A stretch of 64,000 nucleotides of DNA, taken from positions 6,662 through 70,661 of the forward strand of contig JAUSIP010000001.1 in NCBI GenBank assembly GCA_030648005.1. The letters run 5' to 3'. This DNA comes from a bacterium (GTDB taxonomy: Bacteria > Patescibacteriota > Minisyncoccia > Phycocordibacterales > UBA12445). The position numbers and the translations under genes were made by a program. The stretch's first letter is position 1. Each line of letters starts with the position of its first letter. Below, piece by piece: positions 1 to 64,000 of this stretch. A model generated the notes under the pieces. It saw only the letters and a list, made by a program, of their open reading frames with translations, was not told the DNA's origin and searched no databases.

Positions 1-1709
1 GCGGTCAAGAAAATAGTGATGAAGTCCTCCTCCTTAGTATTCAAGTCCATCACACCTACACCACCTCGCTTTTGCGCGCGATACTCACCCGGATCTGTCC
101 TCTTAATATACCCACCTGAGGTCAACACTAGCACCGACTCTTCGTCAGGTATCAAGTCCTCCTCACTAATATCTTGAACTCCACCCTTGACCACCCTAGT
201 CCTTCTCTCATCGCCGTACTTCTCCTTTATCTCGGCAAATTCATCTCTGATAACCTTCAATATCTTCGCCGGACTCGCCAAGAGTGCCCGAAGTTCTTTG
301 ATAAGTTCCTGTATAGCATTGAGCTCATCTTCGATCTTCTTTCTTTCGAGTCCTGCCAAGCGCGCGAGCTTCATCTCAAGGATGGCGACCGCCTGAATGA
401 CGGAGAATTTGAACGCCTTGATCAAATTAGCAGATGCCTCGGGAGTGTCCTTAGACTTCTTTATTATTTTTATTATCTCATCTATGTGGTCGAGCGCCTT
501 CTTGAGTCCGAGCAAAATATGCTCTCTCTCGAGCGCCTTTCTAAGATCAAACTCTGTTCTTCTTCGGACAACTATCTGTCTATGCAAAAGGAACTCTTCA
601 AGAATACTCTTCAAAGAAAGAACCTTCGGTATACCGTCGACAAGCGCCAGCATGTTGTAATTAAATGTCTGCTCAAGATCTGTGTACTTATAGAGCGCAT
701 TAAGAACCTTCTGCGGATAAGCTCCGGACTTGATGTCGACAACAACTCGAACATCTTTAGTGGACTCATCTCGGATGTCTCTAATCCCTTCAATCTTCTT
801 CTCTCGCACTAAGTCAGCCATCCTGATAATCATCTCGGCCTTATTGACTTGGTACGGTATGGAAGTGATAACGATCTGGAAGTTGTCGTTCTTGGTCTCA
901 ACGATCTCCGCTTCGCCACGACACACAACACCACCACGTCCTGTCGCGTATGCATGACTTATATCCTTATCGTTATAAACTATTCCGGCAGTCGGGAAGT
1001 CAGGACCTTTCACAAACTTGCGCAGATCTTCATTAGTAGCATCTTTATTCTCCGACAAATAAGCCAGCGCATCCATCACTTCACCGAGATTGTGTGGAGG
1101 AATCTTGGTCGCCATACCGACAGCGATACCGAGCGTGCCATTCAAAAGAAGATTCGGAGTTGCAGCCGGAAAGACTGATGGCTCCTTCCTAGTGTTGTCA
1201 TAGTTTGGCACGAAGTCTACGGTCTCCTTCTCTATATCCTTAAGCATCTCAGATGAGATCTTGGCCATCTTAGCCTCTGTGTATCTATAAGCAGCGGCAC
1301 TATCGCCGTCGTTGGAACCGAAGTTACCTTGGCCGAAGACCAGCGGGTAGCGGGTAGAGAAGTCCTGTGCTAGCTTAACCATCGCATCATAAACCGAAGA
1401 GTCGCCATGTGGATGATAGTGACCAAGCACATCTCCGACGATCATCGCTGACTTCCTAAACTTCGCACTGTAAGTAAGTCCGAGACCGTGCATAGAGTAC
1501 AGGATCCTTCTGTGAACAGGCTTCAAACCATCGCGCACATCCGGCAAGGCTCGAGAGACGATGACAGACATCGCGTAGTCCAGATATGACTTCCTCATCT
1601 CCGGCACTATATCTATCGGCACAATCGATCGCCCTACCGCGAGAACCTCTTCCGGTGTCAGCGGTCCGCCCTTGCCCTTATTATCGTTTTTTGAATTTTT
1701 ACCGGCCAT
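1..1709 (-). CDS. gyrA: DNA gyrase subunit A (5' part; runs off the window start)
   Basis: Manual translation from ATG at 1709: [48 protein letters not shown] (catalytic Tyr), and GyrA-box QKRGGVG near nt 60. Confidence 0.97.
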
Positions 1710-1721
1710 TGATTTAATATT

Positions 1722-2024
1722 TTACTTTGCACCTAACTTATCATTCATGTCCATCAACTCACTCTGAACCGACCGCCAAACGGCAGTCATATTTGTACTA
1801 AGCCTAGTAAACAACGACGGGGCGTCTGACTTCTTATCGATTACTTCAGTCAAACCACTGGTATCACTATTTAATGCCAATGGGGTCATGTTGTTAGAAA
1901 AATTCCAAACACCAAAAATGCCGATTATCAGACCGAGGGAGACGGTACTATGCAAAAGCATCTTCCGTCTTTGTTCTACCGGCTTCTCCCGCATCTTATC
2001 CATAAAATTATGTAATCTTTGCAT
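1722..2024 (-). CDS. Hypothetical single-pass membrane protein
   Basis: 100-aa ORF with one hydrophobic segment, co-oriented with gyrA. Confidence 0.7.
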   Translation of the reverse strand: MQRLHNFMDKMREKPVEQRRKMLLHSTVSLGLIIGIFGVWNFSNNMTPLALNSDTSGLTEVIDKKSDAPSLFTRLSTNMTAVWRSVQSELMDMNDKLGAK

Positions 2025-2055
2025 CTTTTTTAGTTCTTATGCTTATACTAATCCC

Positions 2056-2709
2056 TTATACTATTGGTGACAACAAAATAACTTCTCCTTCTTTCCCCTC
2101 AAGATCTTTCATTTTAATCGTCAACTTATCCAGAGGCGACACGTTCTCTACTCCGGACTCCTTCAAGAAAGATGCGACAGCAGTCTTAGACACGCCGTTG
2201 ATATCGTGCTGCATTGGGATGACAATCTTCGGCTCGAGTAAGTTTACCAGCTTACTAGCATCTGAAGCGTTAAGTAATTCGTCAGCTGGCGAACTGCCGG
2301 TAATCGGCACAAATAGTATATCTATTGCTCCAAGTTCCTCCTTAACTTCTGGTTTTATATCTAGAACATTTAGCGCACCGACGTGACATAAATTTATGTC
2401 ATCAAAAACTACAGAATAAATAGTGTTCATCTTCTTAACTTCATTGATAGTTTGCTCCACCAAGAAACCCTTCACATAAATCCCCCCAGCCTCATACTCA
2501 CCTGGACCGTCTATAACGAAGAGTTCTCGACTCCCGCCGGAGACATTGGAGACACCATTATAGTTCTTGTCATTCATGCTTATAATGGCGATATCAGAAG
2601 AGAATCTGGTTGATTTAAAATCTGAATCCTTAGACACAGGGTTAAAAGCGATGACCACATCGCCCAACTGAACCTTAAAACACCCTATCCCATGATAAGA
2701 AATAACCAT
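2056..2709 (-). CDS. Metallo-beta-lactamase-fold protein (Lactamase_B_3-like; metal ligands degenerate)
   Basis: ISYHGIGCFKV start, IDGPGEYE, CHVG, IDILFVP, PKIVIPM motifs. Confidence 0.8.
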   Translation of the reverse strand: MVISYHGIGCFKVQLGDVVIAFNPVSKDSDFKSTRFSSDIAIISMNDKNYNGVSNVSGGSRELFVIDGPGEYEAGGIYVKGFLVEQTINEVKKMNTIYSVVFDDINLCHVGALNVLDIKPEVKEELGAIDILFVPITGSSPADELLNASDASKLVNLLEPKIVIPMQHDINGVSKTAVASFLKESGVENVSPLDKLTIKMKDLEGKEGEVILLSPIV

Positions 2710-2723
2710 ATGTACCTATTATA

Positions 2724-2782
2724 GTCCCGATTTTGATCTAAGTCAAAACCGGGATCCTCGATTCGATGAATCGAATCGGGAC
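2724..2782. repeat. Twin-hairpin TCCCGA...TCGGGA palindromic element
   Basis: 2750-2782 is the exact reverse complement (33 bp) of 53662-53694. Confidence 0.85.
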
Positions 2783-2840
2783 AAAATTTTTATAAAAGAA
2801 AAAGCCCCCAAGACGGGGGCGGGCGGGGCGACTGATGACT

Positions 2841-3308
2841 TCATATGTAGTCTTCAATATTGTCGAGCCAAAAGTTGCTAACACCGCTCTGTTTCTGACG
2901 TTCGATGCGTTCGGCTTCGTTGAGTACAATAATCATCTCTCTACCGGCAAGAGTCAGCCTGACCGGGGAATAAAGTGCATAAGAAAGCAAACTTACAGCA
3001 GTAGCAACTTCTGCCACCTCAGCCTGCGATTCGGTCAGACAGGCAGAATGCCGGAGCTTCCGACAAAACTTCTTGCCTTCGAATATTCGGTCAACCATAG
3101 ATGATCTGATTATCAGAAAATCTTTCGCCGGGTAAAGCTCAAAGAGACGAAGTAGTGTCCCACGAAGATATATCCTAGCCTTGCGATCCCAAAAATTCAT
3201 CTCCCTCTCGGCAGTTTTACAATGTGAGTAGCCATACTTCTTTACATAACCGACAAATATTGAACGCATATCGCGGAGAGTTCGATTATCTCCCACCCCC
3301 AACTTCAT
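2841..3308 (-). CDS. Hypothetical protein (ORFan cassette)
   Basis: 155-aa ORF, AGGAG SD upstream, GC hairpin plus U-tract downstream (~2797-2820). Confidence 0.65.
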   Translation of the reverse strand: MKLGVGDNRTLRDMRSIFVGYVKKYGYSHCKTAEREMNFWDRKARIYLRGTLLRLFELYPAKDFLIIRSSMVDRIFEGKKFCRKLRHSACLTESQAEVAEVATAVSLLSYALYSPVRLTLAGREMIIVLNEAERIERQKQSGVSNFWLDNIEDYI

Positions 3309-3391
3309 AACACACTCCTTTATATATCTTTACAAAATTCTCAAGAAGCAAGCGAGTCTAGTTTGAAACTAACACAAATAACTCACAGAGT

Positions 3392-5389
3392 CTACTTCGT
3401 CTTGAACTCGTACACACCTTCCCAAGTAGCAGGCGGATGTTCGATGAAGTAAAGTGCACGCTCATTAAGTAACCTCGTTGGGCCGTCGTTTAACTTTTTT
3501 AAAATATCTTCTGTAATCTTCTTAACCTCCTGCCAATCGCCGTTGTAATAAAATCTTCGAGCTTTCTCAAAGTCAGACAAGATCCCCTTCACAGCCTCTT
3601 CCTTCTCTCTCTCGACAACTTCGAAGATCGTGACCGGCAATTTCTTACCTTTAACCTTCACTCTATCCAACTCTCTTATCAAGATCTTCTCTTTCTCTAT
3701 CAGTTCGGCCGGCAGATGATCAAAAGTATGCTGGCTAATAATGATATGCACCCCATAAGTCTTAGTCTGGCCTTCAAGACGCGAAGCGAGATTCACAGTA
3801 TCTCCCATCACAGTGTAGTCAAACTGCTGTTCCGAACCCATATTACCAGCAATCACCTTACCTGAATTCAAACCGATACCTATATCAATAGCCGGATCAC
3901 CTTCTGATACACTCTTCTCATTAAACTTTTTTAGCGCAGTCACCATCTCTAGCGAAGTCAGAACTGCATCCACAGCGTGCATTTTATTGGTAAGTGGAGC
4001 ACCCCAGAAGGCCATAATTGCATCGCCGATATACTTGTCTACAACCCCCCGCTTTTTTAGAGCAATGTCAGTCATTACAGTAAGGTACTTATTTAAGAAA
4101 TGTACCAGCTGTCCGGGAGTGAGGCCTTCAGAAAGATTTGTGAATCCGCGAACATCGGAGAAAAATACAGTGGTCTCTTTCTCGTCTCCGCCAAGCTTAA
4201 TCTTAGACGGATCGCGGAGCATCTCTTCCAGAATATCCCTAGAAACATATTTAGAGAAAAGATTACGCAGGTGATTCTTCTCTTTCTCAACAGTAAAATA
4301 ATGATAGGCGAAAGAGACCAATGAGCCGGAGATCCAGGCCAAGTTAATGTGCACAATGTTCGCAACCTGACCCTCGCCAAAAAGGTAGATGATCGCGACA
4401 TTGTAAAAAATACCCAAGACAACATTTACTCCGAGAGCTTTCCATGGCCGTTCACTAAAAGAGAATAGAAGTGCCGGCAATAATGTGGCAAAAAATATCC
4501 AGAACTCAAGCCAGCCCTCACTGATCGGAGCAAGTTTATAATCCTGCAAGATCATGTTTGCGATCTCCGCCTGGATCTCCACTCCACTCATAGCTGTGCC
4601 TCGCGAGAATGGTGTCGGCTTCTCATCATGCAAATCCGCTGCAGTAGAACCTATAAAAATAATTTTGTTTAAGAGTGGTAGATCAATATTTCCTTCATAA
4701 ACTTTCCAGAAAGGCACCATTGGGAATGATCCGGGCGGACCGGCGAATACGATCCGCTCAATACTCTCTTTGGGGTATGAATTTCTATGGCGAAGTCCGG
4801 CCGACTCGACAGTTTTCAATCCTAACGCCTTATTGATCACCGAACTGTCCGCGATCTCTATCCAAAGTGGAACCCTACGCACTACACCATCACGGTCAAG
4901 TATTAGGTTCACATGTGCCGGCGCAGTTAGAGATACATCAGTTATAATTTTCAGATTTTTCACCAGTGGCGCACCTCTCTCTACAAATGCATGCAAGCCG
5001 TCGATATTCACACTGGTAAATTCAACCGGCATTACCAATGGATATTTCAAACCCTCCATAGCCCTCACAAGAGCCCAATCATCTGCCTCTCCTATACGCG
5101 AAGCCTCCGGAAAGATCACATCTAGACCCACAGACTTCGGCTTATACTGCTCCAGATTGGAGAGTGCCTTAGCAAACACAGCTCGAGGCCACGGCCATTG
5201 GCCGATCTTCTGGATAGATTCGTTATCTATACCAATGATAACTATATCTTTATTAATCTCCTTTTTACTGAAGAGAATATCCTCGAAGAACTGCTCTATC
5301 CCCGAGAAAAGTCCGGCACGAAAAGAGCCGACCAGGATTAAGCCGAGAAATGAGTTTAAAAAATAAAAAAATAATTTTTTCCTATTCAT
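3392..5389 (-). CDS. CHASE2-domain class III adenylate/guanylate cyclase
   Basis: GQWPWPR, DRDGVVRR and GVEIQA (CHASE2); 3 TM helices; FSDVRGFT, DKYIGDAIMAFWG, GDTVNLASRLEG, VKGK. Confidence 0.95.
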   Translation of the reverse strand: MNRKKLFFYFLNSFLGLILVGSFRAGLFSGIEQFFEDILFSKKEINKDIVIIGIDNESIQKIGQWPWPRAVFAKALSNLEQYKPKSVGLDVIFPEASRIGEADDWALVRAMEGLKYPLVMPVEFTSVNIDGLHAFVERGAPLVKNLKIITDVSLTAPAHVNLILDRDGVVRRVPLWIEIADSSVINKALGLKTVESAGLRHRNSYPKESIERIVFAGPPGSFPMVPFWKVYEGNIDLPLLNKIIFIGSTAADLHDEKPTPFSRGTAMSGVEIQAEIANMILQDYKLAPISEGWLEFWIFFATLLPALLFSFSERPWKALGVNVVLGIFYNVAIIYLFGEGQVANIVHINLAWISGSLVSFAYHYFTVEKEKNHLRNLFSKYVSRDILEEMLRDPSKIKLGGDEKETTVFFSDVRGFTNLSEGLTPGQLVHFLNKYLTVMTDIALKKRGVVDKYIGDAIMAFWGAPLTNKMHAVDAVLTSLEMVTALKKFNEKSVSEGDPAIDIGIGLNSGKVIAGNMGSEQQFDYTVMGDTVNLASRLEGQTKTYGVHIIISQHTFDHLPAELIEKEKILIRELDRVKVKGKKLPVTIFEVVEREKEEAVKGILSDFEKARRFYYNGDWQEVKKITEDILKKLNDGPTRLLNERALYFIEHPPATWEGVYEFKTK

Positions 5390-5398
5390 GACCTTATA

Positions 5399-6730
5399 CT
5401 ATCCGCGTCGTTCTCCATCATCCTCAAATTTAAGTAGGACCCTGAATACCGGCGTTTTGCCGGCTAGCTCTTTGTCACCACCCTTCCAGATAGCCATCAC
5501 GACTCCGGAACCTTCGCCCATTTCAGATATTTCAGGAGTAAGCTTGCCTACGAAAATCCCGCTCGCATCTATTGTTCCAATAGGACCCACAACCCTCCAA
5601 TCTACGGAACTTGTGACATCCTCCTTGCTTCCATCACTTAAAACAAGCATCGCCCTAAAGGCAATTTTCTGCTGTTCTGCAAAATCAGAGTTAATGAAAG
5701 TTCTCGACTCTATAATAAGATCAACAGGAGTACCTCGCCTACTTCTTATTATCCCCCCGATCGGACTATCTATTCTCTGTTCAACATTGTTCAATATCTC
5801 TTTCTTAATTTCCGCCCTCACCTCAGCTCTTACCTCCGCTTTTTTTACCGGTTCCGTAATCTTTCTCTCAACTATTTCTCCCACTCTCCTCTCTTCTGTC
5901 TTAATATTAATTTTGGTCTTCAATTCAGTCCGAACTTCTCTCAATGAATCTTTAAGTAACTCCTCACGCAGTTTTTCCCTCAGAACTCCACGTGACTTCA
6001 GATCTTTCACTTGAACTTCGATCTTAGTATCCTCAGACTCGTTGGCATTCAACCACTCTTGATCTCTAGGCACGATACCCGCGCCTGCGCTAGCCGGACT
6101 AACTGCAACGTCCACAGCGACAACCACCTTTTTATTGACTCTAATCTTCTCAACATCATCATTGGTCCACTCGACAAATTTGCCTTCACTTAGAATTATC
6201 GGTTCTTTGCCGACTCGTTCTCCGGTCTTAGGGTCTATTACCTGGAGAGCAACTGTATGTTGGGATCCAAACATCTTAGAGTGCCCTCCCTCCGAACTCA
6301 TACCAAAAGCCGTACCACGTACGGTCGCCACGGCGTTGGATGTCTTCACCTCCCAGACTGAAGCCGGTGTGGCAAGATCTATCACCTTAGACCAAACTTT
6401 CCCGACCGCCAGGCTAACTTTGACAGAAATAGCTCCGCTTGCTTTGTCGTAATTTCCATCATTCAAGGTGATTGTGGTGCCAGAATCCAAACGAAGCACC
6501 GAGCCGTCCAAGAAGTGCACCTTAGCCTCTCCATCGGTGCTTACTACGAGAGTTATCGGGTAGTCCAAACTGTCTCCACTTTTAAGACCAGAAACTTCCC
6601 CCTTAGTGATAGTTATCCACGGCTTTGTCGGAAGCTCTACAACGGGTGGAATCTCCTTTCCATCACCACCCACTAAAGACAGAAACAAAATAGGGATGAA
6701 TAAAACCGCTGCAATAAATATATTTTTCAT
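5399..6730 (-). CDS. Exported FecR-domain protein with C-terminal Ig-like region
   Basis: Signal/TM, DGSVLRLDSGT, VKTSNAVATVRGTAF; C-terminal DGSKEDVTSSVDW...GTIDASG. Confidence 0.85.
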   Translation of the reverse strand: MKNIFIAAVLFIPILFLSLVGGDGKEIPPVVELPTKPWITITKGEVSGLKSGDSLDYPITLVVSTDGEAKVHFLDGSVLRLDSGTTITLNDGNYDKASGAISVKVSLAVGKVWSKVIDLATPASVWEVKTSNAVATVRGTAFGMSSEGGHSKMFGSQHTVALQVIDPKTGERVGKEPIILSEGKFVEWTNDDVEKIRVNKKVVVAVDVAVSPASAGAGIVPRDQEWLNANESEDTKIEVQVKDLKSRGVLREKLREELLKDSLREVRTELKTKINIKTEERRVGEIVERKITEPVKKAEVRAEVRAEIKKEILNNVEQRIDSPIGGIIRSRRGTPVDLIIESRTFINSDFAEQQKIAFRAMLVLSDGSKEDVTSSVDWRVVGPIGTIDASGIFVGKLTPEISEMGEGSGVVMAIWKGGDKELAGKTPVFRVLLKFEDDGERRG

Positions 6731-6789
6731 TCATATAATATACTGCAACATTGCTCTCCTGCCAAGAGAGATGATATTATTCAATATAC

Positions 6790-7818
6790 ATGCTCGTGTT
6801 CGAACACCTCAGCAAGAGACTTATAGAACTGTTTGGGCTTTTGCTTATTGTCTTTCTGGTGACGAAATTTGTATCTGCATCCGGATTTCAATTCAATAAA
6901 AATTTAAACTTTGGATTAAGAAGTGATCCTGAAGTTATCAAACTACAAGATTTTTTAAGAAACTTAGGATTTTTTAATTTACCTACGTCTAGCGGAAACT
7001 ATTTCAATGTCACGGTCGATGCAGTTAAGAAATTCCAGCTCGCGAACAATATAAAGCCGATCAGCGGCTACTTCGGCCCGCTAACAAGAACACAAGCCAA
7101 TCGCCTATCGGGCACCCTAACTACAAACTTCCCGTCACCAACACCAATAACGCCAGTACCGATATCAGTCAACCGCTCCGCCACATCTACTTTCTTCGGA
7201 CAGATCGAGATCACCGACACAAATAATTCAGATAACATCAAAGACGAATATACAACCATACAGAACACCGGCACCACCAGCATAAGCATCACCGGCTTTA
7301 AACTCACAAACTCTCGCGGCGAGGAATTCCAAATACCTAAGGGACATAACCTACCAGGAATCTCAGCTGTTCCCCCAGACGAGATCATACTGAGGGGCAA
7401 TGATTCAGCCAAGATATTCATAGGTAAACAAGACCGGCATCTCGATTTTAGAGAGAATCTCTGTACCGGCTATCTTGATCAAGACAAAAGCTTCGGGGGT
7501 AAGATCTCGCGCAATTGCCCAGAACCAGACATCAATACTAATTTAAAACTACCCGACCACTGCATTCTAGTGTTCGAGGCCACTGGGTCTTGCCAGACAG
7601 TGGATCAATCCAGAATTCAAATAGCGGAATGTTTAGAATTTTCCGAAGCGCACTACAACTATCAGGGTTGTATTAAAGACTTTAAAAATAAAAGCAACTT
7701 TTTTAGCAGAAGATGGATAATCTGGATGCAAAGATCGAGCAAATTCTTGAGAGATATACACGACAAGGTCACCCTTTACGACAAAGATGGCAAAATCGTC
7801 CATGTCTTTACATATTAA
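6790..7818 (+). CDS. Peptidoglycan-binding plus lamin-tail-like domain exported protein
   Basis: VIKLQDFL...AVKKFQ...GYFGPLTR (PG_binding_1); EYTTIQNTG..ISITGFKL (LTD-like); Cys-rich C-terminus. Confidence 0.75.
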   Translation: MLVFEHLSKRLIELFGLLLIVFLVTKFVSASGFQFNKNLNFGLRSDPEVIKLQDFLRNLGFFNLPTSSGNYFNVTVDAVKKFQLANNIKPISGYFGPLTRTQANRLSGTLTTNFPSPTPITPVPISVNRSATSTFFGQIEITDTNNSDNIKDEYTTIQNTGTTSISITGFKLTNSRGEEFQIPKGHNLPGISAVPPDEIILRGNDSAKIFIGKQDRHLDFRENLCTGYLDQDKSFGGKISRNCPEPDINTNLKLPDHCILVFEATGSCQTVDQSRIQIAECLEFSEAHYNYQGCIKDFKNKSNFFSRRWIIWMQRSSKFLRDIHDKVTLYDKDGKIVHVFTY

Positions 7819-7855
7819 ATCTTTTAGGTATACTTAGGCACAACTCAATTATTAA

Positions 7856-7977
7856 AGGAATTTATAGATTTGAGTGCAGAACGAGGAGAAAGTGAGTACT
7901 GCGACGATATGTACTAAAAGTACATTGAGGAGTAGGCGGAACTTTCGACAAAGTTATGTGCCAAATATATAGATTCC
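7856..7977 (+). repeat. ~120-nt structured dispersed repeat, copy A (opposite orientation to B-D)
   Basis: Reverse complement aligns with 15670-15794, 17816-17934 and 33684-33807. Confidence 0.85.
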
Positions 7978-8037
7978 GCAAGTGCCAACCACCCGGGCAT
8001 CAAAGTAAACCAAGACGGGGACGGAAAATTAATCATT

Positions 8038-9135
8038 ATGGGTACAAAACTATCTGATACAGACGTAACAAGCTATCACTCAAGCTCAATGGAGCAATAC
8101 GCCAAGCACATAGCGGGCAGACCCGAAATGGGCGACTTAGTAGAGGCACCGGTCATCGGCATAGTGAAGCTTGCTCTATATGTAGATCTCAAGCCTTACG
8201 GTACAGGTGTTATTTATGGTAGAGAGTTCTTAAATGCCCGAGATGTGATCAAGAAGATCAACGTCGGCGATATCATCACAGCTAAAGTTGTGGAGACAGA
8301 AACACCGGAGGATGGCTATGTTGGGCTATCTTTGAAAGAGGCAAGACAGGCATTGGTTTGGGCCGAGGCCGAGAACTTGGTCAAAAATAAAACGGTTCTT
8401 GAGCTATCCATTAAGGATGCCAACAAGGGCGGTCTTATTCTCGAATGGCAGAATGTTGTTGGTTTCTTACCTGCATCACAGTTGAAGCCTGAACACTATC
8501 CTAGAGTCAACGACGGCGATAAGGATAGGATAATGATCGAGTTAAAGAAGTTGATTGGGCAGAAAATTTTTGTATCTATAATTGGAGCTAATCCTAAGGA
8601 GGGCAAACTAATCTTCTCAGAGAAGAGTGGGGCGCAAAAAGAAAGGACTGAGATGGTTGAGAAGTATACTGTTGGCGATACACTCGATGGTGAAGTTACA
8701 GGAGCTGTAGACTTCGGAATATTCGTTAAACTCGAAGATGGCCTAGAGGGCTTAGTACACATCTCCGAGATTGATTGGTCTCTGGTTGAGAACCCTAAGA
8801 AGCTCTTCAAAACTGGTGACAAAATTAAGGTTAAGGTCATTGAGATCAAAGATGGCAAGGTATCTCTGTCTATCAAGGCACTAAAGGAGAATCCCTGGAA
8901 AGCTGCGGAATCTAAATACAAAAAGGGTGCTAAAGTTACCGGTGTTGTTATCAAATACAACAAGCATGGTGCCCTAGTAAGCATCGAGGAGGGTGTAGCG
9001 GGTCTAGTACACATCTCAGCCTTTAACACAGAGGAGAAGATGAAGGAGAAACTCGAACTCGGCAAGTCATACAACTTCACCATCACACTCTTCGAGCCAA
9101 AAGAGCAGAAGATGACGCTGACACTAGTTGAATAG
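8038..9135 (+). CDS. rpsA: 30S ribosomal protein S1
   Basis: Four S1 repeats (GFLPASQL, FGIFVKL..GLEGLVHISEI, GLVHISAF). Confidence 0.92.
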   Translation: MGTKLSDTDVTSYHSSSMEQYAKHIAGRPEMGDLVEAPVIGIVKLALYVDLKPYGTGVIYGREFLNARDVIKKINVGDIITAKVVETETPEDGYVGLSLKEARQALVWAEAENLVKNKTVLELSIKDANKGGLILEWQNVVGFLPASQLKPEHYPRVNDGDKDRIMIELKKLIGQKIFVSIIGANPKEGKLIFSEKSGAQKERTEMVEKYTVGDTLDGEVTGAVDFGIFVKLEDGLEGLVHISEIDWSLVENPKKLFKTGDKIKVKVIEIKDGKVSLSIKALKENPWKAAESKYKKGAKVTGVVIKYNKHGALVSIEEGVAGLVHISAFNTEEKMKEKLELGKSYNFTITLFEPKEQKMTLTLVE

Positions 9136-9720
9136 ACTCATCGCCTTGTTGCGTCCTTCAGTAATGATGCACGAGACAGCTTCAATAATCTTTTTAGACT
9201 CTTTTTTAAGAAGGTCCAATTCTGCCTTCTTAAACTCGCCGAGTATTAACTTCTCCACATCAGCCTCCCCTACCGGTCTTTTTATTTTGCCTGATGGCGT
9301 CACTGGCGAGATACCAATCCTTATTCTTATAAACGCCTCAGTCTTGATATTTTGAATTATAGATTTAACACCATTGTGTCCGCCGGGACCTCTATTAAAA
9401 GAAATTCTAAAGCTACCGATTGGCAAGTCTAGATCATCATGTATTACTATCAATTCCTCAGCCGTTTTCTTCGAAGTTACTAACTTATTTAAACCCACAC
9501 CGGAATTATTCATGAAGTTATCCGGCCAAAGAAGAGTTAGCTTCTTGCTTCCTAATTTGCCGGTAGATATGAGTGACTTGGTCTTAACATCACTTTTCCA
9601 ATCTGCAAATTCTACATCAGAAGAGTTACGCAAAAATTCCGTAACAATCCGCCCGGTATTATGCCTCGTATTCTTATACTCTTCACCTGGATTTCCGAGT
9701 CCGACAATAATATATGACAT
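9124..9720 (-). CDS. pth: Peptidyl-tRNA hydrolase
   Basis: IVGLGNPG, TRHNTG, FMNNSG, HDDLD, GGHNG; start placed at MSYII. Confidence 0.96.
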   Translation of the reverse strand: MSYIIVGLGNPGEEYKNTRHNTGRIVTEFLRNSSDVEFADWKSDVKTKSLISTGKLGSKKLTLLWPDNFMNNSGVGLNKLVTSKKTAEELIVIHDDLDLPIGSFRISFNRGPGGHNGVKSIIQNIKTEAFIRIRIGISPVTPSGKIKRPVGEADVEKLILGEFKKAELDLLKKESKKIIEAVSCIITEGRNKAMSLFN

Positions 9721-9812
9721 AGGTTTATTTATATCACCTCCACAAATTCTTGGCAAAAAGAAATCCCCCACCTGGCTGGTGGGGGGGGCGGATGAACTAG
9801 GGCTGGTTGCTA

Positions 9813-10415
9813 CTAACCTTCATGTTCAGCCGGGATGGCATCGAGATCGTCGCCGTTCATGTTCGGCTTCGGCGGAATGGGGTACTTGCCAATCGAGAGT
9901 TCAGTATCCGTAATCGCCGACACGGGCTCGGCTTGGACTCCCGATGAAGGGGGTAGCGCGTACTTCTTGACGTAGAAGATCTGTTCGCCGGGGGTGTACT
10001 CATACTTGTCGAGCATGACCACCATCGGTTTCTCCTCGAAGACGACCCGATGATCGATATCCAACTCGTGGAGATTGGGACTGATCTCTCGCATCAAGGT
10101 CGAGATAACCTGACGCACCGGAATGTCCAGGCCGAACTCCTTCCAAATACGGCCGCCATCCGCCTTGACCACCCACTCCTTGAGGTTCAAGTAGTTGGCA
10201 CCGCGTTCGACCTGCTTCCACATGACGCGGAAGTAGTCGCCGGACCGCTGGAGCATCAAGTAGACGAAGTCCGACCGGAAGTCATGGTGACCTTGGAACT
10301 TCCGCACCCTGACCTCCAGACACATGACGGCCACCTTCTTGTCATCGGAGCCAGGTGGGACCATGTACTCGACCAGCGATGCAAGAGCCGAGGGCAGATC
10401 AATAGATGGTCTCAT
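9813..10415 (-). CDS. Hypothetical protein (GC-rich ORFan cassette)
   Basis: 200-aa ORF with AGGAG SD, visibly higher GC than flanks, terminator-like hairpin at ~9762-9789. Confidence 0.7.
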   Translation of the reverse strand: MRPSIDLPSALASLVEYMVPPGSDDKKVAVMCLEVRVRKFQGHHDFRSDFVYLMLQRSGDYFRVMWKQVERGANYLNLKEWVVKADGGRIWKEFGLDIPVRQVISTLMREISPNLHELDIDHRVVFEEKPMVVMLDKYEYTPGEQIFYVKKYALPPSSGVQAEPVSAITDTELSIGKYPIPPKPNMNGDDLDAIPAEHEG

Positions 10416-10581
10416 TGTCTTCTTCTCCTTCTCTACGCCTATTCTAGCGTAAGTTGGTTATTGTCTAGGAGCACACTTCTACCTACAAGTATAGCATATA
10501 TGAGATATTTGTCAATGGCCAGAAATCCGCCCAAATATCCCCTATTTGCATATAATCGATTTTTGTAGTAAAATAGGCGGA

Positions 10582-11214
10582 ATGAATGAAGAAAATATAG
10601 TAAATAGCCATGAGAATAAGGATGGAATTAGTCCGATGCCAGAAATAGAAGAGGAGGTATCTTGGGGTACTTTTATCAAAGATATCATCAAGTTCACCCT
10701 ACTCTCTTTGATAGTGGTCGTGCCAATACGAGTCTTCATCGCCCAGCCTTTTCTCGTAAGCGGAAGCTCTATGAAGCCAACTTTCCATGATGGCGAGTAT
10801 CTGATTGTGGACGAAGTCTCCTACTATCTCAGTAAACCAGCAAGAGGTGATGTGGTTGTTTTCAGATATCCCTATGATCGCTCCAAATATTTCATCAAGA
10901 GAATAATCGGCCTTCCAGATGAGACAGTAGAGATAGATCAGAGCAAAATATTCATAAAAAATAAAGAAAATCCGGAGGGGTTCCTTCTTAACGAATCATA
11001 TGTAACCGACAAGAACTGGGGCACCAGAAAGTCGAGCATGACACTCTCCAATAAAGAATATTTTGTCATGGGCGACAACAGAAACGCGAGTTCAGATTCT
11101 AGAGAGTGGGGAGCACTGGCAGACGAGTTCATCACCGGACATGTTAAATTAAGACTTCTGCCAATCACAAAAGTAGAAGTATCACCGGGAGCAGTAGAGA
11201 AGTTTACCAATTAA
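10582..11214 (+). CDS. lepB: Signal peptidase I
   Basis: VSGSSMKPT (Ser), FIKRIIGLP (Lys), GDNRNASSDSR. Confidence 0.96.
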   Translation: MNEENIVNSHENKDGISPMPEIEEEVSWGTFIKDIIKFTLLSLIVVVPIRVFIAQPFLVSGSSMKPTFHDGEYLIVDEVSYYLSKPARGDVVVFRYPYDRSKYFIKRIIGLPDETVEIDQSKIFIKNKENPEGFLLNESYVTDKNWGTRKSSMTLSNKEYFVMGDNRNASSDSREWGALADEFITGHVKLRLLPITKVEVSPGAVEKFTN

Positions 11215-11236
11215 TTAACCCTGTTTCTTACACATC

Positions 11237-12622
11237 ATGGCAACAACAAAAAAAGAAAATTCAAAAATGGAGCCGCCACGAGCGCCGAAGGGTATGCGCG
11301 ATCTTTTAACACGCGACTACTACTTCTTCCAGGGCTTCTATGAGAAAGCCGCTGAAGTCGCCATCTACTTCGGATTCAAGCCGATAGAGACGCCTTTGGT
11401 TGAAGAGACACGGCTCTATACGGCAGGTGTTGGTGAGGGTACAGATATAGTCGAGAAAGAGATGTACAGGGTAAAGAGTAAGGGGAGCTCAGAACTTAGT
11501 CTTCGTCCGGAAGGCACAGCAGGAGTGGTTAGGGCATATATTGAGAATGGTATGCAATCTATGCCTCAACCGGTCATGCTCTACTACTATGGTACTTTCT
11601 ATCGACATGAGCGTCCGCAAAAAGGGCGATGGAGAGAGCTTAGACAGTTCGGACTTGAGATATTAGGGAGCGAGAAGTCTATAGCTGATGCGACGATCAT
11701 CAAGGTCACAATGTCTATCCTTGAAGATGCCGGGTACAAAAACCTCCTGCTTTCCATCAACAGCATCGGTGACAAAGCCTGCCGAAATTCGTACAAAAAA
11801 GAACTGACCAACTATTATAAGAAACATGCGAACGCGACCTGCAAAGACTGCAAGATTCGAATAAAGAATAATCCTCTACGTCTACTCGACTGCAAAGATG
11901 AGAAGTGCAAACCAATAAAGGAAGCTGCCCCACAATCCGTCAGTTTCTTGTGTGACCCATGCAAACAGCATTTCAAGGAAGTGCTGGAGTATTTGGAGAC
12001 ACTTAAAATTGAATATACGATTGATAGCAATTTAGTAAGAGGTCTAGATTATTACACTAGGACCGTTTTTGAGGTAAGCACGAAGGCTACTCCAAGCCCA
12101 AGAGAAGATGTTGTGGCTGGGGTGGTTGCTGGAGAAAAAACAGAGAAAGAAGGAGATGTGGAAGCTGTTAAGATCGAACCAGTATCTCTAGCCTTAGCTG
12201 GAGGGGGAAGATATGATTACCTAGCCAAAACACTTGGAAGCAAGAAGGATGTCCCAGGAGTCGGAGTCGGTATCGGTGCAGATAGAGTAGTCATGTCCCC
12301 GGAATTCAATCAGGAGCTCGCTCCGCGAATATTAAAGAAGCCTAAGATGTTTTTCATTCAGCTCGGCTTCTCTGCTAAACTTCAGAGTCTATCGATCATA
12401 GATATTTTGAGAAAAGCAAAGATACCCGTTCTTCAATCTCTCTCCAAAGACAGCCTATCTTCCCAACTGGGTGTTGCCGAGAAGATGAAGATCCCATATA
12501 CGATCATAATGGGACAGAAAGAGGTGATAGACGGCACGGTGATCATCCGCGATATGGACAGCCGATCACAAGACGAGATCAAGGTCGACAAACTAGCAGA
12601 ATACATAAAGAAGTTGAAATAA
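11237..12622 (+). CDS. hisS: Histidyl-tRNA synthetase
   Basis: LRPEGTA, RHERPQKGRWRE, LVRGLDYYT, GGGRYD. Confidence 0.97.
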   Translation: MATTKKENSKMEPPRAPKGMRDLLTRDYYFFQGFYEKAAEVAIYFGFKPIETPLVEETRLYTAGVGEGTDIVEKEMYRVKSKGSSELSLRPEGTAGVVRAYIENGMQSMPQPVMLYYYGTFYRHERPQKGRWRELRQFGLEILGSEKSIADATIIKVTMSILEDAGYKNLLLSINSIGDKACRNSYKKELTNYYKKHANATCKDCKIRIKNNPLRLLDCKDEKCKPIKEAAPQSVSFLCDPCKQHFKEVLEYLETLKIEYTIDSNLVRGLDYYTRTVFEVSTKATPSPREDVVAGVVAGEKTEKEGDVEAVKIEPVSLALAGGGRYDYLAKTLGSKKDVPGVGVGIGADRVVMSPEFNQELAPRILKKPKMFFIQLGFSAKLQSLSIIDILRKAKIPVLQSLSKDSLSSQLGVAEKMKIPYTIIMGQKEVIDGTVIIRDMDSRSQDEIKVDKLAEYIKKLK

Positions 12623-12651
12623 TAACCGTCTTATGGTATCCTAAGAAACCA

Positions 12652-12894
12652 ATGATACAAGTAGAAGTAACAAAAAATAATAACGAGACCTCTTCAAGTA
12701 TAATCAGAAGATTTACCAAGAGAGTCCAGGAGTCGGGCATTATAAGGCGCGCCAAGTCCTTACGCTATAACGAAAGGGCGAAGTCCAGCTACGTCAAGAA
12801 GAAGAAGACACTCAAGCGACTCGCCAAGAGAAGCGAGACAGCCCGACTAAGAAGGCTCGGCAAGATAGAGGATGCTCCAACATATCGAAAATAA
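12652..12894 (+). CDS. rpsU: 30S ribosomal protein bS21
   Basis: Small basic protein, IRRFTKRVQESGI pattern. Confidence 0.75.
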   Translation: MIQVEVTKNNNETSSSIIRRFTKRVQESGIIRRAKSLRYNERAKSSYVKKKKTLKRLAKRSETARLRRLGKIEDAPTYRK

Positions 12895-13273
12895 AACCAA
12901 AGAGAAGATCCCGCCAATTCCGTTCGCGGATATTGCAGGGTATACTATGAACCAAGGCTATGAACTTAGCCTTGGTTTCGTTAGTAATGCCACCTCAAAA
13001 AGATTAAACAACACCTATCGGCAGAAGAATAAACCAACGAATATTTTAAGCTTTCCTCTATCAAAAACAGAAGGAGAAATTCTAATAGCTATCAAGGTGG
13101 TGCAGAAAGAGGCGAAGGAACTTGGAGAAGAGTTGTCTGCTTATCTCGCATATATATTTATCCACGGTTTAGCGCATTTGGAAGGATTGGATCATGGTAG
13201 TAGAATGGAAGAAGAGGAGAAAAAAATAAGGTACAAATTTAGGGACATTTTCAAATCCTCCAATTTACTATAA
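12872..13273 (+). CDS. ybeY: rRNA maturation endoribonuclease YbeY
   Basis: LNNTYRQKNKPTNILSF, HGLAHLEGLDH. Confidence 0.93.
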   Translation: MLQHIENKTKEKIPPIPFADIAGYTMNQGYELSLGFVSNATSKRLNNTYRQKNKPTNILSFPLSKTEGEILIAIKVVQKEAKELGEELSAYLAYIFIHGLAHLEGLDHGSRMEEEEKKIRYKFRDIFKSSNLL

Positions 13274-14467
13274 GTGAGGAATAAAATAATAACAGGCATA
13301 GACATCGGATCATCTTCGATAAGGATCGTTGTTTCAGAAATTACTCAGGGGGAATCAACTCCACGGATTTTGTCTATGACAAATTCAAAATCGCGTGGAC
13401 TTCGGCATGGATATATTATAGATATGGAAGAGGCTGCAGAGTCTCTCAAAGATGCAGTGGTTGAAGCAGAGAGGATATCAGGCAAAAAAATAGAAGATGC
13501 GTATCTTGCCATAGGCGGAATAAGTCTTGAATCTATCATAGGCGAAGGCTCGATAGCTGTCTCCAAAGCCGACCTTGAGATAGGCGAAGCGGACATAAAA
13601 CGCGTACTAGAGACCAGCGAATCAAACCTAAAGAAGATAGCTAACCGCCAGATCATTCAATCTATTCCCATTCAATATAAACTAGATGGTAAGAAAATCC
13701 TTGGTCGACCCCATGGTATGAAGGGAGAGATCCTGGAGGTCAAAGTGCTCTATATCACCTGTCTTGAGCAACACTTGAACGATCTGATCAGCATCGTGGA
13801 GGGGGTGGGAATCTCAATAGAGAATATTGTACCCTCTCCTATTGCCGCAAGCTACGCAATATTATCTAAGGTGCAGAAGACGGCGGGCTGTATTCTAACG
13901 GACATCGGAGCAGAGACCGTTACTATCGCGGTCTTTGAAGAAGGGATTCTAACATCGCTGAAAGTTTTTCCAGTCGGTTCTGTAGACATCACGAATGACA
14001 TCGCTCTTGTGTTGAAGATCTCTATGGAGGAGGCAGAAAATTGTAAAACAGGCAAAGATAATAAAAATTACAACAGAAAAAGATTGGAAGAGATCATTGA
14101 GGCCCGACTCTCCGATATTTTTGATCTTATTGAAGCTCATCTAAAGAAGATCGGGAGGAACTCTCTTCTGCCGGCTGGCATCATTCTGGTTGGTGGTGGC
14201 TCAAACCTAAATATTGTAGAGCCCTTAGCTAAGGAGTACCTCAATCTGCCCGCCAGGATCGCTCCGCTATCGATCATGTCAAGTATCCCCATAAATGAAA
14301 ATAAGGAATCGCAGGTAGTTAGAAGAAGTGTCGATTCATCTTGGGCAGTCGCTTATGGACTCTGCACACTAGGGGAAAATAATGAGTCCCAAGAGAGCTC
14401 CCCTAGCCGTTTCGCAAAACAAACAAAAAACAACTTAATAAAGTGGTTGCGTCAATTCTTGCCATAA
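13274..14467 (+). CDS. ftsA: Cell division protein FtsA
   Basis: GIDIGSSSI, DIGAETV, EIIEARL, LVGGGS; directly upstream of ftsZ. Confidence 0.96.
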   Translation: MRNKIITGIDIGSSSIRIVVSEITQGESTPRILSMTNSKSRGLRHGYIIDMEEAAESLKDAVVEAERISGKKIEDAYLAIGGISLESIIGEGSIAVSKADLEIGEADIKRVLETSESNLKKIANRQIIQSIPIQYKLDGKKILGRPHGMKGEILEVKVLYITCLEQHLNDLISIVEGVGISIENIVPSPIAASYAILSKVQKTAGCILTDIGAETVTIAVFEEGILTSLKVFPVGSVDITNDIALVLKISMEEAENCKTGKDNKNYNRKRLEEIIEARLSDIFDLIEAHLKKIGRNSLLPAGIILVGGGSNLNIVEPLAKEYLNLPARIAPLSIMSSIPINENKESQVVRRSVDSSWAVAYGLCTLGENNESQESSPSRFAKQTKNNLIKWLRQFLP

Positions 14468-14495
14468 TCTCCTCATCTGATAGTATGGCTTTAAC

Positions 14496-15671
14496 ATGCC
14501 AAAAGTTAATCCAGAAATTGAAGCCTTCGCAAGAATAAAAGTTATCGGCGTCGGAGGATCGGGTGGTAACGCTATCAATCACATGATCGACTCCAAGATT
14601 GTCGGAGTTGAATTCGTGGCCATGAACACAGACACTCAGGATCTGCACAAATCTCTTGCTGAGAAGAAGATCCATATTGGTAAAAACTTAACCAAAGGAC
14701 GAGGGGCCGGTATGAATCCCGAGGTTGGGCAGCGAGCCGCCGAAGAGACGATTGAAGAGATACAAGGAATAACCAAGGGGGCCGATATGGTCTTCATAGT
14801 TTGCGGTATGGGTGGAGGTACGGGCACCGGCGCAGCACCAACCATTGCCAAGACTGCTAAAGAGCAAGGTGCTTTGACCATTGGAGTAGTCACTAAGCCC
14901 TTCTTCTTCGAGGGCGCTCAAAGAATGCGGCTAGCCAACGACGGCATAATGAACCTCAGGAATGAAGTTGACGCGATGATCGTCATACCAAACGATAGAC
15001 TTCTTGGGGTCATCGACAAAAGTACGACATTCCTCTCCGCATTTGCAATGTGCAACGAAGTATTGAGGCAGGCAGTAGAGGGTATCTCTAATCTAATAAC
15101 AATTCCTGGTATCATCAACGTCGACTTCGCAGACATTAGGACCATCATGCAGAACACAGGCTCAGCCCTTATGGGTATAGGTTCCGCTTCGGGCGAGAAT
15201 CGCGCCGAAGAAGCAGCTAGAGCAGCGATAAACTCCCCCCTCCTTGATCTTTCTATTCAGGGCGCAAAAGGTGTCCTATTTGCCGTATCCGGCGGGGATG
15301 ACATGACTATGTTTGAAATCCAGGAAGCAGCTAAGGTTATCACTGAGTCGATCGATCCAGACGCACGAGTCATCTTCGGCGCAATCAAGGATCCAAATCT
15401 CAAGAAAGACGAACTGAAGGTTACAGTTATCGCAACAGGATTCGCCAACGAAACCTTTGGCAAGAGTGATGAGATGATCAGGAGGCCAAAAATAAACGAG
15501 GTGAGCGAACCGGTGGCAAAGTCCTTCGTCCAAGAATTAAAGAATACATTTAAAAAAGAAGAGCGAATAGAAAACATTTCTAACATTTCGGACATGAACA
15601 TAGGCATGGACAAATCTGAAGATGAGAACTGGTCTTCAGTGCCGGCCTTCCTTCGTCGCGCCAAGAAATAA
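14496..15671 (+). CDS. ftsZ: Cell division protein FtsZ
   Basis: GGGTGTG signature, INVDFAD, C-terminal VPAFLRR. Confidence 0.99.
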
Positions 15672-15794
15672 AAAACTCAAATTTAGCGCATGACTTTGTC
15701 GAGAACTCCGTTTATTTCTCACAGTACCGACTAAGTACAGTTTCAAAATAATACTCGTTCTCTCCTCGTCCTGCATCTAAATTTGAGATTTTTA
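15670..15794 (-). repeat. ~120-nt structured dispersed repeat, copy B
   Basis: TTAGCGCATGACTTTGTCG...GTAC-n-GTAC...CTGCATCTAA, closed by a terminal inverted repeat; lies between convergent ftsZ and ugd. Confidence 0.85.
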
Positions 15795-15804
15795 TAGACT
15801 ATCG

Positions 15805-17094
15805 TTACTGCCCGATACCTTCATAGTGAAAGCCCAGTGCTTCGGCTTCGGCTTTTTTGTATATATTTCTGGCATCTACAATATTGGCACGGCCGATATT
15901 TTTCTTTATCTGTAGAAGTGTGATCTCCCTAAACTGCTTCCACTCGGTCATGATAACCAAACAATCCGCATCCTTTAACATACCTAGGGAATTATTACTG
16001 AATGTTATTTGTGGAAAAAGCTGTCTACCATTCGCTTCAGCCACCGGATCAAAACAGACCACCTCGGCGCCTGCACTCAGAAGATCCTCGACAAGCCTAA
16101 CTGCCGGAGATTCGCGAAGATCATCCGTCTCCGGCTTGAAGGCAAGTCCCCAAACCGCCACCTTCTTGCCATGTAAACCCTTCACCAGTCCCACAACCTT
16201 AGCTAAAACTCGATCACCTTGTCTTTTATTTATCTCTTCAGTTACATTCAGCAGAGGTAGTTCTGTGTCATACTTCCTCGCTGTGCTGATGAGGCCCTTA
16301 ACATCCTTAGGAAAGCACGATCCACCATATCCGGGGCCGGCATTCAAGAATGCGCGCTTGCCAATCCTCTGATCAAGCTTCATACCGAGTGCCACTTCAT
16401 CAACATTAGCTCCTATCTTCTCACAGAGTTCTGAGAGACTGTTAATGAACGATATGGAGACAGCAAGATAAGCGTTGGAGGCATACTTGATCATCTCGGC
16501 TGTTCTGACATCAGTGAAGAGTATCTCGGTTTTTATAAGTGAATACAGCTCCTGCATTATCTTCTTGGCACGGCCTAGTGGTACTCCGATAACAACTCTG
16601 TCTGGCTTCAAAAAATCAGATATCGCCTGGCCTTCACGCAGAAACTCGGGGTTTGAGACCACGTCGAATTTTACTTTCGCATGTTTCTCTAAGATCTTGG
16701 CAACTCTCTCCCCTGTCCCAACAGGGACCGTAGACTTATTTATAACAACAGCATACTTACGCATATTTCTTCCGATCTCTTCAGCCGCACGCTCAATATA
16801 TTTTGTCTCCACAGTCCCATCTTTTTTAGAAGGAGTGCCGACCGCTATAAAAATAACATCCGCATGTGCTATACCCTCCTCTGTATTATTGAAAAATTTT
16901 ATCCGTCCCTTCTTTATATTTTTAACAAGCAACGTCTCTATTCCCGGTTCGTATATCGGCGAGATCCCCTTCTTCAAATCCTCTATCTTCTGCTTATCTA
17001 TATCAACACAAGATACTTCATAACCCAGTTCAGCAAAGCATACCCCAGTCACCAAACCCACATACCCTGTACCCATTACACTAATTCTCTTCAT
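15805..17094 (-). CDS. ugd: UDP-glucose 6-dehydrogenase
   Basis: GTGYVG, KSTVPVGT, NPEFLREG, GYGGSCFPKD, GLAFKPETDDLRESP. Confidence 0.96.
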   Translation of the reverse strand: MKRISVMGTGYVGLVTGVCFAELGYEVSCVDIDKQKIEDLKKGISPIYEPGIETLLVKNIKKGRIKFFNNTEEGIAHADVIFIAVGTPSKKDGTVETKYIERAAEEIGRNMRKYAVVINKSTVPVGTGERVAKILEKHAKVKFDVVSNPEFLREGQAISDFLKPDRVVIGVPLGRAKKIMQELYSLIKTEILFTDVRTAEMIKYASNAYLAVSISFINSLSELCEKIGANVDEVALGMKLDQRIGKRAFLNAGPGYGGSCFPKDVKGLISTARKYDTELPLLNVTEEINKRQGDRVLAKVVGLVKGLHGKKVAVWGLAFKPETDDLRESPAVRLVEDLLSAGAEVVCFDPVAEANGRQLFPQITFSNNSLGMLKDADCLVIMTEWKQFREITLLQIKKNIGRANIVDARNIYKKAEAEALGFHYEGIGQ

Positions 17095-17173
17095 ATCAAA
17101 ATTATAACAAAGGTTAAATCATTTTGGTTATAAAAAAATCCCCCCGCCATAGCGAGGGGCACTTCGTCAAATA

Positions 17174-17650
17174 TTATTTGAGTAAAATTCTTTCAAGATC
17201 AGGCTTCCAGCGGGTGAGGAACTCGGTGATGATGTGTCCGCCGTCGTCGCCAGCAGTGGCACCATAGTCGATGAATTGATATCCGCAACTTGTACGACGT
17301 ATATTGTGCCGATGGTACGAATGGAAGTCCACACCGAAGAGATATTGGTATGCATCTTCCGGCAAGCTTTTCAAGGTCGCCGCCCATTCTTCCTTGTCAG
17401 GCTCAACACCGTAGTTACGGCGAACGATACTGAAGAGTCCGAGGCTAAAATACACCGTAGCAAGGTAACCTGCTTTGTTCGCAAGCCAACACTTGTACTC
17501 ACTCCAATTTTGCTGCATTGCGGCGAAGACCAGATCTCGGACTGTTTTAAAATTTCGGCATTTGTAGAGGATCTTCTGCATGTTCGGGATCTTGATGACT
17601 AGGGGCCCAATCAGGATTGCCGCCCGAAAACTTCCATAGTGTATCTCCAT
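17174..17650 (-). CDS. Minimal protein-kinase-like ORFan
   Basis: YGSFR (Gly loop), VIKIP (Lys), NWSE, DFH...HNI, IDYG; GGAG SD and terminator. Confidence 0.55.
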   Translation of the reverse strand: MEIHYGSFRAAILIGPLVIKIPNMQKILYKCRNFKTVRDLVFAAMQQNWSEYKCWLANKAGYLATVYFSLGLFSIVRRNYGVEPDKEEWAATLKSLPEDAYQYLFGVDFHSYHRHNIRRTSCGYQFIDYGATAGDDGGHIITEFLTRWKPDLERILLK

Positions 17651-17815
17651 GAATTTTCAACTCCTTATCTTCCATAAAAAGTATAACAAAAAAAGCCGAC
17701 TAAGTCAATAGCTGGCTTTTTCTTACGCCCCGAGCCGAGTTTTAAATCCTAACGTGCCAGTAAAGGTAAACTTTGTTGCACTGGTATTTTAAAACTCAGC
17801 TCGAAGCTCGAACTC

Positions 17816-17934
17816 GGACTATCCACTTAGCGCATAACTTTGTCGAAAGCTCCATTTGCTTCTCAATGTACTGTTAGTACATCTTCGTCGCAAGATTCGC
17901 TTTCTTCGCGTTCTGCATCTAAGTGTCTAAGTCC
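17816..17934 (-). repeat. ~120-nt structured dispersed repeat, copy C
   Basis: TTAGCGCATAACTTTGTCG...TGTACTGTTAGTACA...TTCTGCATCTAAG. Confidence 0.85.
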
Positions 17935-17941
17935 TTTGTGT

Positions 17942-19180
17942 TTAGCGTCTGTATGTTTTGTACTGCGAAGCTGGGCGGCCTGAATTTGAGTGACTAGAAT
18001 TACTTCTTGCAAAACGATTGAATTTTGGTCGTTCAGGTCTGTCCACCTCATTGACTCCACTGACACTTATACGTTTTGGTGGTAGTACAGGATTTGGCTT
18101 CAGCGCCAAACTCTTCCTCATTAGTCTCTCTATCTCCTTCACATCATAACGCTGGCCATGCTCGGCGAAAGAGATCGCCTTACCCATCTTACCAGCTCGG
18201 CCTGTTCGGCCTATTCGGTGAACATAATCCTCCGGATTGTCGGGTAGATCGAAGTTTACAACCAGCTCGATATCTGAGACGTCGATACCTCGAGCAGCAA
18301 TATCTGTAGCCACAAGCACTCGATGCCTACCACTCTTGAATCCATCAAGCGCTGCCTTCCTCTGCGAGAGAGACTTGTTGGAGTGGATGTCAGCTGAAGT
18401 GTGCCCCATATCTTTGATCTTATGAGAGATCTTCTTTGCTCCATGCTTAGTTCGTGAGAAAACCAAGACGGTACCCTTATGATCAGAAAGCATTTTATCC
18501 AGTAGTTGGATCTTCTCGTCTTTTGATATCATGTACAGTTCTTGCGAAATTCTCTCAGTCGTACTACCGGCTTCAGCTATCTGCACAGTCGCAGGCGACT
18601 TCATGTAAGTATTAGCTATCGCTCTAATCTTCGGAGGCATAGTCGCGGAGAAGAGCAGAGTCTGATGTTCTTTTGGTACAGATGACAAAATCTTTTTTAT
18701 CTGGGGTTCGAATCCCATATCAAGCATTCTGTCAGCTTCATCTAATACTAATATCGCTACAGTTCCTAAATTAATAGTTTTGTGCTGTAAGTGATCATTC
18801 AGTCTTCCTGGTGTTGCGACGATCACATGAGGCTTCTGGCGGATCATTGAGAGTTGTCCGCCCATAGGTGCGCCTCCAACAAGAATAGCTGTGCGCAATC
18901 CAAGCGGGCTACCGATTCTTTTCAAAGTCTCCTCAACCTGCATGGCAAGCTCTCGGGTTGGTAAGACTATTAAGCCTGTAGCACCATTCTTCTTAGCCAG
19001 CAACTGGATCATTGGCAAACCGAAAGCCAGCGTCTTACCTGTACCTGTCTGGGCAATACCTATAACGTCCTTGCCTGTCAGGACAATAGGAATAGACTTC
19101 TCCTGAATAGGAGTCGGTTTTGTGAGGCCATTCTTCTCCAGAATAGCCAAAAGCAATGGTGATATACCTAGATTATTCAT
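17942..19180 (-). CDS. DEAD-box RNA helicase (RhlE-like)
   Basis: AQTGTGKT, PTRELA, DEAD, SAT, HRIGRTGR. Confidence 0.96.
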   Translation of the reverse strand: MNNLGISPLLLAILEKNGLTKPTPIQEKSIPIVLTGKDVIGIAQTGTGKTLAFGLPMIQLLAKKNGATGLIVLPTRELAMQVEETLKRIGSPLGLRTAILVGGAPMGGQLSMIRQKPHVIVATPGRLNDHLQHKTINLGTVAILVLDEADRMLDMGFEPQIKKILSSVPKEHQTLLFSATMPPKIRAIANTYMKSPATVQIAEAGSTTERISQELYMISKDEKIQLLDKMLSDHKGTVLVFSRTKHGAKKISHKIKDMGHTSADIHSNKSLSQRKAALDGFKSGRHRVLVATDIAARGIDVSDIELVVNFDLPDNPEDYVHRIGRTGRAGKMGKAISFAEHGQRYDVKEIERLMRKSLALKPNPVLPPKRISVSGVNEVDRPERPKFNRFARSNSSHSNSGRPASQYKTYRR

Positions 19181-19336
19181 ATTTTTTCTATCTGACCCGA
19201 TATCTGTAATGGGTCAGTAGAATTGACACATAAGTTCGAGTCCTAATATTACCTGTAAGTATACACTATTGAGTTTATTTTGTCAAGCAAATAAAAACAG
19301 CCCCTATTTTAGGGGCTGGCAACGATTTCGGCGCAC

Positions 19337-19876
19337 TTACAGTTTTTTTTGAAGAAATTCCCTGAGCTTCTTCTCGTTGGTGATTGGTTCAACTCTAACA
19401 GTCTCCGGATAGATAGGATGACCCGCTTCGTCCTCCTCGTAATCCTTATGTCCATCAATATCTTCCTTACTCAAACCAGCCTGCATAAGAAACTCTTCAA
19501 TGCTCTCTTTGGTATAGCCAGACCATGGAAGATCGGAGTTAGCATACATCAACCTTCCGCACTTGAGGATATTTGAGTAAATAGCATCAGCGTTCTGAAG
19601 AACTCTCTGGCGCAAGATCTCGTGTTCAAGATTTTTGATCCTCTTGTTGTAAGTTGTCTTACCGGCATGCCTTTCGTTGTATTGCGCGATCTGATCATCT
19701 GTGAAGCATCGTTCTAGGAGTTCAGCGAGCTTCCTGACCGGATCCTTGATCAGCTTGAAGCCACGTCGCTCAACAACCTCGACATAAGCTTCCAGATCTG
19801 CCCATGCATCCACGAACCGCTCCTCGATCTCTTCTGTATCTTCCTGAGACAAAACTTCGACTTCTGATGTACTCAT
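19337..19876 (-). CDS. Hypothetical acidic protein (ORFan cassette)
   Basis: Start moved to MSTSEV (GGAGG SD); terminator hairpin 19298-19318. Confidence 0.7.
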   Translation of the reverse strand: MSTSEVEVLSQEDTEEIEERFVDAWADLEAYVEVVERRGFKLIKDPVRKLAELLERCFTDDQIAQYNERHAGKTTYNKRIKNLEHEILRQRVLQNADAIYSNILKCGRLMYANSDLPWSGYTKESIEEFLMQAGLSKEDIDGHKDYEEDEAGHPIYPETVRVEPITNEKKLREFLQKKL

Positions 19877-20010
19877 TTGGGACCTCCTCTTTATTGACAA
19901 ACGGCTCTTTTCCAATAGCAAGATAGCATTAAAAAGTCCGAGTGGCAACTATGTTCGAAGTCGGTCTTCGTGCATCTTAAACTACAAAATATAGCTTAGA
20001 ATTTTGGCAA

Positions 20011-20047
20011 TAAAAAAACCGGTTGCAAACAGAGTGTCTGCAACCGG
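20011..20047 (-). terminator. Rho-independent terminator closing the Ubl operon
   Basis: CCGGTTGCA...TGCAACCGG stem followed by a U-tract on the minus strand. Confidence 0.75.
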
Positions 20048-20069
20048 GCGTGGTATTCACTATGAGCTC

Positions 20070-20309
20070 CTAAGAACCTTGCGGGCGTTCGTGAACTGCG
20101 ACGATCTTCGATGCTGAAGTCACGCGCGTTTCAGGCGTGGCAGGCTTGCCGTCGACCGACAGGTTCTTCTTGTCGAGGCTGACTCCAGCCTCCTTGAGCA
20201 CCTCGGCGAGCGTGGCGCTCGCTTCGATAGTGACCGTCTTGGTGATCGGTTTTCCCGAAGTGGGGACGACCTCAAGTTGAACTTCGAAAGTCTTCTTGGT
20301 CTTGGTCAT
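20070..20309 (-). CDS. Ubiquitin-like (beta-grasp, ThiS/MoaD-like) protein
   Basis: 79 aa; TVTIEASATLAEVLKEAGV...LSVDGKPATPETRV...VAVHERPQGS; SD GGGGTG; downstream of an E1-like gene. Confidence 0.75.
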   Translation of the reverse strand: MTKTKKTFEVQLEVVPTSGKPITKTVTIEASATLAEVLKEAGVSLDKKNLSVDGKPATPETRVTSASKIVAVHERPQGS

Positions 20310-20353
20310 TTTCCTTCACCCCCTCTTTTTTGTCTTGTTTTTTTTGTAAAGAA

Positions 20354-20992
20354 CTATACTTCTTGAAAGTACCCGCACAACATCCTCAGATGCCGCTTGA
20401 ATTTACTCTGTTTGAAGAACATTGTCAAGGCAGCGCAGGCGACGTTGGCCGCGGTACTGCTGATGTGTATCGCACCATGGTTGCCGCACATAGACCGGGT
20501 AGCTTCTACCGAGGAATATCGGATGAAATTCTCATAATAATCCACGTCATCCTTATCGCACGTGCGAATAGCGAACACTTCGATATATTCAGCGTTGATT
20601 CTCGTATCAACGAAGATCCCAACGAGAGGATTGTCCTTAACAGCCTTCCAGATGAGCTGGCGCGCCTCCATAGTATCAACACAAGCAACGACCGCGGTTT
20701 TGAGCGGTTCACCGTTGTACATCTTGGGTATAACCCTAATCTGAACTCCTGACGCTTCTTCCACGATCTCACTTAACGCTTCGACCTTCAGCCTCAAAAT
20801 ATGCTTCTGCCGGAACTCCGACATCGGCACGTTATGCGAGGCCACTTCGTCGCCATCCAAAACCGTAAGATCAGCGCACCCTTCTCTGGCGAGCATGATA
20901 GTGAGTCTACTGCCGACTGAACCGGCGCCAATGATAGTAACAGGTCGGAAGAGATCCGGATCAACGATCTTATTCTGTGCATCGAAATTCAT
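20354..20992 (-). CDS. ThiF/E1-family adenylyltransferase
   Basis: IIGAGSVGS, DGDEVASHN, LKVEAL, CVDTMEAR, Cys in SMCG; ATGA-coupled to the upstream gene. Confidence 0.9.
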   Translation of the reverse strand: MNFDAQNKIVDPDLFRPVTIIGAGSVGSRLTIMLAREGCADLTVLDGDEVASHNVPMSEFRQKHILRLKVEALSEIVEEASGVQIRVIPKMYNGEPLKTAVVACVDTMEARQLIWKAVKDNPLVGIFVDTRINAEYIEVFAIRTCDKDDVDYYENFIRYSSVEATRSMCGNHGAIHISSTAANVACAALTMFFKQSKFKRHLRMLCGYFQEV

Positions 20993-22413
20993 TGTCCTAT
21001 GCAAGGCACACCTCCTTCGTCCAGTATCACCTTGATCGGCCATTCAGCGATCTTGTGCAGAGCCGTCTGATCTTCGTAACCTTCGAAAAGCCAACGAGTG
21101 AAGTAGCCGATGCCGTCTGCGTATCGATGCTCCTTGATCGCATCCTTGATCGCCGTGCCGGCATTGCCAAAACAGGGCGTGCCTTCTTTATTGATATGAG
21201 GATGAGGAACTCCTTCCGGATGAAACCGATCGAGACTCCAGATATAGAAGTCGCCGTTTCTATGGATTGCGAAAGCGAACCTGCCAAGCTGATGAGTATT
21301 GCCCGCATTAGTAATGTCAGCTCCGATAGTAGTAACGCGGATCATATCTTCAGCAAGCGATAGTTCCGATACATATGGATTCGAACGGATCCTGCGCCAC
21401 TGCCCCTTGAGAGATCTGAACAATTCATCTTTGGGCAGGGCATTGCTTACTGTCTTACTCAAGCGCTGAAGATTGAAACATTCACGCTCATTGATAGCCA
21501 GAGTCATCCTCAGATCTTCAATCTCTTGTTGTATCTTCTGCACCTCTCTGTCTATGCCGCCACTGACGGTGCTTATCCATTTTGTTGTAACGTCGACAAA
21601 CCTCTTGCGATTCAGACGGAGCATTTTGTCAGATGGCTTAGCTCCACCTTGCAGAGCCTGATAACGGCGTAGGGTCACAGCCAGAGCATTATCCAAAATT
21701 TTCAAACTAGTAAGAGAATTGAAAAATTCAACCACGCAAAACAGAAAATACCAGTTATTGCCAACTATCTGCGCAAGATCGTTCTCCCCGTCGCCGACGA
21801 ACTCCCCTCTTCCGGGAGTACCGGAGAAGGTCAGAACACCGTTGCCTTCTTTGGTATCCAACTGAAGGTCGAAGGCGCGGCGTAGATACTTGCTCTTTGA
21901 ATATCCGGGCGAATAGCTCCAAGGGAAAATATTGATCAGATTAGGCTTGTCGGGTAGCGGAGGCCTACCTATATCGCGTTTCTCGGCGTAAAAATCTATG
22001 TCCAATCCTCCGGCAAGCCTAGAGAAATTCTCTAAGATAATTCTGATGCTGGAATAGGGAGCTTCTTCGATCGTCTTCTTATCGTCTTCCTTCTCTGACA
22101 AGGGGATGATCCTGATATTTCCGGTCTTGATCCCAACGTACGGAACAGTGCGATTGCCCCACTTGGCATTCTTGGCATTAATGACATTTGGGTAAGGAGC
22201 TTGCCCGATACCGACAATCAGAAGAACGTCAATGAAGGTCATCCTCGCTTCCGCCACATTCGCGCACTGGAAGATGTAAGCATCGAGCTCGTATGGCCCT
22301 ACTCGTACTGTCCGCCTCTTGAAAGGGATCCCCTTCTTTGTGAACTCTTGAGTATGAGGCTCAGCCACGAGAGCCGGCAAGGCGAAAATAGGTGTTTTCA
22401 GTCCGGGAACCAT
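20989..22413 (-). CDS. Large protein with a coiled coil and a C-terminal E2/UBC-like domain
   Basis: PHPHINKEGTPCFGN resembles the UBC HPNI..G.IC motif; heptad segment DREVQKIQQEIEDLRMTL; GGAGG SD. Confidence 0.7.
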   Translation of the reverse strand: MVPGLKTPIFALPALVAEPHTQEFTKKGIPFKRRTVRVGPYELDAYIFQCANVAEARMTFIDVLLIVGIGQAPYPNVINAKNAKWGNRTVPYVGIKTGNIRIIPLSEKEDDKKTIEEAPYSSIRIILENFSRLAGGLDIDFYAEKRDIGRPPLPDKPNLINIFPWSYSPGYSKSKYLRRAFDLQLDTKEGNGVLTFSGTPGRGEFVGDGENDLAQIVGNNWYFLFCVVEFFNSLTSLKILDNALAVTLRRYQALQGGAKPSDKMLRLNRKRFVDVTTKWISTVSGGIDREVQKIQQEIEDLRMTLAINERECFNLQRLSKTVSNALPKDELFRSLKGQWRRIRSNPYVSELSLAEDMIRVTTIGADITNAGNTHQLGRFAFAIHRNGDFYIWSLDRFHPEGVPHPHINKEGTPCFGNAGTAIKDAIKEHRYADGIGYFTRWLFEGYEDQTALHKIAEWPIKVILDEGGVPCIGQ

Positions 22414-22527
22414 CTCTGCCTCCTTTGGCCCTCCGTAGCTTTATGCGTAGGGGGCCTTTATTTCGTACAGTGTCAAGGAGCACTCAAACCGATGAGATAA
22501 TATCAGGAATAATTGATTTAGTCAATG

Positions 22528-22614
22528 CGGAGGTGGGAGGATTTGAACCTCCGATACCCTTTCGGGTATGCCAGTTTTCGAAACTGGTGATTTCAACCAC
22601 TCACCCACACCTCC
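22528..22614 (-). tRNA. tRNA-Ser(CGA)
   Basis: Cloverleaf with long variable arm; anticodon arm CCAGT-TTCGAAA-ACTGG; GGTTCAAATCC. Confidence 0.95.
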
Positions 22615-22685
22615 AAGTTTAAGCGTTTAAATACTAACAGCATTTTGCATTTTTGACAAAATTTAGTATTATAACGAAACCTAAC

Positions 22686-22793
22686 GGCCCTATCGTTCCC
22701 GATTTTATTACGATTTCGTTACAGCGAAATCTCCATAAAATCGAGGATCCTCGACCCTGTGGGGTCGGGACTATCGGTTAGGACACGGCCTTT
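22686..22793 (+). pseudogene. tRNA-Glu 5'-half copy interrupted by a 74-nt twin-hairpin insertion (22697-22770)
   Basis: GGCCCTATCGT + insert + CTATCGGTTAGGACACGGCCTTT matches 22931-22964. Confidence 0.85.
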
Positions 22794-22930
22794 GAGAGGT
22801 GAGGATGGGGTAAGGGGTCCCATCCGCAAGACCTTTTGAGGTAGTTTGCGAGCTAGTGAAGCAAAATATCCAAAAGGTGTACTGCTCCCGTAGGGAGGGA
22901 AACGCAGTGAGGCATTTTAAAAAACTATAC

Positions 22931-23002
22931 GGCCCTATCGTCTATCGGTTAGGACACGGCCTTTTCAAGGCTGGAAGCAGAGTTCGACTCTCTGTAGGGT
23001 CA
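22931..23002 (+). tRNA. tRNA-Glu(TTC)
   Basis: Anticodon arm CGGCC-TTTTCAA-GGCTG; T-arm CAGAG-TTCGACT-CTCTG; no encoded CCA. Confidence 0.93.
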
Positions 23003-23022
23003 TTGCGAAGCAAGGAGACTAA

Positions 23023-23158
23023 GTGAATGAACTGCTTCATTCACGCCAGAGAGTCGAAGCCCGATTGAGATAGTTTATGATTCCGAGTTTATCGAGGAAG
23101 AAATAAAATATCCAATTGGGGTACTGTTCCTGTAAGGAACGACTCTCTGTAGGGTCAT
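23023..23158 (+). repeat. tRNA-anchored structured element after tRNA-Glu, ending in a 19-bp direct copy of the tRNA 3' end
   Basis: AACTGCTT hairpin 23023-23044; antisense T-arm 23047-23058; long hairpin; GTAC; TTCCT-GTA-AGGAA; 23140-23158 = 22985-23003. Confidence 0.85.
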
Positions 23159-23172
23159 CGCGAAATACCACC

Positions 23173-24039
23173 ATGACTCATCAAATACTCTTATATTACA
23201 AATATATAAACATCGAGGACCCGGAAGCGCTGATGGCGTGGCAGAAGAAGCTGTGTGAAGAACTTACTCTAAAGGGTAGAATTATAATCGCCAAAGAGGG
23301 AATCAATGGCACGGTCGAAGGCACTAGAGAGAATACTGAAAGGTATATAGAAGCGATGAAGGCTGATCCCCTCTTTGCTGACGTTCACTGGAAGATAAGT
23401 GCGAGTGACGGATTGGCCTTTCCTAAACTATCTATCAAGGTCCGATCAGAGATAGTGAGCGCACATCTTGATGGCGAAGATGTGAATCCGACAGAAGTTA
23501 CCGGCAGACATTTGAATCCTGAAGAACTTCACGAACTTTTAAAAAGCGGCGAGGAAGTTTATGTCGTCGACATGAGGAATGACTATGAACACAGAGTCGG
23601 GCACTTTAAGAATTCAATACTTCCTCCATTAACCAACTTCCGAGATCTGCCGAAAATAATTCCGGAGCTTGAATATTTGAAAGACAAAAAGGTTGTGACA
23701 GTCTGTACTGGCGGCGTGCGGTGTGAGAAAGCTTCCGGCTATCTAATCAAGAAAGGATTTAAAGATGTCAGTCAGTTGAACGGCGGGATTGTATCGTACA
23801 TGGAGAAGTTCCCTAACCAATATTTCAAAGGTAAATTATATGTCTTTGATGGCCGAGTCACGATGGGCTTCGACACCGATAGTCCAGCACACGAAATAAT
23901 CGGACAATGTGATAAGTGTAATAAGCAAAGTGAGAATTACATAAACTGCAACAACAATCTCTGCCATCGCCATTTCATCTGCTGTGTAAACTGCATAGAA
24001 ACAAGCGGAGCCTTCTGCGGGGATCAGTGCAGAAATTGA
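23173..24039 (+). CDS. trhO: tRNA uridine(34) hydroxylase, rhodanese-related (UPF0176/TrhO)
   Basis: LLYYKY, EGINGT, DMRNDYE..GHF, CTGGVRCEKA, GKLYVFDGR; start at MTHQ. Confidence 0.9.
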   Translation: MTHQILLYYKYINIEDPEALMAWQKKLCEELTLKGRIIIAKEGINGTVEGTRENTERYIEAMKADPLFADVHWKISASDGLAFPKLSIKVRSEIVSAHLDGEDVNPTEVTGRHLNPEELHELLKSGEEVYVVDMRNDYEHRVGHFKNSILPPLTNFRDLPKIIPELEYLKDKKVVTVCTGGVRCEKASGYLIKKGFKDVSQLNGGIVSYMEKFPNQYFKGKLYVFDGRVTMGFDTDSPAHEIIGQCDKCNKQSENYINCNNNLCHRHFICCVNCIETSGAFCGDQCRN

Positions 24040-24155
24040 TCCTTGAAATAACCAAAATCTTCTGTTATAACTTACTCTAAGTCCCCCTTCGCGTAAAACT
24101 TCAGCGGGACGCTAAATTCTATAATTACTCATTGAAATTCGTAAATAGAATTTGC

Positions 24156-24229
24156 GCGCGTGTAGCTCAGGTGGTTAGAGCGTTACATTGACATTGTAAA
24201 GGCCCCTGGTTCGAGTCCAGGCATGCGCA
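24156..24229 (+). tRNA. tRNA-Val(GAC)
   Basis: Anticodon arm TTACA-TTGACAT-TGTAA; CCTGG-TTCGAGT-CCAGG. Confidence 0.93.
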
Positions 24230-24249
24230 CAACGAACGAAGTGAGGCGG

Positions 24250-24366
24250 GCACATGCCTGGACTCGAACCTCGAAAGGGGCCGGGAAAACTGTAGTTTTC
24301 CCGTGGAGGAAGGATTGGGAAAACCGTGGGTTTCCCAGTGTGTGAGTACTCCAGGCATGCGCACCA
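24250..24366 (+). repeat. tRNA-anchored element after tRNA-Val (inverted plus direct 3'-end copies)
   Basis: 24253-24270 is the reverse complement of 24208-24225; 24350-24366 TCCAGGCATGCGCACCA is a direct copy carrying CCA. Confidence 0.8.
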
Positions 24367-24374
24367 GAATAATC

Positions 24375-25571
24375 ATGAGGATATTAAGTATAGAAACAAG
24401 TTGTGATGAGACAGCCATAAGTGTGGTGGAGGCTAGGGGGACGTTAAAATCCCCCTCTTTCAAATTGCTCTCAGGGATTGTCCATTCGCAAGCCGATCTA
24501 CATGCAAAGTGGCAAGGTGTTGTGCCGACCATAGCCAAGAGAGAGCATGCTAAGAACCTGGTGCCGGTTTTAGAACGGGCATTAAAAGAATCCGGGCTTT
24601 TAGAAAATTCAAAAGTACCTGTCCGGTCAGGAAAAATTCAAAATTCAAAACTAGATTTAAAAATAAAAAAAATATTAGAGAGAGAAGAGGGACTTGCAGA
24701 AAGCTTTTTAAATTTTGTGCCTAATATTGAAATTCCGAAGATCGATGCCGTAGCCGTCACCTACGGCCCAGGACTTGAACCAGCTCTATGGACGGGTATT
24801 AACTTTGCGAAAGCGCTATCTGCATATTGGAAGAAACCAGTTGTGCCTGTGAACCACATGGAAGGTCACACACTCTCTGCTCTTCTACCGGGAGCTGTCG
24901 TTGGTGTGGAGGAAAATATTAAACTCAAGATGCCTGTTCTGGCTCTACTTATCAGTGGTGGCCACACTGAACTTGTTTTAATAAAAGACTGGCAGAATTA
25001 TAAGGTTGTCGGACACACCAGAGATGATGCCGTCGGTGAAGCGTTCGATAAAGTAGCAAGAATGCTTGGACTTCCCTATCCAGGTGGCCCACAGATCTCT
25101 AAGATGGCGGAGGGTTATCGAGGTAAAAAAACGATCAAGCTCCCACGCCCTATGATCCACTCTGATGACTTAGATTTTTCTTTTTCAGGATTAAAAACTT
25201 CTGTACTTTATAAAATCAAAGAACTCGGCGAACTATCTCCTGACTTAAAAGCTGAGCTCGCTCACGAATTCGAAGAAGCTGTCGTTGAGGTACTGGTAAG
25301 CAAAACAAAAAAAGCACTAGAGAAATTTGGCGTTAAAACCTTAATCGTCGGCGGAGGGGTTATTTCGAATAAAAAAATACGCCAGGCTTTTCAACAGCTT
25401 ACAAAAGAAAATTTCAAAGATGTGCAACTCCTGATCCCACACCAATCCCTATGTGGAGACAACGCCACTATGATCGGCATGGCTGGATACATGCGTTTGC
25501 TTAGCTATAAATCTAAAAAAACTAGTCCCCAGAAAAATTTCAAGGCTAAGGGCAATCTTGTGCTAAAATAG
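24375..25571 (+). CDS. tsaD: tRNA threonylcarbamoyltransferase TsaD
   Basis: ILSIETSCDET, NHMEGH, SGGHT, DDAVGEAFDK, FSFSGLKT, DNATMI. Confidence 0.97.
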   Translation: MRILSIETSCDETAISVVEARGTLKSPSFKLLSGIVHSQADLHAKWQGVVPTIAKREHAKNLVPVLERALKESGLLENSKVPVRSGKIQNSKLDLKIKKILEREEGLAESFLNFVPNIEIPKIDAVAVTYGPGLEPALWTGINFAKALSAYWKKPVVPVNHMEGHTLSALLPGAVVGVEENIKLKMPVLALLISGGHTELVLIKDWQNYKVVGHTRDDAVGEAFDKVARMLGLPYPGGPQISKMAEGYRGKKTIKLPRPMIHSDDLDFSFSGLKTSVLYKIKELGELSPDLKAELAHEFEEAVVEVLVSKTKKALEKFGVKTLIVGGGVISNKKIRQAFQQLTKENFKDVQLLIPHQSLCGDNATMIGMAGYMRLLSYKSKKTSPQKNFKAKGNLVLK

Positions 25572-25614
25572 ATTCGGACTCAATAAGCTCTTTCAAAAAA
25601 AAGGGGGGGTCAGA

Positions 25615-26145
25615 GTGCGATATATTCTTACTCTACTCTACTTGCTTTGTATTATGACCGCCAATCCTGCGCTTTCTCAGACAATCAAAAACGGTGAGAT
25701 CATTATCACCGGCAACGAACCCGAACTCAGGGCTAAGGTACCACAATGGATCAAAGATTTCCGTAAGGAAGTTAAGAAATATGATCTTGATCCGAAACAG
25801 CCATCTCTAAATGTACTACGCCAAACTGGCCGGGGCAACTGCGAAGCCTTTGCAAAACTTGGTGCCTTGTACGCCATCCACTCCGGATACAGTTGTGAAT
25901 TCGTCATTATCGCCAATGGCAATGATGGACACATATTCTTGTATGTACGATGTGGAGATGACTATTGGAGCATATCCAACAGAGTCTATTACCATGTCGG
26001 ATCGATCGACGATGCAAAATGTCAGATGGGAGCTGTCGGACATAGATTCATAATGAAAATACCAGCAACACTTTCTGGTCTCAACTGGGAGTATCGTGAC
26101 CTGGTTTATAATAATAGCGCCATCCTGCAAGACCCGCTCAAATGA
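25615..26145 (+). CDS. Exported transglutaminase/Cys-protease-like protein
   Basis: Signal peptide; GNCEAFA and GHIFLYV motifs; terminator ~26130-26167. Confidence 0.55.
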   Translation: MRYILTLLYLLCIMTANPALSQTIKNGEIIITGNEPELRAKVPQWIKDFRKEVKKYDLDPKQPSLNVLRQTGRGNCEAFAKLGALYAIHSGYSCEFVIIANGNDGHIFLYVRCGDDYWSISNRVYYHVGSIDDAKCQMGAVGHRFIMKIPATLSGLNWEYRDLVYNNSAILQDPLK

Positions 26146-26255
26146 TAATTTATGAGCGGGTCTTTTTCATTTTTTATAAAAAAATGATCCTGCGTAGCTT
26201 TAGCGAAGCGAGATTAAATATTCCCGAAATCAAATAATTTTGCTAGAATATCAGC

Positions 26256-28424
26256 ATGGAAGACAAACTATCTAAACCTTATAACCCGGCCGAGACGGAA
26301 GCTAGAATATATAAGAAGTGGGAGGATTCCGGCTATTTTAATCCGGATGTCTGTATAGAGAAAGGGGTTACAGGAGCAACTGCGCCTACCTTCTCCGTGG
26401 TTTTACCTCCGCCCAACGTGACTGGCCGTCTTCACCTCGGACATGCGCTTGAACACAGCCTTCAAGACACCGCTGTACGCTTCGAGCGTATGCGGGGCAA
26501 GCGCACTGTATGGATACCCGGCACAGATCACGCCGCCATTGCAACACAGTCAAGATTTGAGAAAGAGTTACAAAAAGAATCTGGCAAATCTCGACACGAT
26601 TTCCCGCGAGACGAGTTCTTCAATATGATAAACGAATTCGGACTGAAAAATCAGCAGGATATGCTCGGGCAGATGCGACTACTCGGCTCATCTCTCGACT
26701 GGTCTCGTGAAGCATTCACCCTCGACAAAGAGCGTAGTCTTGCCGTGAGAACCGCCTTCAAAAAGATGTATGATGAAGGCCTGATATACCGGGGCTTCCG
26801 AGTTGTTAATTGGGACCCTAAGGGACAGACAACCATCGCCGATGACGAGATAGTTTACGAGGAGCGCGAAGCAAAACTTTATACTTTTAAATATTCAAAA
26901 GATTTTCCCATCTCAATATCCACCACTCGTCCCGAAACCAAAGTTGGAGATACTGCCGTAGCTGTAAACCCAAAAGATGCTAGATATCAAGAATATATTG
27001 GTAAGACATACGAAATAAAAGATTTCTGTGGAGTCTCACTCAACATAAAAATAGTCGCGGATGATTCAGTAGAGCCGGAATTCGGCACCGGAGCACTGGG
27101 AGTTACACCGGCACATAGTCAGATAGACGCTGATATGGCCACCCGACACGATCTGCCAACCGTACAAGTTATAAATGAATTTGCGAAAATGACCGTTGGC
27201 GACGAAAGGATTTTAGGTAAGAAAACTACCGAGGCCAGAGAGGCTATCGTCACGTGGCTTAGCGAACAAGGGTTACTGGAGAAAGAGGAAGTGATCAAGC
27301 AGAATGTATCAACAGCAGAGAGGACAGGTGGGATAGTAGAACCTCTTCCGAAGTTGCAGTGGTTTATAAACGTCAACAAAGCTATCCCTTCAAAAAACAA
27401 CAAAACTCTGAAGGAACTAATGAGGGGGCCTATTTCGTCCCGCGAAGTTACTATTCTTCCTGATCATTTTGAGAAGATCTACTTCAACTGGATAGATAAC
27501 CTGCGCGACTGGTGCATCTCAAGGCAGATTATATATGGACATCAAATTCCTGTCTGGTATAGGAACGACGAGATCTATTGTGGTATCGAAGCTCCGGAAG
27601 ACCCGGGTTTCAAACAGGATCCGGATACTCTTGATACATGGTTCTCATCCGGACTGTGGACTTTCAGCACCTTAGGCTGGCCGAAAAAAACGATCGACCT
27701 AGAGACTTACCACCCTACAACCTTTATGAATCCAGGCTACGAGATACTGTTCTTCTGGGTGGCCAGAATGGTTATGATGAGTGAATATCTCTTAGGCGTT
27801 ATCCCATTTAAAACAGTCTATCTTCATGGAATCGTGAGGGATGCCAAAGGTAAAAAATTCAGTAAGTCTGCTAAAAATGGGATTGAGCCTGAAGAGGTTA
27901 TCAAGCAATTCGGCACTGATGCACTTCGAATGTCTATGATCGTCGGTATAGGACCGGGCAACGATCTAAGTTTTGATATTCAAAAAGTGAAAGCCTATTC
28001 GAAATTTGCCAACAAACTTTGGAATATTACACGGTTCACCCTCGACAATACAAAGGATCTTGATCTAAACAAAAATAACACCCTAGTATCCGAAGATATC
28101 GCCATCTGGAAAAATGTAGAAGCTTTAATACAGAAAATAACTACTGACATGGAAAGTTATAAATTCTACCTCGCGGCAGAAGATCTGTATCACTATATAT
28201 GGCACGAATTTGCAGATAAGATAATTGAAGAAAGTAAGCTATTGCTTCAGGGTGTCGATATAGCGATATCCAATTCCAGAAAGAAGCTTTTGCGAGATAT
28301 ACTTGCAACCTCTCTAAAACTCCTACATCCCTTCATGCCGTTCATCACCGAGGAGCTCTGGAGTATTCTCCCACGAGGGCAGGGCGAGAGTGAAATATTA
28401 ATGATAGAAAAATGGCCACATTAG
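26256..28424 (+). CDS. valS: Valyl-tRNA synthetase (short form without the C-terminal coiled coil)
   Basis: PPPNVTGRLHLGH, DWCISRQ, DTWFSS, KFSKS; ends at EKWPH. Confidence 0.97.
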   Translation: MEDKLSKPYNPAETEARIYKKWEDSGYFNPDVCIEKGVTGATAPTFSVVLPPPNVTGRLHLGHALEHSLQDTAVRFERMRGKRTVWIPGTDHAAIATQSRFEKELQKESGKSRHDFPRDEFFNMINEFGLKNQQDMLGQMRLLGSSLDWSREAFTLDKERSLAVRTAFKKMYDEGLIYRGFRVVNWDPKGQTTIADDEIVYEEREAKLYTFKYSKDFPISISTTRPETKVGDTAVAVNPKDARYQEYIGKTYEIKDFCGVSLNIKIVADDSVEPEFGTGALGVTPAHSQIDADMATRHDLPTVQVINEFAKMTVGDERILGKKTTEAREAIVTWLSEQGLLEKEEVIKQNVSTAERTGGIVEPLPKLQWFINVNKAIPSKNNKTLKELMRGPISSREVTILPDHFEKIYFNWIDNLRDWCISRQIIYGHQIPVWYRNDEIYCGIEAPEDPGFKQDPDTLDTWFSSGLWTFSTLGWPKKTIDLETYHPTTFMNPGYEILFFWVARMVMMSEYLLGVIPFKTVYLHGIVRDAKGKKFSKSAKNGIEPEEVIKQFGTDALRMSMIVGIGPGNDLSFDIQKVKAYSKFANKLWNITRFTLDNTKDLDLNKNNTLVSEDIAIWKNVEALIQKITTDMESYKFYLAAEDLYHYIWHEFADKIIEESKLLLQGVDIAISNSRKKLLRDILATSLKLLHPFMPFITEELWSILPRGQGESEILMIEKWPH

Positions 28425-29119
28425 CCAGCCCCACTGCATTGTTCTTCTCTCTGATCGGCGGGATAATCCCTGCGATTCTTTGGCTATGGTTCTGGCTACG
28501 CGAAGACAACAAGCATCCGGAACCGGCAAGAATGATCGTCGGAACCTTTCTTGCTGGTATCTTAAGTATAATACCCACATATTTCGCCGAATCTTATATT
28601 GCAGGCCATGTCGTGGACTCAGTAACAATTCTGATAATCTGGGCGCTCATTGAGGAAACTATGAAGTTCTCTGCGGCTTACCTCGGAGCTCTGCGTACAA
28701 AATTTTATGATGAGCCATTAGATGCGCCGATCTATATGATAACTGCGGCACTCGGTTTTGCCGCCGCTGAGAATTTTCTTTTTATTATAAACTCGCAAGA
28801 CAAACTATCATCTTTACTGACCGGCAGTATGCGTTTTGTTGGGGCAAGCCTACTTCACACGCTAGCATCTGCACTAATAGGCTGTATGATGGCGATGGCA
28901 TTTAAAAGAGGCTATTTCGCCAAGTTTATAGCTATTGTGATGGGGTTATTAACAGCTACAGTCTTGCACACATCCTTTAATGTATTTATAATTAAGAGTA
29001 ACGGCGGGAGTATTTCAATTGTATTTCTAACTCTCTGGCTGGCTATAATATTTCTACTGCTCTTCTTTGAGAAGCTTCGCATAGAAGATACTTACAACGA
29101 TCCCAATCAAATCGAATAA
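28412..29119 (+). CDS. PrsW-family intramembrane glutamic protease
   Basis: PEP, EETMK, ALGFAAAEN, LLH..., LHTSFN; multiple TM helices. Confidence 0.88.
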   Translation: MATLASPTALFFSLIGGIIPAILWLWFWLREDNKHPEPARMIVGTFLAGILSIIPTYFAESYIAGHVVDSVTILIIWALIEETMKFSAAYLGALRTKFYDEPLDAPIYMITAALGFAAAENFLFIINSQDKLSSLLTGSMRFVGASLLHTLASALIGCMMAMAFKRGYFAKFIAIVMGLLTATVLHTSFNVFIIKSNGGSISIVFLTLWLAIIFLLLFFEKLRIEDTYNDPNQIE

Positions 29120-29128
29120 AACATAAAT

Positions 29129-29581
29129 ATGATGAGAAAAGAAAAGAGGTCATTTTTCGAGCGTATAACCGGCAGTATACGGCGGGCAAGCAGTACTGAA
29201 GAAGAACCGGATACTCAAGAAAAAAGCTGGGGTGATGATAGCGCTGAAGGGGCGCAATTGGCCGTAGATGTATATCAGACTCCAAGCGAAATAATAGTCA
29301 TGGCCATGATCGCCGGCGTTAAACCCGACGACTTAGATGTTAACATCACCAGAGAGATGGTTGTTATCAAGGCCAAAAGAGAGGAGCCTGAGTCTCCAGA
29401 GAAAGAGCGGTATGTGCATAAGGAGCTATATTGGGGGCCATTTGATAGAACCATCGTCCTGCCTGATGAAGTTGACGCTGATCACTCTGAAGCCATAGAG
29501 AAGCACGGTCTGCTAATAATCAGAATGCCAAAGTTTAACAAAAACCACTCCAAGACGCTTAAAATCAAGTCGCTAGGGTAA
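29129..29581 (+). CDS. Hsp20/alpha-crystallin small heat-shock protein
   Basis: VDVYQT, ELYWGPFDRTIVLP, HGLLIIRMPK. Confidence 0.9.
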   Translation: MMRKEKRSFFERITGSIRRASSTEEEPDTQEKSWGDDSAEGAQLAVDVYQTPSEIIVMAMIAGVKPDDLDVNITREMVVIKAKREEPESPEKERYVHKELYWGPFDRTIVLPDEVDADHSEAIEKHGLLIIRMPKFNKNHSKTLKIKSLG

Positions 29582-29622
29582 TAATTGCCTCAATAGCCTT
29601 TTTTTGCTAGTATCTTAGCTAT

Positions 29623-29698
29623 GCCGAGGTAGCTCAGTTGGTAGAGCATATGCCTGAAGAGCATGGGGTCGGCGGTTCAAATCCGCCCCTCGGCACCA
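29623..29698 (+). tRNA. tRNA-Phe(GAA)
   Basis: Anticodon loop CTGAAGA; GGCGG-TTCAAAT-CCGCC; encoded CCA. Confidence 0.95.
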
Positions 29699-29726
29699 AA
29701 AAAATCCCCATAAGGGGATTTTTACT

Positions 29727-29955
29727 TGCCGAGGGAGAACGCCAACTGCTTGGCGTTCGTGCGGATTTGAAAGCCACAGCCATGTCCCATGGGGACAGGC
29801 GAGGCGGGGTCGAGAGTACTTAGTCCGCGCAATTTCGCTTTAGCGAAATGAGCAGACTTAGTAACTCGTGACCTAATCCCCCGAAGCTTGGTAAGGACAA
29901 TTTATTTGGAATTAAAATCGGCATAATTAAACAACCGGTTGTTCCCTCGGCACCA
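29727..29955 (+). repeat. tRNA-anchored element after tRNA-Phe
   Basis: Antisense acceptor 29727-29735; AACTGCTT hairpin 29737-29758; antisense T-arm 29761-29771; direct CCCTCGGCACCA at 29944-29955. Confidence 0.8.
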
Positions 29956-30102
29956 AATTTTATCCTTGTTTTGTAACGCTGAAAAATTGACGGTGTGGTG
30001 GAGTTGGAACTTAAGTTAGCTTAGGTTGACTGTGTTCATATATAAATGTTAGTTTAGATGTGGACTGTTTTTGGATAATTGACAATCATCGGAGGTCAAG
30101 TG

Positions 30103-30543
30103 ATGACACATCACGATGAAGTTTTAGACCGGAAGAAAAGCATGAAAAAGCTGCTTGATGATGCTCATGAAGACACAATGCTATTGCCAGATTATGTCAA
30201 ATCTGCGGAAGTCAAGGCTATAGATCCTACTCAATATTTGCGGAGGCGACGCTATATCAATGGGGTCTATGGCGTTAAGAGGTTGATTAGGGAGGCCCCC
30301 AAGCTCGGCCAAGATATCTCTGTAATAGTTCTTGAGTTGGGCGACTTCTACATTTCGAACCACGGCTTCAATCCTGAGACAGATGAATGTAACGGTAATG
30401 TTGTGCTACAAGGTGATGCAGAGAAGATCTATGACTGGTGCTTAGAGAGAAATCTTGGCCCAAAGATTGTCTATTCAAAGGGTGGTAGACCGGAACTCTT
30501 GTTTGTGGGCGTTAGTCAGTTCGTGATAGTTATAACTTGGTAA
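30103..30543 (+). CDS. Hypothetical protein (ORFan cassette)
   Basis: GGAGG SD before the ATG at 30103; terminator GCCGTCA-TAT-TGACGGC-T6 at ~30571-30593. Confidence 0.65.
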   Translation: MTHHDEVLDRKKSMKKLLDDAHEDTMLLPDYVKSAEVKAIDPTQYLRRRRYINGVYGVKRLIREAPKLGQDISVIVLELGDFYISNHGFNPETDECNGNVVLQGDAEKIYDWCLERNLGPKIVYSKGGRPELLFVGVSQFVIVITW

Positions 30544-30689
30544 CAACTCTAAGTGTTAATTCTATATTCGGCCGTCATATTGACGGCTTTTTATTTTTCT
30601 GCCCAAGCGGATAGGTTTGGTATATAGGGAATCACAAGAGACTTCATTAATTCAGTTCTAACATCATCCACCAGAGTGCACCAAACAAA

Positions 30690-30739
30690 AAAAACTCGAA
30701 GTGAGTCTTCCTATACAGGAAGACTCACTTCGAGTTTTT
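30690..30739. repeat. 50-bp palindrome, copy 1
   Basis: AAAAACTCGAAGTGAGTCTTCCT-ATAC-AGGAAGACTCACTTCGAGTTTTT; differs by one base from 44118-44167. Confidence 0.9.
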
Positions 30740-30746
30740 GGGACTT

Positions 30747-31055
30747 TTATCTTTGATTCAATGAGTCAAGCTGTTTAAGAATATCTACGGCTCCGGGAGT
30801 TTTGCTAAGATCCGGTATAGAGCTGGCCTTCTTCTGAATATCACTCAGGGTGGAGCCGGCCTGGCTATACAAATTAAGTAGCAGATTGAAATATGGCTGG
30901 ATGTAATAGTAAGTTCCAACAAATGAGCCGATTATAAGACCCCAGTAAATAAATTTAAAAACCTTATTTACCCTTGCAGACCTCTGTATCCCGCGGAGAA
31001 TCTTATTGTTCTCACGGGTTAGTTCTAATAATTCTCCGAGCTGTTTATCTTCCAT
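30747..31055 (-). CDS. Hypothetical single-TM protein
   Basis: LELTRENNKILR followed by a TM segment. Confidence 0.75.
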   Translation of the reverse strand: MEDKQLGELLELTRENNKILRGIQRSARVNKVFKFIYWGLIIGSFVGTYYYIQPYFNLLLNLYSQAGSTLSDIQKKASSIPDLSKTPGAVDILKQLDSLNQR

Positions 31056-31115
31056 TAATTATATAATAACAAAAAAAGACCCCGGGGACAATCCCGGGGC
31101 CACAACCTCGCATGC

Positions 31116-31445
31116 TTAGCTAGCTACTCCTTTGACTACTTCGACCTCAGCCTTTTTTCTGCTCGATGCTCTCTTGCCACCAGATAAGATACCGGCACCA
31201 AGTACAAAACCGAAGTTATACCAACCACCATTGTTATGAACCTCATACAGACACACATCACTCGAGAAAAGCGAAATGATCCATGTGATCGGCGCGATTA
31301 TTCCGTGCTACAGACCGAGCCAGAACCCAGCAATATTTCCGTCCGAAGCTGGAACATTCACCGTAGTATTTGGACCGGGGGTACAACCAGTCAGAAGCAG
31401 TACCCCACCCAAGAACAATAGACCGAGCAAGTGTGTTTTCCTCAT
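31116..31445 (-). pseudogene. Lipoprotein/membrane protein gene with an in-frame TAG at codon 46
   Basis: Manual translation MRKTHLLGLLFLGGVLLLTGC...AGFWLGL*HGIIAPITWIISLF...YEVHNNGGWYNFGFVLG...VAS-stop; lipobox LTGC; SD and terminator intact. Confidence 0.75.
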
Positions 31446-31520
31446 TGTTCCATCCTTCGAGTTAGAAACGTACACGATCTAGAGAATAGAGTATCATTTA
31501 TATTAAATAAGTCAATAACA

Positions 31521-31630
31521 AGGAATCTCGCCCTACGGGCGCTGGTACTTTTCGCTCCGATATCCATCGGAGAACGAAAAGTCTTTCGATTCCCCGGCGC
31601 AGGCAAAGCAGTTTGCCTGCTCGGGAGCAC
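31521..31630 (-). repeat. tRNA-anchored element after tRNA-Arg
   Basis: Antisense acceptor 31622-31630; AACTGCTT hairpin 31599-31620; antisense T-arm 31585-31593; long hairpin; CGCCC-GTA-GGGCG; short GATTCCT copy. Confidence 0.8.
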
Positions 31631-31654
31631 AAAAAACCGCTCCGCTCTTGTTTG

Positions 31655-31726
31655 TGCTCCCGCGAGGAATCGAACCTCGATTTAAGGTTTAGGAAACCTC
31701 CGTCCTATCCGTTGAACGACGGGAGC
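31655..31726 (-). tRNA. tRNA-Arg(CCT)
   Basis: Anticodon arm GAGGT-TTCCTAA-ACCTT; CGAGG-TTCGATT-CCTCG. Confidence 0.93.
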
Positions 31727-31898
31727 TTGGACTTGTCTTTTATAACATCAATTAAGCTTAAAATCAAACTATTTATTAAATTTTAAAACTTGTTACAGAT
31801 TGAACGGCCGTCAGATATGTAACATTTTTGTTTTTATTATCATCCTGTTATGATGAATAATACAAAGTATAAAGTGCCGTAAGGCTCCGAGAAGCCCG

Positions 31899-32195
31899 CT
31901 AATTAGCGGGCTTCGATATTGAAATTATCCTATCATAACTATCATCTTTTGACACCTTATTGCGTCTCGTGTGTTTACACTTAATACACTTTTGCAATAT
32001 ATAAGTCTCTCCCCCATCTATCTCTATCCCTATCGGCTCCATGAGAGTCTGACAGGTGGCTAGCCTGTCTCCGGGCTCTACATCTACATGCTTGCTCCAT
32101 AAGCACTCCGGACAGTGGTTGGTGAAGCCGTTGCCAGCAACAAAAAATCCGCATTTAGCGCATTCGAAGTTTTCAATGTTGCGTATGAATGTCAT
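31899..32195 (-). CDS. RNHCP-domain zinc-binding protein
   Basis: FECAKCG, TNHCPECLWSKHVD..PGDR...C, CIKC. Confidence 0.85.
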   Translation of the reverse strand: MTFIRNIENFECAKCGFFVAGNGFTNHCPECLWSKHVDVEPGDRLATCQTLMEPIGIEIDGGETYILQKCIKCKHTRRNKVSKDDSYDRIISISKPAN

Positions 32196-32367
32196 TAGAT
32201 TTAATTCCATTATTGCCCACTATCCCACTTCGCACAAGGCTACGCGGGATCATTTTTTTATAAAAAATGAAAAAGTCTCCCGCTGAGCGAAAGACTGCTG
32301 TTGCCCCGCTTCTCGGGGACTTCGGGCAACTATGCGAGGCTTAGCCTCGCATAGTATGTATGGCTCC

Positions 32368-32823
32368 TTACAGGTGACTGCTGGTCTCGGCAGTCGGCTG
32401 TCCGACAACCCCGTCCGTAGGCATGGATATGTCGAGCACCAGGTTCTCACAGGCCTTCGTCCATTCGGGTGTTCCCTGGTGATAAGCCTCGATCTTGCCC
32501 TTCTCCATCTGCCAAGAATTGCTGGGATTCAGATCGTCGAAGTCATATTCCAGATGAGAGATCCTTAGACCACGGAAGCTATTGAATCTTACGATCCAGA
32601 GCTTGTCGTTGTATCGGACCACATCTCCCGGCTTCAGGCTTCTAACCGTCTCGCCGTTCAGCATGGTCTGATGACCCTTACGCGCCCGTTCCCGAGCCTC
32701 GTCCATCTGCTCGGCTGGAGAGCGGGTATCCTTGTTGTGGAAGACCTCGCCAACAAGAACAAGGCAAAACAAGAGATAGATCATTATATAAAGAAGCTCC
32801 CACACCTTTTGACCCAGAGACAT
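32368..32823 (-). CDS. Hypothetical membrane-anchored protein (ORFan)
   Basis: AGGAGG SD, N-terminal TM, SLKPGDVV SH3/KOW-like segment. Confidence 0.65.
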   Translation of the reverse strand: MSLGQKVWELLYIMIYLLFCLVLVGEVFHNKDTRSPAEQMDEARERARKGHQTMLNGETVRSLKPGDVVRYNDKLWIVRFNSFRGLRISHLEYDFDDLNPSNSWQMEKGKIEAYHQGTPEWTKACENLVLDISMPTDGVVGQPTAETSSHL

Positions 32824-32939
32824 AATACTTCCTCCTTGAACTAGTAACGCAATCTATGTTTTCAAACCCTCTCTAGTTTTGCATATTATAGTGTAAAAGT
32901 CAATAGCTGAAAAAACCTTGTATTCTCTAACTACTTTTG

Positions 32940-33010
32940 TGCGGCCAGGGAGAATCGAACCCCCATCTAATGCTTGGGAAGCACTCATTTTACCACTAAA
33001 CTATGGCCGC
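32940..33010 (-). tRNA. tRNA-Gly(CCC)
   Basis: Anticodon arm AGTGC-TTCCCAA-GCATT; GGTTCGATTC. Confidence 0.93.
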
Positions 33011-33028
33011 TTTTCTAAATTAAATCTC

Positions 33029-33156
33029 ATCCTTACAGGATCTGTACACCTTTTGGATATATTCTCGCACAAACTCAAATATATCTCAAAAGGTCTTGCG
33101 GCGCTAAGCGCGCCTCACCTCAGGAAGGTCGCATCCTACCACTGAACTATACCCGC
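33029..33156 (-). pseudogene. 5' half of a different tRNA-Gly (33123-33156) fused to the hairpin-GTAC-GTA module
   Basis: GCGGGTATAGTTCAGTGGTAGGATGCGACCTTCC then GAGGTGAGG...CCGCAAGACCTTTTGAG...ATATCCAAAAGGTGTAC, matching 22796-22882. Confidence 0.8.
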
Positions 33157-33163
33157 TTAAAAA

Positions 33164-33541
33164 CTATTTTGTAAAAAAATCCAGAAAACTATCCCAGTAG
33201 CTCTTATTGTCACTCACTTCAGGTTTCTTATCGCTAACCTCATCTACCACCACAAGCACCTCCTCGCCCAACTTTGTGATCTGGAATTTATTGCGGAGTT
33301 CTTCTTCTACCCCTCTTTCTGTTTTAAGCCTCTCCAGTTCTGCGATCAAGCGATCACGGTTATCCTGCAAAAGAGCTAGCTTCTTCTCCGACTCCTCCCT
33401 ATTCATCTTAGTTATCTGGTTAGTTTTGTAAATATTGTAATCGCTATTGATTAGTAAGACAACAATGATCAACAGTACTCCTATCATTATTGGAGACTGC
33501 ATATATTTCTTCCACCTTTTCTTTTCTTGTAAATCTCTCAC
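33164..33541 (-). CDS. Septum formation initiator (DivIC/FtsB-like)
   Basis: TM, coiled coil, VEEELRNKFQITKLGEEV; GTG start 6 nt after TATAAT. Confidence 0.75.
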   Translation of the reverse strand: MRDLQEKKRWKKYMQSPIMIGVLLIIVVLLINSDYNIYKTNQITKMNREESEKKLALLQDNRDRLIAELERLKTERGVEEELRNKFQITKLGEEVLVVVDEVSDKKPEVSDNKSYWDSFLDFFTK

Positions 33542-33575
33542 CAACGTATTATAGTATATGGATAATATACCCACA

Positions 33576-33686
33576 ATGTTATTTCACAAAGAAAACAAAA
33601 AGAAGATAAATCTGCTCTGGAGTATTATGTGTGTACTCCTAGCGATCAGTATGGTACTGCTCTACATCCCAGCCTTCTACCAGTAA
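33576..33686 (+). CDS. 36-aa single-TM small protein (not in the ORF track)
   Basis: MLFHKENKKKINLLWSIMCVLLAISMVLLYIPAFYQ; TAATAT 7 nt upstream of the ATG. Confidence 0.6.
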   Translation: MLFHKENKKKINLLWSIMCVLLAISMVLLYIPAFYQ

Positions 33687-33807
33687 AACCTATATACTTA
33701 GCGCATAACTTTGTCGGAGACTGCGTTTATTCCTCACTGTACTATTTGTACAGTTTCGTCATAAGCCTCGCCTCCTTCGCGTTCTGCATCTAAGTCTATC
33801 AGTTTTA
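33684..33807 (-). repeat. ~120-nt structured dispersed repeat, copy D
   Basis: TTAGCGCATAACTTTGTCG...TGTACTATTTGTACA...TTCTGCATCTAAG. Confidence 0.85.
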
Positions 33808-33820
33808 GAATTTTGGGATT

Positions 33821-35650
33821 TTAGGATTTGATAACCTTAAGGAACACCTCCTGTGGGATGTTTATTTTGCCCTTGCCCAACCTCTCCATTTTCTTCTTGC
33901 CTTTCTTCTGCTTCTCGCGAAGTTTCATTTTTCTAGTGATGTCTCCGCCGTATAAATAACCGGCCACATCCTTCTTCATACCCGACACTGAACGTGATGA
34001 GATAATACGTCCAAAGGCCTGCGCCTGTATCTTGAAATCAAACATCTGACGAGGTAGGGCAGCCTTCAATTTATCGACTATCTTCTCACACTCTTCTTCG
34101 ACTACGCGCCGAGCTACCACTTTACTAAACGAAGGGAAGAGTTCATCCCCAATCAGCACATCCACACGCACTACATCGGCCTCACGGAGACCATCTATCT
34201 GATATGAAAGCGAAGCAAACCCGGAAGAAATGCTCTTCAACTTGTCGAAGAAATTCCTCATTAATTCGCGAAGTGGCATGCTGATCTCAAGCTGATTTCT
34301 CCTATCACCGAAGACCTCAGTCGATCCAACCTCCACCTCATGTTCATAGAACATCTGCATAACCTCGCCCAAATACTCCGGTGGAGTGATTATCTTCGCC
34401 TTAACCCAGGGTTCATAAACCTTCTTCTTAACGCTGTCATCAGGAAAGAGCGACGCGGAATGAATCATCTCTTTTTTATTTACCCTGAGCTCTGTCGAAG
34501 GGCTGGTTGCTAGATATTCTACCAAGTAACTTACCGTAGGTGAAGTTATAACTAGTTCGAGATTGAACTCCCTCTTTAATCTTTCAGTGATGATTTCCAA
34601 ATGAAGCATACCCAAGAATCCGCATTTATAACCACGCCCAAGTGAAGTCGACTGATCCTCATCATAAGTCAGAGAAGAATCAGATAGTTTTAAGCGCTCC
34701 AGTGCCTGTCGTAAAAGCACGAAGTCATCCTGACTCTCCGGATAGATCGAAGCCCAGACAACAGGACGTGGCTCCATATAGCCAACCAGAGCCGGCAACT
34801 CCTTACCGACTCTGGTAATAGTGTCTCCGACCTTGTTCTGTCCGATCTTTTTTATACCTGTCACAATATATCCAATCTGACCGGGAGCAAGTTCAGCCAC
34901 AACCTTCTTCTCCGGAGCGAATATACCAACTTCAATGATCTCAAACTTTTCCTCAGATGCCACGAAGACCATGTTGTCCCCCGCCTTTATTGTGCCGTCT
35001 AAAACTCTAACAAAAACGATTATCCCTTTGTGTGCGGAATATTCAAAGTCGAAGACGAGTGCACGGGAACTTCCACTGTCCGGCATCGGTTCTTTTGGTG
35101 CGGGGATACGAGCGATTATCTCCCGTAGCAGATCCTCAACGCCAAGTCCGGTCTTACCTGAAGTCGCCATTATAGAATCTCTGTCACAATCAAGAAGTTT
35201 AACTATCTCATCTTTAACATCTTCAATCCTAGCACTCGGCAGATCAACTTTATTCAAAACAGGTATAATGGTCAGTCCAAGTTCACGCGCCATTGCTAAT
35301 ACAGTCAGAGTCTGTGCCTGAACACCCTGGGTAGCATCAACAAGAAGAAGTGCACCTTCAACAGCCTTCAGGGCCCGCGAGACCTCATAGGAGAAGTCAA
35401 CATGCCCAGGAGTATCTATTAAATTTAGGGTATAGGATATAGTGTCCAGGGTATAAGACATCATCACTGGCTGCATCTTAATAGTGATACCGCGCTCACG
35501 CTCAAGCTCCATGCTATCAAGTACTTGCTCCTTCATCTTACGATGTTCGATCGTCTTTGTAGTCTCCAACATCCTATCAGACAGAGTACTCTTGCCATGA
35601 TCTATATGGGCAATAATGGAGAAGTTCCTTATTTTATTCAAATCAGACAT
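33821..35650 (-). CDS. lepA: Elongation factor 4
   Basis: IRNFSIIAHIDHGKSTL, DTPGHVDF, GFLGMLHLEI, YGGDITRKMKL. Confidence 0.98.
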   Translation of the reverse strand: MSDLNKIRNFSIIAHIDHGKSTLSDRMLETTKTIEHRKMKEQVLDSMELERERGITIKMQPVMMSYTLDTISYTLNLIDTPGHVDFSYEVSRALKAVEGALLLVDATQGVQAQTLTVLAMARELGLTIIPVLNKVDLPSARIEDVKDEIVKLLDCDRDSIMATSGKTGLGVEDLLREIIARIPAPKEPMPDSGSSRALVFDFEYSAHKGIIVFVRVLDGTIKAGDNMVFVASEEKFEIIEVGIFAPEKKVVAELAPGQIGYIVTGIKKIGQNKVGDTITRVGKELPALVGYMEPRPVVWASIYPESQDDFVLLRQALERLKLSDSSLTYDEDQSTSLGRGYKCGFLGMLHLEIITERLKREFNLELVITSPTVSYLVEYLATSPSTELRVNKKEMIHSASLFPDDSVKKKVYEPWVKAKIITPPEYLGEVMQMFYEHEVEVGSTEVFGDRRNQLEISMPLRELMRNFFDKLKSISSGFASLSYQIDGLREADVVRVDVLIGDELFPSFSKVVARRVVEEECEKIVDKLKAALPRQMFDFKIQAQAFGRIISSRSVSGMKKDVAGYLYGGDITRKMKLREKQKKGKKKMERLGKGKINIPQEVFLKVIKS

Positions 35651-35679
35651 AAAGGTAATAATATACTAAGACGAGCCTT

Positions 35680-37362
35680 TTACAACCCTTCCGGAGAAGG
35701 AATGATTGGTCTTTTGTTTCCAAATTTTCTACTAATCATAGACGTGAACCCTCTCATCTCTTCATTTTTAATTGCTGTCAAAAACATGCACCAAACAAAT
35801 ATACCAATTAACCCTGAATAAAGTCCGTGCAAGAAGATACCCCAGAATGTTTGCAGATCTAGAAAATTATTGAAAATATGAAGAGAGAAAGATGTAATAA
35901 TCCCCAGCACAATTGAGGCGAGGAGCGATTGCAAAACTGTCTTCATTACTCTAGGCGAGAATCTTATTTTTATATCTTTCTCAAAAGTGATCCAGAGAAA
36001 TATCGCATTTATAAAAGTTCCTATTGTGAAAGCAAGTCCAAGCAAGAGGACCTCGGCACCAGGAACATCTGCGATTCTAAATACTCTGTCTACAAGCCTC
36101 TCGTATCCGGGATGCCCGGATGAAATATTTATAAAAAGATATGCGGAAATTATAATTATCAAGGAAGATGCTATTTTTATAATAACCGGCTGTTTCGTCT
36201 TGCCTGTCGCATAATAAGCACGATCGAAAAGCTGGATGATACTTTGGAAAACTACCGTCAGAGAGAACATCGCCAGAAGGGCCGCAGTAAGCCTGGTGTG
36301 ATCCCAATTAAAATTACCAGAACCAAGTATTATGCGTACGATCTGAGCGCGAAGTACAATAAAAAGAGTCACTATCGGCATTGACCAGAAGATAATATGT
36401 CGGAGCGTTTCGGACATATACGAGACGAACTCCTCTTTCTGTCCGGAGGAAAACATCTTTGACATGGTTGGGAAAGCGGCCACCGAATAGCTTATGCCTA
36501 TTAACGCCATCGGCACAGACTGAAGATTGAAAGCGAAGTTAAAAATAGATATAGAACCACTCGACATATGCGAAGCCAGGGCTGTTAGCACCATGATAGC
36601 AAGTACATTAACGCCAAGTGCCATAGTTCTAGGCAGAGATAGGCTTGAAATCTTAGATATATCTTTCTTTAAGAATTTAAAACTTATAGCCGGGAAATAA
36701 CCTTCACTTACAACAGTAGGCACTTGCACTAGGAAGTGCATCAACGCACCCAACACCACACCATATACCAAGCCATCCAACCCAAAAACCGGATAGAAGA
36801 AGATCACTCCGGATATGATCCCAATATTGTATAGGACTGGACTTAGGGCATAGATGAAGAATCTTTTATAAGATTGGGTTACCGCGCCAAAAAGATTTGA
36901 TAATCCCAAAAAAAACGGTGACAAAAGCAGTATGCGAGTCATGGTTATAAGTTTCGCCTTAGCCTGAAGATCGAACCCGGGTGCTACGAAATCCACAAGA
37001 TACGGCGTAAAGATATAAACAACAGCGCTAGTTATAGTTATAGTAAGCAAGAAGAATGTGAGGAGCGATGAGAGAAAAGATTTAACATCTTCAACAGACT
37101 CATGCTCTATCTTGTCTACCAATATTGGGATGAGTACAGTGACAGCCAAGAAAGAGCCGACGGAGACAAAAATAAGATCTGGTAGTCGGAAGGCTGCATA
37201 GTAAATATCAAGTTCACTTGAAGCGCCAAAGTGGCCAGCCAACAACCTATCGCGGAAAAGGCCTAACAGCTGTGACACTAACGATGAGAAACCAAGAAGA
37301 AAAGCGGCCTGATGCAGACCGCTAAACTCTTTATTGAAAAAATCAATAAGTTTCTGGACCAT
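35680..37362 (-). CDS. murJ: Lipid II flippase MurJ
   Basis: LGLFRDRLLA..FGA...DIYYAAFRLPD; many TM helices. Confidence 0.9.
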   Translation of the reverse strand: MVQKLIDFFNKEFSGLHQAAFLLGFSSLVSQLLGLFRDRLLAGHFGASSELDIYYAAFRLPDLIFVSVGSFLAVTVLIPILVDKIEHESVEDVKSFLSSLLTFFLLTITITSAVVYIFTPYLVDFVAPGFDLQAKAKLITMTRILLLSPFFLGLSNLFGAVTQSYKRFFIYALSPVLYNIGIISGVIFFYPVFGLDGLVYGVVLGALMHFLVQVPTVVSEGYFPAISFKFLKKDISKISSLSLPRTMALGVNVLAIMVLTALASHMSSGSISIFNFAFNLQSVPMALIGISYSVAAFPTMSKMFSSGQKEEFVSYMSETLRHIIFWSMPIVTLFIVLRAQIVRIILGSGNFNWDHTRLTAALLAMFSLTVVFQSIIQLFDRAYYATGKTKQPVIIKIASSLIIIISAYLFINISSGHPGYERLVDRVFRIADVPGAEVLLLGLAFTIGTFINAIFLWITFEKDIKIRFSPRVMKTVLQSLLASIVLGIITSFSLHIFNNFLDLQTFWGIFLHGLYSGLIGIFVWCMFLTAIKNEEMRGFTSMISRKFGNKRPIIPSPEGL

Positions 37363-39851
37363 TAGTTATCGGCATCGGAGCTGTCGTCAACTTCAACAGA
37401 AGTGGCAGTAGACGTCTCCTTCTTAACTTTCTCTTTCACTGGAAGTTTGCTTCTTTTCTCCGGCGCGACAGGTTCGTTCTTTGGCGGAACAATATTCTCA
37501 AGAGCTCCTCTACCGGCTTTCAAATTTATCAGAATATTCGCAACCTCCTTAGAATCCGGATTAAGAACGCTCAGCTCTTCAAACTCTTTGATCGCATCAT
37601 TAACCTTACCAAGCTTACTATAAGATATACCTAAGAAATATTTGGCATTGGCATAATTTGACTGTGCACCGGTTGCAGCCTTTAATGCTTCTACAGCCCC
37701 AGCATAATCCTTGTTCGTATATTTCAACAAACCGAGCTGGAATAAAATCCCAACATCGCCAGGTGAGAAAATAGCAGCCTGCTGTGCCTTCGCGATCGCT
37801 TCCGGCAAGTTTCCTTGCTTTGCCTCTATCTGAGATAAAAGGAATAAAGCTTCTGTGTAATTACTCTTCTTTGCTAATGCCTTAGCGATATATTCTTTAG
37901 CTTTAACACTGTCGCCCTTTGCAACTTCAACCTGGGCCAAATTTAAGTAGATGCTAGGATTCTTAGGATTGAGCACTAGCGCCTTATTATAGGAATCAAT
38001 AGCAAGATCATAAGATCCACTGATCACATCCTTAAGTGGGAGCACCGTCTCACCAACCTTACCCAAGGCGATCCAGTTAAAATAATTGGATGGATTAAGC
38101 TCCGTAGCCTTTCTTGCACTACCCGCCGCCGAAGTCAGATCAAGCTGCAACTGCTGAAATAAAGATTCTTTCGTCATACCAGATGAACCGGAGAGTAGGG
38201 AGCGAAGTTTAATCAAACCAATCTCTGTTAATGATCTATAATAAAGATCCTGTTCATCCATATCAATGGCACTCTTGATAGATCTCTCAACTTCCACAAT
38301 CCCCCCCACTTGATTGAAGTTATAAATACCACGCTGGAAAGTATATAGGGCACTAGATTTCTTATAGAGAGAGTAACTTCCAGATATGACCGATATAATA
38401 AGCAGAACAATAACAAGAACTGCAACAAAGCCGAGCTTCGGACTGTTAAGGAAAGAAAAACCATACTGCCTAACCAAACCGGCACGAGACAAAGAAGCCA
38501 AGAAAATGCCTGTGAACACGAAAGTTAACACCATCAACGCCGTATCTGTAACGTAGAATATAGAGAATGCCCAAAGATAGAAGCTTGCGATAAATGATGC
38601 CAGAATTATAAGCTGATCAGCCATATCCTCAAAGGAGACCATAAGCGCCTTGTATCCGTAATACACGAGGGATAATAGGAAAAGTCCTGCCGAAATCAAA
38701 CCAAATAATCCCAAGGTGATTGCATAAGATGGTATGCGCCCAAAACCGACATTGAATTCAGTATTCCAGAATATCGTGGAGTTGACCGCATCAGGCTTAT
38801 ACACTGACCACTCTTTTGCAAAAGTATTCGGTCCAGTACCAAGATAAAAACTCTTTTGCATTGTCGCTTTAGCAACCTCCATTGTTGACTGCCAAGACGG
38901 TCTGACTTCCAACTGATATATATTATATTTATTCAAAACAGGTCCTACGGAGTTAGCCCCAAAGAAGAGAACTATTGCCACAATAACCACAAAGAACGAC
39001 GGCTTAAAAATAATATTCTTATAATTGCTATGGCCTTCACTGAACATCCCCGACCTCGCAAGAGAATATATACATACAATAAGAGCGAAGACGCCGACTA
39101 TAACCCAAATAAGATTGTAGTTGGCTAAAGTAACCATCATTATGGAGAGGGCAAGTGTCATCCAAAGTATACTTTTTTTAAACTTTTTACCTCTAAGCGA
39201 AGGTGATTCCAAACCAACCAGAGCGAGTAACAAAGACAGGCCGAAGAAGATACCGAAATCGTTCCACTTTCCGATCATGTTAGATAAAACCCCACCCGAA
39301 AGAAGTTTAACAGGAGAAAGTATCTGGATCAGCTCGACTGCACCAATAATCAACGATGTGATTATCAATCCGTTAAAAAATCGAAAGGTCCTTTTCCGAG
39401 AATCGAAAAACGTGGAGGCCAGGAACATCGCTAAGAAGAAAACGATGGTTGAGACAAGTGTGTCGTTCTCGTATCCGAGTCCAAAAACCGATAAGCCAAG
39501 AGCTGGAGCAAGGAGAGAAGATGCGGTAAACGAAGCCACAAGCAACAGACTTGTCCAAAAAATAGCTCCACCCGGAAAAGTGAACTTGCCGTCCTCAAGC
39601 CTGGTTATGAGCCACAATACAAAAGAGACAAGGACTCCGCCCGAAAATAGAATCTTCTTTGCAAACTCAAGCTGAAAACCAGAAGAAGCCGGTAAAATAA
39701 AAAGTGGAACCAGTAATATTGTGAATAAAAAAACAAAGTAAGAAAGTTTGCCTATAAATGGCATTGTTCCGTAGAAACGACTCTTTCGAGGAGTCTCGTC
39801 AGACTCCTCTACCACTTCATCAATAACGATATTTAAATCTTCTTCTTGCAT
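37362..39851 (-). CDS. Polytopic membrane protein (O-antigen-ligase-like) with C-terminal TPRs
   Basis: About 12 TM helices, GTGPNTF loop, TPR repeats (ALVLNPKNP, YANAKYFLG). Confidence 0.8.
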   Translation of the reverse strand: MQEEDLNIVIDEVVEESDETPRKSRFYGTMPFIGKLSYFVFLFTILLVPLFILPASSGFQLEFAKKILFSGGVLVSFVLWLITRLEDGKFTFPGGAIFWTSLLLVASFTASSLLAPALGLSVFGLGYENDTLVSTIVFFLAMFLASTFFDSRKRTFRFFNGLIITSLIIGAVELIQILSPVKLLSGGVLSNMIGKWNDFGIFFGLSLLLALVGLESPSLRGKKFKKSILWMTLALSIMMVTLANYNLIWVIVGVFALIVCIYSLARSGMFSEGHSNYKNIIFKPSFFVVIVAIVLFFGANSVGPVLNKYNIYQLEVRPSWQSTMEVAKATMQKSFYLGTGPNTFAKEWSVYKPDAVNSTIFWNTEFNVGFGRIPSYAITLGLFGLISAGLFLLSLVYYGYKALMVSFEDMADQLIILASFIASFYLWAFSIFYVTDTALMVLTFVFTGIFLASLSRAGLVRQYGFSFLNSPKLGFVAVLVIVLLIISVISGSYSLYKKSSALYTFQRGIYNFNQVGGIVEVERSIKSAIDMDEQDLYYRSLTEIGLIKLRSLLSGSSGMTKESLFQQLQLDLTSAAGSARKATELNPSNYFNWIALGKVGETVLPLKDVISGSYDLAIDSYNKALVLNPKNPSIYLNLAQVEVAKGDSVKAKEYIAKALAKKSNYTEALFLLSQIEAKQGNLPEAIAKAQQAAIFSPGDVGILFQLGLLKYTNKDYAGAVEALKAATGAQSNYANAKYFLGISYSKLGKVNDAIKEFEELSVLNPDSKEVANILINLKAGRGALENIVPPKNEPVAPEKRSKLPVKEKVKKETSTATSVEVDDSSDADN

Positions 39852-39921
39852 ATTTTTAATTATAAACTCCTTAGGCGATTAATATGCTACTAATTTTATA
39901 CCAGTCTGTTATAATCTACAA

Positions 39922-40653
39922 GTGCAAGAAAAGATACCCCACGGCCATAGTGAGAATCTCCACCAGACTGATCATGGTCTGTATATAAGCGACCTGGTAT
40001 ATGGATCAAACGACGGTATTATAACCACATTTGCAGTGGTTTCCGGAGCGGCAGGAGCGGCCTTAACCACAGAAACCATCATAATCCTAGGGCTGGCCTC
40101 GCTCGTTGCTGATGGTATTTCCATGGGGATATCTAATTATCTAGCCATCTCTTCCAGGCTCGACTACCAGAAGCAAGAACGAAGGAGAGAAGAATTTGAA
40201 GTTGATAATTTCCCAGAGAAAGAGCGTTCGGAGGTTAGAGAGATACTAGAACGCTGGGGTATCCCGGAGAGGTATATGGAGGAAACTCTGACTTCCATAA
40301 CGAGCGACAAGACACGCTGGGTAGATTTAATGATGAAAGAAGAGCTCGGAATATTCGAAGATAAGATAGAATCCCCTTCAAAACACGGACTCGTAACAAT
40401 GGGCGCTTTCGTAATAGCGGGATCTCTCCCTTTGACACCGTATCTTTTTGGTGTAAATGCAGACTCGCAATTCATCGTTTCAATAATCGCCACCGCTAGC
40501 TCACTCTTTGTTGTTGGTTCAGCAAGGACATATCTAACGGGAGCCAAGTGGTTCCAATCTGGACTTCAAATGCTTCTGGTTGGCAGTGCTGCTGCTGCCA
40601 GCGCTTATCTCGTAGGCGCTCTGGTCAAGAACTTCTTTGGGATCATGATCTAA
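39922..40653 (+). CDS. VIT1/CCC1 family Fe/Mn transporter
   Basis: VYGSNDGIITTFAVV, ADGISMG, MMKEELG. Confidence 0.92.
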   Translation: MQEKIPHGHSENLHQTDHGLYISDLVYGSNDGIITTFAVVSGAAGAALTTETIIILGLASLVADGISMGISNYLAISSRLDYQKQERRREEFEVDNFPEKERSEVREILERWGIPERYMEETLTSITSDKTRWVDLMMKEELGIFEDKIESPSKHGLVTMGAFVIAGSLPLTPYLFGVNADSQFIVSIIATASSLFVVGSARTYLTGAKWFQSGLQMLLVGSAAAASAYLVGALVKNFFGIMI

Positions 40654-40667
40654 TAGAACCTACTATT

Positions 40668-41591
40668 CTAGATTTTCTTCGGAAATAGGACAGAAAGCCA
40701 TAGCGATAATCCGAGGGTTGACATTATTATCGCCAGGGACATGAGTGATGATATGTGAATGCTAAATATCCCAGCAAGCATTTTTAAACCAATGAAAACC
40801 AATATAAAAGCCAGGCCCTTCTGAAGATGGTGAAAGCGGTGCAAAAAACTTTCAATCAGGAAGAAGAGCGCTCGAAGTCCCATCACTGCAAAAATATTGG
40901 AGGTGAAGACGATGAAACTGTTTTGTGATATGGCGAAAGCTGCCGGAATGGAATCCACCGCGAAAACGATATCTGTCGTTTCAACAATGATTACGATCAA
41001 GAAGAGCAGCGTGAAGTGGATCTTCCCTTTCTCCCAAAGAACAAACTTACCTTCATGATCAGCTGTGCTGAAACGGAGATATTTCCTGGCATATTTCACA
41101 ACAATACTATTCTCAAAATCAGCATGCTCCTCTTTCTTATCCGCAAAAAGTTTTATACCGGTATATAGAAGTAGAGCGCCAAAAATATACAGAACAAAAT
41201 GGAACTGCTCTATTATATAGGCGCCGGCAACAATGAATACGCCTCTGGAGACGATCGCTCCAAGTATCCCCCAGAAGAGAACCTTGTGGTGATACTTTTC
41301 CGGAAGCTTAAAGTAGTTAAAGATCAACATTATGACAAAAAGATTATCGACGGAGAGCATCTTCTCAGTCACGTAAGCGCCCATGAACTCTGCCGCCAAC
41401 TCCCGACTCATAAAGAGAAATACAAGAAAGGCAAAAGCGAAAGATATAGCCACCCAGAAGAGCGACTGGATGAGCGCCTCCTTTGGTTCTATGCGATGTG
41501 CCCTTTTATTAAAGAAGCCAAGATCAGCTATCAAAAAACCGATAATAGTAATTCCAAATAGTATAGATAGATAAAATTGTGGATCAGTCAT
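40668..41591 (-). CDS. TerC/Alx family metal homeostasis membrane protein
   Basis: EKMLSVDNLFV, DIVFAVDSIPA, SNIFAVMGLRALFF. Confidence 0.93.
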   Translation of the reverse strand: MTDPQFYLSILFGITIIGFLIADLGFFNKRAHRIEPKEALIQSLFWVAISFAFAFLVFLFMSRELAAEFMGAYVTEKMLSVDNLFVIMLIFNYFKLPEKYHHKVLFWGILGAIVSRGVFIVAGAYIIEQFHFVLYIFGALLLYTGIKLFADKKEEHADFENSIVVKYARKYLRFSTADHEGKFVLWEKGKIHFTLLFLIVIIVETTDIVFAVDSIPAAFAISQNSFIVFTSNIFAVMGLRALFFLIESFLHRFHHLQKGLAFILVFIGLKMLAGIFSIHISSLMSLAIIMSTLGLSLWLSVLFPKKI

Positions 41592-41654
41592 CAGCTATTT
41601 ATATCATTTGTCGGAGATAAAAGAAAAGCCCCGATAGACATCGGGGGGGTATCT

Positions 41655-42296
41655 CTAAAAGAACAACAACATCTGCTGTGCGACACTATCTAACCCCCCT
41701 TTATTCGAGAGGAAGATATATGGGATATCGGATGCGAGCGCATCTTTGTCCTGCTCCCAATAATCAACTTCACCCAAAGAAAGTATATAGAAGGACGCAA
41801 CGAAACTTTCAGGATCATCATACTTTGTCGAGATGTAACTACGTACCGAACGGACAGCCTCGGGTTCAAGTATCATAAACCGTGGATAAGCATCGGCAGT
41901 GAGCGGCTCGAGAGCTTTAACGAGAGAAGTCTTGTGTGTAGCATAGTAGTTCTCATGCTCTTCAGATACAGAGAGATATCTATTCTGGTGTCTTACAAAT
42001 CGCTCCGCTGGCACATTGTATATATATTCACCGGGTAGATCTGAAACCATTGGCCCGCGAGTCGTGAAGCTTCTGATTAAGCGAAGGTTCGGCCTCATCT
42101 CAAAAATCTTCCTCATAACATTAGTTTTATTTGCATCAGACGCAGATGTTACTGTGCAGATTGCAGGTCGTATGAACCTGCTAGGATCTCCCCGGAGGCT
42201 CACATATTCAAACTCTTGCCCAAAAGATATTAGCTCACGTATCTCCGCATGAATCTCTTTGGATATCCCACGGTTTATTATAATCACCCGCTTCAT
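41655..42296 (-). CDS. Degenerate guanylate-kinase-like protein
   Basis: SFTTRGP..DLPGEYIYNV...F and ENYY resemble Gmk; the P-loop reads SASDANKT; AGGAGG SD. Confidence 0.55.
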   Translation of the reverse strand: MKRVIIINRGISKEIHAEIRELISFGQEFEYVSLRGDPSRFIRPAICTVTSASDANKTNVMRKIFEMRPNLRLIRSFTTRGPMVSDLPGEYIYNVPAERFVRHQNRYLSVSEEHENYYATHKTSLVKALEPLTADAYPRFMILEPEAVRSVRSYISTKYDDPESFVASFYILSLGEVDYWEQDKDALASDIPYIFLSNKGGLDSVAQQMLLFF

Positions 42297-42418
42297 CTGA
42301 AACCTCCTTGTCAACGAACTAGAACAGCAATATCTTGCTGTAATATAGTATGAAATCAATTATTTGCCAATGTAGGCAAGAAAAAACCCATACTGCTTTA
42401 GCGGTATGGGGATAGGTT

Positions 42419-43195
42419 TTAGGCCTCGTAGACTATTGGATAGCGAATCAGATAATAGAAGGGTTCCTTGCAAATCGGCCGATATGGATCAAACCGACTT
42501 CTCTCACGATAGATGTATTGCCAATGATCGCGAACGACTCCCTCCTCAAGTAGAACTATACTCGAAGATCTTGTACCGTAGTTGTATATTGGATCGTCGA
42601 TGCAAGTGCCAAAATAAGGGTCACCGTGAATATCCAGCACCACTCGCAAGACCCCGACCGAAGGCTCCTGTTCGGTGATATTGGTGTTTCGGCAAACATT
42701 CAAGACGTTCTGAACGGACAAAGAATGATCTCCACCTATAACCCTGCCCACACCATGATTAGTGACGACCAAGATCCCATCTCCCTCTATCGTAGACTCG
42801 ATAACCTTACCATCACCCTTAAGAAGAAACATCTTATTCTTGTCGCCTACAACCATATAGAAACCGTTATAATCACTACCCGGCAGGCGATTGATCTCTT
42901 CAAAGGCTCGCTCCGCACTCTTATGTCGGAGCGCCCGCATAACGAGCTCTCCCCGACTGACTCTGTCCGGCACTGATGTCACAGAGGGACGATTTGTAAG
43001 TGCTGCAAAAACACCATGACCATTAACTCCGTTCCATGTACCTCCGCGCTCCATGTCCTTGGGAGCGAAGATCCTGTGCTCCCAATCCCGCATTCCAGGC
43101 GATTCCGAAAGGCGATCAAGCCGTTCATCGCGATTAGACGCAAATGCAATCCTGTAACGAGGAAAGATGTTATTAAACACAACCAACGTGCCCAT
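42419..43195 (-). CDS. NRDE/TANGO2 family protein
   Basis: ASNRDE, GGTWNGVN, LTN, SRGELV, YNGF, YGTRSSS. Confidence 0.9.
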   Translation of the reverse strand: MGTLVVFNNIFPRYRIAFASNRDERLDRLSESPGMRDWEHRIFAPKDMERGGTWNGVNGHGVFAALTNRPSVTSVPDRVSRGELVMRALRHKSAERAFEEINRLPGSDYNGFYMVVGDKNKMFLLKGDGKVIESTIEGDGILVVTNHGVGRVIGGDHSLSVQNVLNVCRNTNITEQEPSVGVLRVVLDIHGDPYFGTCIDDPIYNYGTRSSSIVLLEEGVVRDHWQYIYRERSRFDPYRPICKEPFYYLIRYPIVYEA

Positions 43196-43198
43196 TTA

Positions 43199-43918
43199 TC
43201 ATTCGCCTCCTTGCCCCGAGATTTGTCGTGGGGCTTCTTCAGTAAGCTTCTTAAGAAGCTCCTCCGGCAATTTGTCGCGTGTCACATGCTGGCATGAACC
43301 GTCAGCACTGACAATGATCGCACGTACCCTTTTCCATTCGTCACAGTTGGCTACAATAAAGTCTGCCTTCGAATCATGCATACTCTTTGTGGCGATCTCA
43401 ATCAACTTCTCATCAGAAACACCCATCTCGTGCTTGAACTTCACTAGCTTACCCTTAAAACCCCAGGTGTCGCGGATCTTGTCAACAATCTTCTCTGTCC
43501 GCAGAAGCTCGAGAGAAAGTCTATCGTGAGGTGTCTTGATCTTGGTACTATTATCTATCTGATGATAAGCACCTCCGATATTACTCGCGAACACACCTGC
43601 GACATACCAGTCACTCACTGCCGCTGAATGGATCACTACATCATATTTGCCACCTCGAATCTCTTTTTCTATCAAGAACTTCAACTCATCATATGTCCGA
43701 AAGTGCTTCACATTTCGAAGAAGGAGATTCTCACGGAACTTCAGAATGTCGTCGCGATTGGAGAAACTCTCATCTGCAGTCAGGATCGTTACATCATGTT
43801 CTTTACCCCGAAAATATCTGGCGATCTTTTCACCTGTTCTACCTGTAGCATTGTTAGTAATCGAGCGAATCGCATCAATATCCTCGTCTGTCCCGCCAGC
43901 CGTTACTAGAACTCGCAT
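43199..43918 (-). CDS. Standalone phosphopantothenate-cysteine ligase-like protein (CoaB domain)
   Basis: VLVTAGGTDEDIDAIRSITNNATG, HSAAVSD, VKFKHE, IVAN. Confidence 0.85.
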   Translation of the reverse strand: MRVLVTAGGTDEDIDAIRSITNNATGRTGEKIARYFRGKEHDVTILTADESFSNRDDILKFRENLLLRNVKHFRTYDELKFLIEKEIRGGKYDVVIHSAAVSDWYVAGVFASNIGGAYHQIDNSTKIKTPHDRLSLELLRTEKIVDKIRDTWGFKGKLVKFKHEMGVSDEKLIEIATKSMHDSKADFIVANCDEWKRVRAIIVSADGSCQHVTRDKLPEELLKKLTEEAPRQISGQGGE

Positions 43919-44015
43919 GGTGTATCCTCCTTATCAATGAACCCAGCCCATCCACACCAAAACTACCACATTAGTATGTGGCTGTCTATTGATGAAATTT
44001 ATACGGAAGAAAAAA

Positions 44016-44075
44016 CTATTTCTTTGCCTTCTTCGGCTTCTTCTTCTCCTTTCTATGTCCGTCTCCTTTTGCCAT
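44016..44075 (-). CDS. Putative 19-aa Lys-rich peptide
   Basis: MAKGDGHRKEKKKPKKAKK; TATAAT 6 nt upstream of the ATG. Confidence 0.45.
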   Translation of the reverse strand: MAKGDGHRKEKKKPKKAKK

Positions 44076-44117
44076 ATCTAAATTATAACATCACTCCTCC
44101 CAAAACTTATCCACAGT

Positions 44118-44167
44118 AAAAACTCGAAGTGAGTCTTCCTATATAGGAAGACTCACTTCGAGTTTTT
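44118..44167. repeat. 50-bp palindrome, copy 2
   Basis: Near-identical to 30690-30739; abuts the stop codon of the nuclease gene. Confidence 0.9.
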
Positions 44168-45049
44168 TTAGATAATCTCGGCTAGATCTTCGTATGTATC
44201 TTCCTTCGGAATAATGTAGATATCCTGCCCATACCCTCCAGTGCCGACATACTCCGCCTCGCCATTAAGTACCGCCTCGAAGTCCTGACAGGCGAAACAT
44301 CCCTCCTCACCTCGTGGACAATCGAACTCCTTCGCCAGCCGTGCCGCCTTAACCTTTCGAGCAACTGTTAAAACTTTCTCCTTCGCTTCAGTTAAATCCG
44401 GTATCTTCATTGACGTTAGTTCATCGCTTCGGTCTAAGTACCAGTAGGCTACGCCGGAAACTTTCCTTTTTTGCAGAGCATTAAGTAGGAGCATGTATAT
44501 TGGCAACTGAAGGGAACCTTCCCCCTCGTCATGTTTACCAGTTTTAAAATCAATCACCACAATACTGTCATCTTCAGGCTTGTACTCCATCCAATCGATC
44601 AATCCGCACAAAATAATATTCTCATCCTCTGACAAATAAAAGTTTGGTGGCATGCCGTTGTGTCCATCCTTTAGTCTGACTGTTTTCTTAGCTAAAGGTC
44701 CCGGATGTTTTATGGCTCGCTCGATCATCGCCTTACCTCGTGCCTTCGCCTCCGCTTCCTCTTCCGCTGACTGGAATCCGCCCTTTTTGCCAGACACCTT
44801 CATCCAAGCCACTTCATAATCCTCCAGCAAGTTCCTCTTTAGTCGTTCTTCGGTCGGTATCGTTTTTAAATTCTCCAACACTTCATGCACCGCCGTACCC
44901 AGCGACAACGCCGGACTTATGACCGCAATCTTCCGCCCGCTCTTCGGATCCTTGTAGACATTCTTAAGAAAGTAAGCGCGCGGACACTTCAAGAAGTCCC
45001 CCATCGAAGAGTGTGATACCCAGACTGCGGTGTATTTGTCTTGCGGCAC
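44168..45049 (-). CDS. PD-(D/E)XK nuclease family protein (RecB/AddB/Cas4-like, probable Fe-S)
   Basis: SHSS...CPR, GTAVHEVLE, GLID, IDFKTG, QLPIY, C-terminal CPRGEEGCFAC. Confidence 0.85.
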   Translation of the reverse strand: MPQDKYTAVWVSHSSMGDFLKCPRAYFLKNVYKDPKSGRKIAVISPALSLGTAVHEVLENLKTIPTEERLKRNLLEDYEVAWMKVSGKKGGFQSAEEEAEAKARGKAMIERAIKHPGPLAKKTVRLKDGHNGMPPNFYLSEDENIILCGLIDWMEYKPEDDSIVVIDFKTGKHDEGEGSLQLPIYMLLLNALQKRKVSGVAYWYLDRSDELTSMKIPDLTEAKEKVLTVARKVKAARLAKEFDCPRGEEGCFACQDFEAVLNGEAEYVGTGGYGQDIYIIPKEDTYEDLAEII

Positions 45050-45052
45050 GTT

Positions 45053-45970
45053 CTATTCCGCTAACATCTTATCCATCGCCTGGTCATAACGCTTCAAACA
45101 TTCCCTGCTCCGGGCTTCATATGTAGCACCAGCAGACTTCTTAAAAACGAAGGCGCGGAACTGTATGAACCATGTTGCAAACGGATTATAATTCGCTTTG
45201 TACAGTGAAGCAATACATTGATTTCTATAGGCGACAACATGGGACCGATATCCTCTCGCGCATCTTATAGCCTTATCTTCGCTGGTTTCGCCTTCCTTTG
45301 GCTCAGCCGACTTCAAACAGATATTTATATATTTCTCCCCCGTAGTGAGTTCGATCGGCTTATTCAAGGTGTAATCCGTCTCGCAAAGTTTTTTTCTTGT
45401 CTCTTCTGATGTGTCCGGCCACTTACCCATTTCCATACATCGGTTTAAATAACTCTTACATGTATCTTTCTCTCCTATGCTGCCTACCAATTCGGAACAA
45501 TAGTACTTGTATACCGGCGCCTTGCACTTATTTTCATCTACTATGATCGGGATCTCGGCTGTGGTTGGAGTATCGAAGACCCCGCGCTTCTGCATAGAAT
45601 TAGTATCCGCCACCGCTAGGTCACTACAACAAGAGGCGGCATTAGGATTATTGTAGACGATCATGCACTTCTGAACATATCTGCTGTGATATTTTTTAGC
45701 GGCGTCATTCCAGGCTTCAGGATTGCCGGGTAAGGGTGAGGGTGGTATTGTATTTTGATCTGCATTGATCGCGCAACCTCTGTCGCATTTAGCGATCTCC
45801 GCCAGACTTTGATCCAGTGGCAGCTTCTTCAACAGAACAGCATCGGAGCATGAAGCCTTGCAGGCGCGATACTCCTCCAAACTCTTTGTGCTGGCAATTT
45901 GAGGCGATAATGCATAGGCGGGCAAGTATCCTAATAAAAAAGTGAACGCTAATATTATTATCTTCTTCAT
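45053..45970 (-). CDS. Cys-rich exported hypothetical protein
   Basis: Signal peptide; repeated CxxxC and C-x(7-10)-C patterns. Confidence 0.7.
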   Translation of the reverse strand: MKKIIILAFTFLLGYLPAYALSPQIASTKSLEEYRACKASCSDAVLLKKLPLDQSLAEIAKCDRGCAINADQNTIPPSPLPGNPEAWNDAAKKYHSRYVQKCMIVYNNPNAASCCSDLAVADTNSMQKRGVFDTPTTAEIPIIVDENKCKAPVYKYYCSELVGSIGEKDTCKSYLNRCMEMGKWPDTSEETRKKLCETDYTLNKPIELTTGEKYINICLKSAEPKEGETSEDKAIRCARGYRSHVVAYRNQCIASLYKANYNPFATWFIQFRAFVFKKSAGATYEARSRECLKRYDQAMDKMLAE

Positions 45971-46058
45971 GCTTGTATATTAATATTTTTCGCCCGCTAA
46001 ATCAATACATTACTGCACAAGACAGTCTTGTACAGTACTTATATTTTAATTTTAGCTT

Positions 46059-46313
46059 CTACTTATAAACATCTTTGCGGTGCTCGAATTTTATGACTGA
46101 AATCAATAGTTCTTGTTTATAAATTTTATATATGATACGAAACGGCCAGACGCGGACAGTATATTCGTCTTTATGTTTACCATGAAGTTTCTTGCCTGAA
46201 AACGGATCCGCCCTAATGGCGGAGAGAACTTGCATGGCTCTATTATAGTCCTCATCATTCAGACTATCGAGATTCTTTTCTGCTTTTGGTTTGATCTTTA
46301 GTATGAATGCCAT
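46059..46313 (-). CDS. RelE/ParE family toxin
   Basis: AEKNLDSL, P..GKKLHG, VRVWPFRIIY, HRKDVY. Confidence 0.88.
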   Translation of the reverse strand: MAFILKIKPKAEKNLDSLNDEDYNRAMQVLSAIRADPFSGKKLHGKHKDEYTVRVWPFRIIYKIYKQELLISVIKFEHRKDVYK

Positions 46314-46629
46314 ATTTTCTTTTTGGTTTTTCTGCCAGAGATCGAGGTCGTTTTGCGATCATCTCTTCAAGAGATACCCAGTTTTTATAATCTCCCGACC
46401 TTACAGCCTCATCAGTCTCAGTGACTTCCTTCTCTAGATCAGGAAAAGTACGAAGGACATCTAATGTTTCCACCCAGGATTCATATTCTTCCGCAGACAT
46501 AATAACCACCTTTGGCTTGCCGTCGGCAGTTAATGTATAAACTTTGTTTGGTGACTGCACTTCGTCAGCAATCTCAAAAATACGCTTGCGCGCATCGGAT
46601 ATAGAAATTGTTGTTTTTACATTTGTCAT
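46264..46629 (-). CDS. Phd/YefM family antitoxin
   Basis: ISISDAR, GKPKVVIMSAEEYESWVETL; overlaps the toxin gene. Confidence 0.88.
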   Translation of the reverse strand: MTNVKTTISISDARKRIFEIADEVQSPNKVYTLTADGKPKVVIMSAEEYESWVETLDVLRTFPDLEKEVTETDEAVRSGDYKNWVSLEEMIAKRPRSLAEKPKRKYGIHTKDQTKSRKESR

Positions 46630-46684
46630 GTTATGTACACTATAGCGTACATAGTATATTATCGCAAGCCACCTGTCTCTCCAC

Positions 46685-47278
46685 TTAAGGGCAGGGTGCG
46701 AATTCGCAGTTGGGGCCGGTGCGCCCGACAGCCGAGCCGTCAGGGCAGATCTTCGCCTCCATAGTACATGCCCTCATAGGCGGAGGTGTAGGCAGCGGCG
46801 GGGTCGGCATACTAACACCGCCTGTAGTTAGGTCGAAAAACACCGGTATCTCGAGAACGTCGTCGTGCTCGGGCAAGCCGGAAGGGTTGTCCTTCCGGAG
46901 TATCAGGGTTCCCCTGTTGCTTGATGCTTTTTTGTTGACCGTAAAAGTAATGGTGGCTTCGTACAGCACGAACTCCGGCGTCATCCACTCGCTCTGTGCT
47001 GTAGCAAAACTCTCCACCAGCACCTTGCCGTCCGCGTCGAGTAAGGTCACCGGGAAGCTGGCTTCAAAGTACCAGTTGCCTCTTGCCTCGCCTCTTATAA
47101 CGAGCGGGCTCTTGATGACTTGGTTCGGGCGCGGAGAGTCGACGCGGATAAGGTTCGATTTTTCATTTTCGAAATTCGTCACAACCGAAGCCGGCGCCTC
47201 TTTTCGCGCCATTTTTAACCCAACGCCAAGACCTGCGATAAATAATAGAGTGATAACTACTGCTAAAATATTTTTCAT
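46685..47278 (-). CDS. Membrane-anchored Gmad2-like Ig domain protein with a Cys-rich tail
   Basis: SPLVIRGEARGNWYFEASFPV, KDNPSG, ACTMEAKICPDGSAVGRTGPNCEFAPCP. Confidence 0.8.
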   Translation of the reverse strand: MKNILAVVITLLFIAGLGVGLKMARKEAPASVVTNFENEKSNLIRVDSPRPNQVIKSPLVIRGEARGNWYFEASFPVTLLDADGKVLVESFATAQSEWMTPEFVLYEATITFTVNKKASSNRGTLILRKDNPSGLPEHDDVLEIPVFFDLTTGGVSMPTPPLPTPPPMRACTMEAKICPDGSAVGRTGPNCEFAPCP

Positions 47279-47294
47279 AAGGCTAATTATAGCT

Positions 47295-48539
47295 CTAGGC
47301 ATTGCTCCCCGCAATGTAACCTGTTGTCCAGCAGAGCTGGAGAGAGTAGCCACCAGAAGGCCTGTTGATGTGCAGCAGGTCGCCAGTAATAAATAGATTA
47401 TCGAGCTTCAAAGAACGCATAGTTTTAGTGTCTACTTCGTCGAGTACCACTCCCCCGTCGGCGGCCACTGCGCGGTCGCTACCCATCAGGCTAGTGATAG
47501 TTACCGGTAGGGATTTCAAAATGCGTACTATCTTTTTCCTCTCTTCAACAATAACGCTGTTTATCTTTTTATCAGGATCAAGTCCATCTATGAGAGAAAG
47601 GATCCTGTCACCGGTGCCCGGTGGGGCAACTTCACGGAAAACATTTTTCAAATTCTTATTTTTGTTAGCATCAAAAAGTTCAATAACTTTCTTCTCTAAA
47701 TCGCCGATATCTAAATCCGGATATGTATCAATAGTAGCTGTAACGACACCGGAACGAAGCAACCCATCAACATCTTTAGCACTGTTCAAGATCAGCGGAC
47801 CGGAGAGACCGAAGTGGGTGAATAGTATCTTACCTGTTTTAGAAAATCTTTTTTTGCTGTCTAAGAAAAAAGTAATCTTCATGGATTCAATAGAAACACC
47901 GGGAAGATCTTTGATCCACCTGTCAGCTACAGCAAGTGGAACAATAGTTGGTGTTGGCGGTACAGTGGTGTGACCGAGAGCGTTCAACCAGTTGAAGCCG
48001 TCGCCTGTAGAACCCGTCTCCGGATGTGAGATTCCGCCAGTAGCTAAGACCACAGACTTGGCTTTATATAAAATTCCATTCGAGATAACGCCTTCAACTT
48101 TATTACCAACAGAAACTATTTTAGAAACCGGCGACATATTCTTCACCACAACACCGTTATCACGAACATAATGCTCCATAACCTTGAAAACATCCAGGGC
48201 CTTTTCTGTCTTAGGGAAAGCACGCTTTTTAGCCTGTACAACAAGCGGGAGACCATGTGATTCAAAAAAGTTGAAAGTCTCCTTAACTCCAAATTGTGAG
48301 AATGAAGAATACAAGAACTGCTCTGCATCGCCGTAATTCTTCAGAAGCGCGCGGATGTCAAACTCGGCATTAGTAATATTGCATCTGCCACCACCGGTGA
48401 TCTTCAACTTCTCACCAAGCAACCTATTTTTTTCCAGTAGCAAAACTTTCTTCCCAAGCTCCCCCGCCCGGCCGGCGGCCATTATACCGGAAGCTCCGCC
48501 CCCGACAACAATGACATCATATTGTTCTTCTGAAGCCAC
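47295..48539 (-). CDS. HI0933/BaiN-family flavoprotein
   Basis: VGGGASG, KITGGGRCNITN, LATGG..P.TGSTGDG, LFTHFGLSGP, GGYSLQ. Confidence 0.92.
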   Translation of the reverse strand: MASEEQYDVIVVGGGASGIMAAGRAGELGKKVLLLEKNRLLGEKLKITGGGRCNITNAEFDIRALLKNYGDAEQFLYSSFSQFGVKETFNFFESHGLPLVVQAKKRAFPKTEKALDVFKVMEHYVRDNGVVVKNMSPVSKIVSVGNKVEGVISNGILYKAKSVVLATGGISHPETGSTGDGFNWLNALGHTTVPPTPTIVPLAVADRWIKDLPGVSIESMKITFFLDSKKRFSKTGKILFTHFGLSGPLILNSAKDVDGLLRSGVVTATIDTYPDLDIGDLEKKVIELFDANKNKNLKNVFREVAPPGTGDRILSLIDGLDPDKKINSVIVEERKKIVRILKSLPVTITSLMGSDRAVAADGGVVLDEVDTKTMRSLKLDNLFITGDLLHINRPSGGYSLQLCWTTGYIAGSNA

Positions 48540-48548
48540 ACAATCAAA

Positions 48549-49325
48549 CTAGTCTGCCCAGATAACATGAGTAAAAACCTTCTTACCATTTCCAAGATCT
48601 CGTACATAGAGCGATGGTCGGCCGTCTGCAGAATTTTTTATACTCTTACCCCAACTCTTTGGGTCATCGTGGTTAACCACATCTGATGCTCCCTGAGAGA
48701 AAGCTGTTTGACTGCTTGTATTCGTACTGTCCAGATGAGCATAGATAGTATCCAACATATCGTAATCATGCTGGTTAGGATGCTGGTTAGAAAGTGGATT
48801 ACTTGTATAGTCCATACATGTATCAAGGTTTGGATTATTGAAATCCTCATCTTGGTGATTTAGACCAAAGACGTGTCCAACTTCTTGGCACATTACAAAA
48901 GCCTTCCACTCCGGTTTGTTATAAGCAGGTTTGACAAAGTAACTGTCGTTGAGCTTTGTGGTGGCTTGGACAATATGTTCACCGTTCGTCCAGACACTCG
49001 CGATACCAAGCCAGCCATTGCTTCCATATTTACTGTTGCACACTTCGATCCGCCCAAGAGTGGCTCTGCAATTTTTCGGATTAGAAGTGCCGGCAACAAC
49101 TACCGTATCTAATACTGAAGACAAACTCCAGTCACTCGAAGCGAGAGCAAGATACGAATCCCAAGATGTTGAGACATTGTCACCAAGCTTCAGGGTCAAA
49201 GGATTAGCAGTACGTGCCCAGTGGTACCCACCCCAAGAATGATCGGCATATGCGACAGATACTAAAGTACCTAGAGAGAGTACAGATGCGGCCGCAAACT
49301 TACTGAAATTAGAAAATTTAAACAT
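48549..49325 (-). CDS. Secreted metzincin-like protein
   Basis: Signal peptide; QEVGHVFGLNH (HExxHxxGxxH with the first His replaced by Gln); CMDY Met-turn. Confidence 0.75.
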   Translation of the reverse strand: MFKFSNFSKFAAASVLSLGTLVSVAYADHSWGGYHWARTANPLTLKLGDNVSTSWDSYLALASSDWSLSSVLDTVVVAGTSNPKNCRATLGRIEVCNSKYGSNGWLGIASVWTNGEHIVQATTKLNDSYFVKPAYNKPEWKAFVMCQEVGHVFGLNHQDEDFNNPNLDTCMDYTSNPLSNQHPNQHDYDMLDTIYAHLDSTNTSSQTAFSQGASDVVNHDDPKSWGKSIKNSADGRPSLYVRDLGNGKKVFTHVIWAD

Positions 49326-49379
49326 TGTGATGAAATTATTACTAATATTAAATTTTTATCTTTATCTAATGTATCAATT

Positions 49380-50873
49380 TTACTTCTCCAAATCAAGCTC
49401 TTCATCTATGCGGATCTCAGCCACAAACTCCGGCACGTGGCTTACTAATATCATAGCACCTTCATACTTATTGAGTGCTTCGGCGATGATAGGCAAGTGG
49501 CGGAAATTAATATGGTTAGTCGGCTCGTCGAGTATAAGCAGACCCGGCTTCTGAAGCACGAGGCGAGCGAAAGCTACCAAGCCCTTCTGCCCCTCTGATA
49601 GACTGCCGATCTTGCTGTGCATAAGATCACCGGTGATGAGAAACCCCGCAGCAGTGCCTCGCATCGCATGTTCATCAGACTTCTTCATAATAGACAGAAG
49701 CGAATCAAAGACAGTATCTTCGAAGTTAAGCGTGGAGAAATCTTGACGGTAATAACCGACAACTGTGTCCTTCGCGATAACCGAACCGGAAGCTGTGCCC
49801 TTAGCAATAGCCTCAAGTAGAGTGGACTTGCCGATGCCATTTGGACCTTTCAAAAGCAAGTGCTGATTCTTACGAAGTGTAAGACTGGCCTTGTGTTTAA
49901 CAATCGGATTCGCGACCTTACCCTTCTTCGAGACGTGAGGATTAGTGCTTATAGTATTAAATTCAGTGATACTAAGTATCGTACCGGACAGATCCGTCTG
50001 TGAAGGAATAATGAAGGGGCGGATAGTCCTGTCCTCCTTTCTCGTATCCACCTTACTCTCCTCAAGCTCCTCTGCTAAATCGCGCATACGCTTGGCAACC
50101 AAACGCATCTGACCGCCCTTATTAGCGAAAGAGTTGGCCTTATCCTTCTTCTCTTGTATCTGCTTCTCCAACTGGGCATTCTGCCTATTCTCCCTCTCCA
50201 CTCGAGCAGAGATCTCTCTAACGACATTGAAATAGTTGCCGGTGTACTGCTCAACTTTCTTAGTGAAGATATCCAGATACAAAACTCCGTCGGTGAAAGC
50301 GTTGAGGAAGTCCGAATCGTGCGAAATGACAATCACAGTCTTGGTATAATTCTTCAAGAACTGCGTGAGATGCGCGATCCCCGCTTTGTCTAAGTTGTTG
50401 GTCGGCTCATCAAGTAGAAGCAGATCAGGATCTTGTATCAGTGCCGAAGCCAGAAGAAGTCGTGCCTGCTGTCCGCCGGAGAAGGAACGGACGATGCGGT
50501 CATGCAACTTTTCATGGCCTTTCAAATTCACAACTTCAAGCACTTCGTCTATCTTGGGATCGATGTCGTAGATTTTATCTGCAAACTGCCTTTCGAAAAA
50601 TTCGCGGACAGTCAGGTCAAGCATATCGCGTGGGATGATCTGTCTCGCGAGCGCAATAGTCAGACCATGCGAAAGAAAGACATCGCCAGAGTCCGGCTTC
50701 AGACCACCAGTAATAAGCTGAAAGATAGTACTCTTCCCTCCACCGTTCTGCCCCATGACCGTGATCTTGGAGTTCTTGCGAACAGAGAAAGAGACCGCAT
50801 CCAGAATGGGCTTGTTCTCTTCGTATTGAAAGCCGGCGTCTTCAAACCGGAGTATCACTTCGTCTTTTGCCAT
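49380..50873 (-). CDS. ABC-F family ATPase
   Basis: Two ABC domains (GQNGGGKST, FSGGQ, LDEPTN; GPNGIGKST, LSEGQ), no TM segments. Confidence 0.92.
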   Translation of the reverse strand: MAKDEVILRFEDAGFQYEENKPILDAVSFSVRKNSKITVMGQNGGGKSTIFQLITGGLKPDSGDVFLSHGLTIALARQIIPRDMLDLTVREFFERQFADKIYDIDPKIDEVLEVVNLKGHEKLHDRIVRSFSGGQQARLLLASALIQDPDLLLLDEPTNNLDKAGIAHLTQFLKNYTKTVIVISHDSDFLNAFTDGVLYLDIFTKKVEQYTGNYFNVVREISARVERENRQNAQLEKQIQEKKDKANSFANKGGQMRLVAKRMRDLAEELEESKVDTRKEDRTIRPFIIPSQTDLSGTILSITEFNTISTNPHVSKKGKVANPIVKHKASLTLRKNQHLLLKGPNGIGKSTLLEAIAKGTASGSVIAKDTVVGYYRQDFSTLNFEDTVFDSLLSIMKKSDEHAMRGTAAGFLITGDLMHSKIGSLSEGQKGLVAFARLVLQKPGLLILDEPTNHINFRHLPIIAEALNKYEGAMILVSHVPEFVAEIRIDEELDLEK

Positions 50874-50950
50874 GGCCTAGAGCCTAACACAAATTTGACA
50901 AAAAGAAAAACCACCAATCTAATTGGTGGTAGGGGTAAGAATGAGAGAAT

Positions 50951-51487
50951 TTAGACACAATCTGTGGCGGATATAATCGCTCGGCCATAGAGAGCTTTGG
51001 TTATCTTATCCTCACTGCCGTACTTTCGGAAACCAGTATCATCTCTTACTGAAGGATTCCGCTCTTCCAATTCCTTGAAGTATTCCTTCCAGTCAAACAC
51101 CTTCTTCGGAGGAGCCTTCGTGATGATACTCTGAGGGTAAAGGATGTCCAATTTCGTGCCATCAGTCTTCTGACACTTAAACGTAATCGGCAAACCATGA
51201 CTTCGCAAACCATCAGGTTTCAACCAGCCCGCGACCCTATCAAAAAGAACTCCAATCACCTTGTATCTATTCCCAGTGAAAAACTTATTATCTCGTCCAA
51301 GAGATCTAGCAGTATCTCCTCTAATCCATCCTTCAACCACTCCCCAAACTTCAAGAATGTCCCCCTCCCCGCAAACAGGTAGTGAGATCCCATTGCTCTC
51401 GCACTGTAATGCCTGCTTGTCGTCTAGAAAGAGAAACCCACAGAACTGACACATGAAGACGACGGGGCGTCTGATTACAAGTGGCAT
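50951..51487 (-). CDS. Hypothetical protein with an N-terminal CxxC motif
   Basis: CQFCG...ALQCE; GGAGG SD; last gene of a three-gene cassette. Confidence 0.6.
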   Translation of the reverse strand: MPLVIRRPVVFMCQFCGFLFLDDKQALQCESNGISLPVCGEGDILEVWGVVEGWIRGDTARSLGRDNKFFTGNRYKVIGVLFDRVAGWLKPDGLRSHGLPITFKCQKTDGTKLDILYPQSIITKAPPKKVFDWKEYFKELEERNPSVRDDTGFRKYGSEDKITKALYGRAIISATDCV

Positions 51488-51726
51488 GATTTTCCTCCTT
51501 CAGGTGGTGTGTGTACGAGGTGCCATGTGAGCCATGGGACATGCTTTTTGACGAGCGCGTTCAGATCGGGATAGACCATGATCGTGAAGAGGCCGAATGG
51601 GTGCTTGTATCTCTTCTTCACCATCTTGGCGGCTTTATTTACATTCTTTGCCTCCACAAATGCTATGTCCATATCAGAATGCGTGGGCGCGGCATAGCTG
51701 TAGGTGACTACGCAGAATTCTAGCAT
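51475..51726 (-). CDS. Hypothetical protein
   Basis: Overlaps both neighbouring genes (translational coupling). Confidence 0.55.
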   Translation of the reverse strand: MLEFCVVTYSYAAPTHSDMDIAFVEAKNVNKAAKMVKKRYKHPFGLFTIMVYPDLNALVKKHVPWLTWHLVHTPPEGGKSCHL

Positions 51727-52340
51727 GAGCACCTTCTTTTCTGGGTATCATGATTAGGAATCTCGATATGCGAAACAGGAACCCACTTCATTGGCCCACG
51801 GACTTTATGACAATGTTCAGCTGAGATCTCGAGAGCATCAATGACGATCTTAGCGGGATCCATCTGCCCGAAGTCAGCACTCAGATAAGCATGATGCATG
51901 GCGCCAAGAGCATAAGAGAACCCCACCCCTATAGCGGCGAAGGGTAAGGCCGGATCTTGAATAGAATAATTCATGCCAATTTCATAAACCCAATTTCTAT
52001 AACAGATAAGAAAATTTGATCCTATCTCTTCCTCACCAGCCTTGTAATTACCTCTCTTGAAAAGCTTCTGCATGGCAGGAACCATCTTCAAGATTAGAAA
52101 ATTGCGATTGACCTCCCTATCGAGAGTTAGCTCCTTCTGCTCGGGCAACCTAAGAGATCTCATCAAATCTGCCGCGCGATAATCACCATCAAAGGCAATC
52201 ATAACATCCGGACTCTTAACCTGCTTGATTTTGAAGAATTTCACATCATTTCTTGTTGCGGCGTTATCGCCATAAGTACAGAGCGAGTCAGCGCCGACAA
52301 CTGTGAGATTATTGTGAACCAGCGCCACGACGCAAGTCAT
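51720..52340 (-). CDS. Ntn-hydrolase, proteasome-beta/HslV-like
   Basis: MTCVVAL..VGADS...K, AAIGVG..YALGA, ALEISAEH; Thr at position 2. Confidence 0.75.
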   Translation of the reverse strand: MTCVVALVHNNLTVVGADSLCTYGDNAATRNDVKFFKIKQVKSPDVMIAFDGDYRAADLMRSLRLPEQKELTLDREVNRNFLILKMVPAMQKLFKRGNYKAGEEEIGSNFLICYRNWVYEIGMNYSIQDPALPFAAIGVGFSYALGAMHHAYLSADFGQMDPAKIVIDALEISAEHCHKVRGPMKWVPVSHIEIPNHDTQKRRCSC

Positions 52341-52398
52341 AGGAACCCCTCCCTATATCAAAAAAACATTGTTCTAAACTCAAACTATCAAAAATGTC

Positions 52399-52857
52399 CT
52401 ATGATGTAAATGTCGAGGATTTCGGCGCGACCCTGGCGCCGATCACGACCGCCAGCGCGGCGATCAAGATATTTTTTATAATATACTGACCTTCAAGAGT
52501 TGGAACTAGAAGTCCTTGCCATGTAATATCCGACAAAAGTAAAAGTGGCATAGCAGTAGTGACCAGGTGTAAGCAGAGGAAAAATATCGCCACCCGTTCT
52601 AGTCCGGTGATAAGGAACAGTATACCGATCGTCATCTCATAAATCGCAAATAAAGTATAAAAGAGAGTAAAAGGCATGAAGCCTATTGTCTTATCAAAAA
52701 GAGCAAGCACAAGCGGGCCAGCCGGACTCGCACCGATAAGCTTCAAAGCTCCGAACCAGAAGTAAACAATAAAGATCGCTGTCCGCGCCATAGGTACCTC
52801 CAGCCTTCGAAGATGGGAGATCACCCTCGCGTCAATTTTATGGAACCGTTCTTGCAT
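52399..52857 (-). CDS. DoxX/DUF417-like membrane protein
   Basis: VYFWFGALK..SPA, EGQYIIKN. Confidence 0.75.
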   Translation of the reverse strand: MQERFHKIDARVISHLRRLEVPMARTAIFIVYFWFGALKLIGASPAGPLVLALFDKTIGFMPFTLFYTLFAIYEMTIGILFLITGLERVAIFFLCLHLVTTAMPLLLLSDITWQGLLVPTLEGQYIIKNILIAALAVVIGARVAPKSSTFTS

Positions 52858-52924
52858 AGAATTAATTATAACATATTGATTTTGATTTAATAAAAAAAAC
52901 CCCGATGACCATCGGGGGCGCTAG

Positions 52925-53278
52925 CTAATTTACATTGGATGGTGGTAGCGGATTATCCTGTGGCTCAGCTTCGGGGATTTCTTCAACTATCTCGCTGTGT
53001 TCATCCTGAATGTTTTCATATCTAACCTTAACCACGAGCATATCTGCATGGTTTGATTTAAGAACCGGGTCAACAGCCACAAACAGAGCATAGTCGTCAA
53101 ACAACAACTTCAATATAGCCCACCTTCTGTCTTCGGGAATCTCACCCATCCTCTGCTTACTTCTCCATTCACCATCCAACCCCTCTAGAGCTTCAATGAA
53201 CGTCTCGAACTCCTCAATTTTTTTAAAATTTGGAGGTTCTCTCCCACTCCAGAGTGGTATCCTTTTTGGTCTGTACAT
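52925..53278 (-). CDS. Hypothetical protein (ORFan cassette)
   Basis: GGAGG SD; terminator CCCCGATG...CATCGGGG at ~52900-52918. Confidence 0.6.
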   Translation of the reverse strand: MYRPKRIPLWSGREPPNFKKIEEFETFIEALEGLDGEWRSKQRMGEIPEDRRWAILKLLFDDYALFVAVDPVLKSNHADMLVVKVRYENIQDEHSEIVEEIPEAEPQDNPLPPSNVN

Positions 53279-53359
53279 GACAACCTCCCAACAGTTAGTT
53301 ATCAATCAACTACCCTTTCATAAAATAACATTTTATGGATAGCCTGGGCAAGTTAGTGT

Positions 53360-53545
53360 CTAGTTTTTCCAATGGAGTACAATCTCAAAATAAAGGAAGA
53401 GTGCCCCGGTGACTGCCCAAGATAGGATCTCGAAGATTATCGGCTTGAAATTTATTTTATGCAGGGTCATTGCGAGTGATCCGAAAACAACTATCAGCAC
53501 GGCGAGTAATACAATCAACTCTTTCTGTGTTTCTATCACGCTCAA
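53360..53545 (-). CDS. Small two-TM hypothetical protein
   Basis: 61 aa, two hydrophobic segments, AGGAGAGG upstream. Confidence 0.5.
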   Translation of the reverse strand: MSVIETQKELIVLLAVLIVVFGSLAMTLHKINFKPIIFEILSWAVTGALFLYFEIVLHWKN

Positions 53546-53652
53546 CCTCTCCTTTTGGAATTTCTAAACTAACCTTACCAAATATTTATATATTATAAAA
53601 GACCCCCATCTTTTGCTTTTTTAGTAATAATTTGATATATTTTACTTCATAT

Positions 53653-53728
53653 TCCTCGGTAGTCCCGATTCGATTCATCGAATCGAGGATCCCGACAGGG
53701 GTCGGGACTCAGTGGTTTAGTTGTTAAC
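53653..53728 (+). pseudogene. tRNA-Asn 5' fragment interrupted by a 45-nt twin-hairpin insertion (53663-53707)
   Basis: TCCTCGGTAG + insert + CTCAGTGGT...TGTTAAC matches the intact tRNA-Asn downstream. Confidence 0.8.
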
Positions 53729-53735
53729 TTAATAT

Positions 53736-53810
53736 TCCTCGGTAGCTCAGTGGTAGAGCAGCTCGCTGTTAACGAGTTGGTCGTAGGTTCGAATCCTACC
53801 CGGGGAGCCA
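53736..53810 (+). tRNA. tRNA-Asn(GTT)
   Basis: Anticodon arm GCTCG-CTGTTAA-CGAGT; GTAGG-TTCGAAT-CCTAC; CCA. Confidence 0.95.
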
Positions 53811-53948
53811 AGTGAGCGAAGCGAACGCTCCACGAGCAAGCAAACTGCTTTGCTTGCGTGGTAGGATTCGAAAAGGTTCTCCGTTATCCGATGGCAATCG
53901 GATCGGAAACCTGTACCGTTCATGTAATGAAAGAATCCTTCTAAAAAA

Positions 53949-54566
53949 ATGAAAAACCCCAAAGTAATAATCTACGACAACGACGGAATGATCTGCCATA
54001 GTGGCCGATTTAGCGACAGTTATTCTAAGGAGTTTGGGATTGAGATGGATATAATGAGTCCCTTTTTCGAAGGACCATTTAAAAACTGTCTCGTTGGAAA
54101 AGCAGACCTGAAAGAGGAGTTAGAAAAAGTTTTAGATATATGGAACTGGAAAGGGACAGCCAACCAGCTTCTTGATTACTGGTTTTCAGTAGGAAGCACG
54201 CTCGACGAGAAAGTTTTCCCTACTATTTCAAAATTTAAAGATCAAGGTCTAATAGTATGTCTGGCAACTAATCAGGAAAAATATCGAAAAGAATATTTAG
54301 TTACAAAATTTGGATACGACAAAGTATTTAATGAAATCTTTTCTTCTGCAGAACTAGGCGCTTATAAGAACAGCGAGAAGGGTCTCCAAAAAACTTTCGA
54401 CATCTTGAAAGATAAATATGGCATTGAAGATAGAGACGAGATCATGTACTGGGATGACCGAGAAGGAAATGTTGAACATATAAATCAGTTTGGTATGAAC
54501 GGTCAGCATTATAAAAATTATGAGGAGTTTAGGGATGTAATGGCCGGTCTTGGCTACTTAGTTTAA
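53949..54566 (+). CDS. HAD-superfamily hydrolase
   Basis: IIYDNDG (DxD), LATNQ, FSSAELG..K, YWDD. Confidence 0.88.
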   Translation: MKNPKVIIYDNDGMICHSGRFSDSYSKEFGIEMDIMSPFFEGPFKNCLVGKADLKEELEKVLDIWNWKGTANQLLDYWFSVGSTLDEKVFPTISKFKDQGLIVCLATNQEKYRKEYLVTKFGYDKVFNEIFSSAELGAYKNSEKGLQKTFDILKDKYGIEDRDEIMYWDDREGNVEHINQFGMNGQHYKNYEEFRDVMAGLGYLV

Positions 54567-54570
54567 TTTT

Positions 54571-54972
54571 ATGCAAAATAAAACAACTCACGAATCATTT
54601 GTTTTAAGACAATCCACACTTCCAAGTGCAGGAATCGGAGTGATTACCTTACACGACATAGCCAAGGGTACATATATGGAGCTTTTTCGTGATGGTTTTG
54701 AGGAGGAAATTAGGGATGAGTCTGATGTGCCGAAGCCACTCAGGGCATACTGTCTCTATCAGGGTAATGGCAAGATCTTATGTCCAAAAATGTTCAATCG
54801 TATGGATATCGGAAATTATCTCAATCACTCAGAGAACTGGAATATGGTCTATGAAAAAGGCAGGGGTTACTTTGCTTCTCGAGATATTAGAGCCGGAGAG
54901 GAACTCTTTGCCAACTATAGAGATCTGGGAGAGCCCGAAGACCAGAGAGAGGAGTATTACAAGGTGCATTAA
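54571..54972 (+). CDS. SET-domain protein (lysine methyltransferase-like)
   Basis: SAGIGV, YLNHS, RDIRAGEELFANY. Confidence 0.88.
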   Translation: MQNKTTHESFVLRQSTLPSAGIGVITLHDIAKGTYMELFRDGFEEEIRDESDVPKPLRAYCLYQGNGKILCPKMFNRMDIGNYLNHSENWNMVYEKGRGYFASRDIRAGEELFANYRDLGEPEDQREEYYKVH

Positions 54973-55073
54973 TACTTTGACCTTCAGCATTTCTTGGAGC
55001 AGAGCGAGTACGATGCGAAAGGTGTACTGTTCCCGTAATGAAAGAATCCTACCCGGGGAGCAAAAATAAAATA

Positions 55074-56483
55074 CTATCTTTGGTAGTGTGTTGAATTTTT
55101 AAATTCCCAGTTACCGACCGAGCAAGAACCGTCCTGATGCTCGATCTGTAATTCACTTGCACTTGTAAGTTGTACTATAATTCTACCGCTCGTTATTCCT
55201 CGCTCATTATTCCTGTACTGATGATTTCCATCATTGTCATAGCAATAAGTAGAACCCGGCACAACTTCATTAAATTTTCTATTTATATTTCCCAATGAAT
55301 TAGCTGTAAATATCCATTTGGTCGGCTGAGAAACAAACATTCCACTTGTTGATATAACAGATTCACCAGAGAACCTATTGTTCAATCCAAAGTGGAGTAA
55401 TTTACCCCAGTCGGCGGGCCTCATTGGAGACGCGTTTCCAATAAACCAATCGCCCTGTAAAGTCCCGGTAATATCATGTTCAACAGTTCCACAATTACCC
55501 TTTGCTGTTGGTTCAAGTTTTGCCAAAAGCTGTTCTCTAAGTGGAGAAGAAAAATAATTATAAGGACAAGTTGAGTGTTTTGTCAGAAAGCCGTGTCTCG
55601 ATGGACTTATAAAAGAATGCGTGACGCGTAAATCCCATGTGCCAAAATTGAAATTCCCCTGCATCCTACCCACGGTGCCAAGCGGTGTTCCCTCTACTAT
55701 TTTATTCAAAACCATTACAGGACAATTGTTACTACCCGGCGAATCACTTGAATTCGGACATTTATATTCATCAACAATCTTCTTCAGTACTGGCGAAAAA
55801 CCCTTGATGTGATCAACGACACCAAACACGTCCTTGCAAAACGCATATTTAATTGTGTGATCTTCGGGATCCTGAGTAGCTCCATATCTTGGGGTTATCA
55901 AAATAATCCACATATCTCCGGGTGCTACAAGCGGTGTCGTTTGAGTTGTTCCTTGACCATTAACTGCTATGTAAGTATCCGAACTAATACTTGCGAGAGT
56001 ATGTTCTGGAGGGTTTGCTGATCCGATAGGCTCAATACCCACTATAGAGTCAAGAGGAACGGGGGATGTCTTCATCAATACATTTTCACAATCAGGAAGC
56101 AGAGCTCGCTCTTCGTCAGAAAGAATCTCCCACCCCAGACGCTTTTTTATCAGATCCTCGGGCTTATTGCTAAACCCGTGGTTTACCCAATTTACAATAT
56201 CCTCCACTCTAACTTCTTTTTTGTTACCAGAATCTTGCGGTGTTTGATTTATCGGGGCAACTTTTGGAAGTTCCGCTACGCCAATATCTTGCCGGGGAAC
56301 TTCTTTCTCACTCTCTTTCTCACTCTCAGTCGCTACTTTCACTACAGGCTTATCTGTATCTAATTTCTTAATCTCTTTTACTCCGTGATTCGAATATAAA
56401 TATCCACTGGCAATTAAAAATACGGTAACAAAACTAATAATAATGACAGGGGCAAACCCTCTTTTATAACAAATTATTTTCAT
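55074..56483 (-). CDS. Membrane-anchored exported hypothetical protein
   Basis: 469-aa ORF with an N-terminal KRGF + TM segment and paired Cys. Confidence 0.75.
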   Translation of the reverse strand: MKIICYKRGFAPVIIISFVTVFLIASGYLYSNHGVKEIKKLDTDKPVVKVATESEKESEKEVPRQDIGVAELPKVAPINQTPQDSGNKKEVRVEDIVNWVNHGFSNKPEDLIKKRLGWEILSDEERALLPDCENVLMKTSPVPLDSIVGIEPIGSANPPEHTLASISSDTYIAVNGQGTTQTTPLVAPGDMWIILITPRYGATQDPEDHTIKYAFCKDVFGVVDHIKGFSPVLKKIVDEYKCPNSSDSPGSNNCPVMVLNKIVEGTPLGTVGRMQGNFNFGTWDLRVTHSFISPSRHGFLTKHSTCPYNYFSSPLREQLLAKLEPTAKGNCGTVEHDITGTLQGDWFIGNASPMRPADWGKLLHFGLNNRFSGESVISTSGMFVSQPTKWIFTANSLGNINRKFNEVVPGSTYCYDNDGNHQYRNNERGITSGRIIVQLTSASELQIEHQDGSCSVGNWEFKNSTHYQR

Positions 56484-56799
56484 ATGAATATACTATCATG
56501 AAGTAAACTTGCAACCGGCCTCATTATCCACAAATTAAATAGCGAAACATTAGTGAGAATAATCATTTTTTGTTACTCTTCTAATTATGCTAAACGGCCA
56601 AAAAATTCTTGTCTACGCGCCGTTTGATAGCGAGATCTCTGATATTAGTTCACGGGAAGATTTCGGTTATGATGTTTAGCTTACTGTATAGAGAACTCAT
56701 ATAGTCCTTGTTGGATAAAATTGTTATAATATTCTCTTGTTCGAGGAGCCAGAAAAACGCCGCGAGATTCCAGAATGAAAATGGTGTAGAATAATAACT

Positions 56800-57291
56800 G
56801 TGACTATCAACAATGCATTCAAACTTATCATTGCCATTGCGGTTTCCGAGCTGGCCGGTATCATCGGTTCGGTGTTTACGATTCCGTCCGTTGCCGGTTG
56901 GTACGCCGGGATTGTAAAGCCGGCTCTCAATCCACCGGCGTGGGTGTTCGGGCCGGTCTGGACGACACTATTCGCGCTTATGGGTATCGCGGCGTTCCTG
57001 ATCTGTTCCTCCTACGCTGAAGCTTCGGCGGATAAAAAGAAAGGGATTAAGGTGGCGTTGATATTGTTTGGCATCCAGCTGGTGCTCAACACGCTATGGT
57101 CGATTATCTTTTTCGGCCTGCACAGCCCAGGCGGCGCGCTTGTTGAGATCATATTCCTTTGGCTCGCTATCCTCGCTACAATCATTGCCTTCGCGAAGAT
57201 CTCAAGACCGGCGGCATGGCTTCTGGTGCCCTACATTCTTTGGGTCAGTTTCGCAATGTATCTGAATTATGCGATCTGGTCGTTGAATTGA
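56800..57291 (+). CDS. tspO: TspO/MBR family protein
   Basis: WY..KPALNPPAWVFGPVWT, QLVLNTLWS..FF, LVPYILWVSFAMYLN. Confidence 0.93.
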   Translation: MTINNAFKLIIAIAVSELAGIIGSVFTIPSVAGWYAGIVKPALNPPAWVFGPVWTTLFALMGIAAFLICSSYAEASADKKKGIKVALILFGIQLVLNTLWSIIFFGLHSPGGALVEIIFLWLAILATIIAFAKISRPAAWLLVPYILWVSFAMYLNYAIWSLN

Positions 57292-57684
57292 ACAGGGAGA
57301 AAATATTGAAGGAGTACTGGTGGCTGGTCCCATTTACCGAGAAATTCCTACCCAAGTATCTTTACTATCCAACCCACAAATGTTAGCTTGTGGACGGAAG
57401 ACGGCGTACTGCGATTGCAGTTGTCATAAGAAAGAAAAAGAATTACAAACAGAAAGTAACAAAGGAGGAGAATAAAGATGTCTAGCGGTATGGCCAGAAG
57501 CGGCCGGAGAACTTCGAGCCTTCAAGCGAGCACTTCAGCTAAGAGCGGGTATTACCGCCGCTCAGCTTGAGATGGCTCTGCAATTGGCAGAAGTAGAATT
57601 TAAAAGATTGAAAAATTCAAAGTAGAGATATTTTTGTACAGCCACCCAAAATAGGGTGGCTTTTTTCTTTTATTTAAAATTATC

Positions 57685-57936
57685 TCACCGATGAGTACAC
57701 CCGGCCCAACAGCAAGGCCGGCGCATTCCGCCCTTAAGTTTTGACATCGCTTTCTCGATACGGATATTCCTAGTCTCCTCTTTCTTGCCGGACGTAACCC
57801 AGCATATCCATTCGTTGCGAGCGAGCGGGGTGATATCTTCCCATACTTCCAGCGCCCTAGGTGTTGCTATGAGAGCCTCGCGTAAATCCGCCGGTAGTCT
57901 ATGTACTGTGCCGGAGGCGACACCTTTTTTAATCAT
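57685..57936 (-). CDS. YdeI/OmpD-associated family protein
   Basis: LPADLREAL, ITPLARNEWICWV...KKEETR, RRPCCWAGC. Confidence 0.85.
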   Translation of the reverse strand: MIKKGVASGTVHRLPADLREALIATPRALEVWEDITPLARNEWICWVTSGKKEETRNIRIEKAMSKLKGGMRRPCCWAGCTHR

Positions 57937-57953
57937 AACTTAATTTTACCAGA

Positions 57954-59222
57954 CTATTCCTTCTTTCCAAGCGAAAACCAATCTGTATTACGGGTCATAT
58001 ACATGACTGCGGCCAGGATCATGAAGAGGAAGAGTGAACCGGCAATGAGTGCGTAGTCTTCAAGATGAAGTATGAAGTAGAGATAAGCATAGAGTGTTGT
58101 GAGGAGTGCGAAGATCGGGAAGGCGCGCCGCCTGCTCTTCAGAACAAATGCGCTGTATGATGTTATAAGAAAAGCTATCATAGTAGTCGCCAAGAGATAT
58201 GCGGGCGTGAATCCGATCTGTTCTGTGAGAGAGAGCAGGAGGAGGTAGAAGAGCGCAAGTGCGGAGCCAACGAGAAGATACTGTATAGGATGTACATGTA
58301 CACCAGCGAGTACATCAAAGAGGAAGTAAGCGGCGAAAGTTAGAACGATGAAGAGAATTGCATATTTTACTGCGCGTTGAACCATGTCATATGTATCGAT
58401 TCCCGGATGAAGATCTACCCCGGCCGCCGATCCGGCGAATTGCAGGAGATCGAGCTTCTCTCCCTGCCAAGTAGCCGGATACGAGCGACCAAGTGAAGAA
58501 AGATGCCATTCGGAAATGAAACCGTCTTTTGTTATTTCACGAGAGGTCGGGAGGAATTTGCCGACGAATTTAGGATTAGGCCACAATGAAGCAATAGAGA
58601 GACTTGTCTCGGTTCCGAGAGGTGCGATCAAAATCCCCTCACTCCCCTTCAGTTTAAGTTCGAACGAGAACGGGATCTTTGCACTACCGCTAATCGGCAC
58701 AGCGACATGGAGACCGGAGCTGTTCAGCGTTTCAAAGCCGGAACCGGGCTCAAAGGCAAACGAAGTGCCCCTCCAGTTGAGATCAAATTGTCTCTCGATA
58801 CCGCGCGTGTCAGTGATCTCAACCGCAAGCGTTGCATTATAAATACCACGGGAAGTAAGCGAGCGCATGTCATCCGGTGAGAATTCGCCCGAAACCTTGA
58901 CCTTACTCACGTAGACGACCGACTTGAAAATGCCTCGCGAACGTACTTCTGGCTCAAGAACCGTCTCGTAGTTTAAGATTGCAGGAAGGACGTAGGCCTT
59001 CTCAAGGTAGCTTGACGTGCCTCGCACAACTGATACTTCGGCAATAAGCATTGGGCCGACTATCGTCTGACGTTCACCCCAGCCCTGTGCGATCTCACTC
59101 TTGGCTTCGTCCGCCCTGTGTTGCCGCTCTTCTACGAGCCCCATCACAAGAAGACTCGCCACAAAACAGGCTACGCCGATAATACCGATAGCTAATACTT
59201 TTATTGATATAGTGTCAGTCAT
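57954..59222 (-). CDS. creD: Inner membrane protein CreD family
   Basis: ER...A..EIAQGWG..Q, RAVKYAILFI, HPIQYLLVG.AL..FYLLLLSL.E, EDYAL. Confidence 0.9.
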   Translation of the reverse strand: MTDTISIKVLAIGIIGVACFVASLLVMGLVEERQHRADEAKSEIAQGWGERQTIVGPMLIAEVSVVRGTSSYLEKAYVLPAILNYETVLEPEVRSRGIFKSVVYVSKVKVSGEFSPDDMRSLTSRGIYNATLAVEITDTRGIERQFDLNWRGTSFAFEPGSGFETLNSSGLHVAVPISGSAKIPFSFELKLKGSEGILIAPLGTETSLSIASLWPNPKFVGKFLPTSREITKDGFISEWHLSSLGRSYPATWQGEKLDLLQFAGSAAGVDLHPGIDTYDMVQRAVKYAILFIVLTFAAYFLFDVLAGVHVHPIQYLLVGSALALFYLLLLSLTEQIGFTPAYLLATTMIAFLITSYSAFVLKSRRRAFPIFALLTTLYAYLYFILHLEDYALIAGSLFLFMILAAVMYMTRNTDWFSLGKKE

Positions 59223-59312
59223 AATGTTTCTATAACTTACGCTCCCACTCACAGGTTACAGAGCAAATAAAGAAACCGCCTATTGGCGGTTATTTTTCCG
59301 CCAGCTGGCGGA

Positions 59313-59636
59313 TTACACCTCCTTCTTCTTATAGAAAGTTACTTCCACTTTAAACCTTTTATCTTTAGGGTGATTATTAACGAAATAGGCAGCCACTTTT
59401 TCTACAAAATCTTTTCCATATTTATTGGCCAGATAAAGACAGTGATACAAATCTTCTCCCGAGGCGGTTCCAATCTTTTCAAATTCCGAAGTTTGTTCCT
59501 GATTTAGAAGTATGATTTGTCGTTCCTCCAGCAACTTTCCATTCTTTTCTTTCTTCATCAGAAGACCTTTTACATTCTCCTTAAAAGAAGTTATTTGATG
59601 CCTAGAAACGACATCTAGACTTGCCTTGCTTTTCAT
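59313..59636 (-). CDS. Hypothetical protein (ORFan)
   Basis: 107-aa ORF with a GGGGGTG SD-like sequence. Confidence 0.55.
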   Translation of the reverse strand: MKSKASLDVVSRHQITSFKENVKGLLMKKEKNGKLLEERQIILLNQEQTSEFEKIGTASGEDLYHCLYLANKYGKDFVEKVAAYFVNNHPKDKRFKVEVTFYKKKEV

Positions 59637-59758
59637 AACACCCCCTTTTTTCTCCCCTTATCCTATTCTAAATATCCGATAAAAGCTAGCGCGGAATCAA
59701 ACAGGATATAAAAAAACCGCTCTTTCGAGCGGGGTGAGTTACAACGAATACCTTCTTT

Positions 59759-60616
59759 CTAGAACAGTTCCCATGCGGTAGGATGTTCTTGGATCTTTCT
59801 CATGGCCTTAAACTGGATCTGTCTGACTCTCTCACGACACACACCGAGCATCTTGCCAATAGTGTCAAGTGTTCTTGGTTTATTATCTTCCAGACCAAAC
59901 CGGAGATCGATCACCATCTTCTCTATTTTAGAGAGGATCTTAAGGATAAGAGACCTGAACTGCTCACGAGCCACCTTCTTGATCGCCTGATCTTCCGGAG
60001 AAGGACGGTCGTCGGACAGCACAGCTCTCAAGGATGCGTTATCAGTATTATCATTCGCAGATCCTGAAGACATTAGCCTATCCAACGAAACCGGATCTCG
60101 ATCGAGATTCTCCATCTCGATCTCACGAACATCGTCGACTGTCATTCCCAGCTCTCTCGCAATAACCTCAGGTGTTTGATCTAGCCCATTATTCATCTTT
60201 CTCCATTCCTCCTTATACATGAAGACCTTAGAAACCTGATCGCTCTTGTAGACGGGAAGTGTTATTGTCCTAGATCCGGTAGCTATTGCTCTGCGGACCG
60301 CCTGTTTGATCCACCAAGTTGCATAGGTCGAGAACCTAAGACCACGGGCCCAGTCAAACTTCTTGACCGCCCTCATGAGGCCCATATTACCCTCCTGAAT
60401 AAGATCAAGGAAGGACAGGCTCTTAGAATTTTTGATCTGTTTCTTGTATTTTTTGGCGACCGAGATCACCAGTCGAAGATTCGCCCTGATCAACGATGCC
60501 TTAGCCTGTTCGTCACCTTCCGCGGTCTTCCGCGCCAACTCTCGCTCCTCATCTGAAGACACCAGACGATGCTGGCCTATCGCCACCATATAACCCACTG
60601 TTTCAATGTCCACCAT
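59759..60616 (-). CDS. Sigma-70 family factor, RpoD/RpoS-like (regions 1.2-4, no region 1.1)
   Basis: ANLRLVISVAKKY, DLIQEGNMGL, RFSTYATWWIKQ, RERVRQI; AGGAGG SD. Confidence 0.92.
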   Translation of the reverse strand: MVDIETVGYMVAIGQHRLVSSDEERELARKTAEGDEQAKASLIRANLRLVISVAKKYKKQIKNSKSLSFLDLIQEGNMGLMRAVKKFDWARGLRFSTYATWWIKQAVRRAIATGSRTITLPVYKSDQVSKVFMYKEEWRKMNNGLDQTPEVIARELGMTVDDVREIEMENLDRDPVSLDRLMSSGSANDNTDNASLRAVLSDDRPSPEDQAIKKVAREQFRSLILKILSKIEKMVIDLRFGLEDNKPRTLDTIGKMLGVCRERVRQIQFKAMRKIQEHPTAWELF

Positions 60617-60717
60617 AGACTTATCGCCTCCTATTATTATCTTATATCACATACAGTCTATCTGTCAAGTCTTACTGAAACCTTGATTTTTTGATTAATT
60701 TATGGTAATATTGAAAT

Positions 60718-60951
60718 ATGAGGAGAAACGCAGCAGAACTCAATATAAGCCAGGCAGAGATGCCTCTTGCTGACTTTCTCGAATCCTACAACAAAAATAT
60801 GCCAGCTAGCTTCCCGCGCGCGACTACAAGTTTGCTCAAGAAATTTCAAGAAGCCCATGCCGTACTTTTCCGCCACGGAGACTCTTGGTCTCTTGATCAG
60901 CATCGTAAGAAGCTGATGGACTGGCTACCGAGGAACATTAAGACGCTCTAA
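60718..60951 (+). CDS. Hypothetical protein
   Basis: 77 aa, WSLDQHRKKLMDWL; TAATAT 6 nt upstream. Confidence 0.65.
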   Translation: MRRNAAELNISQAEMPLADFLESYNKNMPASFPRATTSLLKKFQEAHAVLFRHGDSWSLDQHRKKLMDWLPRNIKTL

Positions 60952-60973
60952 ACAATTGGTGTATAATTAAACC

Positions 60974-62047
60974 GTGAGGAAACTTAGAGAATCACTCGAG
61001 GAGAATTATCGCCGTATCTCTACGGCTGCCATACTAATCGCTTTCATAATCGACAGCGTCACCCTTGTTCGTGTTGATCTCTATTTGACCAATCTGCTTT
61101 TGCTTGTCTATCTTGCCATTGTCGGAGTCGGCATAGTAATTATAAATCTGTATGAAGACGGCCGGACGCGCTTCATCTCCGAAGATGCTTACCAATGGCT
61201 CTTCATCGCCATGCAGTTCTCCTTCGGAGGACTCTTCGGTCGATTCTTGATCTACTACAGCAGAAGTGGTTCGCTTTTGACTAGCTGGCCTTTCCTACTC
61301 CTACTGGCCGGTCTACTTATTGGTAATGAATTCTCAAAAAAATATTATACCCGCCTTGTCTTACAGATCAGCTTCTTCTTCCTGGCTCTCTTCTCCTATC
61401 TGATATTCTTAATTCCGGTTCTTGTTGGCCGTATGGGAGGAGATATATTCATACTTTCCGGCTATATCAGTCTACTGTGTATCCTGTCTTTCTTGTATCT
61501 TCTTTCAAAAACCGCCCCGAAGAGGGTGAACTCCGACAGTCACTCTTTATACTGGAGTATTGGTGCCATATTCTTCCTGATGAATCTATTCTACTTTACC
61601 AATATTATACCTCCGATACCCCTATCGCTCCGTGAAGCCGGCGTCTACCACAAGGTCATCCCAGGCAGTACGGGATATCTAGTAACACATGAAGATTCTG
61701 CTCGACTGTCATTTCTAATGCCGTACGAAATGATACACATAAAAGCCGGTGGTACACTCTCCGCCTACTCTGCAATCTTCGCCCCAACCAACTTCGATAC
61801 GTCTATCGTCCACAACTGGCAATTTTATAATCCCTCTACCGAACAGTGGGAAAGTCGCAGTAAGATCACATTGCCAATAGTCGGCGGGCGTGACAACGGC
61901 TATCGAGGATATTCTATTAAGACAAATCTAACCGCCGGGTACTGGCGCGTAAATATGGAGACACTACGAGGACAATCAATAGGCGCAACGAAGTTCAAGG
62001 TCGAGTACGTCGACAAGGAACCACACTTGACATCATCTACTATTTAA
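60974..62047 (+). CDS. DUF2914-like membrane protein
   Basis: About 7 TM helices, IPPIPLSL, AIFAP, GGRDNGYRGYS.K, G.WRV. Confidence 0.8.
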   Translation: MRKLRESLEENYRRISTAAILIAFIIDSVTLVRVDLYLTNLLLLVYLAIVGVGIVIINLYEDGRTRFISEDAYQWLFIAMQFSFGGLFGRFLIYYSRSGSLLTSWPFLLLLAGLLIGNEFSKKYYTRLVLQISFFFLALFSYLIFLIPVLVGRMGGDIFILSGYISLLCILSFLYLLSKTAPKRVNSDSHSLYWSIGAIFFLMNLFYFTNIIPPIPLSLREAGVYHKVIPGSTGYLVTHEDSARLSFLMPYEMIHIKAGGTLSAYSAIFAPTNFDTSIVHNWQFYNPSTEQWESRSKITLPIVGGRDNGYRGYSIKTNLTAGYWRVNMETLRGQSIGATKFKVEYVDKEPHLTSSTI

Positions 62048-62115
62048 TGCTAATTTTCTATGTGGAATCTCGTCCATTGACTGTATCCGCCAGCTGGCGG
62101 AGGGAGGATATCTAA

Positions 62116-62397
62116 ATGCCAACACGTGTATGTCCGGCATGCGGGAATCGATCAAAAGAGGTCAATCATCCGGCCGGAATGACTGAATATTCAGCCGCGA
62201 CCGGTTTTATTCCTGTGTCTGTCGAAGGTGGAAGTACGGTCTGGCTTTGCGCCATATGCGCTTCGATCGTTCGGCGCTTCGCCGAGTCTATAGTGGAAAT
62301 CGTAGGAGAGGAGAAGATCCGTTTTTCCGATCTGCTGAAGCCGAAGGAGGAAGTAGATGGAAGCCAAGAAAATAGTGCCTGTGTCAGTCAATCCTGA
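62116..62397 (+). CDS. Hypothetical zinc-finger protein
   Basis: CPAC ... LCAIC; GGAGGA SD. Confidence 0.6.
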   Translation: MPTRVCPACGNRSKEVNHPAGMTEYSAATGFIPVSVEGGSTVWLCAICASIVRRFAESIVEIVGEEKIRFSDLLKPKEEVDGSQENSACVSQS

Positions 62398-62674
62398 CAG
62401 CGAACACTCGCACAAGTTCCACGGCAAGATCGTCTTCACCTGGGCAGGCAGAAGTGTCAACAAGATCTTGTCTCTCTTTATTGAGAGGGTCTGGACACAA
62501 GTAAACAGCAGCGACTTCTGCACAATGCAGAGGGTCAACGACAAAGAAGTAGAGCTATGGGTGTGCGCTAAGAACATCAAACTTGTCCATAAGGTTCTGA
62601 ACGAGGCGCTTGAAAGCTTGAAGACCCCCATCGAGAAATGTAGCGAGAAGCTTGTTGTGTCCAAAGAGGGGTAA
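62357..62674 (+). CDS. Hypothetical protein
   Basis: GGAGGA SD; terminator GCGCCCCGA...TCGGGGCGC-T6 at ~62699-62725. Confidence 0.6.
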   Translation: MEAKKIVPVSVNPDSEHSHKFHGKIVFTWAGRSVNKILSLFIERVWTQVNSSDFCTMQRVNDKEVELWVCAKNIKLVHKVLNEALESLKTPIEKCSEKLVVSKEG

Positions 62675-62894
62675 CTAATCAGCAAAAACGAGCCACGCGC
62701 GCCCCGAACCTCGGGGCGCTTTTTTATTAGCACAATTGACACTGATTTAAAAAGATCTATACTTGACAATAGAGAGAATATTGATTTTTTCACAACCAGA
62801 CTGGAGACAAGAGATGGGCGAGCAGAAGTGTGTACGTAAAACATGGATCCTTCTTGGATATCTCAGTGGGGTGGCTAGATTCGAGGTAAGCTGT

Positions 62895-63392
62895 ATGGAT
62901 ATCAATAAAGTTCTCGAAGAGAATCCTGAACTTATTCTAAATTACAACGCACTACTATACTTCCACTTCTTTGAGAAGCTCTTCATAAAGATTATTCCCG
63001 AGGGTGAGACTGAAGAGATAAACATGGAATCAATGGGCGAAAGCTATAAGGCCTCTCCGCAATACTTCTTCCCAGGACAAGGTAAATTCGTCTTTGTTGA
63101 TAAGCTCAAAACCAAGAATGACGAGCAAAGCATGACTATGCTAAAATACATGCTTGATCATAACCTTGACACCGGCTTCATTGACACTATCATTGGCCAA
63201 ATGTTCAGCTCGGTTCACCTTGCTAAGGGCGATCGCTTTCTAAAAGAATCAGAGATCAAAGACTTCGGACAGAAACAGAAGATTACCGAAAGTGAACCCG
63301 AATCTGAAATTAAGGAAGTCAAAGAGACAAAAGTTGAAGAGCCTACCGAGCCGGAACCAGGGCCACCCATCAAACCGGAAGATCTCAACTGA
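62895..63392 (+). CDS. Hypothetical protein with an acidic/Pro-rich tail
   Basis: Start at MDINK (GAGGT SD); the ORF track extends upstream. Confidence 0.55.
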   Translation: MDINKVLEENPELILNYNALLYFHFFEKLFIKIIPEGETEEINMESMGESYKASPQYFFPGQGKFVFVDKLKTKNDEQSMTMLKYMLDHNLDTGFIDTIIGQMFSSVHLAKGDRFLKESEIKDFGQKQKITESEPESEIKEVKETKVEEPTEPEPGPPIKPEDLN

Positions 63393-63436
63393 TTTATCGC
63401 GATCCTCCCGACCTTGTGTCGGGATTTTTTAAAAAA

Positions 63437-64000
63437 ATGATTAGCAAAAATAAAAATAAAATAATAGTCGTGTGTGGACCTACCGCAACAGGCAAGAGTG
63501 ACCTGGCTGTGGTGCTAGCGAAGAAGTTTGATGGCGAAGTGATATCTGCTGATTCGAGGCAGGTGTATAAAGGCATGGATATTGGGAGTGGTAAAATCAC
63601 CAAGACGGAGATGCAGGAAGTACCACACCACCTGCTCGATGTCATCTCACCTAAGAAAGTCTTTACGGTTGCTGATTATCAGAAGCTGGCGAATGAGGCT
63701 ATTGAAAAAATATTAGCAAAAAATAAACTACCGATTATCTGCGGGGGGACGGGTCTATATATACAATCGATCGTAGATGATCTTATTCTTCCGGAAGTAC
63801 CGCCAGATCTAGGACTAAGAAAAGAACTTAAAAAAAAATCTGTAGCTGAACTTTTTATAGAATTAAAAAGGTTAGATCCGAAACGCGCCGAGAATATTGA
63901 CAGTAAGAATCCAGTAAGGCTGATCCGGGCGATCGAGATAGCTCGCACGTTAGGTTCTGTGCCTAAATTACAATTTGGTAAAAATAAAAAGTACGAATTC
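63437..64000 (+). CDS. miaA: tRNA dimethylallyltransferase (partial; runs off the window end)
   Basis: GPTATGKS, ISADSRQVY, DIGSGK, PHHLLD, CGGTGLY. Confidence 0.96.
   Translation, partial: MISKNKNKIIVVCGPTATGKSDLAVVLAKKFDGEVISADSRQVYKGMDIGSGKITKTEMQEVPHHLLDVISPKKVFTVADYQKLANEAIEKILAKNKLPIICGGTGLYIQSIVDDLILPEVPPDLGLRKELKKKSVAELFIELKRLDPKRAENIDSKNPVRLIRAIEIARTLGSVPKLQFGKNKKYEF

Follow-up and report, generated by a model that had tools for sequence, protein, structure and literature searches.

Ubiquitin-like (Ubl) modifiers, bacterial and eukaryotic, are described as having an obligatory terminal glycine (10.1101/2023.09.04.556158). The tested exception is alanine in CBASS: in the literature surveyed, Cap2 is the only characterized protein-conjugating E1 that accepts a non-glycine end, and changing the glycine of the tag to serine abolishes activity (PMC10097602, available text). 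That failure of serine counts against the reading we propose here for a bacterial operon whose Ubl ends in serine. The operon lies in a window of 64,000 nucleotides, the whole stretch of DNA analyzed, and encodes an E2, an E1 and a Ubl that total 765 residues.

Comparison with described systems

Bil types I and II have a separate Ubl, a cysteine E2, a cysteine E1 and no E3, as does this operon (10.1101/2023.09.04.556158; PMC10557695, available text), and the Bil complement of E2, JAB, E1 and Ubl is that of the operon's four-gene relatives. However, Bil needs its JAB for defense and has a conserved Ubl glycine (PMC10557695, available text), whereas here we find no BilC JAB in the operon and a serine-ended tag. 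Type II BilD is a zinc-binding IAD-AAD-CYS E1, whereas the present E1 is a single-domain protein of 212 residues without CxxC pairs. The E2, at 474 residues and with extra domains, is also unlike Bil. PADLOC and NCBIfam returned no match for the E2, and none to a Bil model.

Bub (6E/DUF6527) systems share a homodimer-type adenylation domain, an E2 and a Ubl with the operon, and their type II lacks a JAB (10.1101/2024.11.21.623953). Bub, however, employs tyrosine and serine oxyesters, a BubE protease and a glycine-ended Ubl (10.1101/2024.11.21.623953). Here, in contrast, both cysteines are invariant, the serine is on the tag and there is no fourth gene. Neither a crossover-loop tyrosine in the E1, nor a Ser-His E2 without cysteine, nor a DUF6527/BubE gene was found. 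Cap2 of CBASS is a crossover-loop cysteine E1, as here (PMC10097602; 10.1101/2022.03.31.486616; available text for both), but Cap2 carries its E2 and E1 in one fused protein, acts on a CD-NTase and is paired with a JAB. In this operon the enzymes are separate genes, with neither CD-NTase nor effector and no Cap3, and the match to the PADLOC E1-E2 models is limited to the Rossmann part.

The best PDB sequence matches of the E1 and the E2 domain are UBA5 (E 3e-20) and UBE2L3 (E 2e-4). The similarity to UBA5/UFC1/UFM1 and to canonical UBC systems is nevertheless remote, those systems having glycine-ended tags, E3s and proteases. SAMP2, ThiS, MoaD and TtuB have the fold and tail register of the Ubl, but end in Gly-Gly and function without an E2. 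MccB is an E1-like enzyme that activates a non-glycine C-terminus, natively asparagine (PMC11118369, available text). Peptides ending in Ser, Ala, Thr or Gly also stimulate its pyrophosphate release, a chemical precedent, although its substrate is a heptapeptide rather than a beta-grasp protein and it has no E2 (PMC11118369, available text).

The same E1 family occurs in uncharacterized E2-JAB-E1-Ubl cassettes, in many of which the E2 is likewise long and carries the middle module, the coiled coil and the HPH...CxG motif seen here. They differ in having a JAB between E2 and E1, and tags whose terminal position is occupied by Gly, Ala or Asn. These cassettes include the annotated ThiF-JAB block of crAss-like phage cr111_1 and Flavobacterium phage FpV4; the crAss-type E2 matches the present one marginally (hhalign probability 2%). 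The combination of PRTRC ThiF, Prok-E2_D, JAB and glycine-ended Ubl that characterizes PRTRC / Iyer class 6d was not found, the E1 scoring 32 bits against TIGR03736 (PRTRC ThiF; cut-off 145).

The operon thus fits none of the definitions of Bil, Bub, CBASS or a sulfur relay. We found no description of it in the literature searched, outside which lie the supplements of the cited papers, which could list such operons. Work by Burroughs, Iyer and Aravind from 2011 may classify relatives of the E2.

Organization of the operon

The layout is largely that given in a preliminary description of the locus: three co-oriented genes on the minus strand in the order E2, E1, Ubl, with ATGA coupling of the first two (overlap at 20989-20992), a tRNA-Ser with its 3' end 114 nt ahead of the first ATG, and a terminator-like hairpin of their own (Table 1). 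Shine-Dalgarno (SD) sites had also been noted, and are present for the E2 (GGAGG) and Ubl (GAGGGGG) genes; the E1 gene has a weak SD-like site and is reliant on the overlap. Over the region taken together, neither terminator-like sites (6, against 3.9 ± 1.7 in shuffles) nor promoter-like sites (7, against 5.4 ± 2.6) are in excess. Comparison of 13 leaders, with approximate start sites and this operon's leader truncated to 28 nt, gave no shared upstream motif above shuffles except SD-like and T-rich words. An Rfam scan yielded no match above the gathering score other than tRNA. A downstream 179-aa ORF was rejected as an operon member: it has separate signals, and none of the other operons is flanked by a homologue of it.

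Table 1. Positions of the operon's genes, domains and flanking signals in the window.
Feature	Position	Strand	Remarks
E2 gene, 474 aa	20989..22413	-	unassigned N-terminal region, coiled coil, C-terminal UBC-type domain
Unassigned ~150-aa module of E2	21658..22116	-	residues ~100-252; PPG, GRG and Q-x-G-x-x-x-Y motifs
Predicted coiled coil of E2	21460..21555	-	residues ~287-318; heptad scan; PDB matches here coiled-coil only
UBC/E2 domain	21034..21426	-	residues 330-460; His404-Pro-His406; Cys414 codon 21172-21174
E1 gene, 212 aa from ATG at 20992	20354..20992	-	minimal ThiF/UBA5-like; ATGA-coupled to E2 gene
Ubl gene, 79 aa	20070..20309	-	single beta-grasp; C-terminus ERPQGS
Intrinsic-terminator-like hairpin at operon end	20019..20047	-	13 pairs and T run
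Sigma-70-like promoter match	22497..22525	-	10/12, TG extension; resemblance to consensus only
tRNA-Ser(CGA)	22527..22614	-	outside the E2-E1-Ubl system

A long E2 with a UBC-type domain

The E2-like C-terminus proposed earlier is borne out by sequence profile, the last ~130 residues matching UBC enzymes, and Atlas modeling points the same way at low confidence. A profile of 39 C-terminal domains matches human UBE2L3 in the PDB (E 1.9e-4), placing HPH on HPN and Cys414 on the catalytic cysteine, and 24 of the 27 PDB sequences listed for this profile are E2 enzymes or variants. The domain accordingly has the HPN-like motif followed by a catalytic cysteine in a UBC scaffold that marks the superfamily. 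The segment PHPHINKEGTPCFGN, with Cys414, is present as previously noted, and Cys414 is kept in 134/134 aligned homologues, against only 4-6 of 134 for the remaining four cysteines. The best named structural neighbor is E2-CBASS (TM 0.56, then 0.53 for a UQ_con cluster and 0.52 for Prok-E2_D), with a low-confidence Atlas model (pLDDT 0.53) and scores that fall below the Atlas naming bar. The E2 match needed a domain-only profile that included distant relatives; the full-length profile returned coiled-coil matches only from the PDB. Searches with the whole protein against Pfam, NCBIfam, PADLOC and PHROGs produced no significant match, 46 homologues gave weak helical matches only, and no Prok-E2 Pfam match appeared in these or in the 39 domains. 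As a single query the protein had no match in viral contigs, GenBank phages or plasmids. Judged by its sequence profile, the C-terminal domain is a UBC-type E2.

The N-terminal ~250 residues are without any match, in line with the ~260 reported as unassignable, and the coiled coil noted in the same description corresponds to a heptad scan peak at residues 287-317. The middle module, which also occurs in four-gene relatives, in one as a tandem repeat, has one PDB match at E 1.4 and none in Pfam. It is probably an adaptor, since no residue is invariant across the wide family. The best-conserved polar residues of the N-terminal region are Gln215, Tyr222, Asp208 and Arg202.

A minimal E1 with altered residues

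The E1 matches ThiF (E 4e-12), and its wide profile matches UBA5 at the score given above. The intact Rossmann motif (GAGSVG), Cys169 (codon 20486-20488; 43/43) and absence of zinc-binding CxxC pairs were all described correctly; one of the 43 close E1s has a CxxC. In the wide profile G22, G24, G27, D46, N54, K69, D106, R111, R131 and C169 are kept in 30/30, which supplies the Rossmann GxGxxG, the Asp/Asn/Lys/Asp nucleotide residues and the crossover-loop cysteine of an E1. Cys169 aligns with the cysteine of the UBA5 EGVC motif only in a sub-threshold segment. GAGSVG was rejected as a diagnostic for serine-ended tags, because it accompanies Gly- and Ala-ended tags as well. A second ThiF in the genome (contig C4, 391 aa) belongs to a different family.

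The two ATP-contacting arginines, the N-terminal trans Arg and the loop Arg after the conserved Asn, are both missing. Arg/Lys at positions 4-5 is found in 0/15 E1s of the serine-ended branch (vs 37/41 relatives), and position 57, in the loop after Asn54, is Met, Pro or Ala where UBA5 has Arg. Normal adenylation is therefore not certain, although the invariant Arg131 may, to go by conservation, substitute for the missing residues. In all 15 branch E1s, moreover, Ser58 replaces a Gln kept in 38/41 relatives, and His172 stands beside Cys169.

Loss of the N-terminal Arg/Lys and the Gln, with gain of His172, would suit altered chemistry, in which the cascade uses the serine end yet yields something other than a standard lysine isopeptide. 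Possible acceptors are a lipid, a nucleotide or a hydroxyl; alternatively, the hydroxyl of the serine might itself participate, in the way that MccB employs the Asn side chain. The E1s of asparagine-ended relatives likewise have their own signature (Thr26 7/8, His6 7/8, Glu129 8/8), the tags are basic, 60/61 having a net charge between +1 and +9, and Bub is a bacterial cascade with changed chemistry (10.1101/2024.11.21.623953). Against this, the HPH motif and the two catalytic cysteines never vary and occupy canonical positions, lipid- and nucleotide-related genes are not among the conserved neighbors, and the E2, E1 and Ubl proteins have no transmembrane stretch. We consider altered chemistry unlikely, though a serious contender.

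A Ubl tag ending in serine

The beta-grasp assignment of the small protein holds: a mixed family profile matches SAMP2 (5LDA) over the whole length of the domain at E 1.6e-8, its last column falling on the last glycine of SAMP2, whereas the 79-residue protein alone as query reaches only E 1e-3. In the alignment Ser79 (codon 20073-20075) stands where SAMP2 and related tags have their terminal glycine. This serine end, absent from the earlier account, is the main oddity of the operon. At the position where a Ubl modifier has a C-terminal glycine, exposed or maskable, all 61 homologues retrieved (mean pairwise identity 41%) have serine, preceded by glycine in 60 and as His-Ser-Ser in one. Tags with other ends are under-sampled in this set, because the search profile included the Ser tail. 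Readthrough of the Ubl stop was rejected, the stop codons of 15 loci being varied (TAA 5, TAG 5, TGA 5) and the sequence beyond them unrelated.

Conservation of Gly78 (60/61) also fits conventional chemistry after trimming, in which a peptidase encoded elsewhere removes Ser79 and the exposed glycine enters a Bil-like cascade. BilC removes a single Ala after Gly97 in E. aridi BilA (PMC10557695, available text), and in many of the four-gene relatives an extension follows the Gly (16/56 curated tails). However, the extensions in Bil are not conserved and can reach nine residues (PMC10557695, available text), whereas the ERxxGS tail has an invariant last residue and a fixed length. Ser-, Gly- and Asn-ended tags align gap-free from a conserved D/N-G anchor, a register that sets the serine at the terminal position, and the tag of one intact operon (L104), ending His-Ser-Ser, has no glycine to expose. 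Nor does the E2 N-terminal region suggest a fused protease, with no His, Cys, Ser or Glu conserved at ≥60%. The family JAB is absent from 10 of 11 genomes of the branch (an unrelated housekeeping carboxypeptidase lying outside the search). On balance trimming appears quite improbable.

Relatives and loss of the JAB

Neither the operon nor the genome has a JAB, consistent with the preliminary description. In the search of the 11 branch genomes, which recovered 3/3 positive controls, the one genome with a family JAB has it in a separate Gly-Gly cassette. The order E2-E1-Ubl is kept in all 18 other loci, none of which has a JAB. The genome labels of the homologues are of Patescibacteria type, as expected for the CPR host that had been proposed. 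The 15 E1s of the branch form one clade (support 100/100) among the four-gene cassettes of phages and Patescibacteria. Among relatives' tags that end at the stop, eight have a final Gly, seven Asn and four Ala, and some contain no Gly in their last residues; non-glycine ends are therefore tolerated in the wider family. Of the viral loci for which a tag was curated (21), none has a serine end, and another JAB-less locus (L115) has a Gly-ended tag. Loss of the JAB was likely possible because the tag ends in an invariant Ser at the terminal-glycine position. Serine end, JAB loss and E1 changes each arose once on the tree, and so are not independent evidence of co-evolution.

That the parent cassette is common in phage contigs, and that the JAB and the E1 arginines are missing, could indicate a decayed phage-cassette remnant whose genes no longer conjugate. 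This is very improbable given the invariance of Cys414, Cys169 and the ERxxGS tail, the gene order retained in every other locus, and at least 154 E2 homologues that score closer to this branch, most of them 20-45% identical to the query.

Proposed mechanism and role

We regard as established the domain assignments of all three proteins, the pair of invariant cysteines, the register of the tail, the conserved order of the genes and the absence of a family JAB. From there we lean, if only slightly, toward a serine-ended tag that is conjugated as translated. By known E1/E2 chemistry, the E1 would likely adenylate Ser79 directly, the tag would pass as a thioester from Cys169 to Cys414, and the E2 would conjugate it to some target, probably a protein lysine through an isopeptide bond. 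Conjugation would probably be irreversible; the operon encodes no recognizable trimming protease. From the anatomy of the proteins, a tag mature as translated would make the ancestral JAB dispensable, and the N-terminal module and coiled coil would replace an E3 by binding the target and oligomerizing the E2. The fuller account is one we would doubt a little sooner than assert: serine-activating Ubl conjugation without maturation or removal protease, as a branch of a large phage/Patescibacteria family in which Ala, Asn or Ser has taken the place of the terminal Gly. Each replacement would have its own E1 active-site signature, and a new, repeatable domain fused to the E2 would pick the target.

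SAMP2, TtuB and MoaD are among the solved structures closest to the Ubl, and the genome carries a cysteine-desulfurase-family gene and MnmA, as might suit a sulfur relay with a ThiS/MoaD/TtuB-type carrier for cofactor or tRNA thiolation. We give this almost no credence. An E2 with an invariant cysteine is always in the operon, the tag lacks a Gly-Gly end and the E1 a rhodanese domain. No ThiS, ThiG, MoaE or TtcA/TtuA-family match was found in the 97% complete genome. As had been stated, no thiamine, molybdopterin or thio-tRNA genes are adjacent. Among 81 neighbors scanned, none was a sulfur gene. On the opposite strand, 700 nt upstream, is a UPF0176/rhodanese gene, which was not seen beside homologous operons.

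Two suggestions about context fared less well. A special link to tRNA-Ser finds no support: in the branch a tRNA stands beside 2/17 other loci, both times tRNA-Leu, and no duplicated tRNA 3' end was found at the locus. In the genus, the 3' flank of tRNA-Ser(CGA) is a variable-cargo site. A role in phage defense is likewise unsupported, as neither defense genes nor a CD-NTase were found among the neighbors. A role in conflict with phages or mobile elements is a guess that could fall either way, made because of the patchy distribution and phage-borne parent cassette, and is the weakest step of the explanation.

Implications

With sister branches ending in Gly, Ala, Asn and Ser, the glycine rule becomes testable by swapping tails and E1 pocket residues, and a serine-ended system could yield an orthogonal C-terminal ligation tool. 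The operon points to an unclassified E2-fused domain that may take on the role of an E3, and to a protein-modification pathway in Patescibacteria, bacteria with very small genomes and few known regulatory or defense systems.

Organization and distribution of the operon

The three minus-strand genes of the preliminary description (E2, E1 and the Ubl tag), the ATGA overlap joining the first two and a terminator-like hairpin are all borne out in the sequence, as is the claimed spacing to tRNA-Ser, at 114 nt. The window is part of contig C12 of a 757-kb genome (G000) that is 97% complete. Record labels of homologues include Ca. Lloydbacteria, Uhrbacteria, Parcubacteria and Patescibacteria group, and the host is therefore likely one of the Patescibacteria (CPR); Ca. 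Eisenbacteria and Ca. Binatia occur only as record labels of two homologous tags. The G+C content of the operon genes (0.49, 0.50 and 0.57) exceeds that of the genome (0.44).

The operon is rare, being found with a narrow profile in 3 of 401 genomes of the phylum. A wide profile is positive in 13 of 401 genomes of the window's class, where G000 alone represents this branch (E2-E1-Ubl order, serine-ended tag, no JAB; hereafter Ser-type), and in 13 of 301 genomes of the sister class, five of them belonging to the branch. E1 was not found in the 40 relatives searched, four of which share the genus of G000, and in three of these other genes occupy the tRNA-Ser flank, implying that the site accepts variable cargo.

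Several further features were observed in the genome. The acidic 179-aa orphan ORF between the operon and a DEAD-box helicase gene is equipped with an SD, a promoter-like site and a terminator of its own, and gave no family match. The ~110-nt element has 72-85% matches at many sites in same-genus and same-family genomes; it may be a repeat dispersed in these genomes or a non-coding RNA. The degenerate tRNA-Glu-like stretch has the segment ctatcggttaggacacggcc in common with the true tRNA-Glu that it precedes, and similar stretches are present in relatives. The genome's second ThiF-family gene, with a gene for a membrane protein with a sensor-like N-terminus downstream, is unrelated to the operon.

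Coordinates of the operon and of other features in the window, the genome and homologous loci
Feature	Location	Remark
E2 gene	window 22413-20989 (-)	474 aa
E1 gene	window 20992-20354 (-)	212 aa
Ubl tag gene	window 20309-20070 (-)	79 aa
ATGA overlap	window 20989-20992	E2/E1
Terminator-like hairpin	window 20047-20019	
Orphan ORF	window 19337-19876 (-)	179 aa
~110-nt element	window ~17815-17935	upstream of ORF 17174-17650
tRNA-Glu-like stretch	window 22737-22900	
tRNA-Glu	window 22931-23002	
Second ThiF gene	G000:C4:29256-30431 (= L001:1159-2334)	391 aa
Ser-type operon behind uvrC	L105:5939-8847	
Independent JAB-less cassette	L115:4341-6005	genome G809
E2 with several tandem middle modules	L113:3894-7739	1281 aa; genome G979
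Tandem Ubl phage gene	L029:9177-9842; L045:9176-9841	
Phage Ubl, E2-like, JAB and ThiF genes	L019:2773-6648; L020:2607-6618	

The E2 and E1 proteins

None of Pfam, NCBIfam, PADLOC and PHROGs gave a significant match for the 474-aa protein. Its relatives at E<=0.001 number 362 among 50%-identity representatives, and His404, His406, Cys414, Gly416 and Tyr446 are invariant across 134 aligned near-full-length homologues. A profile of 39 C-terminal domains, distant relatives included, matches human UBE2L3 (E 1.9e-4) with HPH over HPN and Cys414 over the catalytic cysteine, in agreement with the UBC-type E2 domain proposed for this end of the protein; E2 enzymes and their variants account for 24 of the 27 matches listed with E values up to 10. 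For a low-confidence Atlas model of residues 330-465 the nearest named cluster is E2-CBASS (TM 0.56), with UQ_con at 0.53 and Prok-E2_D at 0.52, all below the Atlas naming bar. A heptad scan peaks at residues 287-317. Residues ~100-252 form a module that recurs among four-gene E2-JAB-E1-Ubl relatives, with tandem copies in one E2 of 1281 aa. This module has no invariant column among 27 sequences and no match in the PDB or Pfam, and may be a non-catalytic adaptor. At L109 it is additionally present as a separate upstream gene, and L110 carries two E2 genes, one each side of JAB-E1-Ubl.

The 212-aa protein contains a ThiF domain (E 4e-12), and the best match of a wide E1 profile is UBA5 (E 3e-20), with Cys169 lying over the UBA5 EGVC cysteine in a sub-threshold segment only. 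All 43 close homologues keep Cys169, Asn54, Lys69 and Arg131, and 42 of them keep Asp106; CxxC occurs in just one. Decay of the system is very unlikely. Unlike canonical E1s, the whole family has no Arg in the loop after Asn54. The N-terminal Arg/Lys is found in 0 of 15 E1s of this branch versus 37 of 41 relatives, and the branch also has Ser58 in place of Gln, and His172. These losses are a real caution because the accessible text on type II Bil calls the N-terminal Arg key (PMC10557695) and that on Bub uses an Arg mutant as adenylation-dead control (10.1101/2024.11.21.623953). An altered product chemistry is conceivable but not probable.

A tag ending in serine

By itself the 79-aa protein matches SAMP2 weakly. 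With a mixed family profile the match to SAMP2 (5LDA) runs end to end at E 1.6e-8, followed by PF1061, ubiquitin, SUMO, TtuB and MoaD, which upholds the earlier assignment as a beta-grasp Ubl. The window's tag ends ERPQGS. All 61 proteins retrieved with 15 tags as query end in Ser, a count biased by the presence of the tail in the search profile; the end is Gly-Ser in 60 and His-Ser-Ser in one, and Glu74 and Arg75 are both kept in 61/61 at a mean pairwise identity of 41%. An E2-guided route free of this bias gave a Ser end in every complete tag (15 distinct loci), with all three stop codons in use and unrelated downstream sequences. From the conserved D/N-G turn to the end there are 26 residues in SAMP2 and in several tags ending in Ser, Gly or Asn; the window's tag has 27, the additional one falling within the last strand. 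Ser79 thus occupies the position of the activated glycine.

Relationship to JAB-bearing cassettes

As previously noted, the operon has no JAB, nor was there a JAB hit at eighteen other loci of the same E2-E1-Ubl order (one a near-duplicate; in three a contig end cuts the tag). JAB adjoins E1 in twenty other bacterial loci, nearly all E2-JAB-E1-Ubl. The E1 alignment also retrieved viral loci, of which 34/34 have a nearby JAB hit and 16/34 an E2-domain hit; the JAB profile was seeded from those viral loci themselves, but its invariant Glu, His-x-His, Ser and Asp confirm the call, as do matches of 10 of its 20 members to Prok-JAB. In an unrooted IQ-TREE phylogeny of 57 E1s the 15 Ser/JAB-less sequences group together on a single branch (100/100, stem 0.76). 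Since every other branch carries relatives with a JAB, loss of an ancestral JAB would be the simpler reading. Neither Pfam nor the family profile detects a JAB in G000. Among 11 genomes of this branch the family profile finds one in a single genome, inside a separate Gly-Gly cassette (3/3 controls positive). Trimming of the tag by an unlinked peptidase is rather unlikely. The unrelated JAB-less locus L115 has a Gly-ended tag, and thus serine is not required for JAB loss; its E2-like protein is short (241 aa) and divergent, and its genome has no family JAB.

Of 56 hand-curated tails, 24 have Gly at the terminal position, 15 have Ser, 9 have Ala and 8 have Asn, the position being assigned by hand where there is an extension; 8 of the Gly tails, 7 of the Asn tails, 4 of the Ala tails and all 15 Ser tails end at a stop. 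Some contain no Gly at all (KIKSN, EAKNA, KTDNA). The Asn tags form a sister group (L094, L109, L110, L112, L113, L029, L045, L038) in which seven end at a stop, JAB is kept and the E1s have Thr26, His6 and Glu129 in common; MccB-like succinimide chemistry is a possibility here. Both units of the L029 tandem Ubl gene terminate in KVQGA, and in the second unit the stop follows directly, so that the product resembles a polyubiquitin precursor with Ala as its last residue; ~1.2 kb beyond the tandem gene at L029/L045 there is a second E2-like gene. In crAss-like phage cr111_1 (L019) and Flavobacterium phage FpV4 (L020) the candidate Ubl, E2-like, JAB and ThiF genes follow one another in a row; existing annotations call their products hypothetical or assign them to thiamine biosynthesis. 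Phage loci L041, L042 and L057 have several short related ORFs between JAB and E1. Genome G1060 carries both a Ser-type and a four-gene Gly-Gly operon (L005, L119), with the long E2 architecture common to both.

Flanking genes vary at every Ser-type locus. Most of the 81 neighbours scanned with Pfam are housekeeping genes; lexA, uvrA-uvrC and a gene for an RNA ligase each occur once, and PADLOC found no coherent defence system among 57 neighbour proteins. In single cases the operon lies right behind co-directional uvrC and uvrA-like ATPase genes (L105), or has lexA immediately downstream on the opposite strand (L003).

Proposed mechanism and novelty

The operon should work like an E1-E2-Ubl cascade. 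In the most likely scheme, which we favour modestly, E1 would adenylate the Ser79 carboxylate and hold the tag as a thioester on Cys169 before passing it to Cys414 of the E2, which would conjugate it to a target selected by its N-terminal module, with neither maturation nor removal of the tag. A sulfur relay is extremely improbable: MnmA and a desulfurase-family gene are present, but searches of the genome gave no ThiS, ThiG, MoaE or TtcA/TtuA, and ATP_bind_3 (TilS/TtcA) has no match anywhere in its 97% complete sequence.

By the tests that define Bil, Bub, CBASS, PRTRC and sulfur relays, the operon falls outside each. Neither the operon nor a Ser-ended tag is described in the accessible portions of Ye et al. 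(10.1101/2024.11.21.623953), Gong et al. (10.1101/2024.11.21.623966), Chambers et al. (PMC10557695), Iyer et al. (PMC1779556), Jenson et al. (PMC10097602), Ledvina et al. (10.1101/2022.03.31.486616), Hor et al. (10.1101/2023.09.04.556158) or PMC11118369, and those of PMC11354881 and PMC7159879 hold nothing on the family. A full-text search of freely available main articles found no paper on the operon. The operon is real and conserved, and undescribed within the searchable literature. By analogy with Bil and CBASS, and given its patchy distribution, a role in defence is plausible. The operon is a new form of predicted E1-E2-Ubl conjugation system, whose terminal chemistry may also be new.

Follow-up and report, generated by a model that had tools for sequence, protein, structure and literature searches.

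A stretch of 64,000 nucleotides (hereafter, the window) contains, directly behind tRNA-Glu(TTC), a structured sequence that includes an antisense copy of a part of that tRNA. What is this sequence, and how did it obtain a piece of its neighbor? A sequence-only reading had reported four such sites, behind the tRNA genes for Glu, Phe, Arg and Asn. It proposed a non-autonomous element or recombination site family targeting tRNA T-loops through folded single strands or guide-like pairing, or a cis-antisense control of tRNA maturation. ARAGORN detected seven tRNA genes in the window, and a fifth member, missed in that reading, was found behind tRNA-Val(GAC) (Table 1).

Structure of the elements and their junction with tRNA

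The unit consists of, in order, the tRNA tail, a linker hairpin, the antisense acceptor, hairpin 1, the antisense T-arm, a scaffold, and the tRNA tail again. The four hairpins with 7-bp arms and the starts of the four antisense T-arms were found exactly where the sequence-only reading had placed them. The octamer taken there as an invariant hairpin core is its commonest variant. What is conserved is the CTGC loop, seen in 31 of 50 hairpin 1 loops with closing pairs of several kinds. The octamer alone is not significant in the window (5 matches vs. 2.4 expected; 12 of 100 shuffles reach 5). Four of these five matches, however, form the stem and are no more than 60 nt away from a tRNA end.

Table 1. 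Coordinates of the tRNA-linked elements and related sequences in the window.
Feature	Position	Strand	Remark
tRNA-Glu(TTC)	22931..23002	+	host of element 1; ARAGORN
Glu linker	23003..23022	+	GNA mini-hairpin and decayed antisense acceptor strand
Glu hairpin 1	23023..23044	+	CTGC loop
Glu antisense T-arm	23047..23058	+	own T-stem 3' strand and T-loop (positions 54-65), 12/12
Glu scaffold	23059..23140	+	long hairpin, AC linker, GTA-triloop hairpin
Glu direct copy	23141..23157	+	tRNA 3' end, restart at T-loop position 57
tRNA-Val(GAC) element	24231..24364	+	contiguous antisense, scaffold of other type
Val antisense T-arm part	24257-24268	+
Val direct copy	24349-24364	+
tRNA-Phe element	29699..29879	+	terminator at the start; third scaffold type and short resumption after the antisense T-arm
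Phe antisense acceptor	29727-29734	+
Phe hairpin 1	29737-29758	+
Phe antisense T-arm	29761-29771	+
Phe 3' copy	29944-29955		12 nt, beyond the element
tRNA-Arg(CCT) element	31521..31653	-	linker at the start; scaffold and 7-nt direct copy after the antisense T-arm
Arg antisense acceptor	31622-31630	-
Arg hairpin 1	31599-31620	-
Arg antisense T-arm	31585-31596	-
Arg GTA hairpin	31528-31542	-	holds 14-mer common to E. coli TLRs
tRNA-Asn element	53811..53939	+	linker at the start; scaffold and 7-nt direct copy after the antisense T-arm
Asn antisense acceptor	53827-53834	+
Asn hairpin 1	53836-53857	+
Asn antisense T-arm	53860-53872	+
Asn GTA hairpin	53918-53932	+
Asn cargo	53949..54972	+	two genes between two right-end modules
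Second Asn scaffold and right end	54979..55061	+
Asn direct copy	55044-55061		18 nt of tRNA 3' end, beyond both cargo genes
Dead 5' copy of tRNA-Glu	22686..22897	+	broken by palindromic MITE
Scaffold without antisense	22799-22897		ends the dead tRNA-Glu copy; same scaffold as Glu element
Dead 5' half of tRNA-Gly	33029..33156	-	followed by antisense-less form of the same scaffold

At the right end, a long hairpin is joined through AC to a hairpin of 5 bp, with covarying arms. The loop of the 5-bp hairpin is GTA in 72 of 73 distinct right-end hairpins. Both hairpins had been described correctly for Glu, Arg and Asn, but the GTAC between them is not invariant; only AC is fixed, the two bases before it (GT/AT/GC/TC variants) being paired within the long hairpin. 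The direct tRNA copy claimed for the same three elements is 17 nt long in Glu but just 7 nt in Arg and in the first copy of Asn. Three-helix junctions from 20 copies were compared, and both sides were changed in 12 of 19 pairs, a number that relatedness inflates. None of 500 shuffles and none of the slid controls reached it, which supports a non-random, tRNA-anchored family with covarying structure.

Host positions 57-59 follow 115 of 121 right ends, the first two positions being fixed by the search pattern. A good direct copy (at least 11/12) is kept in 44 of 81 GTDB elements among the matches listed. In 57 of the 121 right ends, the direct copy breaks exactly after position 59, often via an insertion of 1-2 nt or a small hairpin. 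These breaks cluster three bases from the first junction. Type IA topoisomerases prefer to cut with C at minus 4, and a staggered cut or such a C-at-minus-4 cutter could be behind the breaks.

The antisense arm follows its own tRNA, as had been claimed; the scaffold of Phe is a different one. The tracking was analyzed with 81 GTDB elements directly behind a tRNA, among the matches listed. At five free positions of the T-stem, the match to the reverse complement of the host 3' strand was 4.64/5, against 2.90 after permutation (maximum 3.26 in 5000 permutations), and 65 of the 81 T-stems were perfect. Position 59 matched in 95% (33% permuted), and the acceptor part matched at 5.65/7 (2.54 permuted). 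G-T wobble positions favored an antisense of the 3' strand over a copy of the 5' strand by 12:2 and 20:1 (32:3 together). The arm matched the upstream over the downstream copy by 45:1, a ratio biased by the selection rule and not counted as evidence.

GNA triloops are found in 44 of 144 cases on the top strand vs. 2 on the bottom strand; the same right-end hairpin accounts for 30 of these 44. GNA loops are especially stable in DNA, and their distribution points to a folded DNA form. The loop of hairpin 1 fits what we take to be the motif of stable DNA loops on the bottom strand, not on the top strand. No replication-strand bias was detected by GC skew (52% vs. 52%). In the contigs of the probable source run, the Glu element has no differences, which is not independent support, and no excised or joined form was seen.

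Several other features lie close to the elements. The UPF0176/rhodanese gene (window 23174-24039) has its ATG 16 nt past the Glu element, and a longer listed frame begins inside the element. Of the two cargo proteins of Asn, one (205 aa) has no Pfam hit and the other (133 aa) is a SET-domain protein. Upstream of the tRNA-Asn gene there is a dead 5' tRNA-Asn fragment (window 53650-53735); two congeners (L478 and L479) have a small GIY-YIG gene where this genome has the fragment. A palindromic MITE family with ~20 sites in this genome (window 22696-22770 and 53663-53707) is inserted in dead 5' copies of tRNAs and also between genes. At locus L229, the apex of a MITE-type hairpin contains a small GIY-YIG gene, and the target duplication is long; this suggests that L229 is the autonomous form of the MITE family. 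AT-rich palindromes at 30688-30741 and 44116-44169 gave weak scores with the element covariance model and are not linked to tRNA.

Distribution and exchange of modules

A sequence-free test, requiring at least 10/12 match to the reverse complement of the tRNA's own positions 54-65 within 130 nt, detected an antisense T-arm downstream of 19 of 40 parsed tRNAs in this genome (0 in the reversed control). Two of these 19, Leu-TAA and Gln-CTG, appear doubtful. Unlike the octamer alone, its combination with a 7-bp stem and a tRNA end is above chance. Stem-bearing octamer hairpins number 14 in the 757-kb genome: 12 directly behind tRNA or tmRNA, in line with the proposed association with tRNA ends, one in a stacked array, and one elsewhere. 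A CTGC hairpin with a 9-bp stem on contig C16 (near 4361, minus strand) is beside a terminator, not beside any called tRNA. Members without the CTGC hairpin are common (Val, Asp, Lys and Gly-TCC). Contig C3 (37354-37441) contains a tRNA-Ser with anticodon ACT by ARAGORN, which is found in metagenome loci too.

The exact-pattern scan of GTDB revealed at least 118 loci. Among the matches listed, the stem is present in 113 of 123, and 90 of these have a tRNA within 400 nt upstream. Their record titles are mostly of Patescibacteria, and also of Elusimicrobia, Chlamydiae, Verrucomicrobia and Betaproteobacteria. The CTGC-hairpin form was observed in 21 of 121 genomes of the window's class (control 0), and the commonest scaffold type in 28 of 41 relatives. 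In IMG/VR, the stem was present in 1 of 88 viral loci, in a coding context, and the right-end pattern had 2 matches; phage and plasmid records gave no element match. The antisense-less scaffold is also seen inside 5S rRNA fragments, SRM/REP-like hairpins, and right ends of other units (contig C8 of this genome, ~4250-4650; L395, L401, L431, L432, L531 and L535). One 5' fragment holding it is presumably rnhB-like.

The constant modules tend to follow the genome, not the tRNA type, judging from their sequence similarity in ten genomes that had been picked for many copies and that are kin. For 18 of 44 scaffolds, the most similar one was in the same genome (12% expected), and for 4 of 44 it was behind a tRNA for the same amino acid (7% expected). 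The tendency is weaker for hairpin 1 (17 of 50 and 1 of 50) and for the linker (17 of 47 and 2 of 47), with 17% and 7% expected for both modules. The clearest pair is in this genome. The Glu scaffold and the scaffold of tRNA-Ser(TGA) on contig C2 are identical at 85 of 89 nt, with two compensatory changes among the four differences. Each of the two antisense arms nevertheless fits its own tRNA at 12/12. As near-identical scaffolds are present with different arms at different tRNAs, the arm must have been either written or corrected at each locus; this speaks against a guide fixed beforehand.

Among congeners, units have been gained and lost, stacked, and exchanged for others, and some of them enclose cargo genes. 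In a comparison of four congeners and one family member, with orthology based on anticodon and not on synteny, the tRNAs for Asn, Glu, Arg and Phe were empty, decayed, stacked, or occupied by another scaffold. The empty alleles sought in relatives thus exist. At Glu, two congeners have a common linker, with the T-stem and the antisense arm changed together. One GTDB locus has four genes between two units. The cargo at one Saccharibacteria locus encodes one UDG-like protein and three proteins without assignment.

Comparison with known repeats and the search for an enzyme

No description of this family was found in the literature covered, which includes few subscription papers. The statement that the elements belong to no described family holds in that no Rfam model scores them, but the tRNA-linked repeats of E. 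coli (TLR or RtT, RF00391) share their layout. TLRs, known since 1978 and still functionless, are directly behind tRNA genes, are often stacked, and have at their end 18 nt copied from the tail of the preceding tRNA (PMC8144298). Three TLRs in rRNA operons are transcribed, processed, and bind Hfq and CsrA; the part of that paper used here mentions neither an antisense arm nor mobility (PMC8144298). In our analysis, the TLRs of the tyr and lys loci of E. coli score as RtT, and 8 of 9 TLR copies contain antisense to positions 59-68 of their own tRNA (9-10/10; 6-7 in the reversed control). The RtT consensus pairs this antisense arm with the tail copy. The 14-nt right-end hairpin occurs five times in two E. 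coli loci and three times in this genome, all within elements (0.005 expected). The presence of TLRs varies within E. coli; one lys TLR was detected, at 80% cover, in 3243 of the 5426 genomes of this species.

Both groups thus sit directly downstream of tRNA genes and have an antisense arm that pairs with the tail copy around internal hairpins. The end is 18-19 bp in TLRs, and here it is 17-18 nt (Glu and second Asn) or 7 nt (Arg and first Asn). Unlike in TLRs, the antisense here covers the whole T-loop and the acceptor and is split by the CTGC hairpin, about half of all tRNAs are occupied, and several scaffold types are used. RF00391 gave no hit above its gathering cut-off (45 bits) in 41 genomes (best 18.1 bits) and none in the window or in 20 element loci, and reciprocally the element covariance model finds no TLR. 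With the whole of Rfam, the window gave nothing but tRNAs, and the 20 element loci nothing but weak generic hairpin matches. The TLR right-end pattern had no match in a set of 301 genomes around a betaproteobacterial bin. The models are blind to each other, and therefore the elements are considered TLR-like in working and not members of RF00391. The elements look like distant cousins of the TLRs, and much more abundant ones, whether by common descent or by convergence.

Hairpin repeats are the sites at which Ssn GIY-YIG nucleases cut ssDNA (PMC11893778); the main text of that paper does not contain the word "tRNA". The SRM repeats of these nucleases, and REP/BIME with TnpA-REP, are similar to the elements in being gene-less hairpin repeats in mosaic, stacked arrays, with putative ssDNA handling by a small nuclease acting in trans (PMC11893778, PMC3333891). 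The antisense-less scaffold was found inserted in SRM-like repeats. Unlike the elements, these repeats are fixed in sequence, contain nothing derived from a target, and lie on either side of the gene for their nuclease. Membership in Ssn/SRM was rejected because the units flank no small GIY-YIG gene and only the site and right-end pieces are common. Membership in REP/BIME was rejected because there is no invariant GTAG-type foot tetranucleotide, GTAC varies, and the Y1 genes have other palindromes.

Genomic islands at tRNA T-loops have att duplications of the 3' tail. The elements are similar to them in the restored gene, the duplicated tail and the occasional cargo, and differ in the lack of an integrase, the inverted third copy, the length of 100-200 nt and the many tRNAs occupied per genome. 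Peel-and-paste insertion makes no target duplication. The duplicated target, the rewritten pairing arm and the lack of a linked Y1 gene exclude the elements from IS200/IS605. No match by eye was found to what we take to be the attC core consensus, and there are no fixed recombinase arms, the paired arm varying with each tRNA, which excludes IMEX and integrons. Retroelements or retrozymes were rejected as RT is unassociated and no ribozyme family appeared in Rfam scans. The three-way topology is like that of hammerhead ribozymes, but such a reading was rejected because the core sequence is absent. A pure inverted triplication leaves the scaffold and the sense-strand resumption at 57 unexplained.

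Three systems nevertheless offer partial likenesses. In IS200/IS605 transposons such as IS608, a short linker at the 5' foot of the hairpin can pair with the target, and engineered IS608 uses 8-13 extra base pairs for targeting; the elements are a natural counterpart of this extended pairing (PMC5934647). CTX forms its attachment site, attP(+), from two inverted copies ~90 nt apart, which fold in ssDNA as the two inverted target copies here would, and after its integration one site works and two are dead (PMC3089051). The Asn cargo pair with its scaffold resembles an integron gene cassette. The elements differ from CTX and integrons in that the target differs per tRNA, there is no cis integrase, and phage and plasmid collections lack them.

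The units have no gene of their own, so the suggestion of a non-autonomous element stands, but the co-occurring recombinase, HUH or RT gene looked for with it did not appear. There was no mobility gene inside 115 right-end loci and no mobility family among the neighbors of the GTDB loci listed, which were housekeeping families. This genome encodes one Xer-type recombinase and three Y1 proteins, along with two serine recombinases and two RTs; its sole GIY-YIG frame is 417 aa long. Two large frames for serine recombinases terminate at or close to tRNA-His and tRNA-Gln, which are on the strand opposite to them (contigs C14, 1-2100, and C8, 55700-56990). The three Y1 (RAYT-like) genes (L002, L003 and L004) are each flanked by their own perfect palindrome pair. 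Neither a tRNA nor an element module was found at 29 Y1 loci, and the presence of Y1 is unrelated to that of the elements (18 of 27 positive vs. 8 of 13 negative relatives). RT shows no association either (6 of 21 positive vs. 38 of 100 negative genomes).

Small GIY-YIG genes were analyzed across the phylum. A tRNA or tmRNA adjoins 82 of 158, never on the opposite strand only, and 47 of the 158 are downstream of a tRNA. A direct copy of the tRNA tail follows five, with T-loop resumption in four. Their tree, with few columns, shows partial grouping by target tRNA. Two of the loci have a right-end piece in common with the Ser-TGA locus of this genome, and at the gene-less locus L481 a GIY-type left end is joined to the GTA right end of the family. 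In none of the 158 cases does the gene lie between an antisense arm and a right end. Seven element-bearing genomes including this one (73-100% complete where given) have no small GIY-YIG gene, and GIY-YIG counts are 3.4 in 21 positive vs. 3.8 in 100 negative genomes.

Possible origin of the elements

The explanation we prefer, with a probability of roughly 0.58, is that the elements are gene-less cassettes of ~100-200 nt, inserted at the tRNA T-loop as folded ssDNA, whose tRNA-matching parts come from the target. The cassette would enter between C56 and G57 of a tRNA or tmRNA gene and leave the gene intact. Its active form would be the top strand, folded into a three-way junction where the antisense arm may pair with either copy of the tRNA tail. 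The single-stranded T-loop would be nicked by an enzyme acting in trans, and host DNA synthesis after the nick would switch between the donor unit and the target. In this way, the target may serve as the template for both the antisense arm and the second copy, or as the reference for their correction. The arm would be the best-kept part because it then hides the T-loop site in the duplex. Within this explanation, a small Ssn-like GIY-YIG nuclease is the leading candidate for the nicking enzyme, an identification that is possible rather than probable.

It is unlikely that the elements arose with no dedicated enzyme, that is, by template switching during replication at terminator or T-arm hairpins, which would make the inverted and direct copies, and by spread of hairpin modules through gene conversion or slippage at short shared ends. 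Template switching can make and repair perfect stems (PMC8794818), many linkers are indeed long perfect palindromes running into the acceptor, and slippage between direct copies could yield tandem stacks. It would also fit the failure to find a cis or co-occurring mobility gene. However, passive correction should keep the near arm better, and the reverse is observed: the far arm in the T-stem is matched at 93% and the acceptor arm next to the loop at 81%. Moreover, the junction is fixed between 56 and 57 across scaffolds and phyla, and linkers follow the genome despite their tRNA-specific flanks. Selection of the tRNA by a pre-existing guide arm, whether by toehold pairing, IS608-like peel-and-paste, or a CTX-like site used by the host Xer, appears less probable again. 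The near-identical scaffolds of Glu and Ser-TGA differ in their arms, and therefore the arm cannot pre-date the choice of the target in moves between tRNAs; the guide-like pairing proposed from the sequence is disfavored in this form. Insertion of the elements duplicates the target, unlike peel-and-paste, there are no fixed recombinase arms, and the Y1 genes, with palindromes of their own, show no link to tRNA or to the elements. What speaks for a guide is that the antisense arm covers three additional bases in the intact T-loop compared with the junction of its own element, that the genome has the Xer-type gene and three Y1 genes, and that engineered IS608 pairing (PMC5934647) and the folded CTX site (PMC3089051) are precedents.

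A role as RNA, in which the unit is transcribed with the tRNA and sequesters its 3' half or is freed as a small RNA, is the least probable of the alternatives. The predicted folds are strong as DNA and as RNA (RNA z -5 to -12), Rfam treats RtT as RNA, and some E. coli TLRs are processed and bind Hfq and CsrA (PMC8144298). By a crude rule, however, 37 of 81 linkers, which precede the antisense arm, resemble intrinsic terminators, and the dominant loops are DNA-type triloops, not GNRA or UNCG tetraloops. Both points weaken the cis-antisense control of tRNA maturation suggested earlier. The same tRNA does without a unit in congeners, and the distribution of RT gives no support.

The analysis of modules within genomes, the negative co-occurrence tests, and the direct comparison with TLRs are new. 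We tentatively raise the possibility, held with less confidence than the cassette explanation itself, that the elements represent a new class of prokaryotic mobile elements, with no gene, no fixed target site, a pairing arm rewritten for each tRNA upon ssDNA insertion, and possible cargo, and with TLR/RtT as outliers. The cassette explanation offers a concrete origin for repeats that have had no function assigned since 1978 (PMC8144298). The question is testable in laboratory E. coli, which carries both TLRs and the small GIY-YIG gene yhbQ. The tail duplications mimic att sites of islands and break assemblies at tRNAs. If true, target-templated rewriting would be a new insertion chemistry and a route for gene addition at tRNA ends in very small genomes.

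Follow-up and report, generated by a model that had tools for sequence, protein, structure and literature searches.

Two accessory genes and a tRNA-matched folded element behind the tRNA-Asn gene of a patescibacterial genome

Patescibacteria have tiny genomes with variable accessory genes, and the route by which such genes are gained is poorly understood. Islands integrated at tRNA genes, together with their integrase-less derivatives (cis-mobilisable elements), grow by site-specific accretion, in which newer DNA comes to lie beside the tRNA gene and older DNA is displaced outward. REP and REPIN repeats are moved by RAYT transposases of the Y1 HUH type, and elements of the CTX-phi type exploit the Xer recombinases of the host at dif. 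With regard to integrons, the accessible part of PMC4889954 indicates that CALINs can exist without IntI, so that a missing IntI alone does not exclude a CALIN. We compare with these systems a locus at which two genes lie behind a tRNA-Asn gene, between an intact folded element and a decayed one.

The tRNA-Asn locus and its two elements

The locus was found in a 64,000-nt stretch of DNA (the window) from a genome of 757 kb in 20 contigs. A first-pass annotation of the window had described a cassette-like island, in which a HAD and a SET gene are placed between two copies of a structured module, with a copy of the tRNA 3' end behind the second. This order of genes and elements is real, and the features are as follows:

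53736-53810, plus strand: intact tRNA-Asn(GTT) gene (ARAGORN; Rfam RF00005, 71.8 bits)
53811-53872, plus strand: left part of element 1 (inverted-repeat search I1; folding)
53873-53932, plus strand: intact core of element 1, with H1, GTAC and H2 (folding)
53933-53939, plus strand: 7-nt core at the left cargo joint, repeating the 3' side of the T-loop (sequence; tail lengths in the family)
53949-54566, plus strand: HAD-superfamily hydrolase, 205 aa (NCBIfam and Pfam HAD matches below cut-off; structure-profile match)
54571-54972, plus strand: stand-alone SET-domain protein, 133 aa (PF00856, E 2e-9)
54979-55043, plus strand: element 2, a decayed core with its guide missing (folding z score; comparison with locus L207)
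55044-55061, plus strand: exact 18-bp direct copy of the tRNA 3' part (direct-repeat search D4)

A contig of sequencing run X1, possibly the source sample of this DNA, matches 53832-56500 letter for letter, which supports the assembly at both cargo joints. HAD and SET, both on the strand of the tRNA, are the sole genes inside the insert, which carries no integrase, as the annotation had it. The 16-mer that it reported at both junctions is exact at 53924 and 55035 and is found nowhere else in the window, even when up to three mismatches are allowed. In an Rfam scan of 53400-55200, the tRNA alone was above threshold.

Element 1 copies the T-arm and the 3' acceptor strand of tRNA-Asn (53788-53810). 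Its left part consists of a mini-hairpin spacer, a short inverted copy of the acceptor strand and a hairpin with a CTGC loop, followed by the guide, as we call the 13-nt inverted copy of the tRNA-Asn T-arm at 53860-53872. The left part and the tRNA end are predicted to form a three-way junction. The core is built from the long hairpin H1 (53874-53912), the tetranucleotide GTAC (53913-53916) and the short hairpin H2 with a GTA triloop (53919-53931). Folding of element 1 together with the tRNA end gave a z score of -7.65, and none of 200 shuffles was as good.

Element 2 starts exactly at the base of H1, the place where the guide ends in intact copies, and it has no guide. The inner pairs of H1 and H2 are broken, with two of the five H2 pairs lost, and the region folds like shuffled DNA (z 0.24). 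Among its closest kin is an intact, guide-bearing element of the Asn type in G003, a genome of the same genus; this element (L207) shares 84% identity and the right arm of H2 with element 2 and lies on a different contig from the G003 locus that shares an upstream gene with the window. The broken H2 may point to a recombination chimera or to decay, and decay would explain it as well, H1 being degraded too. The 18-bp copy at 55044-55061 is likely the original tRNA end, displaced. The A-rich run past 55061 resembles the sequence downstream of tRNA-Asn in G002 and the tail of the Asn-type element in G003. The annotation is to be corrected in that the short hairpin of element 2 is partly broken and its region folds no better than shuffles; it also overlooked the inverted copy of the T-arm, and the module is a genome-wide repeat that is not private to the island.

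Several further features were noticed around the locus. Directly upstream of the intact gene, an incomplete copy of the tRNA-Asn 5' part lies at 53651-53709 and appears by eye to be broken by a double-hairpin insert; interrupted 5' tRNA copies of a like kind were seen by eye at L013 and L021. A GIY-YIG-like gene ends ahead of tRNA-Asn in genomes G001 and G002 (by eye). Directly past the island, positions 55074-56483 on the minus strand encode a 469-aa protein with no Pfam match, which was not found in five close relatives and is probably also accessory. A stand-alone proteasome-subunit-like protein (PF00227) is encoded at 51720-52340 on the minus strand, and a 35% identical relative lies near tRNA-Asn in G002.

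A folded element family in Patescibacteria

The module occurs in about 20 copies in this genome. By eye, 17 copies of the GTAC type and four variant copies were counted besides element 2, mostly behind tRNAs and some upstream of tRNAs; two copies presumably sit at rRNA ends. A strict pattern of the module gave 82 matches in 37 of 61 related genomes, compared with nine for a reversed pattern, which was used as the reference because three shuffles had returned identical counts of 4 (1 with a longer stem). For the 80 loci listed among 121 matched in a genome collection, every named group is Patescibacteria, and the remainder are labelled bacterium only. The module is a Patescibacteria-wide family that is usually free of cargo. 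Its elements are about 140 nt in size and are placed at dozens of tRNA types, tmRNA and, apparently, rRNA ends. The literature gave no description of such an element, in a search of listings that was thin on subscription journals. Phage and plasmid records contained no match to element 1, and four scans of viral contigs gave 24, 69, 10 and 3 pattern matches, none with the structure or context of the element.

We collected 191 distinct copies in 181 loci. A tRNA lies within 350 nt of 129 copies and farther away from 13, and no tRNA is in view for 49, 33 of which have too short a flank. The guide matches the tRNA beside it with zero or one mismatch in 13 nt in 68 of the 129 copies; for other tRNAs the figure is about 3%. 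Among 183 copies there are 46 distinct arm pairs. Cores at least 90% identical are found at different tRNA types in 3 of 72 pairs within a genome and in 2 of 4044 pairs across genomes, both of the latter within one genus. Near-identical cores at different tRNAs, each with a guide that matches its own tRNA, indicate that the core moves between tRNAs and that the arms are re-matched to each. Tandem copies also occur. This tailoring to the tRNA is the surprising part of the locus, and a role of the element as a gene-capture platform is possible.

It is noted that core variants in this genome (G000) are also present at the anticodon arm of upstream partial tRNA copies and at apparent rRNA ends (C7 51295; C12 29541 and 39707; C8 4297 and 4629), so the T-loop is not the sole target. 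On contig C9, at 290-640, three tandem cores with Arg-like tails have no intact tRNA ahead, and one of their joints shares an A-rich 10-mer with the sequence preceding the HAD start in the window.

When copies were selected with no filter on stems, all 5 bp of the H2 stem were intact in 119 of 126, and in the triloop register 175-183 of 183 are paired at each position. G-T pairs are rare in the stems (6 in about 900 positions). GCGNAGC mini-hairpins were counted 23 times on the top strand and seven times on the bottom strand, the expected number being about three. Mini-hairpins with a GNA loop are highly stable as DNA and less stable as RNA, and they occur at single-stranded replication origins, according to the accessible part of PMC13037366. 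Based on the triloop register, the few G-T pairs, the top-strand excess of GCGNAGC and the stability of GNA loops in DNA, we infer that the element fold acts as single-stranded DNA.

Cargo genes, joints and candidate enzymes

The profile of the HAD protein matches structures of YihX-type HAD phosphatases with an E value of 3e-11, and the motif residues DxD, T, K and DD are present (alignment A1), so that the product is likely a phosphatase. The GC content of the HAD reading frame, 37%, falls in the lowest 3% of the genome's reading frames. The SET product is likely a methyltransferase, judged from its sequence, with the asparagine-histidine motif and Y116 invariant (alignment A2); it has 53 relatives at 54-74% identity, in a family that is patchy across Patescibacteria. 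A consensus scan gave no sigma-70-like site ahead of HAD. Among 250 genomes of the order, 9 have a relative of HAD and 6 a relative of SET. One of the 250 weakly matches both proteins, on separate contigs; relatives of the two were never found as neighbours, and HAD is in no SET locus. A HAD query against metagenome contigs found no relative.

A module within 200 nt downstream was seen for none of 32 SET relatives and none of 10 HAD relatives. SET relatives do cluster behind tRNAs without a module: a same-strand tRNA, mostly tRNA-Gln, lies within 1.5 kb upstream at 13 of the 25 loci whose flank was long enough (two loci being near-duplicates), compared with 28 of 642 genes of this genome. HAD relatives are weakly tied to tRNAs (2 of 10), and one of them, at L043, begins right behind a tRNA element. 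The tRNA end collects genes with or without the module. Two SET relatives (L346 and L362) are flanked by copies of another site; sites of this type are also present at the ends of islands with a large serine recombinase (LSR). This second site type, about 25-30 nt long and ending in a degenerate tRNA tail, was noticed at L346 385-935, L362, L241, L290 and G000 C3 about 5850-6100. SET genes are enclosed by it and LSR islands have it at their distal ends, and this site may represent the true boundary of cassettes in these bacteria.

The tails of tRNA-linked copies show a bimodal distribution, with the acceptor strand retained in 80 and missing from 47, and 38 of the 47 cut tails stop at 6-8 nt, counts that are biased by the 6-nt core demanded in the pattern that gathered most copies. 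The left cargo joint falls in this 6-8-nt class, where family members usually break off. Joints between module and tail are exact in 63 of 77 cases and carry indels of 1-4 nt in the other 14. An automatic test of 119 module-bearing tRNA loci found genes between two modules at L266, the single case among the 48 loci whose flank reached 3 kb or more, and at L279, which has a shorter flank; L277 and L235/L241 were added by eye. At three other loci (L201, L263 and L290) genes lie between the tRNA and a distal element. Module-bracketed cargo recurs but is rare; most modules are empty, and long gene arrays were not seen. That both joints of the present insert fall on recurrent element boundaries is the strongest support for the capture reading of the first-pass annotation.

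No backward joint of the kind that a circular form would give was seen in the contigs of four runs, which as contigs drop rare forms. A joint of 53808 to 55047 in X1 was considered as an empty allele and not counted, its short side having only 24 letters with ambiguous letters between. Searches found neither donor DNA for the insert nor a near-identical empty allele. In a plain box scan of 53781-55070 with an attC consensus, the upstream box had no match and the downstream box had one, inside HAD.

The orphan integrase that the annotation suggested looking for did not turn up as an integron integrase. The genome has a single tyrosine recombinase, which is XerA-like (258 bits, above cut-off) and reaches 138 bits against a cut-off of 265 for TIGR02249. 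IntI is above cut-off in one of 61 genomes, not this one, and a tyrosine recombinase match is found in 58 of the 61. Three Y1 genes are flanked by palindromes other than the module. When strict-pattern matches without a stem are left out, Y1 genes are found in 31 of 43 element-positive and 9 of 18 element-negative genomes (p 0.14, kin not being independent), and LSR genes in 26 of 43 and 13 of 18 (p 0.56). This 97% complete genome has no match to the IS110 recombinase PF02371. ComEC is present, as are two reverse transcriptases, on a contig without a module copy. These two (G000 C19; L008 and L009) look like enzymes of diversity-generating retroelements, the best family match being below cut-off, and at L226 an element lies directly behind a reverse transcriptase gene of similar type. 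The sole GIY-YIG match in the genome looks like UvrC and was rejected as a candidate.

The tRNA-Asn locus was compared across relatives, as had been proposed. Neither HAD nor SET is present at any of 20 loci, examined over up to 1.5 kb per side with several ended by contig ends; the element lies directly behind the tRNA in three of them, and an LSR gene within about 1 kb in five. Four genomes of the same genus (73-100% complete) gave no match to HAD and one distant match to SET. In G006, tRNA-Asn is followed by an intact empty element, then by accessory genes and a distant HAD. G003 has the same upstream DUF417-like gene as the window, and in G001 and G002 the same tRNA lacks an element.

Origin of the insert and comparison with known systems

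We propose, with a probability of about one half, that HAD and SET were added step by step at the tRNA end, by accretion, rather than arriving as an integron cassette. A first element would have settled at tRNA-Asn and pushed the old tRNA end outward, giving what are now element 2 and 55044-55061. A later piece made up of a tRNA end, element 1, HAD and SET would then have entered in front of the older element; tRNA homology would have anchored it, and its far side would have been joined at the base of the old core, with removal of the old guide. The incoming DNA may have been single-stranded, with transformation as its probable route of entry, and could have been joined at the folded boundaries of the element through template switching or host recombination, aided by microhomology. 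Under accretion, the 16-bp repeat at the two joints reflects the shared ancestry of two Asn-type elements and not a target duplication.

Accretion is favoured because decay affects the distal copy and the proximal one is intact, and because the kin of element 2 include the Asn-type element of a same-genus genome. The clustering of SET relatives behind tRNAs without a module, the 14 tail joints off register and the presence of ComEC argue for it as well, as do the dispersal of the family near tRNAs, the near-identical cores at different tRNAs of one genome, and the DNA-type folds of H2 and of the GCGNAGC mini-hairpins. The order of events is read from decay and position, as neither donor nor empty allele was found. 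Counting against accretion, the right joint lies exactly at the H1 base, which untargeted joining would rarely hit, and the large share of exact tail joints would also fit a site-specific enzyme. HAD relatives are weakly tied to tRNAs, and a tRNA gene is a short homology anchor. Homology-facilitated illegitimate recombination in other transformable bacteria is inefficient and involves very short segments, as far as the accessible part of PMC6382021 reports, and its application to a 1.2-kb piece here would be an extension by analogy.

The joints on recurrent boundaries could also mean that the folded cores are attC-like sites for a recombinase, perhaps one of the host such as its single XerA-like enzyme, and that HAD-SET with the core of element 2 entered as a cassette at the 7-nt core of element 1. 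The genes bracketed by modules at L266, L279, L277 and L235/L241, hairpins that resemble folds of single-stranded DNA, the near-universal tyrosine recombinase match and the lack of a promoter-like site ahead of HAD are all consistent with such a cassette. We nevertheless consider it rather unlikely, given the single IntI-bearing genome among 61, the missing downstream module in all cargo relatives, the one two-module locus among 48 with sufficient flank, the decay of element 2, the imprecision of some joints and a promoter-like sequence, seen by eye, ahead of the first cargo gene at L279. What survives of the integron-like capture proposed by the annotation is an integrase-less insertion at a tRNA end with boundary joints and recurrent bracketed genes; against an integron character stand a genome without IntI, elements without attC boxes, cargo relatives without the module and the 14 imprecise joints.

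Boundary joints are also an argument against an origin of HAD-SET as the remnant of an LSR island at tRNA-Asn, from which recombinase and sites were deleted and in which the folded elements were bystanders. The insert moreover holds no LSR piece and, on either strand, no match to the 25-30-nt site, and LSR and element presence are not significantly associated. We regard such a remnant as unlikely, even with LSR genes near tRNA-Asn in five of 20 relatives' loci and at tRNA-Gln and tRNA-His in this genome, a piece of an LSR between two elements at L235/L241, and SET relatives at L346 and L362 between sites resembling LSR island ends. (An island of this kind was noticed in G000, where tRNA-Gln(CTG) and an LSR gene stand at a contig end, C8 55711-56990, and a matching tail and element follow about 6 kb of accessory genes on C3, 1-6100; the two are probably one island split by assembly.) It would be very surprising if the module were instead a structured RNA trailer controlling tRNA processing, with genes placed between copies through chance rearrangement. 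In a transcript the guide could pair with the 3' half of its own tRNA, and the fold does favour the transcribed strand; however, three-base loops, the near absence of G-T pairs, patchy presence of the element in close relatives, tandem copies and cores common to different tRNAs all speak against it.

Beyond the accretion that we prefer, the data show that tRNA 3' ends gather accessory genes and that a target-matched folded repeat moves among tRNAs without an evident enzyme of its own. A bolder and doubtful reading would give Patescibacteria an integrase-independent capture platform, in which a single-stranded DNA element pairs with any tRNA through a guide rewritten from that target, and the folded core has two reactive boundaries, between which foreign cargo of the HAD-SET kind is inserted and exchanged. 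Were insertion directed by the guide, it would amount to a natural mechanism of DNA-guided targeting. If the cargo merely piled up, the locus is an ordinary by-product, and the element family is still unexplained.

As in tRNA islands, the tRNA 3' part is duplicated from the T-loop on, and newer DNA lies near the tRNA with older DNA outward. A far-end copy of the tRNA 3' part and patchy presence are both found here; an integrase gene inside is not. In contrast to such islands, the element is about 140 nt long and contains an inverted copy of its target, one core family serves many types of RNA gene, and some joints are imprecise. REP and REPIN repeats are likewise scattered non-coding hairpins in which a foot of four bases precedes a short stem, and this genome has three Y1 genes; however, these genes stand beside other palindromes, and co-occurrence with Y1 is not significant. 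No REP with copies of its own target is known to us. Like CTX-phi and other Xer-exploiting elements, the element is integrase-less and has a folded single-stranded site, and a host enzyme of the Xer type is available, but its target is the tRNA T-loop and not dif, and no copy was found in the viral, phage and plasmid collections.

Homology-facilitated illegitimate recombination, as described in the accessible part of PMC6382021, resembles the locus in having one homologous anchor and a microhomology joint with no integrase, but involves no dedicated folded repeat and leaves the tailored guide unexplained. The comparison with integrons and CALINs is drawn from the accessible part of PMC4889954. 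The locus differs from them in having no IntI and no attC boxes, a branched fold where theirs is a single stem, arms that match each host tRNA, mostly empty copies, and cargo relatives without the site. It is like them in its short genes of the same orientation between folded, sequence-variable repeats with no nearby integrase, in a recognition that is likely single-stranded here, and in a distal site that is possibly chimeric.
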